Part shown: piece by piece, positions 1-64,000 of the stretch
How positions within the stretch are numbered: the stretch's first letter is position 1
How the letters are laid out: the number at the start of each line of letters is the position of its first letter
NCBI RefSeq assembly: GCF_963921235.1
Contig: NC_086097.1
Span: 149,980,001-150,044,000, forward strand
Origin: Mobula hypostoma
Taxonomy: Eukaryota
Length of the DNA: 64,000 bases
Reading direction: 5' to 3'
Program-made: the position numbers and the translations under genes
Notes under the pieces: generated by a model
Database searches by the model: none
What the model saw: only the letters and a program-made list of their open reading frames with translations
Told to the model about the DNA's origin: nothing

Positions 1-668
1 ACCCAGAGGATGGGCAAGAGGTATATTCAGAGGGACAGAGGGAGAAAAAGGAGAGTGAGAGAAAGAATGCGTGCATAAAAATGAGTAACAGCTGGGGTAC
101 GAGGGGGAGGTGGGGCCTAGCGGAAGTTAGAGAAGTCAATGTTCAGGCCATCAGGTTGGAGGCTACCCAGACGGAATATAAGGTGTTGTTCCTCCAACCT
201 GAGTGTGGCTTCATCTTTACAGTAGAGGAGGCCGTGGATAGACATGTCAGAATGGGAATGGGATGTGGAATTAAAATGTGTGGCCACTGGGAGATCCTGC
301 TTTCTCTGGCGGACAGAACGTAGATGTTCAGCAAAGCGGTCTCCCAGTCTGCGTCGGGTCTCACCAATACGTAGGCTTATAGTAGATATCAGTGGATAAG
401 CTGTCTCCAGAGACAGAGACAGAAAGATCTAGAAAGGGGAGGGAGGTGTCGGAAATAGACCAGGTAAACTTGAGGGCAGGGTGAAAGTTGGAGGCAAAGT
501 TAATAAAGTCAACGAGTTCTGCATGCGTGCAGGAAGCAGCGCCAATGCAGTCGTCGATATAGCGAAGGAAAAGTGGGGGACAGATACCAGAATAGGCACG
601 GAACATAGATTGTTCCACAAACCCAACAAAAAGGCAGGCATAGCTAGGACCCATACGGGTGCCCACCC
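1..668 (-). mobile_element. Penelope-like element (RT + GIY-YIG 3' part), internally deleted, runs off window start
   Basis: ORF 361..666 has PLE RT motifs (MGTRMGPSYACLF, FLRYIDD, LPFLD, YYKPT). 1-369 is near-identical to 28741-29100 and homologous to the GIY-YIG region at 8617-8870. Confidence 0.92.
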
Positions 669-674
669 AAGCTT

Positions 675-913
675 TGTTTGTTTTTTTTTAGTTTAGTTTT
701 TCTTTAGTTCAGGGGGTTTTCTTTTTTTCTCTTTATAAAATATCTCTTTCATGGTCAATTACTTGAGATTGGGAGGCTAAACTATGTTTGTTACTTGGAA
801 TCTGTGCTTGTACATGTTAACTGTTATTATTGTAATCCCGATCTCTAAGTATCATCACTATTATTGTTATGTTTAATTTTGAAACTTAATAAAAAGATTG
901 AAAAAGAAAAAAG
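675..913 (+). mobile_element. Probable LINE (L1-like) 3' UTR and tail
   Basis: T-rich segment ending in AATAAA plus A-rich tail (aataaaaagattgaaaaagaaaaaag); no ORF support. Confidence 0.4.
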
Positions 914-1714
914 ATGATTAATTCAGGACTTTTCTTTACATACTGTTATGCAAGGGTGACTCAGTAGACATAACCAGTGGATGTGGAATTTCGGAAATTG
1001 GTGGTGCTGGGCAAGTATGATCAGCTCCGGGCGTGGTGGGGATAAAGGAAAGCTGGAAAGTAAGTAAGCAATTAATTAATTAAGAGCAAACTGATCTGAA
1101 TTGTCTTCAGGTTGCTAGGATGGGTCTTACTTAGCAATTTTAATTCTAAATTATGCAATTGCAGAACACACAGCAACATGATAACCTAATTGACTGATAG
1201 CAAACAATGACAGTCATGCTTCAGGAATGTATTTCCTTCCCGCACTCTGAGTGGCTATTGCATACAAGTAGCATTATTACATGCATGCTGAACTCTTGCA
1301 AACAAAATTTCATGACAGGACATGTCATATTTAATAATGAAATGATAAAGAAACTACTGCAATTGCATTCATTCTGCGAACACTGATTTTTATAAACAGT
1401 GCAAATAAAGCATGACCCTTTCACTAAATTGATTTAGGAAAACAGATTTCATAATCATAAAAAATGTTTGAATAGCTTGCCTGATATATGTTATTTTCTA
1501 TTCTATTTTGAAAATTTACAGCATCTGAATGTCGTCGTCCCTAAAATATTTTAAAAGTAATATAACAGGCGTCTCTCATTCTTAGTTTTCAGTCAACAAT
1601 AATTCTTCAGTGTATTTGACAATTCATCCTTGAAAAACTATTGCTGGATACCAGAGATCCAACCTGGAATTACTAATTTTATTCTCTGTACCATTTTTGA
1701 ATTTTCTCCCCATT

Positions 1715-2470
1715 ATTATTTAGATGGGGAGAAAATCCAAAAATCGGAAGTGCAAAAGGACTTGGGGGTCCTCGTGCAGGATACCCTAAAGGTTAACCAC
1801 CAGGTTGGATGGGCAGTAAGGAAAGCGAATGCTATGTTGGCATTCATTTCAAGAGGAATAGTGTATAAGAGTAAGGAGGTGTTGATGAGGCTTTATGGGG
1901 CATTAGTGAGACCTCATTTGGAATACTGTGTGCAGTTTTGGGCCCCCTATCTTGGAAGGGATGTATTGATGTTGGAGAGAGTTCAGAGAAGATTTACGAG
2001 GATGATTCCTGGAATGCAGGGGCTAACATACGAGGAGTGTTTGTCGGCGCTTGGACTGTATTCATCAGAGTATAGAAGAATGAGAGGGGATCTCATAGAA
2101 ACATTTCGAATGTTGAAAGGGTTGGACAGAGTAGATGTGGAAAGGTTGTTTCCCTTGGTGGGTGAGTCCAGGACAAGAGGCCACAGTCTTAGAATTAGAG
2201 GGTACCCATTTAAAACAGAGTTGAGGAGAAATTTTTTTAGCCAGAGGGTTGTGGATCTATGGAATTCATTGCCACATACAGCTGTGGAGGCCTGATCATT
2301 GAGGGTGTTTAAGAAGGAGGTTGATAGGTACCTAATTAATCAGTGTATCAAGGGATAGGGGGAAAAAGCCGGAAATTGGAACTAGTTGGGAGAACAGTTT
2401 AGCTCATGGTGGAGCTGCGGAGCAGACTCATTGGGCCGAATGGCCTACTTCTGCTCCTTTGTCTTGTGGT
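1715..2470 (+). mobile_element. CR1 LINE, 5'-truncated (RT C-terminus + 3' UTR)
   Basis: ORF 1630..2295: DLGVLV, LYGALVRPHLEYCVQFWAP, RRMRGDLIE, FFSQRVVDLWNSLP; ends in CR1-type tail ggcctacttctgctcct. Confidence 0.93.
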
Positions 2471-2664
2471 ACCAGATATTTGCATATATAACCTAAGCTG
2501 GCATATCTATGGACAACAAATGAAGTGCTTTTTGATGTGATTTTCAACTGAGATCCCAACTGCCATTTTATTTGGGCATAAAATATCCAAAGGCAAATTT
2601 CAAAGAATACTAGGAGAGTTTTCTGTAAAATTTACCTGCAATCAATGGAATGTATTATCCAGAA

Positions 2665-2762
2665 TAGCAAACAATTTGCTGGAGCAACTCAGTGGGCCAA
2701 GTAGCATCTGTGGGAAGAAAGAATTATTGATGTTTTGGACTGAAACCCTGCATCGGGACTGA
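2665..2762 (-). mobile_element. Degenerate PLE 3' terminus
   Basis: gctggagcaactcag...gcatctgtgg...tgttttggactgaaaccctgcatcgggact aligns by eye to the terminus at 3470-3565. Confidence 0.6.
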
Positions 2763-3468
2763 TAGATTATCCAGTCGTTGCTGTTTGTGGGATCTTGAGG
2801 CAAAATTTCCTCATGTGTTTCCTGTAGTTTATAAAATCATCATTATGTTTTGTAATGTTGTGAAAAATGCAAAATATATTCATGATCTGTAAAGAAAAGA
2901 TTTCATCCTTTTTAATCTGCTGAGGGAGTTTTCTGTCTTCATCTTGGCAGTGGTATAAATTCCACCTCCAGCCAACGTCACACAGTCACTGGAGGAGCTG
3001 AGAACACAATCAGCAAGCACAAAACAGTGCACCTGAATGCCTTCCCTGGCATTGCAGGTCAGCTTGAAAAAGTCTCTGAACAACAACCATCAACATATCC
3101 TGTAGAACCAGGCGAGCCAACACACTTGACCACTGTTATATCACCATCAGGGGATTTACCATGACATCCCACACACACATTTTGGGAAGTCCGTTCACAT
3201 GGCTGTACTTCTTCTTCCAGCATGTAGGCAGAGACTAAAGACCACAGCACCAATGGTGAGAACCAAGAAGGTACGGTCAAGGCAAATGGAGGAGCACTTA
3301 CAGGACTGCTTTGAGTCGGTGGATTGGAAAATATTCAAAGATACATCTTCAAATCTGAATGAATATACCATAGTTGTCATCGGCTTCATCAAGCCCTGTG
3401 TGAATGAGAATATGTATTTGAGAATATACCAGACATACCCAAACCAAAAGCTGTGGATGAACCAGGAG

Positions 3469-3722
3469 CACACATCAAAGTTGCTGGTGAACGCAGTAGG
3501 CCAGGCAGCATCTCTAGGAAGAGGTACAGTCGACATTTCAGGCCGAGACCCTTCGTCAGGACTAACTGAAGGAAGGTCATTCAGTTAGTCCTGACGAAGG
3601 GTCTCGGCCTGAAACGTCGACTGTACCTCTTCCTAGAGATGCTGCCTGGCCTGCTGTGTTCACCAGCAACTTTGATGTGTGTTGCTTGAATTTCCAGCAT
3701 CTGCAGAATTCCTCGTGTTTGC
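3469..3722 (+). mobile_element. Short fold-back PLE insertion with 13-bp TSD
   Basis: Inverted arms about 3469-3570 / 3580-3681, unpaired tail 3682-3722; TSD gatgaaccaggag at 3456-3468 and 3723-3735. Confidence 0.93.
3586..3623 (+). ncRNA. Minimal type I hammerhead ribozyme motif (PLE-borne)
   Basis: Stem I UAGUC/GACUG, CUGACGA core (3591-3597), extra A, stem II GGGU-CUCG-GCCU, GAAA, minimal stem III with palindromic ACGU, predicted cleavage after GUC (C3618). Confidence 0.82.
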
Positions 3723-6204
3723 GATGAACCAGGAGATTTGCATTCTGTTGAAGGCTAGATCTGTGGCATTCAGGACTGGTGTCCAGAACTCTACAAGCAG
3801 TCCAGGTACGACATGTGGAATGCTATTTTAAGAGTTGATCTTTCTCTCTCCTATATGTCTCCTTGTCACCACCAAAAATTTTGGCAACAATAGTTTTGTT
3901 TTCTAGGGTGTGGGTTGTGCCTACCCACACAGTCTTGGGGATAGAGAGAGCAGGCCAGTGGGCCAAGCATGCATCCTTGAGGTGCGCCAGTGTTGATTGC
4001 TGGTGTCAATTGAGGTTAGGGAAGGAATAGGATGCATATCAGCTCTGGCAGTGTTTGCAGGCCATTACTTGTTACAAAACGAAAGCTAATGTCTCAAAGC
4101 CTTTTATGCACGCATTGAAAGGGAGAACAAAACTATACCTGTGTAATCCTGCAGCTACTGGTGACCCTGTGATCTCTGTCTTCAAGGCCAACATAAGAAC
4201 ATCTTTCAGGGGGGTGAATCCTATCTAGGCATCAGGCCGTGATGATGTACCTAGTAGGTCTCTGAAAACTAAGCCAACCAACTGGTGGGAGCATTCAAGG
4301 GTATCTTCATCCCTCACTTCTACATTCGGTGGTTTCCACCTTCTTTAAAAGGGCAACAATCATACCAGTGCCCAAGAAGAGCAGGGAGAGCTTCCTCAAT
4401 GACCCTCTCCCAGTGGCACTCTCATCTACCGTGATGAAGTACTTTGAGAGGTTGGTCATGGTTAGAATCAACTTCTACCTAAGCAAGGCCCTGGACCTGC
4501 TGCAATTTGTCTTTGCCACAATATACCTACAGTGAATGCAATCTCACTGGCTCTCCATTCAGCCTTTAATCATCTGGATACCTAATAGTAATACCTATTC
4601 AGGCTGCTGACTACTGATTACAGCTCAGTGTTCAACACCATCATACCCTCAGTACTAGTTCCAAACCGTGGGCCTCTGTACCTCCCTCTGCAACTGGAAT
4701 CTAGTCTTCCTCACTGGGAGGCCACAGTCTGTGTGCATTGGAAATAACATCTCCTCCTCTCTGACAGTCAACACTGCCGCACCTCAAGGATGCGTGCTTG
4801 GCCCTCTGCTCTACTCTCTCCACACCCACTATTGTGTGGCTAGACACAGCCTAAATGCCAAAAAACACAACTGTTGTTGGCAAAATTTCTGATGGTGACG
4901 AGGATACAAACAGGAACGAAGTAGATCAGCTGGTTCAGTGGCGTTGCAACAACCTTGTCCTCTACATCAGTAAGAGCAAGGAATTGATTGTGGACTTCAG
5001 GCAGAGGAAGTCATAGGAACACACACCAGTCCTCAGCAGCGGAAAGAGTGAGCAATTTCAAGCTCCTGGGTGTCAATGTCTCTGAAGATCTATTCCAGGC
5101 CCAACATATTACTGGAAATACAAAGAAGGCATGACAACAGCTATATGTCATTAGGAGTTTGCAAGACTTGGTATGCCACCAAAGACACTCGCAAATTTCT
5201 GCAGATGTACCGTGGAAAGCATTATGAATGGTTGCATCACCATCTAGTATGGAGGGGCCTCTACACGCAATCTGAAAAAGCTGCAGAAACTTGTAAATTC
5301 AGTCAGTTCCATCATGGGCAATAGCCTCCCCCGCATCAAGGACACTTTCAAAAGGTGATGCTGAAGAAATGTGGCATCCATCGTCAAGAACCCTTATCAC
5401 ACAGGATATGCCCTCTTCTCATTGCTACCATCAAGGAGGAAGTACAGGAGCCTGAAGACACACACTCAAAATCTCCAGAACAGCTTCTTCCCCTTCAACA
5501 TCAGATTTCTGAATGGACAATACACACATGCACACTACCTCAGTATTTTCCCTTTTTCGCACTACTTGTTTAATTTTTTTTTACATATCCTTATTGCAAT
5601 TCATAGTTTTTATTATTGAAATTACAGCTGCCGCAAAACAAAAAAAATCATGACATACAGCAGTGATATTAAACCTGGTTCTGATTTAGTTTTGTTCATC
5701 TAAATCAACTGTCGTTTAGAGCCACAGAAACCAAAGGGAGTTGGACTTTCCATCTCCTGCTTTTTCCAGGATCAATATTTATTTTATGTACTTAATCAGA
5801 TGTATACACGTAGCTTTGCTTTGCCATGTGAACGTTGTGAACTAAAGTTCAGTACTATTATGACTTAGAACTGCATTTCTGCTCCTAAACTGCTGTAAGG
5901 CAGAAATCTGAATTAAAGGAGCATTACTTTTATGAAAAAAAACCTATTTGGCAAATAACTATGTTAGTATTTTTTCTAGTGAGAGGATGCTATATGTAAT
6001 TTTCAAGTTCAAATTTATTGTTGCCATAGGCATGCATATGCCAGGTATAAATACCCTGACAATTAGGTTTATGCAGCAAATGTTGTGGAGTTTGTTTGCA
6101 TTGATTTTGTGTTCAGATGGAGTCTTATAGCTTTGAGTGTGAAGGTTCTGGATTCAAATTTTATTCTTACATTTAATCTAAAAAAATTGCTTCAGTACTC
6201 TGCA

Positions 6205-6505
6205 AAAAGCTGCAGGAAATTGCAAACTAAGCCAGCTCAGTCATGGAGGCACCAGCCTCCCCAGCAATGAGGACATCTTCAACAGTCGATACCTCAAAAA
6301 GACTGCATCAATCATCAAGGATCCCCAATACCCAGGACATGTCTTTTCTTAATGCTACCATCAAGAAGGTGGTACAGGAATATGAGGACACACACTCATT
6401 ATTTTAGGAATAGCTTCGTCCCCTCTGCCATCAGATTTCTGATGGGCAATAAATCCATGTACGTTATTTTTTCCCTCTGCTTTTGCACTATTAATTAATT
6501 TAATT

Positions 6506-6562
<57 letters not shown>

Positions 6563-6672
6563 CACAAACGTTTATATATATATATATATCTATTGTATGT
6601 ATTGTACTTTACTGCTGCTGCAAAGCAACAAATTTCACAAAATATGCCAGTGATATTAAAACTGGTTCTGAC
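6205..6672 (+). mobile_element. Rex1/Babar 3' fragment containing (AC)n/(AT)n microsatellite
   Basis: Homologous to 5280-5687; (AC)n at about 6510-6556; ends gtgatattaaaactggttctga. Confidence 0.8.
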
Positions 6673-6799
6673 TAAATGATTCTAGCCTGTGATGTGACAT
6701 GGAAAATAGTTTGAAAATGTTTAAAATGACACTCTATTCTGTTCTGTAAGAGAACGTCATTGCATAAACTTAGCTTGGATAGAAGAGACATGAGAGAGA

Positions 6800-7020
6800 T
6801 TGAAGGTACTAGAAATCTGGAGTAACATACACAGAATGTTGGAGGAGCTCAGCAGGTCAGGCAGCATCTACGGAAAAGAGTAAACAGTCAACGTTTAGGG
6901 CTGAGAACCATCACCAGGTCTAGAAAAAAAAATCCAGAGGCCAGAATAAAGGGAGGGTGGGAGAGGGAAAAGCATAAGGTGATAAATAATAAATGAATCC
7001 ATTTGACAGGGGCAAGGTAG
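6800..7020 (-). mobile_element. Older PLE 3' terminus
   Basis: tgttggaggagctcagcaggtcaggcagcatcta...cagtcaacgtttagggctgagacc resembles the PLE terminus, with a decayed hammerhead. Confidence 0.7.
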
Positions 7021-7024
7021 GAAG

Positions 7025-10000
7025 GTGGGAGAGAGGAGAGGGGAGTGTGAGCAGTCAGAGGATGTGGTACATATTGGTACCAATGACATAGGTAGAAAGA
7101 GGAAGGAGGTCCTGAAAACAGAATATAGGGAGTCAGGAAGGAAGCTGAGTAGCAAGACCTCTCGGGATTGCTGCCCGTGCCATGCGGCAGTGTATAGGAA
7201 TAGAGTGAGGTGGAGGATAAATGCGTGGCTGAGGGATTGGAGCTGGGCGCAGGGATTCAGATTTCTTGATCACTGGGACCTCTTCTGGGGCAGGTGTGAC
7301 CTGTACAAAAAGGATGGGTTGCACTTGAATCCCAGGGGGACCAATATCCTGGCGGGGAGGTTTGCTAAAGCTATGGGGGAGGGTTTAAAGTAGATTTGCA
7401 GTTGGGTGGGAACTGAAGTGAAGAGGCAGAGGATGGGGAGATTGAAGCACAAGTACAGACAGCTTGTAGGGCGTTTGTGAGGAAGGATGGTCAGATACTG
7501 CAGCAAAGATGCACTCAGTCTTATGGTTTCCAGCAGCTGCAGATTTTCTCTTGTTTGTGGTTTAAGATGTGTCTATTTTAATGCAAAGAGTATCATAAAC
7601 AGGGCAGATGAATTTAGGGCGTGGATCAATACGTGGACTATGATGTTGTGGCCATTACAGAGACTTGGATGTCTCAGGGGCAGGACTGGCTGCTGAGTGT
7701 GCTGGGCTTTAGATGTTTCAAAGAGGGCAGGAAGGAAGACAAAAGAGATGGGGGCATGACATTGCAAATCAGAGATAGTGTCACAGCTGCAGAAAAGGAG
7801 GAAGTCATGGAGGGATTATCTACTGAGTCAGTGTGGGTGGAAGTCAGAAACAGGAAGGGGGCCGTAACTCTACTGACATCCCAATAGTAACATGGACATT
7901 GAGGAGCAGATAGGGAGGCAGATTCTGCAATAATAATAGGGTTGTTGTGATGAGATATTTTAACTTTTGTAATATTGACTGGCATCTCCTTAGAGCAAGA
8001 GGTTTAGAAGAGGTGGTGTTTGTCACATGTGTACCGGAAGGTTCCCTGACACAATATGGATAAGCGAACTGGAGGAGAGGTTGTACTTGAATTGGTATTG
8101 GGAAATGAACCTGGTCAGGTGTCAGGTCTCTCGGTGGGAGAGCATTTTAGAGGTAGTGATCACAATTCTATCTCCTTTACCATAGCGCTGGAGAGGGATA
8201 GGAGCAGATAATTTGGGAACGCAACACATATCAAAGTTGCTGGTGAACGCAGCAGGCCAAGCAGCATCTCTAGGAAGAGATACAGTTGACGTGTTGGCCG
8301 AGACCCTTCGTCAGGACTAACTGAAGGAAGAGCTAGTAAGAGATTTGAAAGTGGGAGGGGGAGGGGAGGTCCAAAATGATAGGAGAAGACAGGAGGGGGA
8401 GGGATGGAGCCAAGAGCTGGACAGGTGATTGGCAAAAGGGATATGAGAGGATCATGGGACAGGAGGCCCAGGGAGAAGGAAAGGGGGGAGGGGGGAAAAA
8501 CCCAGAGGATGGGCAAGGCGTAGAGTCAGAGGGACAGAGGGAAAAAAAGGAGAGAGAGAGAAAGAATGTGTGTATATAAATAAATAACGGATGGGGTACG
8601 AGGGGGAGGTGGGGCATTAGCGGAAGTTAGAGACGTCAATGTTCATGCCATCAGGTTGGAGGCTACCCAGACGGAATATAAGGTGTTGTTCCTCCAACCT
8701 GAGTATGGCTTCATCTTTACAGTAGAGGAGGCCGTGGATAGACATGTCAGAATGGGAATGGGATGTGGAATTAAAATGTGTGGCCACTGGGAGATCCTGC
8801 TTTCTCTGGCGGACAGAGCGTAGGTGTTCAGCAAAGCGATCTCCCAGTCTGCGTCGGGTCTCGCCAATATATAGAAGGCCACATCGGGAGCACCGGACAT
8901 AGTATATCACCCCAGCCGACTCACAGGTGAAGTGTCGCCTCACCTGGAAGAACTGTCTGCAGCCCAGAATTGTGGTAAGGGAGGAAGTGTAAGGGCATGT
9001 GTAGCAATTGTTCTGCTTACAAGGATAAATGCCAGGAGGGAGATCAGTGGGGAGGGATGGGGGGGACTAATGGACAAGGGAATCGCGTAGGGAGCGATCC
9101 CTGCGGAAAGCGGGGGGGGGGAGGGAAAGATGTGCTTAGTGGTGGGATCTCGTTGGAGGTGGCGGAAGTTACGGAGAATAATATGTTGGACCCGGAGGCT
9201 GGTGGGGTGCTAGGTGAGGACCAGGGGAACCCTATTCCTAGTGGGGTGACGGGAGGATGGAGTGAGAGCAGATGTGCGTGAAATGGGGGAGATGCGTTTG
9301 AGAGCAGAGTTGATGGTGGAGGAAGGGAAGCCCCTTCTTTTAAAAAAAGAGGACATCTCCCTTGTCCTGGAATGAAAAGCCTCATCCTGAGAGCAGATGC
9401 GGCGGAGATGGAGGAATTGCGAGAAGGAGATGGCATTTTTGCAAGAGACAGGGTGAGGAGAGGAATAGTCCAGATAACTGTGAGAGTCAGTAGGCTTATA
9501 GTAGACATCAGCATTTAATTGGGGTAGCGGAAAATATGATGGTCTTAGGCAGCAACTTGGGAGTATGAATTGCATGGCAGAAATCTGGCAAATGTTCAGG
9601 GAACATTCCCTATGTTCCATTGAGGCAGGGAAAGGATGATAAGGTAAAAGAACGATGCTGTACAAAGGATATGGAACATCTAGTTAAGAAGGAAAGAAAA
9701 GATTATGAAAGAAACTAGGTACAGATAGAGTTCTAGAAAATTATGAAGTTGCTAGGAAGGAGCTTAACAATGAAATTAGGAGAGCTAGAAGAGGCCATGA
9801 GAAGGCCTTGGCGAGTAGGATTAAGAAAACCCACCAGGGTATTCCACAAGTACCTGAAGAGCAAGAGGATGAGCCGTGTGAGAATAGGACCAATCAGGTG
9901 CGATAGTGGAAACATGTGCTTGTAGTCAGAAGAGGTAGCAGAGGTACTTAATGAACACTTTGCTTCAGTATTCACCAGTGAAAAGGACCTTGACAATTGT

Positions 10001-11635
10001 GGGGATGACTTACAGTAGACCAAAATGCTTGAGCATATAGACATTAAGAAAGGGGATGTTCTGGAGCTTTTGAGAAGTATTGTTAGATAAGTTGCCGGGT
10101 CTGGATGAAATATACTCCAGGCTATTGTGGGAAGTGAAGGGGGAGATTGCTGAGTCTCTGGCAATGATCTTTGCATCATCAATAGGGATGGGAGAAGTAC
10201 CAGAGGATTGGAGGGTTGCAAATGTTGATCTCTTGTTCAAGAAAGAGAGTAGAGATAACCCAAAAAATTATAGACCAGTGAGTCTGACTTCAGTGGTGGG
10301 CAAGTTGTTGCAGAAGATCCTGAGAGGTAGGATTTATGAGCATTTGCAGACATAATCTGATTAGGGATGGTCAGCATGGCTTTGTCAAGGGCAGATCATG
10401 CCTTATGAGCCTGATCAAATTCTTTGAGGATGTAACAAAACACATTGATGAAGGTAGAGTAGTACATGTAGATTTTAATAAGCCATTTGACAAGGTTCTC
10501 ATGCAAGGTTCATTCAGAAAGTAGGGAGGCATGGGATCCAAGGAGACCTTGCTTTGTGGATCCAGAATTGGTTTGCTTACAGAAGGCAAAGGATGGTTGT
10601 AGATGGTTCGTTTTCTGCATGGAGGTCAGTGACCAGTGGTGTTCTGCAGGGATATGTTCTGAGACCCCTCCTCTTTGTAATTTTCATGAATGGATGAAGA
10701 AGTAGAAGGGTGGGTTAATAAGTTTGTTGATGACACAAAGGTTGGGGGGTGTTGTGGATAGTCTGGAAGGTTTGCAGAGATTACAGCGGGACATCGACAG
10801 GATACAGAATTGGGCTGAGAAGTGGCAGATGGAGTTCAACCTAAATAAGTGTGAAGTGGTTCATTTCGGTAGGTCAAATTTGAAGACAGATTATAGTATT
10901 AATGGTAAGACTCTTTGCAGTGTGGAGGATCAGCAAGATATTGGGGTCCACATCCATAGGACACTCAAAGCTGCTACGCAGGTTGACAGTGTTGTTAAGT
11001 AGACATATAGTGTGTTGGCCTTCATCAATCGTGGGAATGAGTTCAAGAGCCGTGAGGTACTGTTACAGCTATAGAAGACCTTGATCAGACCCCACTTGGA
11101 GTACTGTGTTCAGTTCTGGTCACCTCACTACAGGAAGGATGTGGATACTATAGAGAGAGTGCACAGGAGATTTACAAGGATGTTGCCTGAATTGGAGAGT
11201 GTGGCCTTATGAGAATAGGTTGAGTGAACTTGGTTTTTCTCCTTGGAGCAACGGAGGATGAGAGGTGACCTGATAGAGGTGTATAAGATGATGAGAGGCA
11301 CTGATCTTGTGGATAGCCAGAGGCTTTTTCCCAGGGGTGAAATGGCTAATACGAAGGGGCATGGATTTAAAGTGCTTGGACGTCAGTACAGAGGGGATGT
11401 CAGGGATAAGTTTTTCCACAGAGAATGGTGGTTTATGGAATACTTTGCAGGCATCAGTGGTGGAGGTGGATACAAAATAGAGTCTTTGAAGAGACTCTTA
11501 GATAGGTACACGGAGCTTAGCAAAATAGAATGCTTTGCAGAGGGTAATTCTAGGAAGTTTCCAGAGTAGGTTACATGGTCGGCAGAAGGGACTGTAATTT
11601 GCTGTAGATTTCTATGTTCTATGTTCTATGTTCTA
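7025..11635 (+). mobile_element. Near full-length decayed CR1 LINE (ORF1 SGNH esterase end, APE endonuclease, RT, 3' tail), split by a PLE
   Basis: VVHIGTNDIG...DGLHLN (7025-7393); YDVVAITETW (endonuclease); NYRPVSLTS, QHGFVKGRSC, WAEKWQMEFN, RGDLIEVYK; tail (ttctatg)n at about 11609-11637. Confidence 0.92.
8221..9510 (-). mobile_element. Penelope-like element, 5'-truncated (RT thumb, GIY-YIG endonuclease, 3' UTR)
   Basis: ORF 8617..8943 VIYYVRCSRCGLLYIGETRRRLGDRFAEHL...PDGMN (GIY-YIG); ORF 9210 YKPTDSHSYLDYSSPHP...SQFLHLRRICS; CR1 resumes at 9511. Confidence 0.95.
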
Positions 11636-13142
11636 TGATGTGAAGAGCTGGGAAGTGATAAGTGGAAGAGGTAAAGAATATTGTAAATTCTAAATAAATT
11701 TTACAATATCTCTAAAAGAAATGATTGGGATTACCTTGAGAAATTATTTCTTCTAAAGGGAAATAAGAACAAGTCAAACTAATGTTCACTATTCTCTCTA
11801 AGCTGTGCAGGTGTGGGGCCACACAGTTACTAAAATACTCCCATGCACATAGCATTTATTGCTGTGCAGCTGAAGTTTTCTTTTATATAACGTTAATATG
11901 ATTTTGAAATGTGTGTTAATATAATTGTGAAATACCCTGTAATTAATTATGTTAAATGAATATAATCCATAAATTTTCTAAATAATAAATGTACCATAAC
12001 TTTACTTTAAAACATTTTAAACGTTCAATTGCATTGTCAGTGTTTCAAGTTACAACAATGCAGAATGGAGTTGGTTATTAAACCACCAGTCTACTGAATG
12101 CCGATGCCAGCTGGTTAAAACACTTTATTTTTGCCATTGTGCCTGTCAGTTACTTACTGTGTTATGAGTTATGGTTTGTATTTATTTGAATTTGATGTAA
12201 AAAAAATCTATATTCTGATCTCTTTGGTTAGTAATCTTTCAAAAAAATCATGATCAAATAAGAGTTTTTAAAAATGTCATTATTTATTATGTTTTATTTC
12301 ATTTTTTGCATTTCATTATACCCTTCAATTAATAAATTCAAATGTATGTGAGTTTTCAATTTTCATTCTAAATATTCATATTATATAAAAAAACACTTAA
12401 AGTGCGTCATAATTTTCAGGCCATGTAAGAATGTCCTACTGAGAGGAATGGTTGGTTTCTGCAGCTGGAAAATGAATTAGAAGGTACCTTGCAAATTTGA
12501 GGCACGGATTTCACGAGTGGAATCACATGAAGGACTGAATTTTGACATTGATTCACTGAACACCTGAATTTTTGGTAAGGTCTGCCTGGACTAGAGGGTA
12601 TGTTTTGCAGTCATCTTCCTCCTTATTCCCGTGCTTTTTATTAAATGGGTCAAGAGGGTTTAACTTGTATATTTTTTTTGGTTTAGTTTATTTTTTAAAA
12701 TAAAATTTGGCATTTTCATTACTAATAAAACAGATGGTATCTATAAACTGCAACCAAACTACAATTGGTAAAGCATCTGGATTTAAAGGTATTTTAACAT
12801 TAACATTTAGCTACACCCCCAAAATGATCATCATCACATGACTGTCCCACGTTTCCCAATAATGTTTGTCTATATGTGCATTTTAAAAGACATATCTGGC
12901 ATTCTTAAAGCAAACTAAATATAAATAAATTTAGCATGGTGAATGTTCAATATCAGCACAGAAATTTAAAAAAATCTAAACCAACCTTAAGTGGCAATTT
13001 TCTGTTTATCTCAGTCGCTGCACTGTAAACACTTTTGTCTTTGAAACATTCTCCGAATATCAAGAAAATATGAGCAAAGACACTCATTGACACTCTTGAC
13101 GCTCCTTACGCTTGGCCCATTGCTTCAACCAGATGGTCACTT

Positions 13143-13650
13143 TAGAGTCAGAATCAGAAACAGAAAACAGATTTACCACTGACATAAATCACATGAAATG
13201 TTCCGTTTTGTGGCAACAGTACAGTGCAAATGTATTCCACTGCTATAAATTACAAAAAATAAGTAAATAGTGCAAAATAAAAGGAATAATGAGATTGTGT
13301 TCATGGGCCATTCAAAAATCTGACGGCAGAGGAGAAGAAGCTGTTTTTTCATTGTTAAGCGTGTGATGCACTATCAATTACTCCAAAAGACTGGAAGTAG
13401 AGTAAATACCAAAAGGCTTTTATTAGCAGTAAAATGTGACCTTGACCATGCTGAGTATCAGCCCCGGACTGAGAGGAGGAGTAGTGGCCCAATCACCTTT
13501 ATTCAGGGGTCTGTGGGAGGAGCCACAGGGGCAGTCAGCAGAGGGGCGTGTCCAGACAGGTAACCCAATTACAACATATATATATGGTTTACCACAGCGT
13601 GGGTCTTCAGGCTTCTATACATCCTCCCTGTTGATACTAACAAGAAGACC
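13143..13650 (-). mobile_element. Rex1/Babar 3' fragment, interrupted by solo LTR
   Basis: Reverse-complement tail agtcagaatcagaa; aagaagctgttt...gggtcttcaggcttc continues across the LTR. Confidence 0.75.
13364..13596 (-). mobile_element. Solo LTR, 233 bp
   Basis: TG...CA termini, 5-bp TSD gcgtg (13359-13363, 13597-13601), AATAAA on minus strand near 13420. Confidence 0.78.
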
Positions 13651-14278
13651 TTGAATGTTAATGAAGCAGGCTAACTTATAGCTGTTCTTCAGAGAAAATG
13701 AGAGAATGTTAGGTCATTGTTGTTCACCCCATACTTGACTATTTCGTCCTGTGATCAATTAACCTCTTTGCTCATATTTCTTGACATTCTGAGAATGTTT
13801 CAAAGACATTTTACTATCTTTGTATGTGGCAACCATCAAATGTCCATTCTTATGTTCTAAGATGGTTGTTTAGCTATCACATGCAGATGGATTGTGGTCA
13901 GGTTAGGACTGGCTTGGGTATTAATGTAATGCTGAAGCAGATCAGTAGACCCTTTTGTTTTCCAATACAGAATTACTATTGATTGTCTGACAGTGCCGTG
14001 AAAAACTCACCATTATGATCCAAAATATAATTCTTCAAGACTCACAATGACTTATCAAAAACATGGCACCTTTGTTTTCATTTGTCCTTCTTGCTGGGAG
14101 GTAAGTGAAACGTAATAGGCAAACTAGTCAAACAAATCTGAATCAGGCACTCATGAGTGCAAGCATATTTCTTTCTTTCGTTTCTTTCTTTAATAAACTC
14201 ATTGTCACAAATAATGATTAAGGAAATTCCGCATTCAAATTATATTCATGCTGGGTTATTTGATCTCAGCCAGGGTAA

Positions 14279-14325
14279 TCCTAGTTAAGTATAACTGGAC
14301 TTCCTAGTTAAGTATAACTGGACTT
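14279..14325. repeat. Perfect 23-bp tandem duplication
   Basis: tcctagttaagtataactggact occurs twice in tandem. Confidence 0.95.
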
Positions 14326-14424
14326 TTTGTCCTGAGACAAGAAGGAATAAAGGAAATTATTTTAGGGTGAGGGTTGGCATTCTGAGAAAACACATGTCAG
14401 TAGAATATGTGCTAAATAATTCAG

Positions 14425-14627
14425 GTTCTGCAAATCCGAAATAGGAACAGAAAATGCTGGGAAGAGTTGAAAGGTCAGGCAGCATGCATTGTGAATTTTT
14501 AAAAAATCTTTAAGCCAATGATCTTCATCGGCGCTGGATAGATTGAATGGCCGGAAACATCAACCGTATTCTTTTACATAGATGCTGCCTGGCCTGCTGA
14601 GTTCCTCCAGCATTTTGTGCGTGTTGT
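14425..14627. mobile_element. Old inverted pair of PLE termini
   Basis: aaaatgctgg...ggtcaggcagcat (minus) followed by ggccggaaacatcaac...gatgctgcctggcctgctgagttcctccagcatttt (plus). Confidence 0.65.
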
Positions 14628-15127
14628 GTGAATAACCTGCTTGCCGTTCAGGATGTTTGGAAATGAGTAGCTGAACTGTGCCAGAGACAGAGCTACACAC
14701 CAAGTCACCAATTAATGGTGTTATTGAAAAGGAACATTTCTCAGGAACGTAAACATGAGGAATTCTGCTACTACTGCTGCTTGTTGGGAGAGTGACAGGA
14801 ATAAAATCAAACCAGTCAGTATACTGGACATAATGCAGGAGAGATGGATTATTTGCTGAATGGCAAAAGTCCCATAATGAAAGATACGAAAGATGTCTAA
14901 TGTTGAAAGTAACACGTCAGTGGCACTAAAAACTGCATTGCAAGAAGATTTAAACAAACAAACCAGAGCTTCCAAGATAAGATTAGCCTCACCATTTCCT
15001 TTGAAACCAAACTTTTTCTTTGGGTCATGATCCCTTAATTTTAACAGGTTCAAAAGGCTACCATTTGCTTCCTTACAACTTTGTCCCCTATAGTATGTTT
15101 CAAAAACTTCACATCTCCAGCAGTGCA

Positions 15128-16005
15128 AAGTTCAAAGTTCAAAGTAAATTTATTATCAAAGTACATACATGTCAACTTATACTACCTTATGATTCATTTT
15201 CTTCCAAGCATTCATGGTAGATGCAAAGAAGCACCACTGAATCTATGAAAGCAATACATACAAGAAGGACAAATAACCCATGTGCAAAAGGCAATCAGCT
15301 GTGCAACTGCAAAAAAAAAATAAGCAATAAATATCAAGAACATGGATGAGGAATCATAGAGTCAAGAAAAGTACAACAGGTCCTTTGGCACATATTGAGT
15401 CCTTGAAAGTAAGCCCATAGGTTATGGGAACAGTTCAGTTTGGGGCGAATAAAATTGTCAATTCTGATGATTGAGGGGTAATAACTGTTCCTGAACCTGG
15501 AGGTGTGGGTCCTGAGACTCCTGTATCTCCTTTCTGATGGCAGCAGGAAGAAGAGAGCATGACCTGGATATGGGAGTCCTTGATGATGGATGCTGCTTTC
15601 TTGTGACACCACTCCTTTTAGATGTGATTCATGGAGGGGAGGGTTTTACCCATAATGGACTGGTCGGTATCCACTGCTTTTTGTAGGCTTTTCCTTTCAA
15701 GGGCATTGTGTTTCCATACCAGGCTGTGATGCAACCAGTCAGTATACTCTCCATCGCACATCTGTGGAAGTTAGTCAAAGTTTTAGTTGACATGCCAAAT
15801 CTTCCCAAGCGGCTGTGTTTTCTTTGTAATGCCACTAACACGTTGGTCTCAGGGCAGATCTTCTGAAATGATAATGCAGAGAATTTTAATTTCAGACCCT
15901 GTCCATCTTTGATTCTCCAATAAGGAAAGGCTCATGGACCTCCAGTTTCCTTCTCCTATAGTCAATAATCAGTCAATAAGTGGTCTTGCTGATATTGAGT
16001 GAGGT
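15128..16005 (-). mobile_element. Rex1/Babar 3' portion
   Basis: ORFs 15334 (LLPSERRYRSLRTHTSRFRNSYYP) and 15629 (ESILTGCITAWYG); tail aagttcaaagttcaaag. Confidence 0.85.
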
Positions 16006-16044
16006 GATTCATCACCAAGCCTAGATCTTTTCACCAAATTGTCG

Positions 16045-18578
16045 GAATCAGAACCAGAATCAGGATCAGGTTTAATATCACTAGCATATGTTGGGAAATT
16101 TGATGACTTAGTGGCAGCAGTACAATGCAATATATAACAATATAGAAAAATAAATAAATAAGTAAATCAACTACAGTAAATATACATATATATGCATGTG
16201 TGTGTATTAAATAGTTAAATTAAAATAATACAAAAATAGAAATAATAAAAGCGAGGTGGTTTTCCTGGTTTCAATGTCCATTTAGGAATCGGATAGCAGA
16301 AAGGAAGAAACTGTTCCTGAATCACTGAGTGTGTGCCCTTAGACTTTTATACCGCCTTCTTGATGATAACAATGAGAAGAATGCATGTCCTGGATGACTG
16401 GGTTCCTGAAAGATGGACACCATGTTTTTTTGAACGACCACTCTTTGAAGATGTCTTCGTTCACTTCTGTAGGTCAAATTTGAAGACTGAATATAGTATT
16501 AATGTTAAGACTCTTGGAAGTGTGGAGGATCAGAGAGATCTTGGGGTCCATGTCCAGAGGACACACAAAACTGCTGCACAGGTTGACTGTGTGGTTAAGA
16601 AGGCGTATGGTGCATTGGCATTCATCAACCGTGGGATTGAGTTCAAGAGCCATGAGGTAATGTTACAGCTATATAAGACCTTGGTCAGACCCCACTTGGA
16701 GTACTGTGTTCAGTTCTGGTCACCTCACTATAGGAAGGAAATGGATACTATAGAGAGAGTGCAGAGGAGATTTACAAAGATGTTGCCTGGATTGGACGGT
16801 GTACCTTATGAGAATAGGTTGAGTGAACTTGGCCTTTTCTCCTTGGAGCGACGGAGAGTGAGAAGTGACCTGTTAGAGGTGTATAAGATGATGAAATGCA
16901 TTGATCGTGTATAAGATGATGAAAGGTTTTTTCCCCCAGGGCTGAAATGGCTAACACAAGGGGGCATAGTTCTAAGGTGGTTGGAGGAGATATCAGGGGT
17001 AAGTTTTTCACACAGATAGTGGTGGGTGTGTGGAATGCACTACCAATGACGGTGGTGGAGGCGGATACAATAGTGTCTTTTAAGAGACTCAGTTAGATAC
17101 TTGGAGCTTAGAAGATTAGAGAGCTATGTGGTAGGGTAATTCTGGGCAGTTTCTAGAGTAGGTTATATAGTCGGCACAACATTGTGGGCTGATTTCTATG
17201 TTTTTATGTTCTTTGGATACTATGGAGGCTAGTATCCAAGATGGAGCAGACTAATTTCACACCTTTCAATATCTCACTCTTTTATGCCCTCATCTCCATC
17301 TGTGATTGTTTCAACAATGGTTGTATCATCAGCAAATTTATAGATGGTATTTGAGCTATGCCTAGCCACACAGTCATGGGTACAGGGAGAGTCGAGCAGT
17401 GGGCTAAACAAACAACCTTGAGATGCACCGGTGTTGATTGTCAACGAGGAGGAGCTATTAATACCAATCTGCACAGATTGTGGTCTTCCAGTTAGGAAGT
17501 CAAAGGTCCAATTGCAGTGGGAAACACAGAGATCCAGGTTCTGTAGCTTATCGATTAGGACTGTAGGAATGATGGTGTTAAATCCTGAGCTAAAGTCGTT
17601 GAACAGCATCCTGACATAGGGTGTTTGTATTGTTCAGGTGATCTAAGGCCATGTGAAGAGCTATTGAGATTGCATCTGCTGTAGACCTATTGTGGTGATA
17701 GGCAAATTGTAGTAGGTCCAAGTCTTTGAGGAGACAGGAGTTCATTCTGGCTATGACCAACCTCTCAAAGCATTTCATCACATTAGATGTGAATGCTACT
17801 GGATGATAGTCATTAAGGCAGCTCACACCACTTTTCTTGGGCACTGGTATAATTGTTGCCCTTTTGAAACAGGTAGGAACTTCCAACCATAGCAGTGAGA
17901 GGTTGAAAGTGGCCTTGAATAAACCAGCCGGTTTGTTGGCACAAGTTTTCAGAGCCTTACCAGGTACTCCATCGGGACCTGCCGCCTAATGAGGGTTCAC
18001 CCTCCTGAAAGACAACCTGATATTGGCCTCCGAGACAGAGATCACAGGGTCACTGGGTACAGCAGGGATCTTCACAGCTGTGGTTATATTCTCCCTTTCA
18101 GAGCAGGCATAAAAGGTGTTGAGCTCATCTGGTAGTGAAGCGTTGCTGTTTGTCATGCTATTGTGTTTTGCTTTGTAGGAAGTAATGTCCTGCAAACCCT
18201 GCCAGAGTTGATGTGCATCCAATGTCGCCTACAAGTTCACTCGGAATTGTCTCTTTGATCATGAAATAGCCCCCCCCCGCCCCCCCCCCCCCCCCCCGCA
18301 AGTCATACCTGGTTTTCTTGTTCAGGCCTTGGTCCCCTCCTGGTTCATCCACAGCTTTTGGTTTGGGAACGTACAGCAAGTTTACATAAAGCACACACTC
18401 ATCCATATAGGTTTTAATGAAGTCAGTAACAACTGCGACAGGTTCGATGATGAATCCCTGAATACAGTCCTGTCCACCAATTCAAAGCAGTCCTGTAAGC
18501 ACTCCTGTGCTTCCCTTGTCCATACCTTCTTGGTCCTCACCACGGGTGCTGCAGTCTTCAGTATTTTCCTATACTCAG
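16045..18578 (-). mobile_element. Rex1/Babar LINE, decayed, interrupted by CR1
   Basis: ORFs 17274 ([16 protein letters not shown]), 17590 (FKRATIIPVPKK), 17986 (SLPDELNTFYA), 18382 (LQDCFELVD); tail gaatcagaaccagaatcagg. Confidence 0.9.
16459..17212 (+). mobile_element. CR1 3' fragment nested in Rex1
   Basis: ORF 16333..16914 LYKTLVRPHLEYCVQFWSP; close match to 10860-11630. Confidence 0.92.
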
Positions 18579-18579
18579 G

Positions 18580-18875
18580 GAATATGTCAGAAACTGCTGA
18601 TCTTCTGGGATTTTTATGCACAACAGTTTCTACAGTTTACAGAGAATGGTGCGAAAAACAAAAAAAATCTAGCGAATGGTAGCTCTGTGGGCAAAAATGC
18701 CTTGTTAATGAGAAAGGTCAGAGGAGAATGGCCAGACTGGTTCAGTGTGACAGGATGACAGCAGTAACTTAAATAATCACATGTTACCACAGAGTCTGCA
18801 GAAGAGCATCTCTGAATGCACAACACGCTGAGCCTTGATATGGATGGGCTACAACAGCAGAAGACATTGAACATA
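18580..18875 (+). mobile_element. Tc1/mariner transposase N-terminal (HTH) fragment
   Basis: SETADLLGF..TTVSTVYREWCEKQK, then LVNEKGQRRMARLV-like and KSISECTTR...MGYNSRR-like segments. Confidence 0.8.
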
Positions 18876-20244
18876 TATTCAGTCCATATCTGTGGACAAG
18901 TCCTCACAACATATAAAGTCAAAATGTAAGAAGTATCTTCAACCAATATACATGGTCTTTTTTGACCTCACAAAAACTATCCATTGAAAGGGACTGTGTG
19001 CAACTCCAAACTAAGCTGTATTATTGCCCCAGAGTTTCCATAACACTACTGGCTGAAATATGAACCTCATCTCCAACAAGCATCCTGCTAAAGAGTTAAT
19101 TTGCTGGATAAATGGGAAAATTTTCAACTGAAGTCACCCACATTCCAAAATCAAGGTCATCCTAATTTCTACCTGGTCCCACTGTATACTCTGACAGTGA
19201 AGATCTGTGGCCAGATTCCTGACAAAGTGAGAGATGTTTTCAGTGAATGGCTTCTGGTAAGCTAGTGTCGCATTCAATCGCAGTGGCTTCTACAAGGTCA
19301 ATCAAATTAAAGTCGTGCGGGTTTACCCCATCAGTGACATGCTCATAGGCGGAGACACTGAAGGAGCTGGAGTTGGTGTGGATCGTGCTGCTGCCTATAT
19401 CAGAGGTATGGGATGAGAAGAGTGTGCGAAGGTGGTGGGCAGTCTAACAACGAGAGATCATCTTTGTCACTTTCCTTGTGGTCGGTTGCCTTCAATTAGC
19501 ATGCCATGTTGTTAGAATGACCAAAAACGGACTCTCGTCCAAGCTCTGTCACAAGAAAGCAAAAAGGGCTGTGAACAATCAGGCAGACGGGCAGCATCTG
19601 TGGAGAGAGAAACAGGGAAAGAAAGAAAACAATGTGCAGGAGATGGCAACAGGCACAGAAATTGAGCAGGAGTCTGCAGTGAGGCTTATATTCAGTGACG
19701 GCAAAGAGGAAAAGAGGAGTGTAGACAGAGGCACTCTAGGTGGCTTGGCTGGTGAGGTGGAAGGAGTAAGAATCTGATAATGATGGATGATTCACTAGAC
19801 AGTTTTCAAAATGAAAACATTCTGGGATCTCCCCCAAAAACTGTAACAACCACCACCAACTCATGGGGATTCCTGGACAATGAGCTTTCAAAATGTACTT
19901 GGGATGGAACGGAGAACTCGAGATGTTCATACAGAAGTGATAGGAAGATTGTACATCCCCCAGATTGTCATGTATCTCCTGCCCATCTTGGGATTGTCTG
20001 CAATTCTGAGAATTTCATCAGTCACAACTGATGAAATTGCAGAACTGATGTGAAAACAATTATCGTCCCTGACTCAGAGAGACTGCCAAATAGGGAAAAG
20101 AGGCTGAGAGATAAACACAAGTTCTTGTTTTGTTTATAAGCGCAAAACAGTGTCAAAAAGTAAATTGAAAGACAAATTGTACACTGATATTTATCCAATA
20201 TAACATTTAATTTTATGCAATAATTGAGCATATTTTGAAAGAAC

Positions 20245-21330
20245 CATGAAAAACTGTGAGCATGAGTTTGGTCCTTTAAGCCTGCCCCACCATTTAGATT
20301 ATGAGGACATGCAGTCCTCTTTTATTGTCATTTAGTAATGCATGCATTAGGAAATAATACAATATTCCTCTGGTGTGATATCACAGAAACACAGGACAGA
20401 CCAAGACAGAAAAACTGACAAAAACCACATAATTATAACATATATTTACAACAGTGTAAGCAATACCGTAACTTGATGAAGAACAGGCCATTAGCACTGT
20501 AAAAAGCTCAAAGTCACTCGTAAATCCCACATCTCACGCAGACGGGAGAAGGAAGAAAACTCTCCCTGCCATACCCGACCACAGTCCGACTCTGAGTCGT
20601 CCGAAAGCTTCGAGCTCTGACCAGCCCTCCGACACCGAGCACTGAGCACCATCTCTGCCGAACACTTCGACCCCAGCCCTGGCTGCCAGCAGCAGGCAAA
20701 GCCGAGGATTTTGGGGCCTTTCCTCTGGAGATTCTCGATCGCACAGTAACAGCGGCAGCGAACCAGGCATTTCAGAAGTTACTCCAGATGTTCCTCTGTG
20801 CTCTCACAGCTGTCTCCATCAAATCAGAATTGTGCACGGCCCCTACTTAACAATACGATATAATTTCACCGGAAAGGCTATGCGCACTGCATTGCGTCGC
20901 CATCTTCTCCTCCCGCTCCATTTATTACTATCGTGATTGATATCAATCACAATACCATAATTGCCCTCTCTCCTTATACCCCATGATGTCTTTTATATCT
21001 GTAAAAGAGTGTACCTCCTTCATAAATATATTTACCCATTTGACCCCTCAATCCCCTGTGGTAACAAACTCCATAGGTTCACTAGTCTCTGAATGAAGGA
21101 ATTCTTCTTCATCTTGTACCAAATACTTGATCCTGTTTCATGAAACTGTGACTCCAAATTCTATACCTTCCCACCTCCTAGGGAAGGATTCTCCTCCCTT
21201 CGAGACTATTGAATCTCCTTGGAATTTTCTATGTCTTAACTAGCTCCATGTCATTCTTCTTAAATCCTGTAAATGCAAATCCATTTGAATTAGTTTCTTG
21301 CTATATGACAATGCTGTAATCAGAAGTTAT
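20245..21330 (-). mobile_element. Old CR1 3' fragment hosting the 20297-20917 insertion
   Basis: cctgccccaccattta...; ccataggttcactagtctctgaatgaaggaattcttcttcatc is the reverse of CR1 FFSQRVVNLWN. Confidence 0.6.
20297..20917 (-). mobile_element. Non-autonomous LINE-like element (GC-rich head + Rex1-type tail), 7-bp TSD
   Basis: TSD ccattta (20290-20296, 20918-20924). Minus strand starts gagcgggaggagaagatggcgacgc and ends aatgacaataaaagaggactg...ataatc; no RT ORF. Confidence 0.7.
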
Positions 21331-22249
21331 TCTGGCATAAGTGTCCTAAATTATAGTCAATTTGAAACCACAAGATTGTAATGTCAACACAATCCTGCAT
21401 ATTTTTTTCAATGAGAATTTTTCTTTTAGATATTTCGAAGCGGCAATTTGAGTAAAACAGCTGAAGACTAATTTAGTACAAAATGAAACTTTTTTAAAAA
21501 GTGTTATTCCCACAACTCTGAATAACTACATTCCTCATGATTGAAATTCACTTAAAACAAATATACTAAACTATTTTCTACTTACATTGGATTAGATGAT
21601 AGGTTTTAACAAATTAAGTCAAAACTTACCATTAAAATATTATAAGTAGATCTCTTCATGACCTTGCATGCAAAAGAAGTGGATTAATTGTGGGAGCCTG
21701 CTAATGATAAATTCACCTTGGAATGTAGTCTGCATAATGTTTGCCAAACTGGTTCAAAAAGTTGTGGAAACACGAAAGGAGCAAGCTAAACCTCTATGGC
21801 CTGTTGTTCCTCTTACATTGATTTCAGGTAAGTATGTTTGAAAAACAGCAAGCACATTCAAGCAGAATTCTAGGTAGGGTAGATAGTCTATTTCCCTGCC
21901 CCCAACCCCATCAGAGGAGCATAAAACCTCTCCTTTAATTTGTTGTGTATCTTTTGTAAAGATATCATAGTTTCCATTTCCCTGATTCTGGCCTCCCAAC
22001 TGGTGGTTTGAGAGGTCATTCTCCAGAGATCAAAAAACAGGCAGGAAGCATCAATCACAATCCAAGAGGAAGCATGCCCAGAAATAGCCACAGTGTAACC
22101 AAATTAGCACTTTATGATGTAACTGTTTGTGTAGAGGATATCATACATTAAATTGTGATAGATCCGAGCTGCTCAAATGTTTTGCTCCGTAAATATACTG
22201 AATTTTGAGTCGGGTCATCTGCTGGGTTGGTAAACTGCAGATTCCGAAA

Positions 22250-22710
22250 GTCATAGACTCATAGAGTCAAAGAGCTGTACCGCAGTATAATGTGCCTTTT
22301 GGTCCATTTGATCCTTTTGTCCATCTACACTAATTCCTTTTGCCCTCATTAGGTTTGTACTTTCCTATTCCTTGCCTACTTAACTGTCTATTTGAATGCC
22401 TCCAAAACATAACAAATGCATTTGATCCCCCCACCCCATCCGGCAGTATGTTCACCACTTAAAACTCCTTCCTCTCTCCTTAATCCTTTGCCCATCTCTT
22501 TTTCTATTTTCCTCTGAAGGGAAAAAGATATGGACTGTCTACACTATCTAAGCCTCTCATAATCTTATAATTTTCTATCAGCCTCTTTTACTCCAGGGAA
22601 ACCAAGCCCAGCCTATCCAAGCTCTCTCTCCCCATGACTAAAGTCATTTATACAGGTAACATCCTGGTGAATCTTCTCTGCACTCTCTCTAGCTCAATGA
22701 CATTCTTTAG
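22250..22710 (-). mobile_element. CR1 3' fragment
   Basis: Tail agtcatagactcatagagtc; aacatcctggtgaatcttctctgcactctct is the reverse of ERVQRRFTRML. Confidence 0.75.
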
Positions 22711-23220
22711 TCATGTCCTTGGATGTTGAAATTCTGTGACCTGGGCAGCTATGGTGTTGATGCTAGAAAGTGGGATTAGGCTGGTTAGCTCTTTTCTAAA
22801 TGGCAATGACATGTTGTGCAAAACGACCTTCTATCTGGCAAATTTGCTATGATTCCATGATACTAGGATTGTTCATCTAGGTCACTATCTAATAGCCACT
22901 CATGGAAATCCTACTGGCGTGGCCACTGAGCAATGAAAAGACAGAGTACAGTTGTGATTCTGTCCTATTTCAGTAATGATATGCATCTCCCCTGATTGTG
23001 CATAGGACACAATTTCCTTTAGGTAATATGGGATGAAACAGTTTTCATCCTGCTGTGGGTTCAGTTGAACACTCTTGTTTCCGAAAGAGACAAGTTTTTG
23101 GTTCACCTTCTACTTCGGGGATGTGTTCCCGATCTAGACTGAAATTCCAGTGTAGCATTGAGATAATGCTGTGCTGATGCTGGTGATGCCTTCTGGCCAA
23201 TGCCTTAAACCAAGCTCCCA

Positions 23221-24515
23221 GTTGTAAATCCGAAATGTAAAACTAATTGAAAGAAAAACACAGAGCCAGTGATAACATGACTAGTTTTGCTTATACTTTA
23301 ATGAGGCATGCGGATATGACATAGTGGCATAATGACTATGCCACTCATGTACTTTTACATATAACCTGTAATGAATTGCGTAACTAAACAAAGAATACTT
23401 AATCAAACAATATCTTTACAATATTACTTAAATATTACTGAAATATTAAACACAACAATCTTCCCTGCTTAGCCATAAACTCCAACTCAATATAGTATGC
23501 AACTCAACTTATCTACATATATATACTATATAATACAACTACTATATAGACATCCATAACATAGTAATTTTTCATTTCCCCCATTCAGGCCTAAAGATTT
23601 AATTGGTGTGGAGGATTTCTTATCCTTGTGGAATAACGTTATTTCTGACAAGGCGGTAGGGGATTTGGTGTGGCAGGGGGTTACTCTGCTTGGCAGGTTA
23701 GACTTGTGGCTGTGAAACAATCTCAGTTCTCCTCCGTAGTGGTTGTAAGAGTTGACTCTGGAATTGCAGGAAGTGGTTCTGACAGCTCTGGCCACCTTTC
23801 TTCTCTAATCATTGTGTCATCTCTAGATGATGTCAGACACAATCTCCACTGTGTAGGAGAATGGTCTAATTCTGTCTTTAATCTTTCCAAGTACCCACTT
23901 TTGATCACCTCTGTAGTTAGAGGTCTGTGATCTTGGAAAAAAATGAATTAGGTACTACCCAATGATTAGACTACTAAGCTGGCAGTCACTTTTCATTGAC
24001 TATTTCTATTGTTTCAAAACACTTTTCAATGGACTCAGTACACAATATCCAGTTATCTCTTGTACAATCAAATGCATCTATCTTTTCGATACAACCAGCC
24101 ATTTCTTTTTTGAATTTATTATTGTTATCACCTGATACTCACTGTTTATGAAGCTGTGAATTTCATCTGTTTTCTGCCTTTTTTTTACTCGACCATTTTT
24201 CTGCTTTTGTGAAGAAAGCGTGCTGCACATTTTTAAAAGCTCAAATATCTTGCTGTGCTTCAACAGGTAAGTAGCCATCTTCGATATATTGTAACTCCAA
24301 AACATAAAGCTAATCAAAAGCAAAACATAGAGCCAGGGATAACATGTCTAGTTTAGTTTTTACTTTAGGGAGACGTGTACCTATGACATGGTGATGTAAC
24401 GACATATCCCATTCATGTACTTTTAATATAACCCATAATGAATTATGTAAACAATCAAAGAATGCTTAATAAAATGATATATTTACAATACCACTAAAAT
24501 ATTAAATACATAACA
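23221..24515 (-). mobile_element. Internally deleted Gypsy LTR element with two ~235-bp LTRs
   Basis: Direct repeats about 23221-23457 and 24283-24515; PPT-like cttccctgct next to 23457; integrase C-terminal remnant RYSTRIRNPPHQLNL* at about 23590-23640. Confidence 0.75.
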
Positions 24516-25189
24516 GCAATTACTTACCCGATCTGATGTAAAAGAATCTACTCTATTATTTCAAGGAGATTGTAAGTGTGTGTGTGTTCGAAGTTTGTGA
24601 CAGGGAAGTGGTGTTGTCTTGAATGCTTTACCTCTGCCAGAAAATCAATCTACATAAAAACAATCTCACCTCCCTTCTGAATCATCATCATCTCAGAAGC
24701 CAGTCTCCAGCTAATTCAATTCACCCATGTGATACCAAGAAATGGTTGAGAGCATGGGAAAAGTTATGGGAGCAAACTTCATGCCATTGTGTAACAACAA
24801 ACTTTGCTCCAGAGCTGGCTTTTCATGAACTCTATTCTAGTACAACTACAACACCCTATTTAAAAAAAAACAAGAATAATGTAAAGGACCCTGTGTCTCA
24901 TGCCCTATCAGGAGAACAATACTAAGACTGAAATAGGACATCATCACAATTGTTTTCAGTCCTTTCATTGTTCAGTGCTCCTACTAGCAAAATGTTCCAT
25001 GAGTAGCTGTTAGAATACTGGAATAGTAGTGTCACAGGTAATTTGTCATACGAAGGGGGCCATTTTGCCCTGTAACTCATTGCCACTTGGATAAGATTGT
25101 AAATTCATAGTTGTTAATTACCACCTAATGGGCAACAAACTGATGGAATCTATTGATAGCGGTGCTACCAAGTAGCACACACTCTAATA

Positions 25190-25750
25190 ACATTCATATT
25201 CAGGATTGTTTACTGTCAGTCTTCAGTACGTGAGTGTAAAGGAGAACAAAATGATGGTACTCCAAATCTGATGCAACATAATAAAACTCAATAAGCATAA
25301 AAACACGGTAAGTATAAATATACAAGCAATCCTATAAAACACAATGTATTATATGCTGTACGGAGACTGACTGTATGTACATAAAGTGATGGTAAGTGAT
25401 GTATATGTGGTGGTGATGGGGTGCATTAATAGATGGAGGGGTTGATGAACATGATGGTTTGGGGGAAGTAACTGATTTTCGAGTCTAGTGGTCTTGGTGT
25501 GGATACTTCATAGCTGCATCCCGATAAAAGTGGGACAGATAGTCCATTAGTTGGGTGGGTGGGATCCTTTATGATACTGTTGGACTTTTTCCAGCACCTT
25601 TCTGTATGTATGTTCTTGATGGTAGGTAGGCCAGTGCCGGTGATCCATTGGACAGTTTAACTAACCATTGTAGAGCCCTCTTGTCCATCGCAGTGCAGTT
25701 TCCAAACCCCACAAAGATGCAGCATGTTTGAATGTGCTCCACTATGCAAA
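25190..25750 (-). mobile_element. Rex1/Babar-type 3' fragment
   Basis: tttgggggaagtaactg, gggatcctttatgat, ccagtgccggtgat are reversed Rex1 C-terminal motifs. Confidence 0.7.
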
Positions 25751-25789
25751 TGCACCAGTACCCATGTTAGGTTTCTCCAGTACTCAATG

Positions 25790-26495
25790 TAGGATTGGGT
25801 GTTATGCAATGAACCGAGGGTGGTTAGGGAGCTTATGATAAAAGAACACTTAGGAGGCAGTGATCACAATATGATTGAGCTCAACTTGAAATTTGATAGG
25901 AAGAAAGTAATGTCTGACATAGCAGTATTTCAGCAGAGTAAAGGAAATGACAATGATATGAGAGAGGAGTTTTGGGCTCCTTATCTAAGAAAAGATGTGC
26001 TGGCATTGAAGAGGGCTCAGAGGAGGTTTCAAGGATGATTCTGGGAATGAAAGGGTTATCATTTGAGGAACGTTTGATAGCTCTGGGTCTGTACTGGCTG
26101 GAATTTAGAAGGATGAGCAGGGATCTCATTGAAACCCTTCAAATGTTGAAAGGCCTAGACAGAGTAGATGTGAAAAGGATGTTTCCCATGGCGGGGGAGT
26201 CTAGGGCAAGAGGGCACAGCCTCAGGATAGAGAGGCGTCCATTTAAAACTGAGGTGCAGAGAAATTTCTTTTGCCAGAGGGTGGTGAATTTGTGGAATTT
26301 GTTATCACAGGCAGCAGTAGAGGTCAGGTCCTTGAGTGTATTTAAGGCAGAGCATGATAGATTCTTGATTGGACATGGCATCAAAGGTTATGGGGATGAG
26401 GCTGGGGAGTGGGACTGAGGAGGGGAAAAAAGGATCAGTGATGATTGAATGGTGGAGCATACTCGATGGGCCAAATGGCCTAATGGTCTTATGGA
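25790..26495 (+). mobile_element. CR1 with large internal deletion (endonuclease end fused to RT C-terminus)
   Basis: ORF 25799 LGGSDHNMIE...MREE|FWAPYLRKDV; ORF 25972 RDLIETLQMLKGLDRVD...VVNLWN. Confidence 0.88.
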
Positions 26496-28524
26496 CCAGT
26501 TCACAGCCATGGAGAAAGGAATGAACATTTGCAAGGCAGCGAGCGAAATCAGCCCGACCTCTGGCTTCCAATCTACTGAGCTGGCATTTAAATTCTCCAA
26601 GAACTGAGTCGTGCTACAGTCCAGGACACGGATCCAGACACCCTTATACACCTGGGCTGCCCCACCCGAGGCCACTCTCAGACTCAGCAAACTGGTTCAG
26701 CGCTTGGAGTGATCCAACCTCTTCAGCATCGACTCCTCTCCAAATCACTCACTCCATCTCCAGTAGTGATATGAACTCAGTTGGTGAACCCTGCAGCTCA
26801 AACATGTTGCGCATCGCAATACCTCAGCACGGCCCATCCCCTGAAACCGCCTCACCTCTGCCTGCTTCCTTACTGTCTGTGGCAATAACTCACCGCAGTT
26901 TGTTTCATGAAAGATGTTATAAATAAAGTTTTCAGTTGATTCTCTTGCCTTATGGTTTATCAGTAAGTAGTTGCACTTCTTCAGTAGCATCATCATAATC
27001 CAGATGCATATAGTGCTGCATGTATTCAGCAGGATAGAACCTACACAGTGAATGGTGGGGCACTGAGGAGTGTGGTAGTACAAAGGGATCTGGGAATACA
27101 GGTCCATAGTTCATTGAAAGTGGTGTCACAGGTGACTCTATGACTAATAATCATCGCAAGGCTTAGCAAGACAAACTGTGGGTTTGTTATTTCTAACACT
27201 TTAGTAAAAAAAATTGAACGTCTGAGGCAAACTCTTTCACTGCAAGAGAGACTTGCAAATTAATTTTTGTGTTTAAGTGAGTTGCATCATATGTATATAG
27301 CAATATAAAATATTTTGATATGATTTTAATGGTGTATGTTTGAAAACACATTGGGAAAATAATTACCAAATATTTTTCCATGTAATCTATGCTAAAGGAC
27401 TGGTCTTGGATTCCCCCAGTCTTTTATAAATACTCACATTTCCTGCCTTACCTCTGTTTACCCACGTCAAATGTAAAATGTTACAAAGTGGAATTAATAA
27501 AACTGTTAACTCTCTTCCCCGCATCTGGTTTTTGCTTCCTCAGATGTGGCTACATTATAAACAAAAGCACACATTGTTATATACCCTAGCAGGAAATTCC
27601 CTTAAGTTTTGCAAGATAATGTCCTAGATTTAGAAGAAAAAGGGATGAATATCTAGTGCATTGCAATCATAGTAAAGATTAGCAAAAAGCCTTGTTAAAT
27701 TTGCAACTTCTAACAAAATTACATGAGCTGTTGTGACTAATGATGCAGTTGATAGACGAAGAATCATTCCCTAAAACAGGGGTGTCAAACTACCGGCCCG
27801 CGAAGGGGTCCAATCCGGCCCTCGGGGTGATTTGGGAAAGAAAATGTGTATTCACGACTATTTATTATGTATCTGTACGGCAGCCGCTCTCTCTCCCACC
27901 GCTGTCTGTGCCGCCTGCTGCGCCGGCAGCTTGTTGTGTGTACTTAGAAAACAATAGGGTGCAGTTAACCACCCGCTGTGCATAAGCACCTACCACCCCG
28001 CACTGAAGACCACTGGGGCCCCACTTACGTCGTCAGACACAGTATAAACACACAGAGTACTCAGGTACGTAACACCTGTAGCAAGGCTGAGACTGTTTGC
28101 TGCTGTGGTTCAAGATGCTTTCCAAAAAAAGTTGACATCGAAGGTCAGATATTCAATGATAATTGGAAAGATCGTTTTTTCTTCTGTGAGGTCAACGGCA
28201 AACCTGTGTGTCTGATATGCTCACAACAAGTGGCTGTGGCAAAAGAGTACAATATCAAACGACACTATGAGACGTCGCACGGAGAAAAATATGACAAATA
28301 TGCAGGACGACTCAGAACGCCAAAGGTAAATGAGCTTGAAGCAGCTCTGAAAAAACAGCAATTAGTGTTCACCAAAAGTCGAGAGACTCATGATGGAGCT
28401 GTCAAGGCCAGCTATATTATTGCCAACAAACAACAGGAATTCTGCAGATGCCGGAAATTCAAGCAACATACATCAAAGTTGCTGGTGAACGCAGCAGGCC
28501 AAGCAGCATCTATAGGAAGAGGCG

Positions 28525-28562
28525 CAGTCGACGTTTCCGGCCGAGACCCTTCGTCAGGACTA
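28525..28562 (-). ncRNA. Minimal hammerhead ribozyme motif (left arm)
   Basis: Reverse complement reads UAGUC CUGACGA A GGGUCUCGGCCG GAAA CGUC GACUG. Confidence 0.75.
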
Positions 28563-29650
28563 ACTGAAGGAAGAGTGAGTAAGGGATTAGAAAGCTAGAG
28601 GGGGAGGGGGAGATGCAAAATGATAGGAGAAGACAGGAGGGGGGGGGATAGAGCCGAGAGCTGGACAGGTGATAGGCAAAAGGGGATACGAGAGGATCAT
28701 GGGACAGGAGGTCCGGGAAGAAAGACAGGGGGGGGGGGTGACCCAGAGGATGGGCAAGAGGTATATTCAGAGGGACAGAGGGAGAAAAAGGAGAGTGAGA
28801 GAAAGAATGTGTGTATAAAAATGAGTAACAGATGGGGTACGAGGGGGAGGTGGGGCCTTAGCGGAAGTTAGAGAAGTCGATGTTCATGCCATCAGGTTGG
28901 AGGCTACCCAGACGGAATATAAGGTGTTGTTCCTCCAACCTGAGTGTGGCTTCATCTTTACAGTAGAGGAGGCCGTGGATAGACATGTCAGAATGGGAAT
29001 GGGATGTGGAATTAAAATGTGTGGCCACTGGGAGATCCTGCTTTCTCTGGCGGACAGAGCGTAGATGTTCAGCAAAGCGGTCTCCCAGTCTGTGTCGGGT
29101 CTTTTATTGGTGAGACCCGACGCAGACTGGGAGACCGCTTTGCTGAACATCTACGCTCTGTCCGCCAGAGAAAGCAGGATCTCCCAGTGGCCACACATTT
29201 TAATTCCACATCCCATTCCCATTCTGACATGTCTATCCACGGCCTCCTCTACTGTAAAGATGAAGCCACACTCAGGTTGGAGGAACAACACCTCATATTC
29301 TGTCTGGGTAGCCTCCAACCTGATGGCATGAACATTGACTTCTCTAACTTCCGCTAAGGCCCCACCTCCCCCTCGTACCCCATCTGTTACTCATTTTTAT
29401 ACACACATTCTTTCTCTCACTCTCCTTTTTCTCCCTCTGTCCCTCTGAATATACCTCTTGCCCATCCTCTGGGTCACCCCCCCCCCGTCTTTCTTCCCGG
29501 ACCTCCTGTCCCATGATCCTCTCGTATCCCCTTTTGCCTATCACCTGTCCAGCTCTCGGCTCTATCCCTCCCCCTCCTGTCTTCTCCTATCATTTTGCAT
29601 CTCCCCCTCCCCCTCCAGCTTTCTAATCCCTTACTCACTCTTCCTTCAGT

Positions 29651-29688
29651 TAGTCCTGACGAAGGGTCTCGGCCGGAAACGTCGACTG
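29651..29688 (+). ncRNA. Minimal hammerhead ribozyme motif (right arm)
   Basis: tagtc ctgacga a gggtctcggccg gaaa cgtc gactg; the stem II closing pair is a mismatch in this variant. Confidence 0.75.
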
Positions 29689-31902
29689 CGCCTCTTCCTA
29701 TAGATGCTGCTTGGCCTGCTGCGTTCACCAGCAACTTTGATGTATTATTGCCAACAAAATAGCTGCTGCGTCGAAGCCATACTCAGAGGGGGAATTCATC
29801 AAAGCATGCATGCTGACGGCGGCTGAGCTTGTGTGCCCTGAGAAGAGACAGGCTTTTGGTAATTTCAGCGTGTCAAGAAACACTGTGGCAGAGAGAATCG
29901 GGGACCATGCAGGAGATTTGAACAGTCAACTAACAGACAAAGTGAAGTCACTTATTGCCTTCTCTATTGCAATTGATGAGAGCACCAACGTGACTGATGT
30001 AGCTCAGTTGGGAATATTTATTCGTGGTGTTGATGCATCTTTGAACGTCACCAAGGGGTTTGAGGAGATGGTGCCCATGACAAACACCACAATGGCGAAT
30101 GACGTTTTCTTCAGCCTCGTCGAGGCCTTGGACAGACTGGGGGTTGACTGGACTCACGCTGTCGGTGTGGCAATGGATGTCGCACCGTCCATGGTCAGGA
30201 AAAAGGCAGGTGTTGTTGCGAAACTCAGAGAGAAAATTCAGACACAGAATCCAGAGCAGAAATTCTGCAATTTTCATTGTATTATGCACCAAGAGGCGTT
30301 ATGTAGCAGGAGCCTGAAAATGGACAATGTTATGGATGTAGTAATCAAAATGGTTAATTTTATTGGAGCCAAGGGACTCAACCATCAGCAATTTGACTCT
30401 CTTTTGTCTGAAAGTAACATTGGACACGGCCTACCCTACCACACTGAAGTCCGCTGGTTAAGCAGACGGGTTGTGCTCAAGCGTTTTTTTCAATTACGTG
30501 CGGAAATTGAACTATTCATGAATGAGAAAGGGAAGCCAGTGGCAGAGTTGGATGACCCAGACTGGCTTCATGATCTTCCATTTTTGGTGGATGTAACAGA
30601 GCACTTAAATGTGCTTAATGTTAACATGCAAGGCCGCAACAAACTTGTTATGTAATACTACGACGGCAATCGTGCCTTTCAAATTAAATTAGGTCTGTGG
30701 GAGATGCAACTATCCCGGAGCAACCCAGCTCATTTCCCCTCTTTGCAGTCTGTGCGTGTCGCTCATGGGAATAACAACATGGACAGGTACAAGGACAAAA
30801 TATCACGGCTGAAAAGTGAGTTTCAGAATCGTTTCCAGGTCTTCACTCAGCTCGAGAAGGAATTCTCACTATTCTGCTCGCCGTTTGCCGTCAACGCAGC
30901 ATCAGATGTGCCGGAGGAACTCCAAATGGAACTAATTGAAATTCAGTGTAACTCGGCTTTGAAATATAAATTTGATACTGTGGGTCTGGACTCATTCTAT
31001 AAATACCTGGGACCAATGTACCCCAAGATGACAGACTTTGCCTCAAAGATCCTTTGCATGTTCGGGACAACATATCTCTGTGAGCAGGCATTCTCCATAA
31101 TGAACATTAACAAATCCAAACTGCGCTCGTAGCTGACACACAGACATCTAAATGACATTATGAAAATCACAACTGCCCAGAAATTGGTCCCTGATGTTGA
31201 CAGGCTGGTTAAAGCCAAGAGATATCAGCTGTCTGGAAGCAGCAAGTGAAAAATGAGTGACACTGTTCAATGCACTGCAACATGTAAGCAAAATGCATTA
31301 TGAAATATTGAGTGCCATAATATTGTGATTCATTTATTTTCTGACTATTCTATTATTGTAAATGTGATCACTTCAATAAAAATTAGAGGCTAACTGTGTT
31401 CATTGTCTGAGTTTGATTGCTGGAAGCAGGCTAATAAAAATTAGGTGCAGTTGTGTAGCCTACATTTACAATTTGTTTCGTTAGTCTACATTTGTGTCTG
31501 CTAATGTTTGATTTCAAATGGTTTATTAATGGAAAGGGTGTGGCTCCCAAAACAATCTTAGCCAAAATAGCATTGTTTTTTCTCTCTCTCATCACAACTT
31601 TCTTGTAGCTTACGACTATAAGTTAATATCAATCATAAAAATAATCCTTGCTAGGCAATCTTCTTCATAAGAAATGAAATTCGTAAAGTGAAACACTTTG
31701 TAGTTATAGAAGAGACTGACACACATGAGAGCAGGTTGAAAAAACGAAGGCAACGAAAGCTGTGGGAGCATGCGCGTGTGCATTCGCACGTGCACAACGG
31801 ATCTGACCTGCATGAAGTCGCATTTTGCCTAATCCAGCCCGTGACCTAAAATGAGTTTGACACCCCTGCCCTAAAATATATCTCTGATGAGACTTTGCTC
31901 AT

Positions 31903-32144
31903 TGTTATGCTTTGTAACTGCAAAATATAAAGCTAATTGAAAGAAAAACATGGAGCTGGTAATAGCATCTCTACTTTGTTCTTTGTTTTAGTGAGGCAAG
32001 CACATAGTGGCGTAATGATGTATGCCATTCATGTACTTTTATATATAACCTGTAAAGGATTATGTAAACAAACAAAGAATGGTTAATCAAACAATATATT
32101 AACAATATTACTCAAAATATTACTGAAATATTAAATATATCACA
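31903..32144 (-). mobile_element. Solo LTR of the 23221-24515 Gypsy family
   Basis: TG...CA termini, 5-bp TSD ctcat (31898-31902, 32145-32149); homologous to both LTRs at 23.2 and 24.3 kb. Confidence 0.85.
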
Positions 32145-33014
32145 CTCATTATTTTTGTTGTTTCTTCGCTATCAAGTAAACTGTACAATCCGGTAAAAAA
32201 TAGTTTGCATAGTCATACAATAAATTTATGTATGAACAGCAAGATAAGAGTTTGCACCCTGGAGAAGAGCAGCAATCCAGGCACTAATTGTAATAAATAC
32301 TGCACAACACAAGAAACTTCAGATGCTGGAACTTGGAGTGAAGAAACAGCTGTTGGAGGAACATAGTGGATCAAGCAGCATTGGCAGGGACAAAGGGATA
32401 TAGGGTCTAAACCAGAAACATTGACTATACTGCCTCTCCAGATAGAAGTTTGTCATAAATATTGTATTTTTCCCATTTTTTTAAATCATTATTTTCAATA
32501 TTTTAAATCATTTTCTCTTCTTATAAATATATCCTAAAAATAATCCTTGTTATCTTTAAGAATGACAACTTGGTACCATGCTACTAATACAGCTAAAAAT
32601 GCATTTACAACTATGGCCATTTTTAATTTACAGGGAGCTCAAACATAAAGAATGGAAATTGACTTGAAAAAGCCTTGTTCTGATGTAAGGTTATCAACAT
32701 GAAATGTGTTCTCTGTTTCTCTTTCCACAGATGCTGACTGACCTGCAGATTATTTCCTGTAATTTTTTGCTTCAGCTTTCAAACTTCAGAATATTTCAGA
32801 GTCCCTAATTGAACCTACAAAAAAAACCCCTAATTTTCTGAGTCATAAATTGGTACAACTAGCAACAAAAAAAAATGGTGATTTTTTTTTTCATATGAGA
32901 CAAAGACAGTTCCGTAGACAGGGCCAACATTCAGCACAGTGCTTTGAAACTAGTGCAAAATGCTACAGAGCCTGATTTTGCACGTGATGTATTTTGTGAT
33001 AGAAATTCTTTAAT

Positions 33015-33360
33015 CTATTTTTCCCTTCCCATCCCCTCTTCTTCTATTAGCCACTCTGTCCTCAAATCTCTTTCACTTGCCTATTACCTCCCCTTGGTGC
33101 CCCTCCTTCTTCCCTTTCTCCTAAGGTCCACTCTCCTCTCCTATCAGATTCCTTCAACTCCATCACTTATCCTTTCCTACTCACCTGGTTTCACTTATCA
33201 CCTTCCAGCTTATCCTCTTTCCCCTCACCTTCTTATTCTGGGATCTTCCCCCTTCCTTTCCAGTCCTGACAAGAGTCTTGGCCCAAAACGTCAACTGTTT
33301 CTTCATTTCCACAGATGCTGTCTGAACTACTGAGTTCCTTCAGCATTTTGTCTGTGTTTC
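33015..33360 (+). mobile_element. Older PLE 3' UTR with decayed hammerhead
   Basis: Pyrimidine-rich UTR, then cagtcctgacaagagtcttggcccaaaacgtcaactg...agatgctg...gagttccttcagcattttg. Confidence 0.8.
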
Positions 33361-33369
33361 TTTAATCTA

Positions 33370-34480
33370 TTGTGGCCTTTATTAGGTGTGACAGTTAATG
33401 TATACAGTTTTGGTTACTCCATTAAAGTGGAAAGAGTGCAAAGAAGATTTACGAGAATGAGTATTGGAACATTAGAAAGCTTTCGACAAGAACAGGCCAT
33501 TCAGCCCAACAAAGCCTGCCAAATTCCTATTCACTTAGTGGGTTGAAATAACTATTAATTTTAGATTTGAAAGTATCTAAGGTACTACTCTCAACTACAC
33601 AACTAGGTAGTTAGTTCTATGTGTCCACAACTAGTTGTATAAAGCAATGTAAGTCTGAAATCTCCCTTTATCCTGTATCCACCTATGGCCCCGTGTCCTT
33701 GATGATGAATTTACTTTGAACTAGCAGCTGACATCCACCTTACTTATAACTTTAATTATTTTGAACACTTCAATCATGTCTCCTCTTATTCTACATTTAC
33801 TTAGGCTAAAAAGATTTAATTCTTTCTATCTTTCTTCACAGCTCATACCCTGTTACCAGAAATTGAGGGTCTGGGTTATAGGGACAGGTTCAGCAGGCCA
33901 AGGCTTAATTCCCTGGAGCTTTGGAGACTGAGGAGTGAGATCAGAGAAAGCATAGATCAGGGCAATGCACTCAGTCTTTTTTCCAAGGAAAGGGAATCGA
34001 AATCTAAAGGGCATGGACTGAATTGAACTGATTTGATTTATTATTGTTACATTACCAAAGGTACAATGAAAAACTTGTTTTATAAACCATCTGTACAGAT
34101 CATTTCATTACAACAGAGAACTGAGATAGTGCAAGGAAAAACAGTAACAGAATGCAGAACAAATTGTTACACTTGTAGAGAAATTGCAGTGCAGGCAGAC
34201 AATAAGGTGCGAGGTTTAAAGAGAGAGGGGAACACTTAAAGAAAGCCTTGGGGAGCAACTTTTTCACCCAAGGTGGTGTGTATATAGAACAAGCTGTCAT
34301 AGGAAATGGTTAAGACAATTACCTTGACAACATATAAAAGATAAAAGAGATGGGGAAGGTTTAGAGGGATATGGGTCAAATGGGGACAAGTGGGACCAGC
34401 TGAGATGGGTACCTTGGTCAGTATGAATGAGTTGGGCTGAATGGTTTGTTTTTGTAATGCATCGCTCTATGAATGCATCA
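33370..34480. mobile_element. Nested CR1/LINE 3' fragments on both strands
   Basis: gaaagagtgcaaagaagatttac (+), reversed LINE 3' end about 33465-33860, CR1 tail ...gttgggctgaatggtttgttt. Confidence 0.55.
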
Positions 34481-34580
34481 TCCTGTGACTGACAAACCCA
34501 GCACAACTCAGACCAAAATAATACGATGGAGACATTGTGCTCAATGAGGATAAGGATCAGTCTCAAATATTAACATGACA

Positions 34581-34815
34581 TGTTATATTTTGTAACTCCA
34601 GAAATTAATTGAAAGAAAAACTTGGAAGCCCGGGGATAATGTGTGTACTTCATTCTTATTTTTAGTGAGGTGCTCCAGCACATTCTACCCATGTAGACTG
34701 GAGACAGTATGGGCAGTGTGGGGTCTTTTCTGGTTTCCCTTTGGATCACCTCTGCTGTAATAGGCAGACTTTCAGTTTCCATTAGGGAGAATACTTCAAG
34801 AGGGGTGTCCTTGAC
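34581..34815 (-). mobile_element. Partial LTR and pol fragment of the 23.2-kb Gypsy family
   Basis: tgttatattttgtaactccag..aattgaaagaaaaa matches the LTR; ORF 34570 ESLPITAEVIQRETRKDPTL resembles the Gypsy RNase H-integrase linker. Confidence 0.65.
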
Positions 34816-34817
34816 CT

Positions 34818-36388
34818 TGGTGACCTTGTGATCTCTGTCTTTGAGGCTGACGTCAGAACATCTTTCAAGAGGGTGAACCCTCGTAAGGCATCAGGCCCTG
34901 ATAGTTTACCTGTTACGGCACTGAAAACCTGTGCCAACCAACTGGTGAGGGTATTTAAAGACATCTTCAATCCCTCACTGCTGCATTTGGAGTTTCCCAC
35001 CCGCTTCAAAAGGGCGACAGTCATACCAGAGCCCAAGAAAGGCAGGCTGAGCTGCCTCACTGACTGTCCCCCAGTTGCATGCATATCAACTGTGATGACA
35101 TGCTTTGACATGTTGGTTATGGCCAGAATCATCTCCTGCCTAAGCAAGGACCTGCACCCAATGCAATTGGCCTATCCCCACAATAGGTCTACAGCAGCTG
35201 CCATCTCACTGGCACTTCATTCGGCCTTAGATCACCTGGACAGTTGCAATACCTACGTTAGGCTGCTGAATGTTGATTCCTTCTCAGTGTTCAACACCAT
35301 CATACCCATAGTACTAATCACCAAGCTCCAAAATCTGAGCTTCCGTACCTCCCTCTGCAACTGGATCCTTGACATTTTTACTAGGAGAGCACAGTCAGTG
35401 TGGATTGGAAATAACATCTCCTCCTCACTGACAATCAACACTGGCACATCTCAAGGATGTGTGCTTAGCCCACTGCTCTACTCGCTCTACACCCATGTCT
35501 GTGTGACTAGCTACAGCTCAAACGCCATCCATAAATTTGCCAATGACACAACTATTGTTGGCAAAATTTCAGATGGTGACAAGAAGGTGTTCAGTGAGAT
35601 ACTGAAGATCAGCTGGCTGAGTGGTGTCCCAACAACAAATTTGCACTCAACATCAGTAAGAGAAAGAATCAATTGTGCACTTCAGGAAGGGGAAGTCGAG
35701 GGATCAGCATTGGAAGGTGTGAGCAGTTTCAAGTTCCTGGGTGACAACATCTTCGAAAATATATCCAGACCCAACCTATTGATAGAATTACAAAGAAGAC
35801 GTGAGAGCAGCTATATTTCAATAGGACTTCAGAAGACTTAGTACATCACCAACAACACTAGCAAATTTCTACAGATGTACCATGAAGAGCATTCTACCTG
35901 GTTGCATCTCCACCTAGTATGGAAGTGCCACTGCAAAGGATCGAAAAAAAGCTACAGAAGGTTGAAAAGTTAGCCAGCTCCTTCATGGGCACTAGCCTCC
36001 TCAGCATCTAGGACATCTTCAAAAGCAGATGCCTCAAAAAGGCAGCATCCATCATTAAGGACCCCCATCACCCAGGACATGCCTTCTTTTTATTGCTACC
36101 ATGAAGGAGGAGATACAGGAGCCTGAAGGCACACACTCAACGATTCAGGAACAGCTTCTTCTCCTCTGCTATCAGATTTCTGAATGGACAATGAATCAAT
36201 ATTACCTACCTCACTATTTTTTCTCTTTATTTTTGCTTTCCTTTTCTCACTACCTATTTAAGTTAATTGTTTACATGTATTTTTAATGTATTATCTAGTT
36301 TTTTATTATTATTATGTATTGCAATGTGCTGCTGCCTCAAAACAACAGATTTCGTAATATATGCCAGTGATATTAAACATCTGATTCT
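34818..36388 (+). mobile_element. Rex1/Babar LINE, 5'-truncated, RT domain largely open
   Basis: ORF 34828..35841 (337 aa): NPRKASGPD, FKRATVIP, GTSQGCVLSPLLYSLYT, KFANDT; tail gtgatattaaacatctgattct. Confidence 0.93.
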
Positions 36389-37936
36389 TATACTTTAATT
36401 TCCTAATTTTAACTGAAGTTCCTTCAATATTCGCACAATTGGTCAACATGGCCAATTTTCATTACAAAGATATTGTCATTTACTTTTGTAACTTAAACAT
36501 GATGAAAAAGCAGGCATCAATTTATAATAAAACCCATCACTCCCATTAACACTGCAGAAAAAGGCCAAAGATGAACATGCTGCTCATTTTCCCTTCCTCC
36601 TTTCTCCCCTTGGGTTAAGTGCACGGTAACTGCTTGATGTCTTCCTATGGCTGCTTTTATAAGGTTTCTGCTAATGGTGCTATTTCCTGGAAGCCCAGCT
36701 CTCTCACATCTGGTTACAAGTCAAATAGGACTCCCGGGGCATTTTGAGGGAAGCAGCTGGAAGTAACTGTTCAGATTTAAAAACAACCAATGCAAAAGAA
36801 ACTGTCAACAGAGCTTTACAGTCAGTGTTTAGAGTTGGACTTGTTCAGCACTGCGTCAGTCACAGTCTTATTCGTTGGTTGCATCCAGTCCCCCTTTGCT
36901 TGGATACTGCAGTCTCCAGTATAACATCTGGAGGCTGCTGGAGGATGTGGGAATCTGATCACATCCTGAGACAGAAGCAGCTCCAAGCACAAGGTGGCTT
37001 CCTGTTATAACTAAGCACTGCTTGCTACTTGTTCTTCCACTCTGTTTTTAACTATCTGCAGATTTTCGTTAATCTTCATTCCCAAGTTCAAATCAACAAT
37101 AAAGTTGCTTTTCAGGTGATTACTGCTTTGCTTATGAGTGTTGTAAGGTGAACCTTTAACACTTCCAGATTGGGGACAAAATCAATGTGGCAGTAGAACA
37201 CAGAGCCTATTGTATCTAGCTTAGTAGATGATAACTTATCAGTTAGTTGAAGTGGAAACTAGATTTAGAAACTGGAAACTAGAGTCAAATCAGCCATCCT
37301 ATGCAACCTAGACTTCAGAACAAACAATCGCCAATAAGCCAATGATTACTTTACCGTACCTACCCAGTTGGACTTCCTTCACCTCTATGCCCAATTCTAC
37401 ATTTGCTTGTCTTCCTATGAGCAATAGGTCTTTTTGCCTACTTTCAATTTTTTTCCCCAACTAAACCATACTTCTTCCATTCACTAGGTCCCTTCATGGG
37501 GAACCTTTGACAGGGCACTGACAATCTCTAATGTTCCACTCCACTCTACTCTTCAAACCAAATTCTCTTTGAATTTGAAGAGTAAGGAGACTTCAGATGT
37601 TGGAAAGTAGAACAAAAACAAAATGCTGCCAGAACTCAGCAGGTGAAGGAGTGTTTGAGTAATTTGACAACTCTGCTAAGACCTTGCATCAGGATTGAGA
37701 GGGAAGAGGAAAGATTGCTAGTATATAACAGTACAAAGTGTATTGTGATGGAAGCTGGTAGGTGGAACCAGGCAGTGGGAGAGAAGAATGGGACAGATGG
37801 ATAATGGAGAAGAATACAAGGTGCAGGACTCAAAACTTGTATTGAATCAGAATTAGAATCAGAATCAGGTTTGATATCACTGGCATATGTGGTAAAATTT
37901 GTTGTTTTGCTGCAGCAGTACACTGCAATACATAAT

Positions 37937-40761
37937 TGTCAGATATGGTCCAAGTGCGGAGAGTGGGAGGCTGAAGCGGGTCGATAGTTTACAGACTTTA
38001 ATGCGAACAGAGTTAGAGGGAAAAGAAAACAATAAACACTAGGCCAAACAGGGTCATTAACGAAAACGCTCAAGTGCAAAACTAGATGCCAACGCCCTGG
38101 CTGAAAGGAATACCTAAATGCAAAACGAAAACTGCTAGTCTTCAGTGTCATTTGACTCAATAGTCCACTTTCTCAGGCAAGGCCGAATGCAAGCAGGCAG
38201 CGTAATGCTGTTGTGCTTTGCTCAAGTCTGGACAGGAGCTACAAGGAAAAGAAGGGAGTTAAATACCGCCATAGTAATTAGCTGACATGAGCATATTCAC
38301 AAGCACAATTGCCAAATTTGCTGCACAGCCAGGTCTGTGGTTGTGACAGGGCCCTCTCCCTCGGTGCAGCTCCTGAAGCGCCACAGACCTGTGCCCGCTG
38401 GAAATCCCAGATGAGCGATTTGTCCAAGAAGACCTTGCTAGGATCCAAGAATGATCTTCAGGACCATATCCTCCCCAATACACAAGGTACTGGACCTTAC
38501 CACGTAGCCGGCAAGATGCCAGGAGGCACCACACTGTACAGACAGGGAACCATCTACCAAATGGGAGGAAGGGGAGGTGGGGTGACTTTGGCCAGGGGAG
38601 AGGTAGTAACCAGCTTGAGCTGGGAAACAAGGAACACTAGGTGGATCTTCATTGATGATGGTAGTCGCAATTTATATGAGACCTTGTTGATGACCTTTTC
38701 CACTACAAATGGTCCCATGTAGCATGGAGCCAATTTGGGGCTCTTCACTTCTAGGGGAAGATCCCTCGATGCCAACCAGATCTTCCCTCCTGGCTTGAAA
38801 GGCCTTACCTGTCGGCAGAGATGGTCAGCCTGCCGGGCATGTTGTTTCTGGGGGTGCAGCAGAGAAGCCCTGGCTTGTCTCCAGGTGTGCTTGTAGCGCT
38901 GGATCAACTGTTCAGCAGCAGGAACTCCTACATCAATCTCCTGGACAGGGAAGAGGGGAGGCTGGAATCCTTTCTGGCATTCAAAGGGGGACATAGCTGC
39001 GGAAGATGACTGGTGGTTATTGTGGGTGATCTCTGCCCAAACCAGCTAGAAGTTCCAGGACTTGGGGTTGGAAGAGCCAAGGAAGTGCAGGGTTGTCACC
39101 AAATCTTGATTCATTCTCTCAGTCTGGCCATTGGATTGGGGGTGGAAACCAAATGAGAGGCTGGCCATGGCTCCAACAAGAAAACAGAAAGTCTTCAAAA
39201 ATGGGATGTGAACTGTGGGCCATGCTCAGACACTATTTGAGGGAAGACATGGAGCCTGTATACATGAGGGTGGCAGTCTCATGAGCCTATGGGAGCTTAG
39301 AGAGGGCAATGAAATGGGCAGCCTTGGAGAATTGATCCACAATGACCAAAATGGTAGTGTTTCCATTAGACGGGGGCAGCCCAGAGGTGGGACCAGGGGA
39401 GGTGGGGCACAGGCAGCAGACATAGCAGACCCACAGGATGCTGACGTGATATCTTGTTTTGAGCAGAGATGGAACAGGCAGATATGAAGTTGTGGACATC
39501 CTGGGACATAGGTGGCCAACAAAATCATCTCTTAATAAACTCCTGGATCCATTGAATACCCAGATGGCGAGCCAGGCAGGAGGAATGATCCCATTCCAAC
39601 ACTTTGGAATGCGTTACAGCAGGGGCAAACAACCAGCTGGGTGGCACCCCACCCAGACCTGGGTCCAACTGTTGGGCGGCCCTCACCTTTGCCTCTATTC
39701 CCCAAGTCAGCAGAGCAGCAATACATGAGCAAGGAATGATGGGCTCTGGATCAGCATTGTCCTCAGGTCTGTCGAACTGCCGGGAGAGAGTGTTGACCTT
39801 GGTATTCCTGCTGCCGGGACAATAGGTGAGGATGAAATTAAACCGGGTGAAGAAGAGAGCCCACCGGGCTTGATGGGAGTTGAGTCTCTTAGCATCCTAA
39901 ATGTAGGAGAGGTTTCCCAACATCATAATTCCCCTCAGCTAGAGTCAAGCCATGAAAAAGAAAGGCAGAAGAGTACAGCCACTGTCCGTAGACGAGCGCT
40001 GAGAGAGGACACCTTTAATGCCTGCATCGGATGCATCCACCTTGACTATGACTGGCTGTGATGGGTCTGGGGCAGTGGTACAACATCACTTTAACTACAA
40101 AAATGTTTGGTTGGCATTGTCTGTGCAATAGAATCCTGCCGAGGTCTTCCTGGTGAGTATGTTTATGGGAGCCATGATAGAGCCAAAATTCCAGATGAAT
40201 AATAGTTCACAAACCCCATAAAGCACCACACCTGTTTGACTGTAAATTGTTTGGACCACTTTGTAACTGCCTGAACTTTACTAGGGTCCATTTGAACATA
40301 GGATGGGGTAAGTATATAGCCTCAAAACGACACCAGATTTCTCGAGGTTGGTGTACAGTTTATTTTCAAGGAGCTATCTGTAATCTCTGCAGACATGCTG
40401 GATGTGTTCCTGGTGAGAGTGGGAATAGGTAAGGACATTGTCTAATTATGAGAGAGAGAGAGAGAGCAAACAGGGTCATTAACTAAAACTCTCAAACACT
40501 ATGGCTGAAAGTTATATCTAAATACAAAATGAGTACTGCTAGTCTTCAGCATCAGTTGACTAGATAGTCCACTTTTCTCAGGCAAGGCCAAACGCAAGCA
40601 GGCAGCGCAACGTTGGTGTGCTTTGCTCAAGTCTCCACAAGCGCAACAATGTAAAGAAGGGAATTAAATACAGCCATAATTAAATAATAATTAGCTGACA
40701 CGTGCATATTCATGAATGCAATTTCTGAATCTTCTGCACAGCCAAGTCCGTGGTTGTGACA
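37937..40761 (-). mobile_element. Gypsy chromovirus (sushi-like) LTR retrotransposon, internally deleted
   Basis: 3' LTR 37937-38348 (TG..CA), partial 5' LTR about 40466-40761, TSD ataat (37932-37936, 40762-40766), PPT 38349-38364; integrase ILVIVDQFSKAAHF, GPFVVEKVINKVSYKLRLP; chromodomain QYLVYWGGYGPEDHSW. Confidence 0.92.
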
Positions 40762-40847
40762 ATAATATTTTAAAAGTATAAATTGCAATAAAAAATATAC
40801 AAAATTAATTTAGATAATTAGTACAAAAGGAGAGCTAAAAAATTGTG

Positions 40848-40975
40848 AATGAGAATATCTGCAGATGCTGGCAATCCAAGCAACTTACACAAAATGCTGG
40901 AGGAACTCAGCAGGTCAGGCAGCATCTATGGAAAAGAATAGTCAATGTTTTGGACTGAGACCTTTCAGCAGGACT
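40848..40975 (-). mobile_element. Older PLE 3' terminus
   Basis: tctgcagatgctgg...aaaatgctggaggaactcagcaggtcaggcagcatctatgg...tgttttggactgagacctttcagcaggact. Confidence 0.8.
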
Positions 40976-41640
40976 CTAGTGTCCAAGGGTTTATTGTCCA
41001 TTCAGAAATCTGATGATAGAAGGGAAGAAGCTGTTCCCGAAACCATGAGTATGGGCCTTCTCCTTGACGGTAGCCGTGAGAAGAGGGCATTATTAACACC
41101 CCTAGGTGTTAGGAGCACTTAATCATGAATGTTGGTTTTCTGAGGCAATGTCTTTTGAAGGTGTTCTCATTGCTAGGGAGCTAGTATCCATGGTGGAGCT
41201 GGCTGAGTTTATGACTTTCTGCAGCTTTTACTGGTTGAGTGCAGTAGCCACTCCATACCAGATGGTGATGCAACCAGTTACAGTTCTCCCCATGTTGCTT
41301 CTGTGGAAATCTGCAAGTCTTTGGTGATATACCAAGCTCCTCAAACTCCATAATAAAATATAACTGCTTGTGTGTGTGGCTTTGTTGTAATATGTTTGGC
41401 CCAGGATAGTTCTTCAAGGGTGCTGACACCCAGGAACTTGAAACTGCTCATCCTTTCTGCTGCTAATCTCTCGATGAGGACTGGATTGTTCCCTTGCTTT
41501 CCTCTCCCTGAAGTCGACAATCAATTCCTTTGTGTTAGTGACGTTGAGTGCAAGGTTGCTGTTACAACATCACTCAACCAGCAATCAACAGTATCTCACT
41601 CCTGTTCACCTCCTCATCAGCTGAAGTTCTGCCAACAATT

Positions 41641-44240
41641 AGACCATAAGACCATAAGATACAGGAGCAGAAATAGGGGCAGGAGACTGGGGCAAATTTC
41701 CTTTTTGCCCCAGTCTCCTGCCGTCTCCCCATATCCCTTCATGCCCTGACCAGTCAAGAATCTATGAACCTCTGCCTTAAATATACATAAAGACTTGGCC
41801 TCCATGGCTGTCTGTAGCAAGGAATTTCATGATTCACCGCTCTCTGGCTAAAGAAATTAGATTAGATCAGATTCTAATCTGATAGATTAGAATATCTATT
41901 ATTAGATATTAGATATTTAATAATATATATTATATAATTATTATATATATTATAATAATACAATAATATATATTTATTATATAATATATATATCTAATAT
42001 TAAATTAGATTCAACTTTATTGTCATTGTGCCAATTACAGATACAAAGCCAATGAAATGCAATTAGCATCTGACCAGAAATGCAAAGAACAGTGTTATTT
42101 ACAAAATAACTGCGAATAAAAAGTAAGTGCTACAGCACACAAATATAAAAGTACTGAGACAGTACAATATGGGTACAATACTGCTTAGCGCTGTGATGAG
42201 AGGTTCAGCAGGGTCATAGTCTCAGGGAAGAAGCTCTTCCTGTGCCTGCTGGTGCGGGAGTGGAGGCTCCTGTAGCGCCCACCGGATGGGAGGAAGAGTA
42301 AAAAGTCCATGGTTAGGGTGAGATGCATCCTTGATAATGCTTTTCGCCCTGCCCAGGCAGCGTTTATTCTAGATGTTCTCAATGGTGGGCAATTGGGTGC
42401 TGATAATCCACTGGGCAGTTTTCACCACACGCTGGAGTGCTTTGCGGTCCGATACGGGACAATTGCCATACCACACCGAGATGCAGTTGGTGAGTATGCT
42501 CTCAATGGTACAGCAGTAAAAGTCCATCAGTATCCTTGGACAGAGGTGAGTTTTCTTGATGCTCTGCAGGAAGTAAAGGCACTGTTGCACCTTTTTGATC
42601 AGGATGAAGGAGTTCAGGGACCAGCTGAGATCCTCGGAAATGTGGACACTAAGGAATTTGGAGCTTGATACACGCTCCACTACAGCTCCGTTGATGTAGA
42701 TGGGGATGTGAGTGTGGTTCCTAGCATGCCTGAAGTCCACAATGATCTCCTTGGTCTTCTGGGTGTTAACAGCCAGGTTGTTGTCAGCACACCACACAGC
42801 CAGGTGCTGGACCTCGTCCCTGTAGGCCGTCTCGTCATCCCCTCTGATCAGTCCAACCACCGTGGTGTCAACTTGATTATGGAGTTAGAGCCATGTACAG
42901 GAAGGCAGTCAAGGGTGAAATTCCTCCTCACCTCTGTTCTAAAAGGACGCCCCTCTATTCTGAGGCTGTATCCTCTGGTCTTAGATTCTCCCAGCATAGG
43001 AAGCATCCTGTCCACATCCACTCTGTCAAGCCCTTTCACCATTCAATAGGTTTAAATGAGATTACCCCTTATTCTTCTGAATTCTAGTGAATACAGGTCC
43101 AGAGCCATCAAATGCTCTTCATATGACAAGCCATTCAACCCTGGAATAACTTTTGTGAATCTCCTTTGAAACCTCTCCAATTTCAGCACATCCTTACTAA
43201 GATAAGGATACTAAAACTGCTCACAATTCTCCAAGTGAGGCCTCACCAGTGCTTTATACAGTCTCAACATTACATCCTTGTTTTTAAATTCTAGTCCTCT
43301 TGAAATGAATGTTAACATTGCATTTGGCTTCCTCACCACGGACTCAACCTGCAAATTAATCTTTAGTGAATCCCACACAAGCACTCCCTAGTCCCTTTGT
43401 GCCTCAGTTTTTGTACTTTCTATCCATTTAGAAAATAGCCAACTCTTTCATTTCTTGTACCAAAATGCACGACCATACACTTCCCAACATTGCATTCTAT
43501 CTGCCATTTCTTTGCCCAATCTCCTAAACTTGTCTAAGTCCTTCTGTAGCATCTCTACTTACTTAAAACTGCCTATCCTTCCACCTATCTTCATTTCGTC
43601 TGCAAACTTTGCAACAAAGCCATCAATTCCATCATTCAAATCATTGACATATAACATAAAAAGAAGCAGTCCCAACACCGACCCCTGTGGAACACCACTA
43701 GTCACCAGAAGCCAACCAGAAAAGGCACCCTTTATACCCATTGTTTGTCTCCTGCCGATCAGTCACTGCCTGATCCATGTTAGAATCGTTCCTGTAATAC
43801 GATGGACGTAGCTTGTTAAGCAGCCTCATGTTTGGCTCCTTGTCAAAGGCCTTCTGAAAATCCAAGTACACAACATCAACTGATTCTCTTTTGTTTATCC
43901 TGCCTGTTATTTCTTCAAAGAATTCCAGTCGATTTGTCAGGCATGATTTTCCCTTGAGGAAACCATGCTGACCGCAGCCAGTTCGTCTGCCACTTTGTTG
44001 TCCCCATTACTACCCTCCAACGGTCTGATATCCACTCTCACTTCTCTTTTACACTTTATATATCTGAAGAAACTTCTGGTATCTTCTTTAATATCAAAGG
44101 CTTACTTACTTTTGTATTCCTTTAACTTCTTAATTACTTTTTTAGTTGCCTTCTGTTGGTTTGTAAAAGCTTCTCAATTGTCTTATTTCCCATTAATTTT
44201 TGCTCTGTTATTTGCCCTCTCTTTGGCTTTTATGTTGGCT
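41641..44240 (-). mobile_element. CR1 LINE (RT + 3' end), interrupted by a young Rex1
   Basis: ORF 43559 VTSGVPQGSVLGLLLFMLYVNDL...KFADEMK; ORF 42848 KGLDRVDVDRM; tail agaccataagaccataaga. Confidence 0.9.
41859..42916 (-). mobile_element. Rex1/Babar 3' portion with 6-bp TSD and scrambled AT-rich tail
   Basis: ORF 42369..42860 YRDEVQHLAVWCADNNLAVNTQKTKEIIVDFR...ESILTNCISVWYG; TSD gaaatt (41853-41858, 42917-42922). Confidence 0.9.
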
Positions 44241-45199
44241 ATGTTATGTTATAAAAGAGAAACAAAAGTACTTCCTCCCACTCCAGGCCCATTTCCTCTT
44301 ATACCCCTGATGAAAGTGATAGGTGTGTAGAAACGCGATGCCAAGGGTGGTAGTAGAGGTAGATACATTTGAGACATATAAGAGGCTCTTAGATAGGTAC
44401 ATGAATGAAAGAAAAATGGAGGGCTTCATGGGAGGGAAGGGTTAGATTGGTCTTAGAGTTGGTTAAAAGATTGGCATATCTTGGGCTTCTGCGGTTGTAC
44501 TGTGCTGTACTGTTCTATGTTCAAAAAGAATCAAAGCAGGTGGAGCTTAAAGAGTAAAGTGGGACTAAGGGAAAGACGTCAGTCATCGTCCTACAGATCT
44601 GCAGAGCAGAAACAAGAACTGCTCTCATTAGATGTAGATCGAACAGATGAAGCACTGGTGAGATTAGGTGGCTCATTGCTGCCTGGAAGTTCCTGGCCAT
44701 TATGATAGATGAGGAAAGAATTGGCCAAAGATGTAGTTCACATAGTGTAGGGGTGATGATTACAAGTTAGGACATTAGTACAGGGTTCTGGAAGACCTCA
44801 AGTTTATGGATCCTAAAACCAGGGAAGAAAACAAGGAGTGCATTGGGATGGTTTATTCTGGAGAGCATCATCCGAAGAAAATATATGTAACTACATATAT
44901 GTAAATATATGAATATGCATACATTTGTTCTGCCCAACATGTTCAGAATCTTTGGTAGCCTATTTGAAAGCCATCAATTTGAAGTTACCATGCACAGTAA
45001 GTTTCAATGTAGTGGCAGTCATTTAAGGAGATATTTCAAAGTACACAACATAAAAATATTTTTAACAAAATATAAAATATCCCAAGATCACTCCAAACAA
45101 AATGTTGATTGATTCAGGGCTAAATGAAAGTTATATAATCGCGCAGAGAACTGCCAGGTCAGAAAAGTGGACAGAATGTAACAAAAAGAGAAGAATGGC

Positions 45200-45955
45200 T
45201 AAGTGCCTAATGAAGAATTACAAGTCGTTAGACTTTGAGGAAAAGCTAATCTGCATATCAAAGCAGTTAATAAAAAATTCTATAGATGTCTAAAAAAGAA
45301 AAGTTAACTAAATGACTTTGGTCACATTGAAAATGAATATTTTGCATCAATCTTCATTACACAATATGCAAATAACATTCCAATTAGTAAATCAGGAATT
45401 GGAAGGAAGGGAGGAACTCAGGAAAGTTATAATCACCAAAGGTATGGTACTGAGTAAAAATTTGGAGCTGCAAGTTGGCAAGTTTCCAGTCCACATGAAC
45501 TTCAACAGAGGGTTTTGAAGGAAATGGCTGATGAGAAAGTTTATTTGTTTGTTTTGATTTTCTAAAGTTCCACAGATTTGAGGAAGGTTTCATTAGATTG
45601 CAAAGGAGCAAAAGTTACTCCCTTATTTAAAATGGAGAGTGACACAGAAAACAGAAAACTACAGGCTTTCTATTCATCTGCCTTTGGGAAAATTTTAGAG
45701 CCATTACTGGAGAAAATAGCAGGATATTTCAAAAGAGTCAAGGTAATCAGGCAAAGGCAAAATGTATTTATGAAAGGGAAATCATTTTTTACCCAATTGT
45801 TTCGAGTTCATTGAAGAAGTACACGTGCTATGGATAAAAGAGAACCTACGGAAGTTCTATTCATAGTTTTCCTGAAGATATTTGATTAGGTGGTGCATCA
45901 AAGATTATAACAAAAAGTTAAAACTCATGTTGTAGGAGGTAACTTATTGACAGGG
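45200..45955 (+). mobile_element. Highly decayed CR1 ORF2 fragment
   Basis: AKVTPLFK...QNVFMKGKSFFT corresponds to CR1 ANVTPLFK...QHGFMKGKSCLT. Confidence 0.65.
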
Positions 45956-45959
45956 TAGA

Positions 45960-46350
45960 TGAGGACAAGAGGCTGCAATGGGATATAGTATAGAGTCAGC
46001 CAGCTCTGTCGTGTACACAACCTTCCCCACCGTCAATGATATCTGTAAGAGATGTTGCCTCAAGAAGGCGGCACCCGTTACTAAGGACTCTCAACATCAG
46101 GCACGTGCTCTCTTCATGTTTATGACCATCAGGCAGGTGATGCAGGAGCCTAAAAACTCACATTGAATGATTCAGGCACAGCTTCTTCCCTTCTACCATT
46201 AGATTTCTGAGCAGCCAATGAACAAACAAACATAATTTTAATTTTTTAAAACTTATTTTTAGTAATTTTTTTGCTTTTGCACAGTACGGCTGCTGCAAAA
46301 CAGCAAATTCCACATCATTTATGTCAGTTATAATAAACTTGATTCTGGTT
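45960..46350 (+). mobile_element. Rex1/Babar 3' fragment
   Basis: DICKRCCLKKAA...KDSQH; tail taataaacttgattctggtt. Confidence 0.75.
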
Positions 46351-47879
46351 GTGTTTTAATATTAGGGATCATAATTTTACCTTGCTTTGACCTTTTGCCA
46401 AGTTTTGCTTTGCTTTAACTTGTAAGTACCTTAGGGGATTATTTTTGGAATCTGTCCCTAAAAAAGAAGAGCAAATGCATTAAGTTATTTCCCTCCAGGG
46501 GAATTCCCCTGTTATAATTTATTTGCTGGAGAAGAGGTGAATCAAGTTCAGAACATAGCACTCACTCGCTCTTACTATTTTCAGGAACCTCAAATTCATT
46601 TTTGTTTCTCCAAATAATTTTCCCTTTTAAGACAAATAATATTTGTCTCATCTCTCTGGTTTATTATTACTCTACTGTTTCAAATTGTTAAATCTGATTC
46701 TATTTGATCAGGACTCTAGCTTTAAATGAGATTATTACACGACCATGTCATGTCAAACAGAGGAAGCAATGATCGGAAGCTGATGAAGGATACTGTTGCA
46801 CACAAATTAGATTGCTTCTTTGTAAGATCCATTTCCCCACATTTAGAGATTCCTGATTTCGCTGATAGGTTCTGTTGAGATAATTTTGTGTTTTCAGTGT
46901 GAAGCATGCATTTCTCAATGAAGCACTGGTTGTGGATCTAATATACAATGTGTGGCTCTTTCTCTTTAAGGACTGCAGCAAATGACCTGACATCTCTCTG
47001 TAGGCCATTAAGAGCTAAAACCAGGAAATATTTCTTCACACAGAGTATGGTGAAGTAGGGAATCCCCTATCACAGAAGGCAGTGGAAGCCAAGTCACTGC
47101 ATGTATTCAAGAGAGGTGCAGGTATATTCCTTAATAACAAAGGGCCCAGTGGTTTTAAGGAGAGAATTGGAACAGGCTGTTGAAGTACAAAAGATGATCA
47201 GCCATGATTACATTGAACAGCCTCTAAGGGCTAAATAACCTACTCGTGTTGCAACTTTGTACACTTGTTTACAGCAGTGTTGAGGGAGGAGATTGTAGGA
47301 TATTCAATAGAAAAAAATATGCAGGCCTCTGTAAGCTCTTCTACTTAATAAATCACTGTTGGTTTAGCTTACAGGCTCTTCTTAAACAGTTGTACTGATT
47401 AAAACACATTAATAAACTACATTGTGTCTGTGTCTGAGTGTGCGTGCGCGCGCGTGTGTGTGTGTGTGTGTGTGCATGTGGGTCTGTGTATTCACTTGTG
47501 TTAGCATACAACAGCTATATTAAGGACTTGTTGAACTTGGATCTGGATTTCTGTCAAGCCAAAGCTGGAAACAACCCAAAAACCAGCTGGCAAAACTTTT
47601 AACCAAGATCTATTTAGCAATGCAATATAAACAAAAACAGAATGACTCCACAGAGACGTACTTCATCTCTGAAAGGATCTAATTTCTAAACGTGCGCTGA
47701 CGTCTGTGGGATAAATTTATCACTTGCTCCATTTAGTAAATCCAGCATTAGAAAAGTAAGTAATTAGAGCTTCCTCAAAGGCCCTGCTGTTAAGTGGACT
47801 TTGCTTTGTGGAACTGACCAGAAAGGTCAGATTAAACTATGGCTGGGTAGCAGTCAGAAGTAAATAACCTAGCAGATGT

Positions 47880-48190
47880 AGGCAACACATGGCATAGTGT
47901 ATAGAGCTGCTGCCTCTCAACTCTCAATATTGATCTCTTGTCCTTTCTGCATTGAGTTTCTCTGTTCTGCCTATGAATAAATGGGTTTCCTTGCATAACC
48001 CAATATACACAGGTTAGTAGTTTAAATAGCCACTGTAAATTAAGCCCAGCATATTCAGGGTGGTGGGATCTGGGGTAATCTGATGTGAATGTAAGGAGAA
48101 TAAAATTGGATTAGTGTAGGATTAGTGTAAATTAGGATTTAATTCTCAGTGTGGACTCATTCACCCCAAAGAACATGCTTCCATGCTTTC
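47880..48190 (+). mobile_element. Degenerate V-SINE (HE1-like)
   Basis: tRNA-like head (gagctgctgcctctca), V-domain-like gagtttctctgttct..atgggtttcc..ggttagtagtttaaatagccactgtaaatt, CR1-like tail. Confidence 0.55.
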
Positions 48191-48584
48191 CCCTCATTAA
48201 CCTGAATCTCCTAAACTAAGGTGACTGCTCTGGGTGTCACCTTCCCAAACCCAGCCCAAGTCCCCACCCAGCTCTTCAAAACTAGTTAGTTCAGTCTGAG
48301 TAGTCTGTGCTATTCCCAAAGGTGCTCATTGATGGAAGATGTAAATTCTTGTCTTTGACGGATGACCTTTTCTGCTTTGACGTATCATCCCCAATTGACC
48401 TCAAAGCCTCTCAGACAGAAAATCAAGATGGACAGGATTCTTCTGCTGATTACTGTTAGATACAGATTCCTGTTGGAAGGTGCAGGTGGATGAGGCAGCC
48501 TTGGTTTTCGTCATGAACAGTTAACATTTAATATAGAACTTAGAATCAGAATCAGGTTTATTATCACTGTCTTATATAATGTGA

Positions 48585-50198
48585 TATATAATCACCAATA
48601 ATTATATATATAATCACCAATGTTGCAATCCACGGTAGCCAGACAAAGCTTACCAACCCAGTGCAATCCCTTGTTGAAGAGGTCAAGGTAGCCAAGGTAA
48701 GATCATTCTTGATGGTTCGAGACTCAAAAGACCCTGTCACCACTCCCAGCCGAATGTGAGATCAGGCAGGAAGTGGTCAGCCCGTGTAGCATTTGATGAG
48801 GCAGAGTCTAGATTGAAGCACAAGGAGCCGGTTGGGGCTACCCAGCTAGGCCAACAGGGACTTGGATGGACAACCCACAAGTGGTGGTCACCTTCTACAG
48901 GTAAGGAGTGCCGTGAGCTTGTAACACAAGAAATATGAGAGGTAGAAGTGGAGAAGAGGTTAGCTAAAACAGCTGGCCTGGCCAAACAAGGGGCTTGAAC
49001 CTGGTGGGAAAGTGTTGAACAACAACGTCTATCTTGGAATGTTCTGTGGCAGATGGAACCGCTCCGCATTTCTTTTCTATGCAGAGCAGCATGCGATCTG
49101 CTCCCAACACCTGCCAACCTCAGCACCTGGTATGAAGATAAGACAGACAGGTGTGCTGCTTGTGGCGAGAAGGGAACATTTCAATATATCTTGAGTGCAT
49201 GCAGAGTCAATCTTTCCAGCGGCAGGTACACTTGGAGACATAACAACGTTCTCAAAGTTGTAACAAAAGCAGTTGAGCAGAGAGTACTGCAGCACAACTT
49301 ATCTCATGCCCCATGCTGCACAGAACATCGCATATCATTTGTGAAAGAAGGCTCCAAGTCAAGGGTGTACAGCACAGGTTCACGATCAAGCATACTTTCT
49401 TCAGCCAATGATTGGTGTGTCAAGGCCAACCTGGATGGGAAAGGCAATTTCCCAGAGCAAATAGCTTTCACCACATTGCATCCAGATATAATCATATGGC
49501 CTGACACCAGTAGAGAAGTGGTTGTTTGTGAACTCACAGTCCCCTGGGAAGACAACATCGATGAAGCCCATGAGCGCAAGTTAGCCAAGTATGCAGAATT
49601 AAGATCAGAGTGCAGAGACAGAGGGTGGAAGGTCTCATGCCATCCATTCAAAGTAGGCTGCCGTGGGTTTATTACGTTCACTTTCCAGAAGTGGCTGTGT
49701 GACCTTGGCCTCACTAGAAGAGAGATCAAGTCAACCAGCAGGACTGTAGCTGAGTTAGCAGAGACAGGATCAGCATGGGTGTGGACCAAATATGTCCAGA
49801 GGGGCAGATAGTCAGACAGTGTAGACATATCTTGCAAACCCTTCAGTAGTTGCATAGACACCTGAAGAGTAGACTATCTGTTGGATGGAAGTGACCAACA
49901 ACTCTGATAGAGGCAGATGCCAAGTTTTTAAGCTCACCAGTGGGAGGTGGTGCTTTAGCACTGCTGGCCCACCACCTCGAGGGATTCTTGATCATAAGCG
50001 GGCCAAAACTCCTGAAGACAGCTGGTGGAGCAACTGATGATCCCACTGGTGATAGCACAGGACAGTTAACATCTTAGTCTATTTGTATTTTTGATTCTTA
50101 ATGTGATGACTGTATGGTCATCGAAGATCTCACCGTTAAAGGAATGGACGTCGTCATTGTATTTCAATGGACAACCAAGAAGAGAGAGAGAGAAGATG
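48585..50198 (+). mobile_element. R2/HERO-like non-LTR retrotransposon with restriction-like endonuclease, 5'-truncated
   Basis: ORF 49053..49811: CAAC...YILSAC zinc knuckle, RYTWRHNNVL, HPDIIIW...ELTVPWEDNIDEAHERKLAKY, KVGCRGF; interrupts a Rex1 tail; candidate TSD taatgtga (48577-48584, 50199-50206). Confidence 0.88.
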
Positions 50199-50594
50199 TA
50201 ATGTGAAATTTGTTACAGCAGGACAGTGCAAAGACATAAAATTGGTATAAATTACAGGATAAAATAAAAGTGCAAATAAAGGAATAAAGTGGTAGTGTTC
50301 ATGGGTTTTTTGACTTCAGAAATCTGATGATGAAAGGAAAGAATTTGGTAAATTGCCTTTTTATTGTCACATGTACTGACATACAGTGAGAAACGTGCCT
50401 TGCAGATCAATTCATTACAATAATCCATTGAGTTAGTAAAAGATAAAACAATAACACAGTACAGAATAAAGTGTTTGCAGGCACAGAGAAAATGCAGTGT
50501 AGGTAAACATTAAGGTACAAGGTCACAATGAGGTAGATTGTGAGATTAAGAGTCCAGTTTATTGCACTAGGATCATGTGCACCGCCCTAGTAAT

Positions 50595-50960
50595 TAAGTA
50601 AGTAAATAAGTAAGTCACTTTTATTGTCATTTCGACCATGAACTGCTGGTACAGTACACAGTAAAAACAAAACAACGTTCCTCCAGGACCCTGGTGCTAC
50701 CTGAAACAACACAAAACTACACTAGACTAAGTGAGACAACACAAAACTACTTTAGACTTCAGGCCTACACGGGACTACATAAAGTGCACAAAACAGTGCA
50801 AGACAGTACAATAATTAAAAAACAAGACAATAGGCACAGTAAAGGACAAATTAGAATATAATAATAAATGATGTAAATGTAAACAATGTAAACAATGTTT
50901 TAGCAGGAATTGAGAAAGAAATGAGCAAAAATTGCAAAGGGAGTGGAGTGGTGTTCAGCT

Positions 50961-51000
<40 letters not shown>

Positions 51001-51268
51001 GCTGGTGTCAGACTGGACTCTAGGAATTGAAGAGTCAAATGGCTTGGGGGAAGAAACTGTTACACAGTCTGGTTGTGAGAGCCCGAATACGTTGGTACCT
51101 TTTGCCAGATGGCAGGAGGGAGAAGAGTTTGTATGAGGGGTGTGTGGGGTCCTTCACAATGCTGTTAGCTTTGTGGAAGCAGCGTGTGGTGTGAATGTCT
51201 GTGATGGCAGGAAGAGAGACCCCAATGATCCCCTCAGCTGACCTCACTATCCGCTGCAGGGTCTTGCA
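50595..51268 (-). mobile_element. Rex1/Babar 3' fragment with (TG)n
   Basis: ORF 51035 SAEGIIG...LLPSGKRYQRIRALTTRLCNSFFPQAI; tail aagtaagtaaataagtaag; (TG)n about 50963-50998. Confidence 0.85.
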
Positions 51269-51319
51269 ATAAAAGTACCTCCATTCCTATTTCCCTAGTG
51301 AATTAAAATGGATTCTTAA

Positions 51320-52870
51320 TCTCACAACAGTTGGCTGGAAGTTGTCTGGGGCCTGGTGGTACGTGTTTTCAGGCTTCTGTATCTTCTGTCCACTTGGGTG
51401 GGGTGGTGTATGGGAGAAGAAAGAATGTCTGGGATGGGTGGTGGCTTTGATTATGCTTGCTGCTTTACCAAGGCAGTGAGAAAGCAAAGTCCATGGAGTG
51501 TCCTGACGAAGAGTCTCGGCCTGAAACGTCGACTGTACCTCTTCCTAGAGACGCTGCCTGGCCTGCTGCGTTCACCAGCAACTTTCATGTGTGTTCCATG
51601 GAGTGGAGGTTGGTTTCCATGATGTGCTGAGCTGTGTCCACTACTGTCCACAGTTTCTTGTGTCTTGGGCAGAACAGTTGCACACCAAGCCATGATTCAT
51701 CTGGATAGGATGTTTTCCTTGGTACATCAGTAAAAAATGGCGAGGGCCAAATTTCCTCAGTCTTCTGAGGAAGTAGGAGCATTGGTGACCACATAGACAC
51801 CACTTTCTTGGCAGTGGTGTCCATGTAGTTGGATCAGGACAGGCTATCAGTGATATTCACTTCTAGAAACTGGAAGCTCTCAACCCTCTCCACCTCAGGA
51901 TCACTGATGTAAACAGGAGCAAGTGCACCATCTCCCTTCCTGTGGTCAATAACCAGCTCTTTTGTTTTGTTAACATTGAGGGAAAGATTGTTGCTATGAC
52001 ACAATGTTGCTAGGCTCTCTAGCTTTTTCCTGCACTCCAACTCAATGTTATTTGAGATGCAGCTCACTACAGTGATGTTATCTGCAAACTTGTAGGTGGT
52101 GTTAGAGCAAAATCTGGCCACCCAATCATGCTGTAAGTGTAGAGAGAATTGGATAGGGGAGTACCAGTGCTTAAGCTAATTGTGATTAAGGTGTTAATCC
52201 TATCATTACTGATTGAAGTCTGTTGGTCAGAAAGTAAAAGATGCAGTTACAGAAGGAGATATGAACTCCCATGGTTGTGAGTTTGGTAATGAGTTTGCTA
52301 GGAATAATAAAATGGAAGGCACAATAAACAAAGGTCTGACTTACAGTAGATGTATTTACTGTTCAGATGCTCCAGAGATGAGTGTAGGTCTAGAGATGGT
52401 ATGTGCAATAGACCTGTTTTGATGGTAGGCAAATTGCAGTGGGTCAAGATTGTCTGGGAAACTAGATATGATGCTTGACATGACCTGCCTCTCCACTACA
52501 TCATGTTAGATAGTAGAGTCACTGGGCTGTAACCATTAAGACACGTTATCTTATTTTTCTTGGGTCCAAAATGACAGTGGTCTTCTTAAAGCATGAGGGA
52601 ACCACAGCCTGAAACAGGGACAGGTTAAAAAATATCTGCAAGTACTCCTGCCAGCTGATCCACACAGGATCTATGGACATGACCAGCAACACCATCTGGG
52701 CTCAATACTTCTTGTGGGTTCACCCACTGGAAGCCTGATCTTACTGCGACTGTAGATTCAGGTGCACTGGAGACTGCCAGGGTGGCTGATGATAATTTGT
52801 TCCTTTCTGTTCAAAATGTGCATAGAATATGCGATGCTCATCGGGAATGGATGTGTTGTTGTTGGTGATG
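51320..52870 (-). mobile_element. Decayed Rex1/Babar LINE
   Basis: ORF 51834 YKFADNITVV...NNLSLNVNKTKELVID; ORF 51287 KAASIIK..THPRHSFF. Confidence 0.82.
51501..51594 (+). mobile_element. 94-bp PLE terminus (hammerhead + about 60 nt) with 11-bp TSD
   Basis: TSD tccatggagtg (51490-51500, 51595-51605); insert starts tcctgacgaagagtctcggcctgaaacgtcgac. Confidence 0.9.
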
Positions 52871-53399
52871 CTGCCCCATTTCATTTTGTTAATGCTTAAC
52901 CAGCCAATCTGTTTCAGATTTTGGCTGCCGTTGCATTGCCAAAAAACAAGGTGGCTGAAAATACTGTACCAAATTATTTAAGATGTTGACACCCTTCTGT
53001 CAAAATGTGGTCAATATGCCTCTACATTCTCTACATATTCACTTGCCTATCTCAGAGCCTCTGAAATACCTCCATTGCCTCTGCTTCCACCACAAGCCTT
53101 GGCAGTACATACCAGGTACTCAGCTCGCTGTATGTAAAATATTTGCCCTGCACATCTACTTTGAACTTCTCCCACTCATACTTTAATCCATATGCTCTTA
53201 ATCACTAATTCCATATTTGAAGAATGCCTGTATACCTAGACAACTCTATGTGTGCATTTGTGTGAAAAGGTGACAGATTTGAACCTCTCCCATCTACTCC
53301 TGGTAAATGAAATGAGAATATAGTATTTCATAATAACACTCACACACTGGTACGCAATAATGTCTAGGTCAATGGCAACCTCTCATTACTGACAGCTGA

Positions 53400-56300
53400 A
53401 AGACTTAAAAGTCAACTTTCAAAGAAAGCATAAGAGTAAAAGGAAGGGCATACAATGTACTAAAGTTAATGGGAAGGTATAAAACCAAAAGAAGGCAACT
53501 AAAAAACAATATGGAGATAAATATGCAGATAAGCTCACCAATAAAATGAAAGAGGATACCAAAAGTTTTTTTTTCAGTGATATAAAAGAGAGACAAGAAT
53601 GGACATGTGCGGTCAGAGATATAAAGACTAAAAGAGAGTCAAGAATGGACATGCATCGCTGAGGAACTGGTGCACAGGCAAGGTTTCGATTTATGGATCA
53701 TTGGGACCTCTTCTGGAGAAGGTACAACCCACACAAAAGGGGCAGGGTTACATCTGAAACCAAGGGGGACTGATATCCACATGTATAGGATTGGGAAGGT
53801 TTAAACTAATTTGGCAGGCAAATGGGAACTGGAGTGATAGGGCTGAGGATGAAGTAGTTGGTTTACAAACAGAGGAAGTGTGTAGTAAAACTGCTAGCAA
53901 GGAGAGGCTGATGATAGGGCAAAATTGCAGTCAATAGGATGTGTTACAATGTAAAAGGTGTACAACATTGAAAAAGGTGAATATAGGACTGAGAGTGTTA
54001 TATTTGAATGCACACAGTATATGGAATAAAGTAGCTGAACATGTAGCACCGTTACTGATTGACATGTATGATGTTGTAGGCATCACGGAATCATGGCAGA
54101 AAGAAGATTATAGCTGGGAGTTTAATGCCCAAGGATACACATTGCATCAAAAGGATAAGCAGTATTGATTTGTAGAAGGATTTGTAGAACGCCTATGAGA
54201 TGGCTTTTTAGAGCAGCTAGTGGTTGAGCCCCGTAGGGGATCAGCTATTCTGGATTGGATGTTGTGCAATGAACCGGATTTGATTAGAGAGCTTAAGGTA
54301 AAAGAACCCTTAGAGGCAAGTGGTCATAATATGATTGAATTTATCCTGCAATTTGAGAAGAAGCTAAAGTCAGATGTATCAGCATTACAGTGGAATAAAT
54401 GGAATTATAGAGGCATAAGAGAGGAGTTGGCCAAAATTGATTGGAAAAGAACAGTGGTGAGGGTGACTGCAGAGCAGCAACGGTTGGAATTTCTGGAAGC
54501 AATTTCGAAGGCACGGGACATATACATACCAAAGAGGAAGAAGTTTTCTAAAGGTATTCTGAAGAAGTATTCTGAAATGACAGAACCATGGCTAACAAGG
54601 GAAGTCAAAGCAAACATAAATGTCAAAGACAGGGCATATAATAGAGCAAAGATTAATGGGAAGTTAAAGGGATTGGAAAGCTTTAAAAACAAATTGCAAC
54701 TAAAAAATCATTAAGAAGGAAAAGATAGAATATGAAGATAAGCTAACAATAATATTAAAGAAGATACCAAAAGTTTCTTCAGGTACATAAAGCGTAAAAG
54801 AGAAGTGAGAGTGGATATTGGACTATTAGAAAACAATGCCGGAGAGGTAGTAATGGGGAAAAAATGGCGGATAAGCTGAATAAGCATTTTTCATCCCTCT
54901 TCACTGAGGATGATACTAACAGTATGCTGGAAGTTCAAGAATGTTAGGGGGCAGAAGTGTGTGAAGTTACCATTAGTCGGGAAAAGGTTCTTGGGAAACT
55001 GAAAGGTTTGAAAGTAGATAAGTCACCTGGACCAGATGGTCTACACCCCAGGGTTCTGAAAGAGGTGGCTGAAAAGATTGTGGAGGCATTGGTAATGATC
55101 TCTCAAGAATCAATTGATTCTGGCATGGTTCTGGAAGATTGGAAAATTACGAATGTCATTCCACTCTTCAAGGAGGGAGAGAGGCAGAAGAATGGAAGTT
55201 ACAAGTCAGTTAGTCTGACCTCAATAGTTGGGAAGATGTTGGAGTTGATTGTTAAAGTTGTGGTTTTGGGGTATTTGGAGGCACTTGATAAGATAGGCTG
55301 TCATCAGCATGGCTTCCTTAAGGGAAAATCTTGCCTGACCAATATGTTGGAATTCTTTGAAGAAATAACAAGCAGGATAGACAAAGGAGAATTGGTGGAA
55401 ATTCTGTACTTGGATTTTCAGAAGGCCTTTGACAAGGTGCCACTTATGAAGCTGCTTAACAAGTTAAGAGCCCATGGTATAACAGGAAGGATAAAGCAGT
55501 GGTCTATTGGCAGGAGGCAAAGAATGGGAATAAAGAGAGCATTTTCTGGTTGACTGTCTGTGACAATCATCTGTGTTGGATTGTTTCAATGACTTGGATA
55601 ATGGAATTGATAGCTTTGTGACCAAGTTTATGGATGATCTAAAGATAGGTGAAGGGGCAAGTAGCTTTGATGAATTAGAGAAACCACAGATGGACTTAGA
55701 CAGATTAGGAGAATGGGCATAGAAGTGGCAGGTGGAATACAGTATCAGTAAGTACATGGTCATGCACTGTGGTAGAAAAAATGAAAGGGTAGACTATTTT
55801 CAAAATAGAGAGAAAATTAAAAAATCTGAGGCACAAAGGGATTTGGGAGTCCTTGTGCAGGATTTCCTAAAGGTTAATTTGAAGGTTGAGTCTGTGGTGA
55901 GGAAACAAATACAATGTTAGAATTCATTTCAAGAGGACTAGAATACCAAAGCAAGGGTGTAATGTTGAGACTTTATAAAGCACTGTTGAGGCCTCACTAA
56001 GAATATTGTGAGCAGTATTGAGCCTCTTAGCTAAGCAAGGATGTGCTGAGACTGGAGAGGTTTCAAAAAAGGTTCATGAAAATGGTTCCATGATTGAAAG
56101 GCTTATCACATGAATGTTTGATGTTTGATACTCACTGGAATTCAGAAGAATGAGCAGTGACCTCATTGAAACCTATCGAATTGTGAAAGGCCTTGATAGA
56201 GTAAATGTGGAGAGGATGTTTCCTATGGTGGAAGTATCTCAGACCAGATGACACAGCCTCAAATTAAAGGGTCACCTTTTTAGAATGGAGACTAAGATGA

Positions 56301-57110
56301 ATTTCTTTAACAAGTGAGTGATGAATCTGTGGAATTCATTGCTACAGCCATCTGTGGAGACTAAGTCATTGGATATATTTAAAGCAGAGATTGATAAATT
56401 CTTGATTAAACTGGCCATGAAGGAATACGGGGAGAAGGTAAGAGATTGGGTCTGAGAGGGAAAATGGATCAGCCACAATGAAATGGCAGAACAGACTTGA
56501 TGGGCCAAATGGCCTGAAATTGCTCATATATCTTATGGTCTTATGGCCTTTAAGTAATACTGGAAAGACAGTAATGGGATACAAAGAAATGTTGGATGAA
56601 CTGACTAAGTTTATTGTGTCAGTCTTCACTGAGGACAATATCAGCAACATGCCGGAAATTAGAGAGTGTTGGGGGCAGAAGTGAATGTATTACTATGGAG
56701 AAGGTAATTGGGAAACTGAAAGGTCTGAAGGTAAAAAGTCGCCTGGACCAAATGAACTACAGCCCAGGGCCTAATTCTGCTCCTGTATTTTATGGTCCTA
56801 TGGTTCTGAAAGAGGTAGCTAAAAAGATTGTGATGCATTAGTAGTGATCTTTCAAGAATCACTAAATTCTGGGATGGTTCCAGAGGACTGGAAAATTTCA
56901 GATGTCCCTTCACTCAATGAGAAGGGAGAGAGGCAAAGGACAAGAAATTATAAGCAAGTTAGCCTGATTTCAGTAGTTGGCAAGATGTTGGAGACCATTA
57001 TGAACAATAAAGTTTTGGGATACGTGAAGGCACATGATAAAATAGGCCAAAGTCAACATGATTTCCTTAAGGAAAAAAAAATGCAGCTTAACTATTTTCT
57101 AACTGGTGAG
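53400..57110 (+). mobile_element. CR1 nested in CR1 (inner copy about 53655-56550 with ORF1 end, endonuclease, RT, tail)
   Basis: YLNAHSI..VVGITESW; ASGHNMIEF; KSPGPDGLHPRVLKE..YLDFQKAFDKVP; tail cttatggtcttatgg at 56530-56546; outer CR1 ORF2 resumes at about 56553. Confidence 0.88.
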
Positions 57111-57164
57111 CAAAGCGGAGTAATGTTGAGGCTTCATAAGAGATTTATTTTATATATATAATAG

Positions 57165-57856
57165 TTAAACTAAACAAATGTAGCAAAAAATGTAGTGAGG
57201 TAGTGTTCATGCATTCAATGTCCATTCAGAAAACAGATGGCAAAGAGGAAGAAGCTGTTCCTGAATCTTTGAGTGTTTGTCTTCAGGCTCCTGGTCCTCC
57301 TTCCTAATGGTAGGAATGAGAAGAGGGCTTGTCCTGGGTGATGGGGGCCCTTAATAATGAATGCTGCCTTTTTGAGGCATCGTCCTGGATACACGTGGCC
57401 AAGTGGTTAAGGCATTGGACTAGCTACCTGAAGGTCGTGAGTTCGAGCCCCAGCCGAGGCAACGTGTTGTGTCCTTGAGCAAGGCACTTAATCACACATT
57501 GCTCTGCGACGGCACTGGTGCCAAGCTGTATGGGTCCTAATGCCCTAATGACAACATTAGTGTCGTGGAGAGGGGAGACTTGCAGCATGGGCAACTACTG
57601 ATCTTCCATACAACCTTGCCCAGGCCTGCGCCCTGGAGAGTGAAGACTTTCCAGGCGCAGATCCATGGTCTCGCAAGACTAACCGATGCCTGGATGCTAT
57701 GGAGGCTAGTGTCAATGATAGAGCTGACTGAGTTCACAACTTGCTGCAGCTCCTTTTCATCCTGTTCACTAGCCCACAAATACCAGACCATGATGCAACC
57801 AGTTAGATCACTCTGCACGACACATCTGTAGAAATTTGTGAGTGTCTTTGGTGCCC
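57165..57856 (-). mobile_element. Rex1/Babar 3' fragment hosting a SINE
   Basis: KTLTNFYRCVVQSDLTGCIMVWY in ORF 57537; aagaagctgttcctgaat motif. Confidence 0.8.
57391..57688 (+). mobile_element. tRNA-derived SINE with CORE-like middle and LINE-derived tail
   Basis: A box tggccaagtgg, B box gagttcgagcc, gtgtccttgagcaaggcacttaa, tail ttccaggcgcagatccatggtctcgcaagactaaccgatg; TSD cctggat (57384-57390, 57689-57695). Confidence 0.85.
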
Positions 57857-58006
57857 TTGCCCCCTCCCTCTTCAGTCCTGGCGAAGGGTCTCGGCCCAAA
57901 ACGTTGACTGTTCGTTTCCACAGATGCTGGCCAGCCTGCTGAGTTCCTCCAGCATGTTGTGCGTGTTGCTTTGATCCCAGCATCTGCAGGGTATTTTGTG
58001 TTTACG
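57857..58006 (+). mobile_element. Older PLE 3' terminus with decayed hammerhead
   Basis: cagtcctggcgaagggtctcggcccaaaacgttgactg...cagcatctgcagggtattttgtgttt. Confidence 0.82.
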
Positions 58007-60834
58007 ACTCTCTAGGTAACATTTACATGCTTTGATAATAAATTTACTTTGTACTTTGGACATGAGGATTTGTAGCCTAAAGAATTTTTGTAAACGACAA
58101 GTCAGTGACCATGAGAGTTTTACAATGAAATATGAAGCATTGATTTTGAACAACTAGTTAAAGATTAATAATATTAAATAGGAAAATGGATTTGGGGAAA
58201 GGGTTATATGGGGAGAGATGGAGGGAGGGAGAGAGAGAGAGACTCAAATATATAATTGAATCATATTATTAAAAACAATCTCTATCATGCTTTATAATCA
58301 ATGGACTTGGCAGCATTATCACAGACCTGAATCTCTTTTTGAACAGTGGACCTGGTGAAGATCTTAGGAACATAACATCTGGCCCCTGAAACTGCCCTTC
58401 CATTCTTTAAGATCGTGGCTGATTTTCTCCCTCTGTTCCATTTTCCTGCATTATCCCGGATTCCTAGATTCTCTTATTCTACTGAAATGTTTCAAATTCA
58501 GGTCAGAATGAACTCAGTGATGGAAATTCACTACCATCTGGGATAAAGAACTTCAAAGATTTACCACCCTTTTGAGTGAAGATGTTCTCTCATCTTAACC
58601 TAAAAGGCCTATTATATTTTTCTTTCTAAATTGTGACCTCTGGTTTATTGCTATATATCCAAGGGATAACATTTTCACAAAATGTGAAAATCAAAGTCAA
58701 AATCCTTTATTGTCATATGCACAAGTACATGCATACACAGGTGCAATGTGAAACTGACTTACACATACAGTAGCTTTGGAGATGCAATATTTACATGAAA
58801 AACAATTTAAGTATAAGTTATCCAAAATTATACAGAAACGTAATAAACAAAAAAGCAAGGTCTATTTTAGAGTGAAGTGGTCACATTGGTCATAGTGTTG
58901 TTATACCGAGGTTATTATGGATTAGCTAGGTATTAGGAATATACAGGTTGGTTCGATAAGAAAATACTTGAATGGAAATGTCTATTTTTTAACTTGCGTT
59001 TCTTGACACATGCATAGATTTGTAGCTTTGCTTTGTAAAGTACCTGTTTTATTTTCAAGTCTATAATTAATGCGGCATTAACAAAATCTGACTGTTAGTG
59101 TAAAGTATCTGACTTGCTGTCTATGAATGATGACTGAACTGTTACTGTGGCCCTGGATATTGAAAGGTTGTGGTAACAAATAAATCGATTGTTGTTGAGT
59201 CCATCATGTCCAGGTAAAGATTTCTTGACATGATATTCAAACAATGAGATGCAAATAACATAATTCAAAATAAAAGAAGTTGTCCATTTCAGTACAGAAT
59301 AAAAAACAGACTGGAATGTATTTGAAAGTTTCAGTGGCTTTCTATATAGAAACCCTGTTTCTATATATAACCAGGTGAAAGCAACAGACTGGTATTCAAA
59401 CAAAAGTTTATATATAGAAAAATACGTATATATAGAATAAAAGAAATCCAGAAATGTGCTGCTGGATGGATCTAATAGTGGGATTGCATGGGTTACATCT
59501 TAAATTACAGATAATCTGGGGTGAGTTATGGCTGGTTTCCAATTAATATTATAGTACAGTCAGAGAATAAGTTTCAAATGAGATTTTTATCAGGGAGTTT
59601 GAGCTGAACAGAGTTTGGAAGGAATTATATCAAATTTATCAGACAGCTGGGAATGCCCTATTAGTTACCCATTAAATGTCTGAAACAAGAGCAGCAAACT
59701 TAAGTGCAAATTGTGAGTCGAAATGACTGCTGTTAGCTGTGAGTCATATCCTAGAATTACCTTACTGATTTTTGATATGTGCTAAAAGTGTACCTCTCCA
59801 TTCAGGCTGAAAGCTGGAAGGTGTCTCCAAATACCGCTGTCTTGTCAGTTTCCAAAATAAATCCCATAAGTTGCCCCTATCATGAACCAGCAGCTGCAGT
59901 GCTTATCATTATTGCTGAGAGTAAAAAATTCCATTGAAATTAAACTCTTCTTCAATAGGCAATGAGGTGTCATGTTATGGAAAATCTTCATAACGACAGA
60001 TTTCTAGGAATGGAACTCCTCCGTAAATGGGGTTCAGCTATTTTTCAGGTGTTGTCTGATCAGATTCCATATAATTGCAAATGAATTATAGGATATTTAC
60101 AGGATAATGGGAGATAAGTTTGCTTCATGTGATTGAGGATTAGAGAAAGATGAAAGTAGTCATGTGCTTTAGTGATTGCTGAGATTATTGGTACAGATAA
60201 GTTTGCCATTTAGCGTTAATAATTAATTAAATGTTGTAACACTTGTTGTTATATTAGGACAGAGAATGTGTAATAATCACTGGTGTACAAAACAACTGTG
60301 GGGGAGCAGGCAGGTTGAGAGATTCAGGACAAAGGTATACTTCATTGCTATAGAACCTGACCCTGATGAATAATCCGCAGGAGACTGCATTGCTTATTCA
60401 TCTGCTGATCCAAATTAAAGCCCATTAATTCCACCTTCACTTTTTCATCGTTTGTCCTGTTTCGGATCTTTTTGTCTTCTCCTTTTCAATATTATGCCCT
60501 TCCCATTCCATTTTTATTTCATCCAGCAAGCCATAGATCATCCATGTTCTACCTCCTACATCCAGCTCTCTATCATCCTATGGAGTGACTTAGACAGTTG
60601 GGGGTTAACTTTTGTTAAAACTGTGAAAATGGTGATTAGAAATCTTTACTTACCAATAGTGTAAATTAAATATTTTCCACTTAAGCCCCCGGTTATCATT
60701 AGGGATCTAATAACAATTTTCAGTGTTTTGTGAAGCCTCTCTTTTGGTCTCTCTGCTTCCCAAGATCTTAGCCAGCACCACTTGGTCCCAATAGATAAAT
60801 TAGAGGAACTCCTAGTCACAGTAATACTAAAAAT

Positions 60835-60995
60835 ACTGAGAGAGGCATGTATAGGTACATGGATGAGAGAGCTATGAAGGGCTATGGTCTGGGTGCAGGT
60901 TGTTGGGACTAAGAGGTAAAACAGGTTGGCATAGACTAGATGGGCCAAAGGGCCTGTTTCTGCACTGTAGTACTCTATGACTCAATGACTCTGTG
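60835..60995 (+). mobile_element. CR1 3' end
   Basis: gatgggccaaagggcctgtttctgcactgtagtactctatgactcaatgactct tail. Confidence 0.7.
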
Positions 60996-62209
60996 ATTAG
61001 TTCACTGAGATCAGAAACCAGAACTATTTATGATTCCAAGTGGACCGCAGAGCATATGATTGGATCAGCATTGTCCTACAGCTACACTGCCACAAACCTT
61101 TGAATTACATGAGGTCAAGAATTCACAGTTAGGGATGTAGGCAGTGCACTGGCCATTTCCTCAAAAGTGTGTTACAGGTGCTTACATGCCCTTATCACTC
61201 TAGTTCAGAAAATACTTCAGGTCTTTTTACAAGACTGCTTCATTAAGGGAGGGATTGTGAATAGACCTGGATCTGACAGGCTGGATGGAGCTGATGGCAG
61301 CTCCAGCCTCTGTGTTGTGGGTGTTTGTACTTGCACACAACATTGTGCGGGTGGGGGGATTCGGAGTGTGCTAGAGCTCAGATTCAGGCACATTTAAACT
61401 CACACGCTGTTGTCGGGCATCACAGAGATTGCAGGTGTTCCCTAATGTTCTGATCCATGCAGACTGTTCTGCTTTGTGTTCAGACTCTCAGCTTTTCCGT
61501 GGATCAAATGTCAATTGTGACCCCATTTGTTTGATTTCGTGGGTGTCACAGACCATCAGTAAAAAATAACGAAAAAGAAGTAGCTTGATTTCACTGCATT
61601 CACCTTTTCAATTAATTTACATGAGTAATATGTGGTTTTTGATTATTTACTTGTTTTATTTCATTTAATTATGTGATTTTATTTTAATTGTTTCATACAG
61701 AAACCTTAGGCCCACTGTAGCCTAATCGTTTCTCCTGGATCTCCCTGTTTTGCAGATGTGATTGACTTCTAATGGTCTATTGTGCTAGATATGACTCCTT
61801 CTAGAAAAGGTCCTTGATGCCCCATTCGATCAAATGTAGATTTGATGACAAGAACAGTTACTTTCACCTCACCTGTGGTACTTTGATCTATTATCCATGT
61901 TTGGAATGTTTGGGCCTATTCTCCACAGTTCCATGTATCTGGCCTATCAAGCCCCTTTAGGAATTTTGTGAGTTTCAGTGAGATCTTCACTCTCTGTGGA
62001 GAGTCAACCCCCGTAGGACAATATTCCAGGGCGCACCAGCTCACTGACATCGTCATGGCCATCTTCAACATTTCAGTTATCCAGGTTGCTGTCCCGTATG
62101 CTTCAAATCAGCCAACCTTGTACACTATACACCTTCAGAACTAAATGACTGCTGCCCAGTGGCACTGATGCTATCATCATGAAGTGCTTTGAATGGCTGT
62201 TAATGGCAG

Positions 62210-63232
62210 ACATATGGATGATATGAAGATAGACAGAGGGGGCAAGTAGTGTTGAGGAAGCAGAGAATCTGCAGAAGGACTTAGGTAGTTTAGGACAATG
62301 GACAAAGAAGTGGTAGATGGAACATAGTGCAGGGAAGTGTAAGGTCATGTGCTTTAGCAGAAGGAATATAGGCATAGCACACACATGAAGGATCTCGGCC
62401 CAAAACGTCGACTGTACCTCTTCCAATAGATGCTGCCTGGCCTGCTGCGTTCACCAGCAACTTTTATGTGTGTTGCTTGAAATTCCAGCATCTGCAGATT
62501 TCCTCGTGTTTGCGTTTGAATATAGGCATAGACTATTTCTAAATGGGGAGAAAATTCAAAATCAGAGGTGCAAAAGGACTTGTGAGTCCTTGTGCAGGAT
62601 TTCCTGAAAGATAGCATGCAGGTTGAGTCGGTGGTAAGGAAGGCAAATGAATTTCAAGAAGACTAGAATATAAGAGCAAGGTTGTAATGCTGAGGCTTTA
62701 TAGGATATCAGTCAGACAGCACTCTCTGAGGCCCCTTTTCTGAGGAAAAAAATGTGCTGCTATTGGAGAGTGTCCAGAGGAGGTTCATGAGAATAGTACC
62801 AGGAATGAAAGGTTAACGTATAAGGAGAGCTTGATAGCTCTAGGCTTGTACCCGCTGAAGTTTAGAAGAATGAGTGGGGATCTCATTAAAACCTATCGAA
62901 TATTGAAAGGCCTAGACAGAGTTTTTGTTTCGTATACTGGGTGAATCTAGAACTAGAGGGTACAGCTTCAGAATAGAGAGATGTCCATTTAGAACAAGAT
63001 GAGGAGGAATTTCTTTAGCCAGAAGGCACTGAATCTGTGGAATTCATTGCCGTATTTAGCTATGGAGGCCAAGTCATTGGTATACTTAAAGCAAAGTTCT
63101 TGATTAGTCAAGGGATCAAAGATTACAGAGAGAAGCAAGAGAATGGGTTTGAAAAAGATAATAACTGATGTAATGGTAGAGCAGACTCAATGGGCCAAAA
63201 TGCCTAATTCTGCTCCTATGTCTTACGGGTTT
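62210..63232 (+). mobile_element. CR1 RT C-terminus and 3' end, interrupted by short PLE
   Basis: Close match to 55630-56546; tail gcctaattctgctcctatgtcttacgg. Confidence 0.85.
62378..62517 (+). mobile_element. 140-bp PLE terminus with 14-bp TSD and 9-nt inverted stub
   Basis: TSD gaatataggcatag (62364-62377, 62518-62531); begins cacacacat, then tgaaggatctcggcccaaaacgtcgac...cctcgtgtttgcgttt. Confidence 0.9.
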
Positions 63233-63244
63233 TTGTTAAAAGCT

Positions 63245-64000
63245 CAATTCCTGCCACACTGGACACTGACCAATATGCTTGTCAACAGAACTGTTCTATG
63301 ACAGATGTCATAGCCATAGCTTCTGTTGTGCACCTGGCCCTGACACACTTAGAGACGAGGACACTAACGTCAAAATGCCGTTTCTGGATTTCAGTTTGGC
63401 ATTCAGCACTATTGCCGCAGACTTTATTGAACAAATTTCCGCTCCTCAGTCTAAATGCACCACTGTGCAATTGAACGTTGGACTTTCTAACCAGCAGATC
63501 TCAGACTGGGTAATGAGTACTTCCCTCAGGAAGTGAGACTAATGAATAATCTGCCACTGCTGAGATGTCACTAGGACAGTGAGCTGTTTTCTCTTTACTT
63601 ATCCCAGATGCAGCAGAGAGCATCACCGCATTGTGTGTAAACTGCACTGGCATTAGGAAGGCTTGACAACAGGTAGTTAAGGCTGTCCAATACCTCACCA
63701 GCCTACCCACCATCAAGGACATATACCCAGAAAAATGCCAGACCAAGGCTAGCAACATTGTAAAGGATTCCGCCCCCCCCACCGCACCCTGCTCATGGAC
63801 AGTTTGTCCCACTCCCATCAGGAAGGAGTCTACGTAGCATCCATACCAGGAGCACCAGATTCAAAAACAGTTACTTTCCCTAAGCAGTAAGGTTGATCAA
63901 TGCCTCCACCCACTAACACTCCCAACCACACCCCTCATCACCAATACTTTATCAATTTTTGTCAGTCACATAATATATAGACTCTTCTGTGAGAAGCATC
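63245..64000 (+). mobile_element. Rex1/Babar fragment(s)
   Basis: VKMPFLDFSLAFSTI; ccatcaggaaggagtctacgtagcat...aacagttactttccc C-terminal motif. Confidence 0.8.

Follow-up and report, generated by a model that had tools for sequence, protein, structure and literature searches.

Introduction

An inverted copy, a tail of 30-40 nt and a palindromic junction are published features of Penelope-like element (PLE) insertions (PMC3846280, PMC8557442, PMC11167929). In the general PLE layout described in PMC8557442, an inverted 5'-truncated copy lies by the 5' end, a 30-40-bp tail is found at one end only, and a hammerhead resides in the terminus. The inverted-pLTR insertions of PLEs with an endonuclease, such as Pen2a_Av in Adineta vaga, likewise consist of head-to-head copies with a palindrome at the inverted junction, an optional one-sided tail (31 bp) and a target-site duplication (TSD) round the whole unit, and self-priming has been invoked for them (PMC3846280). 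For the Poseidon element PAc of Anolis carolinensis, both target strands are cut and extended in vitro, and RT begins at two sites, the tail being the sequence between them (PMC11167929). The formation of the inverted structures and the completion of the second strand are stated to be still open (PMC8557442, PMC11167929). In L1-associated fold-back, 2 bp of homology let a 3' end form a small hairpin, from which an inverted duplicate is primed in a TSD-like frame (10.1101/2024.12.14.628481; PMC10191854), and twin priming and fold-back are named as separate processes (PMC10191854).

Here we report the analysis of a 64,000-nucleotide stretch of the Mobula hypostoma genome (hereafter the window), in which positions 28415-29758 hold a genuine and young hairpin-shaped insertion of 1.3 kb that a Penelope-type element has placed in a transposon that was already dead. 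Two 5'-truncated copies of a Neptune-type PLE, joined head to head, make up the insert. Its layout is a known PLE habit, and its length and symmetry alone stand out. In Pen2a_Av-type insertions a short inverted pLTR (about 180-220 bp) lies beside a long body, the palindromes measure 18-38 bp and the TSDs 8-10 bp (PMC3846280), whereas here the entire insert is palindromic, with arms of 630 bp that include part of the endonuclease frame, and is surrounded by a TSD of 16 bp. Equal arm length and the loop polarity reported below do not figure in the description of the general PLE layout in PMC8557442. The locus resembles the PAc system in its AT-rich target with ATT, in two RT start sites that delimit the tail and in the extension of both strands, as well as in the dispensability of the minimal hammerhead for PAc insertion; it differs in clade, and the work with PAc reconstituted neither second-strand synthesis nor inverted products (PMC11167929). 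PAc priming, moreover, needs no homology (PMC11167929), whereas TSD and element ends overlap by 3-4 bases per end in the large palindrome and by 0-1 in a smaller one nearby.

Structure of the insertion

The original prediction of a palindrome with a 16-bp TSD, arms of about 635 bp, a 10-nt loop and a one-sided tail was borne out, the tail measuring 37 nt against the claimed 40 nt or so (Table 1). A single TSD surrounds both arms, which supports the proposed single integration event. The arms (28468-29102 versus 29113-29742) differ by six substitutions in 630 aligned columns and by one 2-nt indel; all six substitutions are transitions, three of them at CpG, and each arm carries three. This divergence is not significantly different from the A-B flank divergence of 13/775 (p 0.35). 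As a background for exact repeats, 296 pairs of 91-base stretches were drawn at random from the window, and none of them shares an exact match longer than 11 bases.

Table 1. Features of the large insertion, its host transposon and the second palindrome in the window
Feature	Position	Strand	Description
Left TSD copy, 16 bp, exact	28415-28430	+	AT-rich, with ATT words; final 4 bases match the element 3' end as well
Tail, 37 nt	28431-28467	-	PLE sequence separating outer and inner 3' start sites
Tailed arm	28468-29102	-	5'-truncated PLE copy: GIY-YIG C-terminal half, 3' UTR, hammerhead motif
Minimal type-I hammerhead motif, tailed arm	28526-28561	-	By motif; position 11.1 (28538) unpaired with G10.1
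Loop, 10 nt	29103-29112	+	29105-29112 run on from the tail-less arm as element sequence; 2 bases without family match
Tail-less arm	29113-29742	+	5'-truncated PLE copy; end is the inner start site; overlaps right TSD by 3 bases
GIY-YIG endonuclease frame, C-terminal fragment	29113-29357	+	YIG motif to stop
Minimal type-I hammerhead motif, tail-less arm	29652-29687	+	By motif; G at 11.1 (29675)
Right TSD copy, 16 bp	29743-29758	+	Exact direct repeat of 28415-28430
Host hAT transposon	27777-31868	+	2764 bp without insert; 15-bp perfect terminal inverted repeats
hAT TSD, 8 bp	27769-27776 and 31869-31876		
Second insertion, same build	3456-3735	.	13-bp TSD; insert 3469-3722
Second palindrome, tail-less arm	3469-3570		102 bp
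Second palindrome, loop	3571-3579		9 nt
Second palindrome, tailed arm	3580-3681		102 bp
Second palindrome, tail	3682-3722		41 nt

The host has the perfect terminal inverted repeats and the 8-bp TSD of a hAT transposon; it is complete yet had already decayed before the PLE insertion. Its transposase matches the Spin-doc zinc finger in Pfam above the cut-off (E 1.2e-8) and Dimer_Tnp_hAT below it (E 0.0015), and the middle 304 aa have no Pfam match. Excision of the insert and one TSD copy leaves the transposase frame open across the site, as had been claimed, but the restored frame contains two internal stops (30653 and 31130) and its first ATG is out of frame. In other hAT copies, three contigs of run X9 cross the site uninterrupted.

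It is extremely improbable that the hairpin is a sequencing or assembly artefact, such as a fold-back read or a mis-resolved repeat, since this would neither yield a 16-bp duplication after which the transposase continues at the correct base, nor add a one-sided tail at the family 3' end and CpG-type arm differences. An artefact would agree with the finding that no record spans the junctions or the loop among the 15 of 206 joints and about 24 of 2588 loose ends listed, and with the best runs containing 0.71 of the words of 27000-28500, but the contigs of 254,729 further records lie outside this listing, and contigs drop rare variants of repeats. The span compared with the reads (26900-29140) comprises the left flank, the left arm and the loop, so that an empty allele could not appear there as a skip.

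Identity of the element

The proposed PLE origin of the insert was supported by a longer copy at 8620-9066, which is 93% identical to the arms. This copy matches GIY-YIG in Pfam (E 4.8e-5, 24 bits against a cut-off of 22.6), and it has the CCHH arrangement of EN+ PLEs, a pair of cysteines lying between its GIY-like motif and its YIG motif and a pair of histidines downstream. The arms hold the endonuclease from YIG onward only, and the arm fragment 29113-29357 by itself has no Pfam match. The insert carries no RT sequence upstream of the endonuclease; the frames lying upstream in neighbouring copies (361-687 and 9044-9514), which gave no Pfam match, resemble PLE RT and thumb in their motifs. 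Two other traits of EN+ PLEs are present, namely a tail at one end without poly(A) (37 nt in the insert, 41 nt in the second palindrome) and an inverted 5'-truncated copy with TSDs of variable length (16, 13, 14, 10-11, 9 and 7 bp around six of the 11 copies examined). The frame 8617-9066 contains a CX4CxxC linker upstream of GIY-YIG, and a zinc-finger-like CX2-5CxxC linker is the mark of Neptune and Nematis (PMC8557442). Our clade call, made from this linker rather than from a tree, covers Neptune or Nematis jointly; the presence of the linker speaks against the Penelope/Poseidon clade, which lacks it.

Hammerhead motifs and predicted RNA structure

A hammerhead on each strand had also been predicted. 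By inspection, both arms show the letters of the catalytic core together with a helix I of 4-5 bp, and the motif shares with the minimal hammerheads of metazoan PLEs the type-I core, an extra base between 9 and 10.1, a palindromic 15.2-16.2 and the short helix I (PMC4209133). The G10.1-C11.1 pair, described there as highly conserved, is G-G on both arms of the insert; in other window copies position 11.1 is T or C, as CpG decay predicts. The insert also differs from the PLE hammerheads of PMC4209133 in having one sense motif per strand, and so no cis dimer; self-cleavage by minimal hammerheads usually takes place as a dimer or with the help of protein. When the full insert is folded, whichever strand is taken, each of the 36 motif bases is predicted to pair with the other arm, and the predicted RNA duplex of the arms (630 bp, 97% paired) has an energy of about -1380 kcal/mol. 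The prediction thus stood as to the presence of the motifs, but not as to their integrity, with the G10.1-C11.1 pair broken and the motif buried in the duplex, and in the insert they are probably inactive.

No Rfam family matched the window at the gathering score. Within 28400-29800, a search with E up to 10 gave eight matches, all sub-gathering and none of them a hammerhead; seven lie at the hairpin centre, where matches to microRNA families reflect the hairpin alone. The structure of the element 3'-end RNA is no stronger than that of shuffles (z -0.25). The inner start site falls at a 10-nt hairpin loop of the predicted 3'-end fold.

Second palindrome and mechanism of formation

In both palindromes of the window (2/2), the tail-less arm runs beyond the turn and supplies the loop, with 8 of 10 loop bases in the large palindrome and 5 of 9 in the small one continuing the element from the tail-less end; this points to snap-back of the cDNA started at the inner site. 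The tail is not derivable from self-copying of the tail-less strand, and therefore a second priming is needed. Priming at both ends in one event is shown by the copy at 62378-62517, which has a 14-bp TSD, a tail-less stub of 7-9 bases and a tailed arm of 130 bases. The arms of the large palindrome end within 10 nt of each other and those of the small one within 9 nt, for which the chance is about 2% per event, assuming independent truncation uniform over 1 kb.

The formation that we regard as probable, with moderate confidence, starts with the snap-back of a cDNA begun at the inner start site, which a second cDNA, begun at the outer one, then bridges. During one integration of the Neptune-type PLE, the endonuclease would cut the two strands 16 bases apart, a spacing shown by the TSD, and both target 3' ends would prime synthesis, the first from the outer RNA 3' start site and the other from the inner site 37 nt away; the two ends themselves are seen, and their use in priming is suggested by analogy with the Poseidon element in vitro. 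The inner-site cDNA would run for about 640 nt, leave the RNA in an A/T run immediately 5' of the YIG codons, fold back and, by extension, copy itself in the sense direction. This self-copy may then anneal with the complementary outer-site cDNA on the other target end, and fill-in would produce a palindrome whose arms meet head to head and which has a tail on a single side, the six arm differences being mostly later mutations. In favour of snap-back, the family sequence provides an inverted match of three bases at the turn of the large palindrome, allowing for one substitution and one deletion. Several observations count against it. This match is imperfect; cDNA folding at this turn, run on the 8221 copy, gave no stable hairpin, and no inverted match accounts for the turn of the small palindrome. 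Furthermore, the polarity rule has n=2 with a 50% chance apiece, the arm variants fit one template or two of one subfamily equally, and the biochemistry comes from a Poseidon element, not Neptune.

Twin priming had been offered beside snap-back as the origin of the arms. Snap-back stands as a candidate, but twin priming of the L1 type is unsupported: on one RNA it produces non-overlapping inverted and direct pieces, whereas here one stretch of 630 bases is present in both arms. The L1 fold-back events duplicate the host flank, are rare (four events, 0.4% of somatic L1 insertions) and carry a poly(A) tail (10.1101/2024.12.14.628481; PMC10191854), whereas the PLE insert duplicates the cDNA itself.

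Two independent cDNAs, each copied from its own RNA at one target end, could instead have stopped at a shared RT drop-off and been end-joined head to head without snap-back, which we consider unlikely. Such a course has in its favour the copy 62378-62517, primed at both ends, and the close relative at 1-369, which departs from the intact sequence of the family at the very base where the insert loop does and suggests a preferred break site; the arm difference at 28879, moreover, is a common family polymorphism (56% of run X1 depth). However, it requires a drop-off site at every symmetric turn, 3571-3579 included, does not predict the shared loop polarity, and meets arm differences that resemble later decay. 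Shared variants do not separate the two readings. The original prediction took three variants common to both arms as the sign of one template; all three are present on both arms, but one of them, C at 28523, is widespread among family members (about 42% of run X1 depth). The nearest local copy has 361 columns in common with the arms. Not one of these groups the arms together against the two other copies, and the arms differ from each other at 4 and from that copy at 7 (Fisher p 0.55). Because no site sets the arms apart and one variant is family-common, the argument is weak, and the variants show a shared subfamily, not a single template.

A still less likely source of the hairpin is the RNA level or an older palindromic locus, through self-priming on an antisense transcript or RT of an RNA that reads through such a locus. 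For head-to-head copies, PMC3846280 explains junctions of this kind by self-priming with antisense RNA as the template, and PLEs copy non-element sequence between their termini. Against this, a 630-bp RNA duplex would be a poor template, the two window palindromes have different turns, and both outer ends lie at RT start sites, fitting priming at both ends.

An asymmetric inverted insertion may also have lost its spacer or longer arm later, with gene conversion keeping the arms alike. Asymmetric inverted junctions do occur in the family, as seen in an opposite-strand joint of run X1 (28520/28589), and conversion between the arms of palindromes is known. This course is nevertheless very unlikely: palindrome repair tends to remove symmetry rather than to create it, the TSD is intact, and there are two cases per 64 kb with loops of 9-10 nt each.

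Returning to snap-back, it is possible, though we propose it only tentatively, that symmetric copies record a fixed second-strand step of PLEs, in which the inner-site cDNA snaps back and its self-copy captures the outer-site cDNA. Long, near-perfect palindromes with short loops would then be made de novo in one step, with their turns at sites where RT tends to drop off, for example the A/T run that precedes the YIG codons. As the family is extremely abundant in the genome, thousands of young palindromes of graded age would be expected, a natural experiment on how PLE integration is completed and on how vertebrates tolerate or purge fragile palindromes and sources of hairpin RNA.

Consequences and genomic context

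The locus is ordinary in kind, a dead copy inside a dead transposon, and by itself changes little; its value lies in the clean mechanistic record that it keeps, including the loop polarity. Inverted Alus with a 12-bp spacer stall forks and break chromosomes in yeast and primate cells (PMC7999016). The insert palindrome (630 bp, 99% identical, 10-nt spacer) is of this type, and therefore much could be learned from how long such inserts survive. Consequences through dsRNA, with Dicer or ADAR, and through cruciforms are conditional. Among the runs listed for 27000-28500 there is no RNA one, and in run X16, possibly an RNA run, depth is zero at 27200-27799; neither result is evidence on expression.

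A 21-base family motif had no match in metagenome contigs or in viral contigs, and a look-up of 14724-15131 in the Atlas returned no result. Among 12 + 139 frames of the window, the 139 drawn mostly from 209 low-repeat frames with recognised-transposon frames left out, there was no host-gene match above the Pfam cut-off and no host exon. The frame at 24623-24922 matches Autophagy_act_C below the cut-off (E 1.2e-4) and is, judging by its motif, presumably a LINE fragment.

Structure of the palindromic insertion and its hAT host

The original prediction of a palindromic Penelope-like element (PLE) flanked by a target-site duplication (TSD) was confirmed as an observation, with arms of ~630 bp and the layout given in the table below, and the interpretation placed on it was supported in part. 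Between the two arms there are 6 substitutions over 630 columns, plus one 2-nt indel adjoining a G run. In a chance control of 296 random pairs of 91-base stretches, exact matches shared by a pair never exceeded 11 bases, and in the predicted RNA fold of either strand of the insert 97% of bases are paired. The flank and hAT context of the insert is borne out by other sequence runs; among the records listed from these runs, none covers the insert junctions or the loop. Internal evidence strongly supports the reality of the insert, and that it is an artefact seems scarcely credible.

Features of the PLE copies and the host transposon (window positions)
Feature	Position	Strand	Description
Exact direct repeat (TSD) of large palindrome	28415-28430, 29743-29758		16 bp; encloses 1312 bases
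Tail of large palindrome			37 nt, left of tailed arm
Tailed arm	28468-29102	minus	
Loop of large palindrome			10 nt, between both arms
Tail-less arm	29113-29742	plus	
Hammerhead motif	29652-29687; mirror 28526-28561		minimal type-I form, as described in the available text of PMC4209133
Host hAT transposon	27777-31868		2764 bp without insert; 15-bp perfect terminal inverted repeats; 8-bp TSD
Small PLE palindrome	3469-3722		102-bp arms (3 mismatches), 9-nt loop, 41-nt tail, 13-bp TSD
Stub copy	62378-62517 (62364-62531 with 14-bp TSD)		7-9-base tail-less stub facing 130-base tailed arm
Single tail-less arm	51490-51605		96 bp, 10-11-bp TSD

Once the insert and one duplication are removed, the transposase frame is open over the site, as had been predicted, and three contigs of run X9 are uninterrupted over the same site in other hAT copies. 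Stops at 30653 and 31130 persist in the restored frame, and the ATG at 28115 lies in a different frame. Because at no fewer than 18 positions of 27777-28430 (at least 2.8%) the hAT copy carries a letter other than that of the run X1 majority, versus a divergence of ~0.5% gathered per PLE arm, it was probably already dead when the PLE arrived. In organism A, one of three organisms behind the matching contigs, 702 bases of unique flank are matched with zero differences; a contig of organism B extends 102 bases over the left hAT boundary, with 13 differences in ~775 aligned bases; the match of a contig of organism C ends exactly at 27776, its 80 further letters do not fit, and this end is consistent with an empty hAT site. 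The hAT transposon is thus present at the site in A and B and apparently absent in C, and therefore arrived recently. The complete copy with its flanks (27769-31876) encodes a Spin-doc-type zinc finger, and across runs X1, X5 and X9 its family shows moderate depth.

Recurrence of the arrangement in the window

An inverted-repeat scan (arms of at least 25, gaps of at most 60) found two inverted repeats in 64 kb, both of this PLE family. The smaller, which with its TSD spans 3456-3735, has the same loop polarity as the large palindrome and lies in what we take to be an RTE-like LINE fragment. TSDs of at least 7 bp were found in 6 of the 11 PLE copies checked for flanking repeats, comprising two symmetric copies, one stub with a tailed arm and three single arms. 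The copy at 51490-51605 indicates that the inner of the two 3' start sites of reverse transcription can be used alone.

The general layout of the insert is already known for PLEs. The accessible portion of PMC3846280 describes head-to-head inverted copies with TSDs, an optional 31-bp tail and palindromes where the inverted copies join, an arrangement attributed to self-priming, and that of PMC8557442 lists, as features of PLEs in general, an inverted 5'-truncated copy and a tail of 30-40 bp on one side. PMC11167929, in the part available, shows a Poseidon protein cutting both strands of the target and extending each, with reverse transcription that begins at two sites; the spacing of these sites gives the tail. 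The palindrome is of this known kind, its arm length and symmetry being the notable points; fully symmetric long PLE palindromes and a loop-polarity rule were not found in our literature search, and older reviews, figures or supplements may show some.

Proposed mechanism of palindrome formation

Both outer ends of the insert are element 3' ends, one per start site, and therefore both target strands were primed, as were both ends of the stub copy. The arms terminate within 10 nt of each other, a coincidence expected in ~2% of events under an assumed model of independent truncation uniform over 1 kb. The loop (8 of its 10 bases in the large palindrome and 5 of 9 in the small palindrome) extends the element sequence on the strand that starts at the tail-less end, and this strand is by orientation the first-strand cDNA; for that reason it would be the tail-less strand that overshoots the turn and folds back. 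At the large turn an inverted match of 3 bases exists in the family sequence, given one substitution and one deletion, and untemplated A residues could equally serve. Since self-copying cannot supply the tail, the outer-site cDNA would have to anneal to the self-copy of the folded-back strand. We favour, with modest confidence, this snap-back of the inner-site cDNA, its self-copy annealed with the outer-site cDNA. RNA-level self-priming, or the copying of an older palindrome, appears improbable.

Later trimming of the insert is a very improbable account. That two cDNAs stopped at a shared drop-off site is rather unlikely, and is favoured by the relative at 1-369, which departs from the intact sequence, through an internal deletion, exactly where the templated loop ends; the A/T run at this point is a possible drop-off or cleavage hot spot for reverse transcriptase. 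Snap-back as a fixed step that mass-produces long palindromes is a tentative and somewhat doubtful extension of the favoured snap-back reading.

The internal deletion of the copy at 1-690, a close relative of the arms (7 differences in 361), fuses RT-region sequence to YIG codons. A 1.3-kb 5'-truncated copy at 8221-9512 has its 5' end ~20 nt from the upstream end of that deletion and its 3' end ~6 nt into the tail, and lacks a TSD of more than 6 bp.

Family assignment and shared variants

Of a GIY-YIG endonuclease frame the arms hold the C-terminal half; they also contain a pyrimidine-rich 3' region and the minimal hammerhead motif. A Pfam GIY-YIG match above cut-off and a CX4CxxC linker are found in the copy at 8221-9512, which shares 93% identity with the arms; by the linker criterion in the accessible text of PMC8557442 this predicted protein places the PLE with the Neptune or Nematis type rather than with Poseidon. 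The PLE family is extremely abundant, with a summed X1 depth of 2.6-6.7 million on the arm versus 8-15 on unique flank, depth not being copy number.

Variants shared by both arms had been read as evidence of one template. The similarity between the arms is indeed far greater than that of either arm to the 8221 copy (46/629 and 44/627 differences; p = 3e-9), but this does not extend to the copy at 1-369: in 361 common columns the arms differ at 4 positions and each differs from the copy at 7 (p = 0.55), and no site unites both arms against both other copies. This copy ends at the window edge, short of the three variants cited. Of these, the one among the positions listed, C at 28523, accounts for ~42% of depth in X1 and ~2% in X5 and X9, and G at 28615 for 28%, 2.5% and near 0 in X1, X5 and X9, respectively; the variants therefore seem to mark a PLE subfamily grown in organism A, hinting at an expansion after the split of A and B. 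Such growth fits a young insertion, and a single template is not proven by the variants. Within 28502-28823, several letters of the window copy are frequent in X1 and scarce in both X5 and X9. The 6 substitutions between the arms are all transitions; 3 lie at CpG and each arm carries 3, as later decay would give, and one of the 6 also occurs as a frequent polymorphism of the family.

Predicted consequences for RNA and DNA

A hammerhead had been proposed on each strand. The motif is present on both arms, but on each a G at position 11.1 breaks the conserved pair, and read-through from either side would transcribe the antisense arm first, with 36 of 36 motif bases buried in the predicted fold. 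Minimal hammerheads act as dimers or with protein help, according to the available portions of PMC4209133 and PMC11167929. On this basis a ribozyme role is unlikely. Any transcription of the site would yield long dsRNA; no host exon was found within the 64-kb window. With its 10-nt spacer and long, 99% identical arms, the palindrome resembles the replication-stalling inverted Alu pairs described in the accessible part of PMC7999016. The A+T content at its centre is only 45%.

Other elements in the window

A decayed Ty3/Gypsy-like element at 38259-40761, with ~300-bp direct repeats (38045-38348 and 40467-40761), contains a Tf2-type SH3 domain (Pfam E = 1e-15). An open frame of 270 aa at 48999-49811 has a weak zf-RVT match, and its C-terminal part resembles a restriction-like endonuclease of non-LTR elements. 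The frame at 7007-7393 resembles ORF1 of CR1 LINEs, an SGNH esterase.
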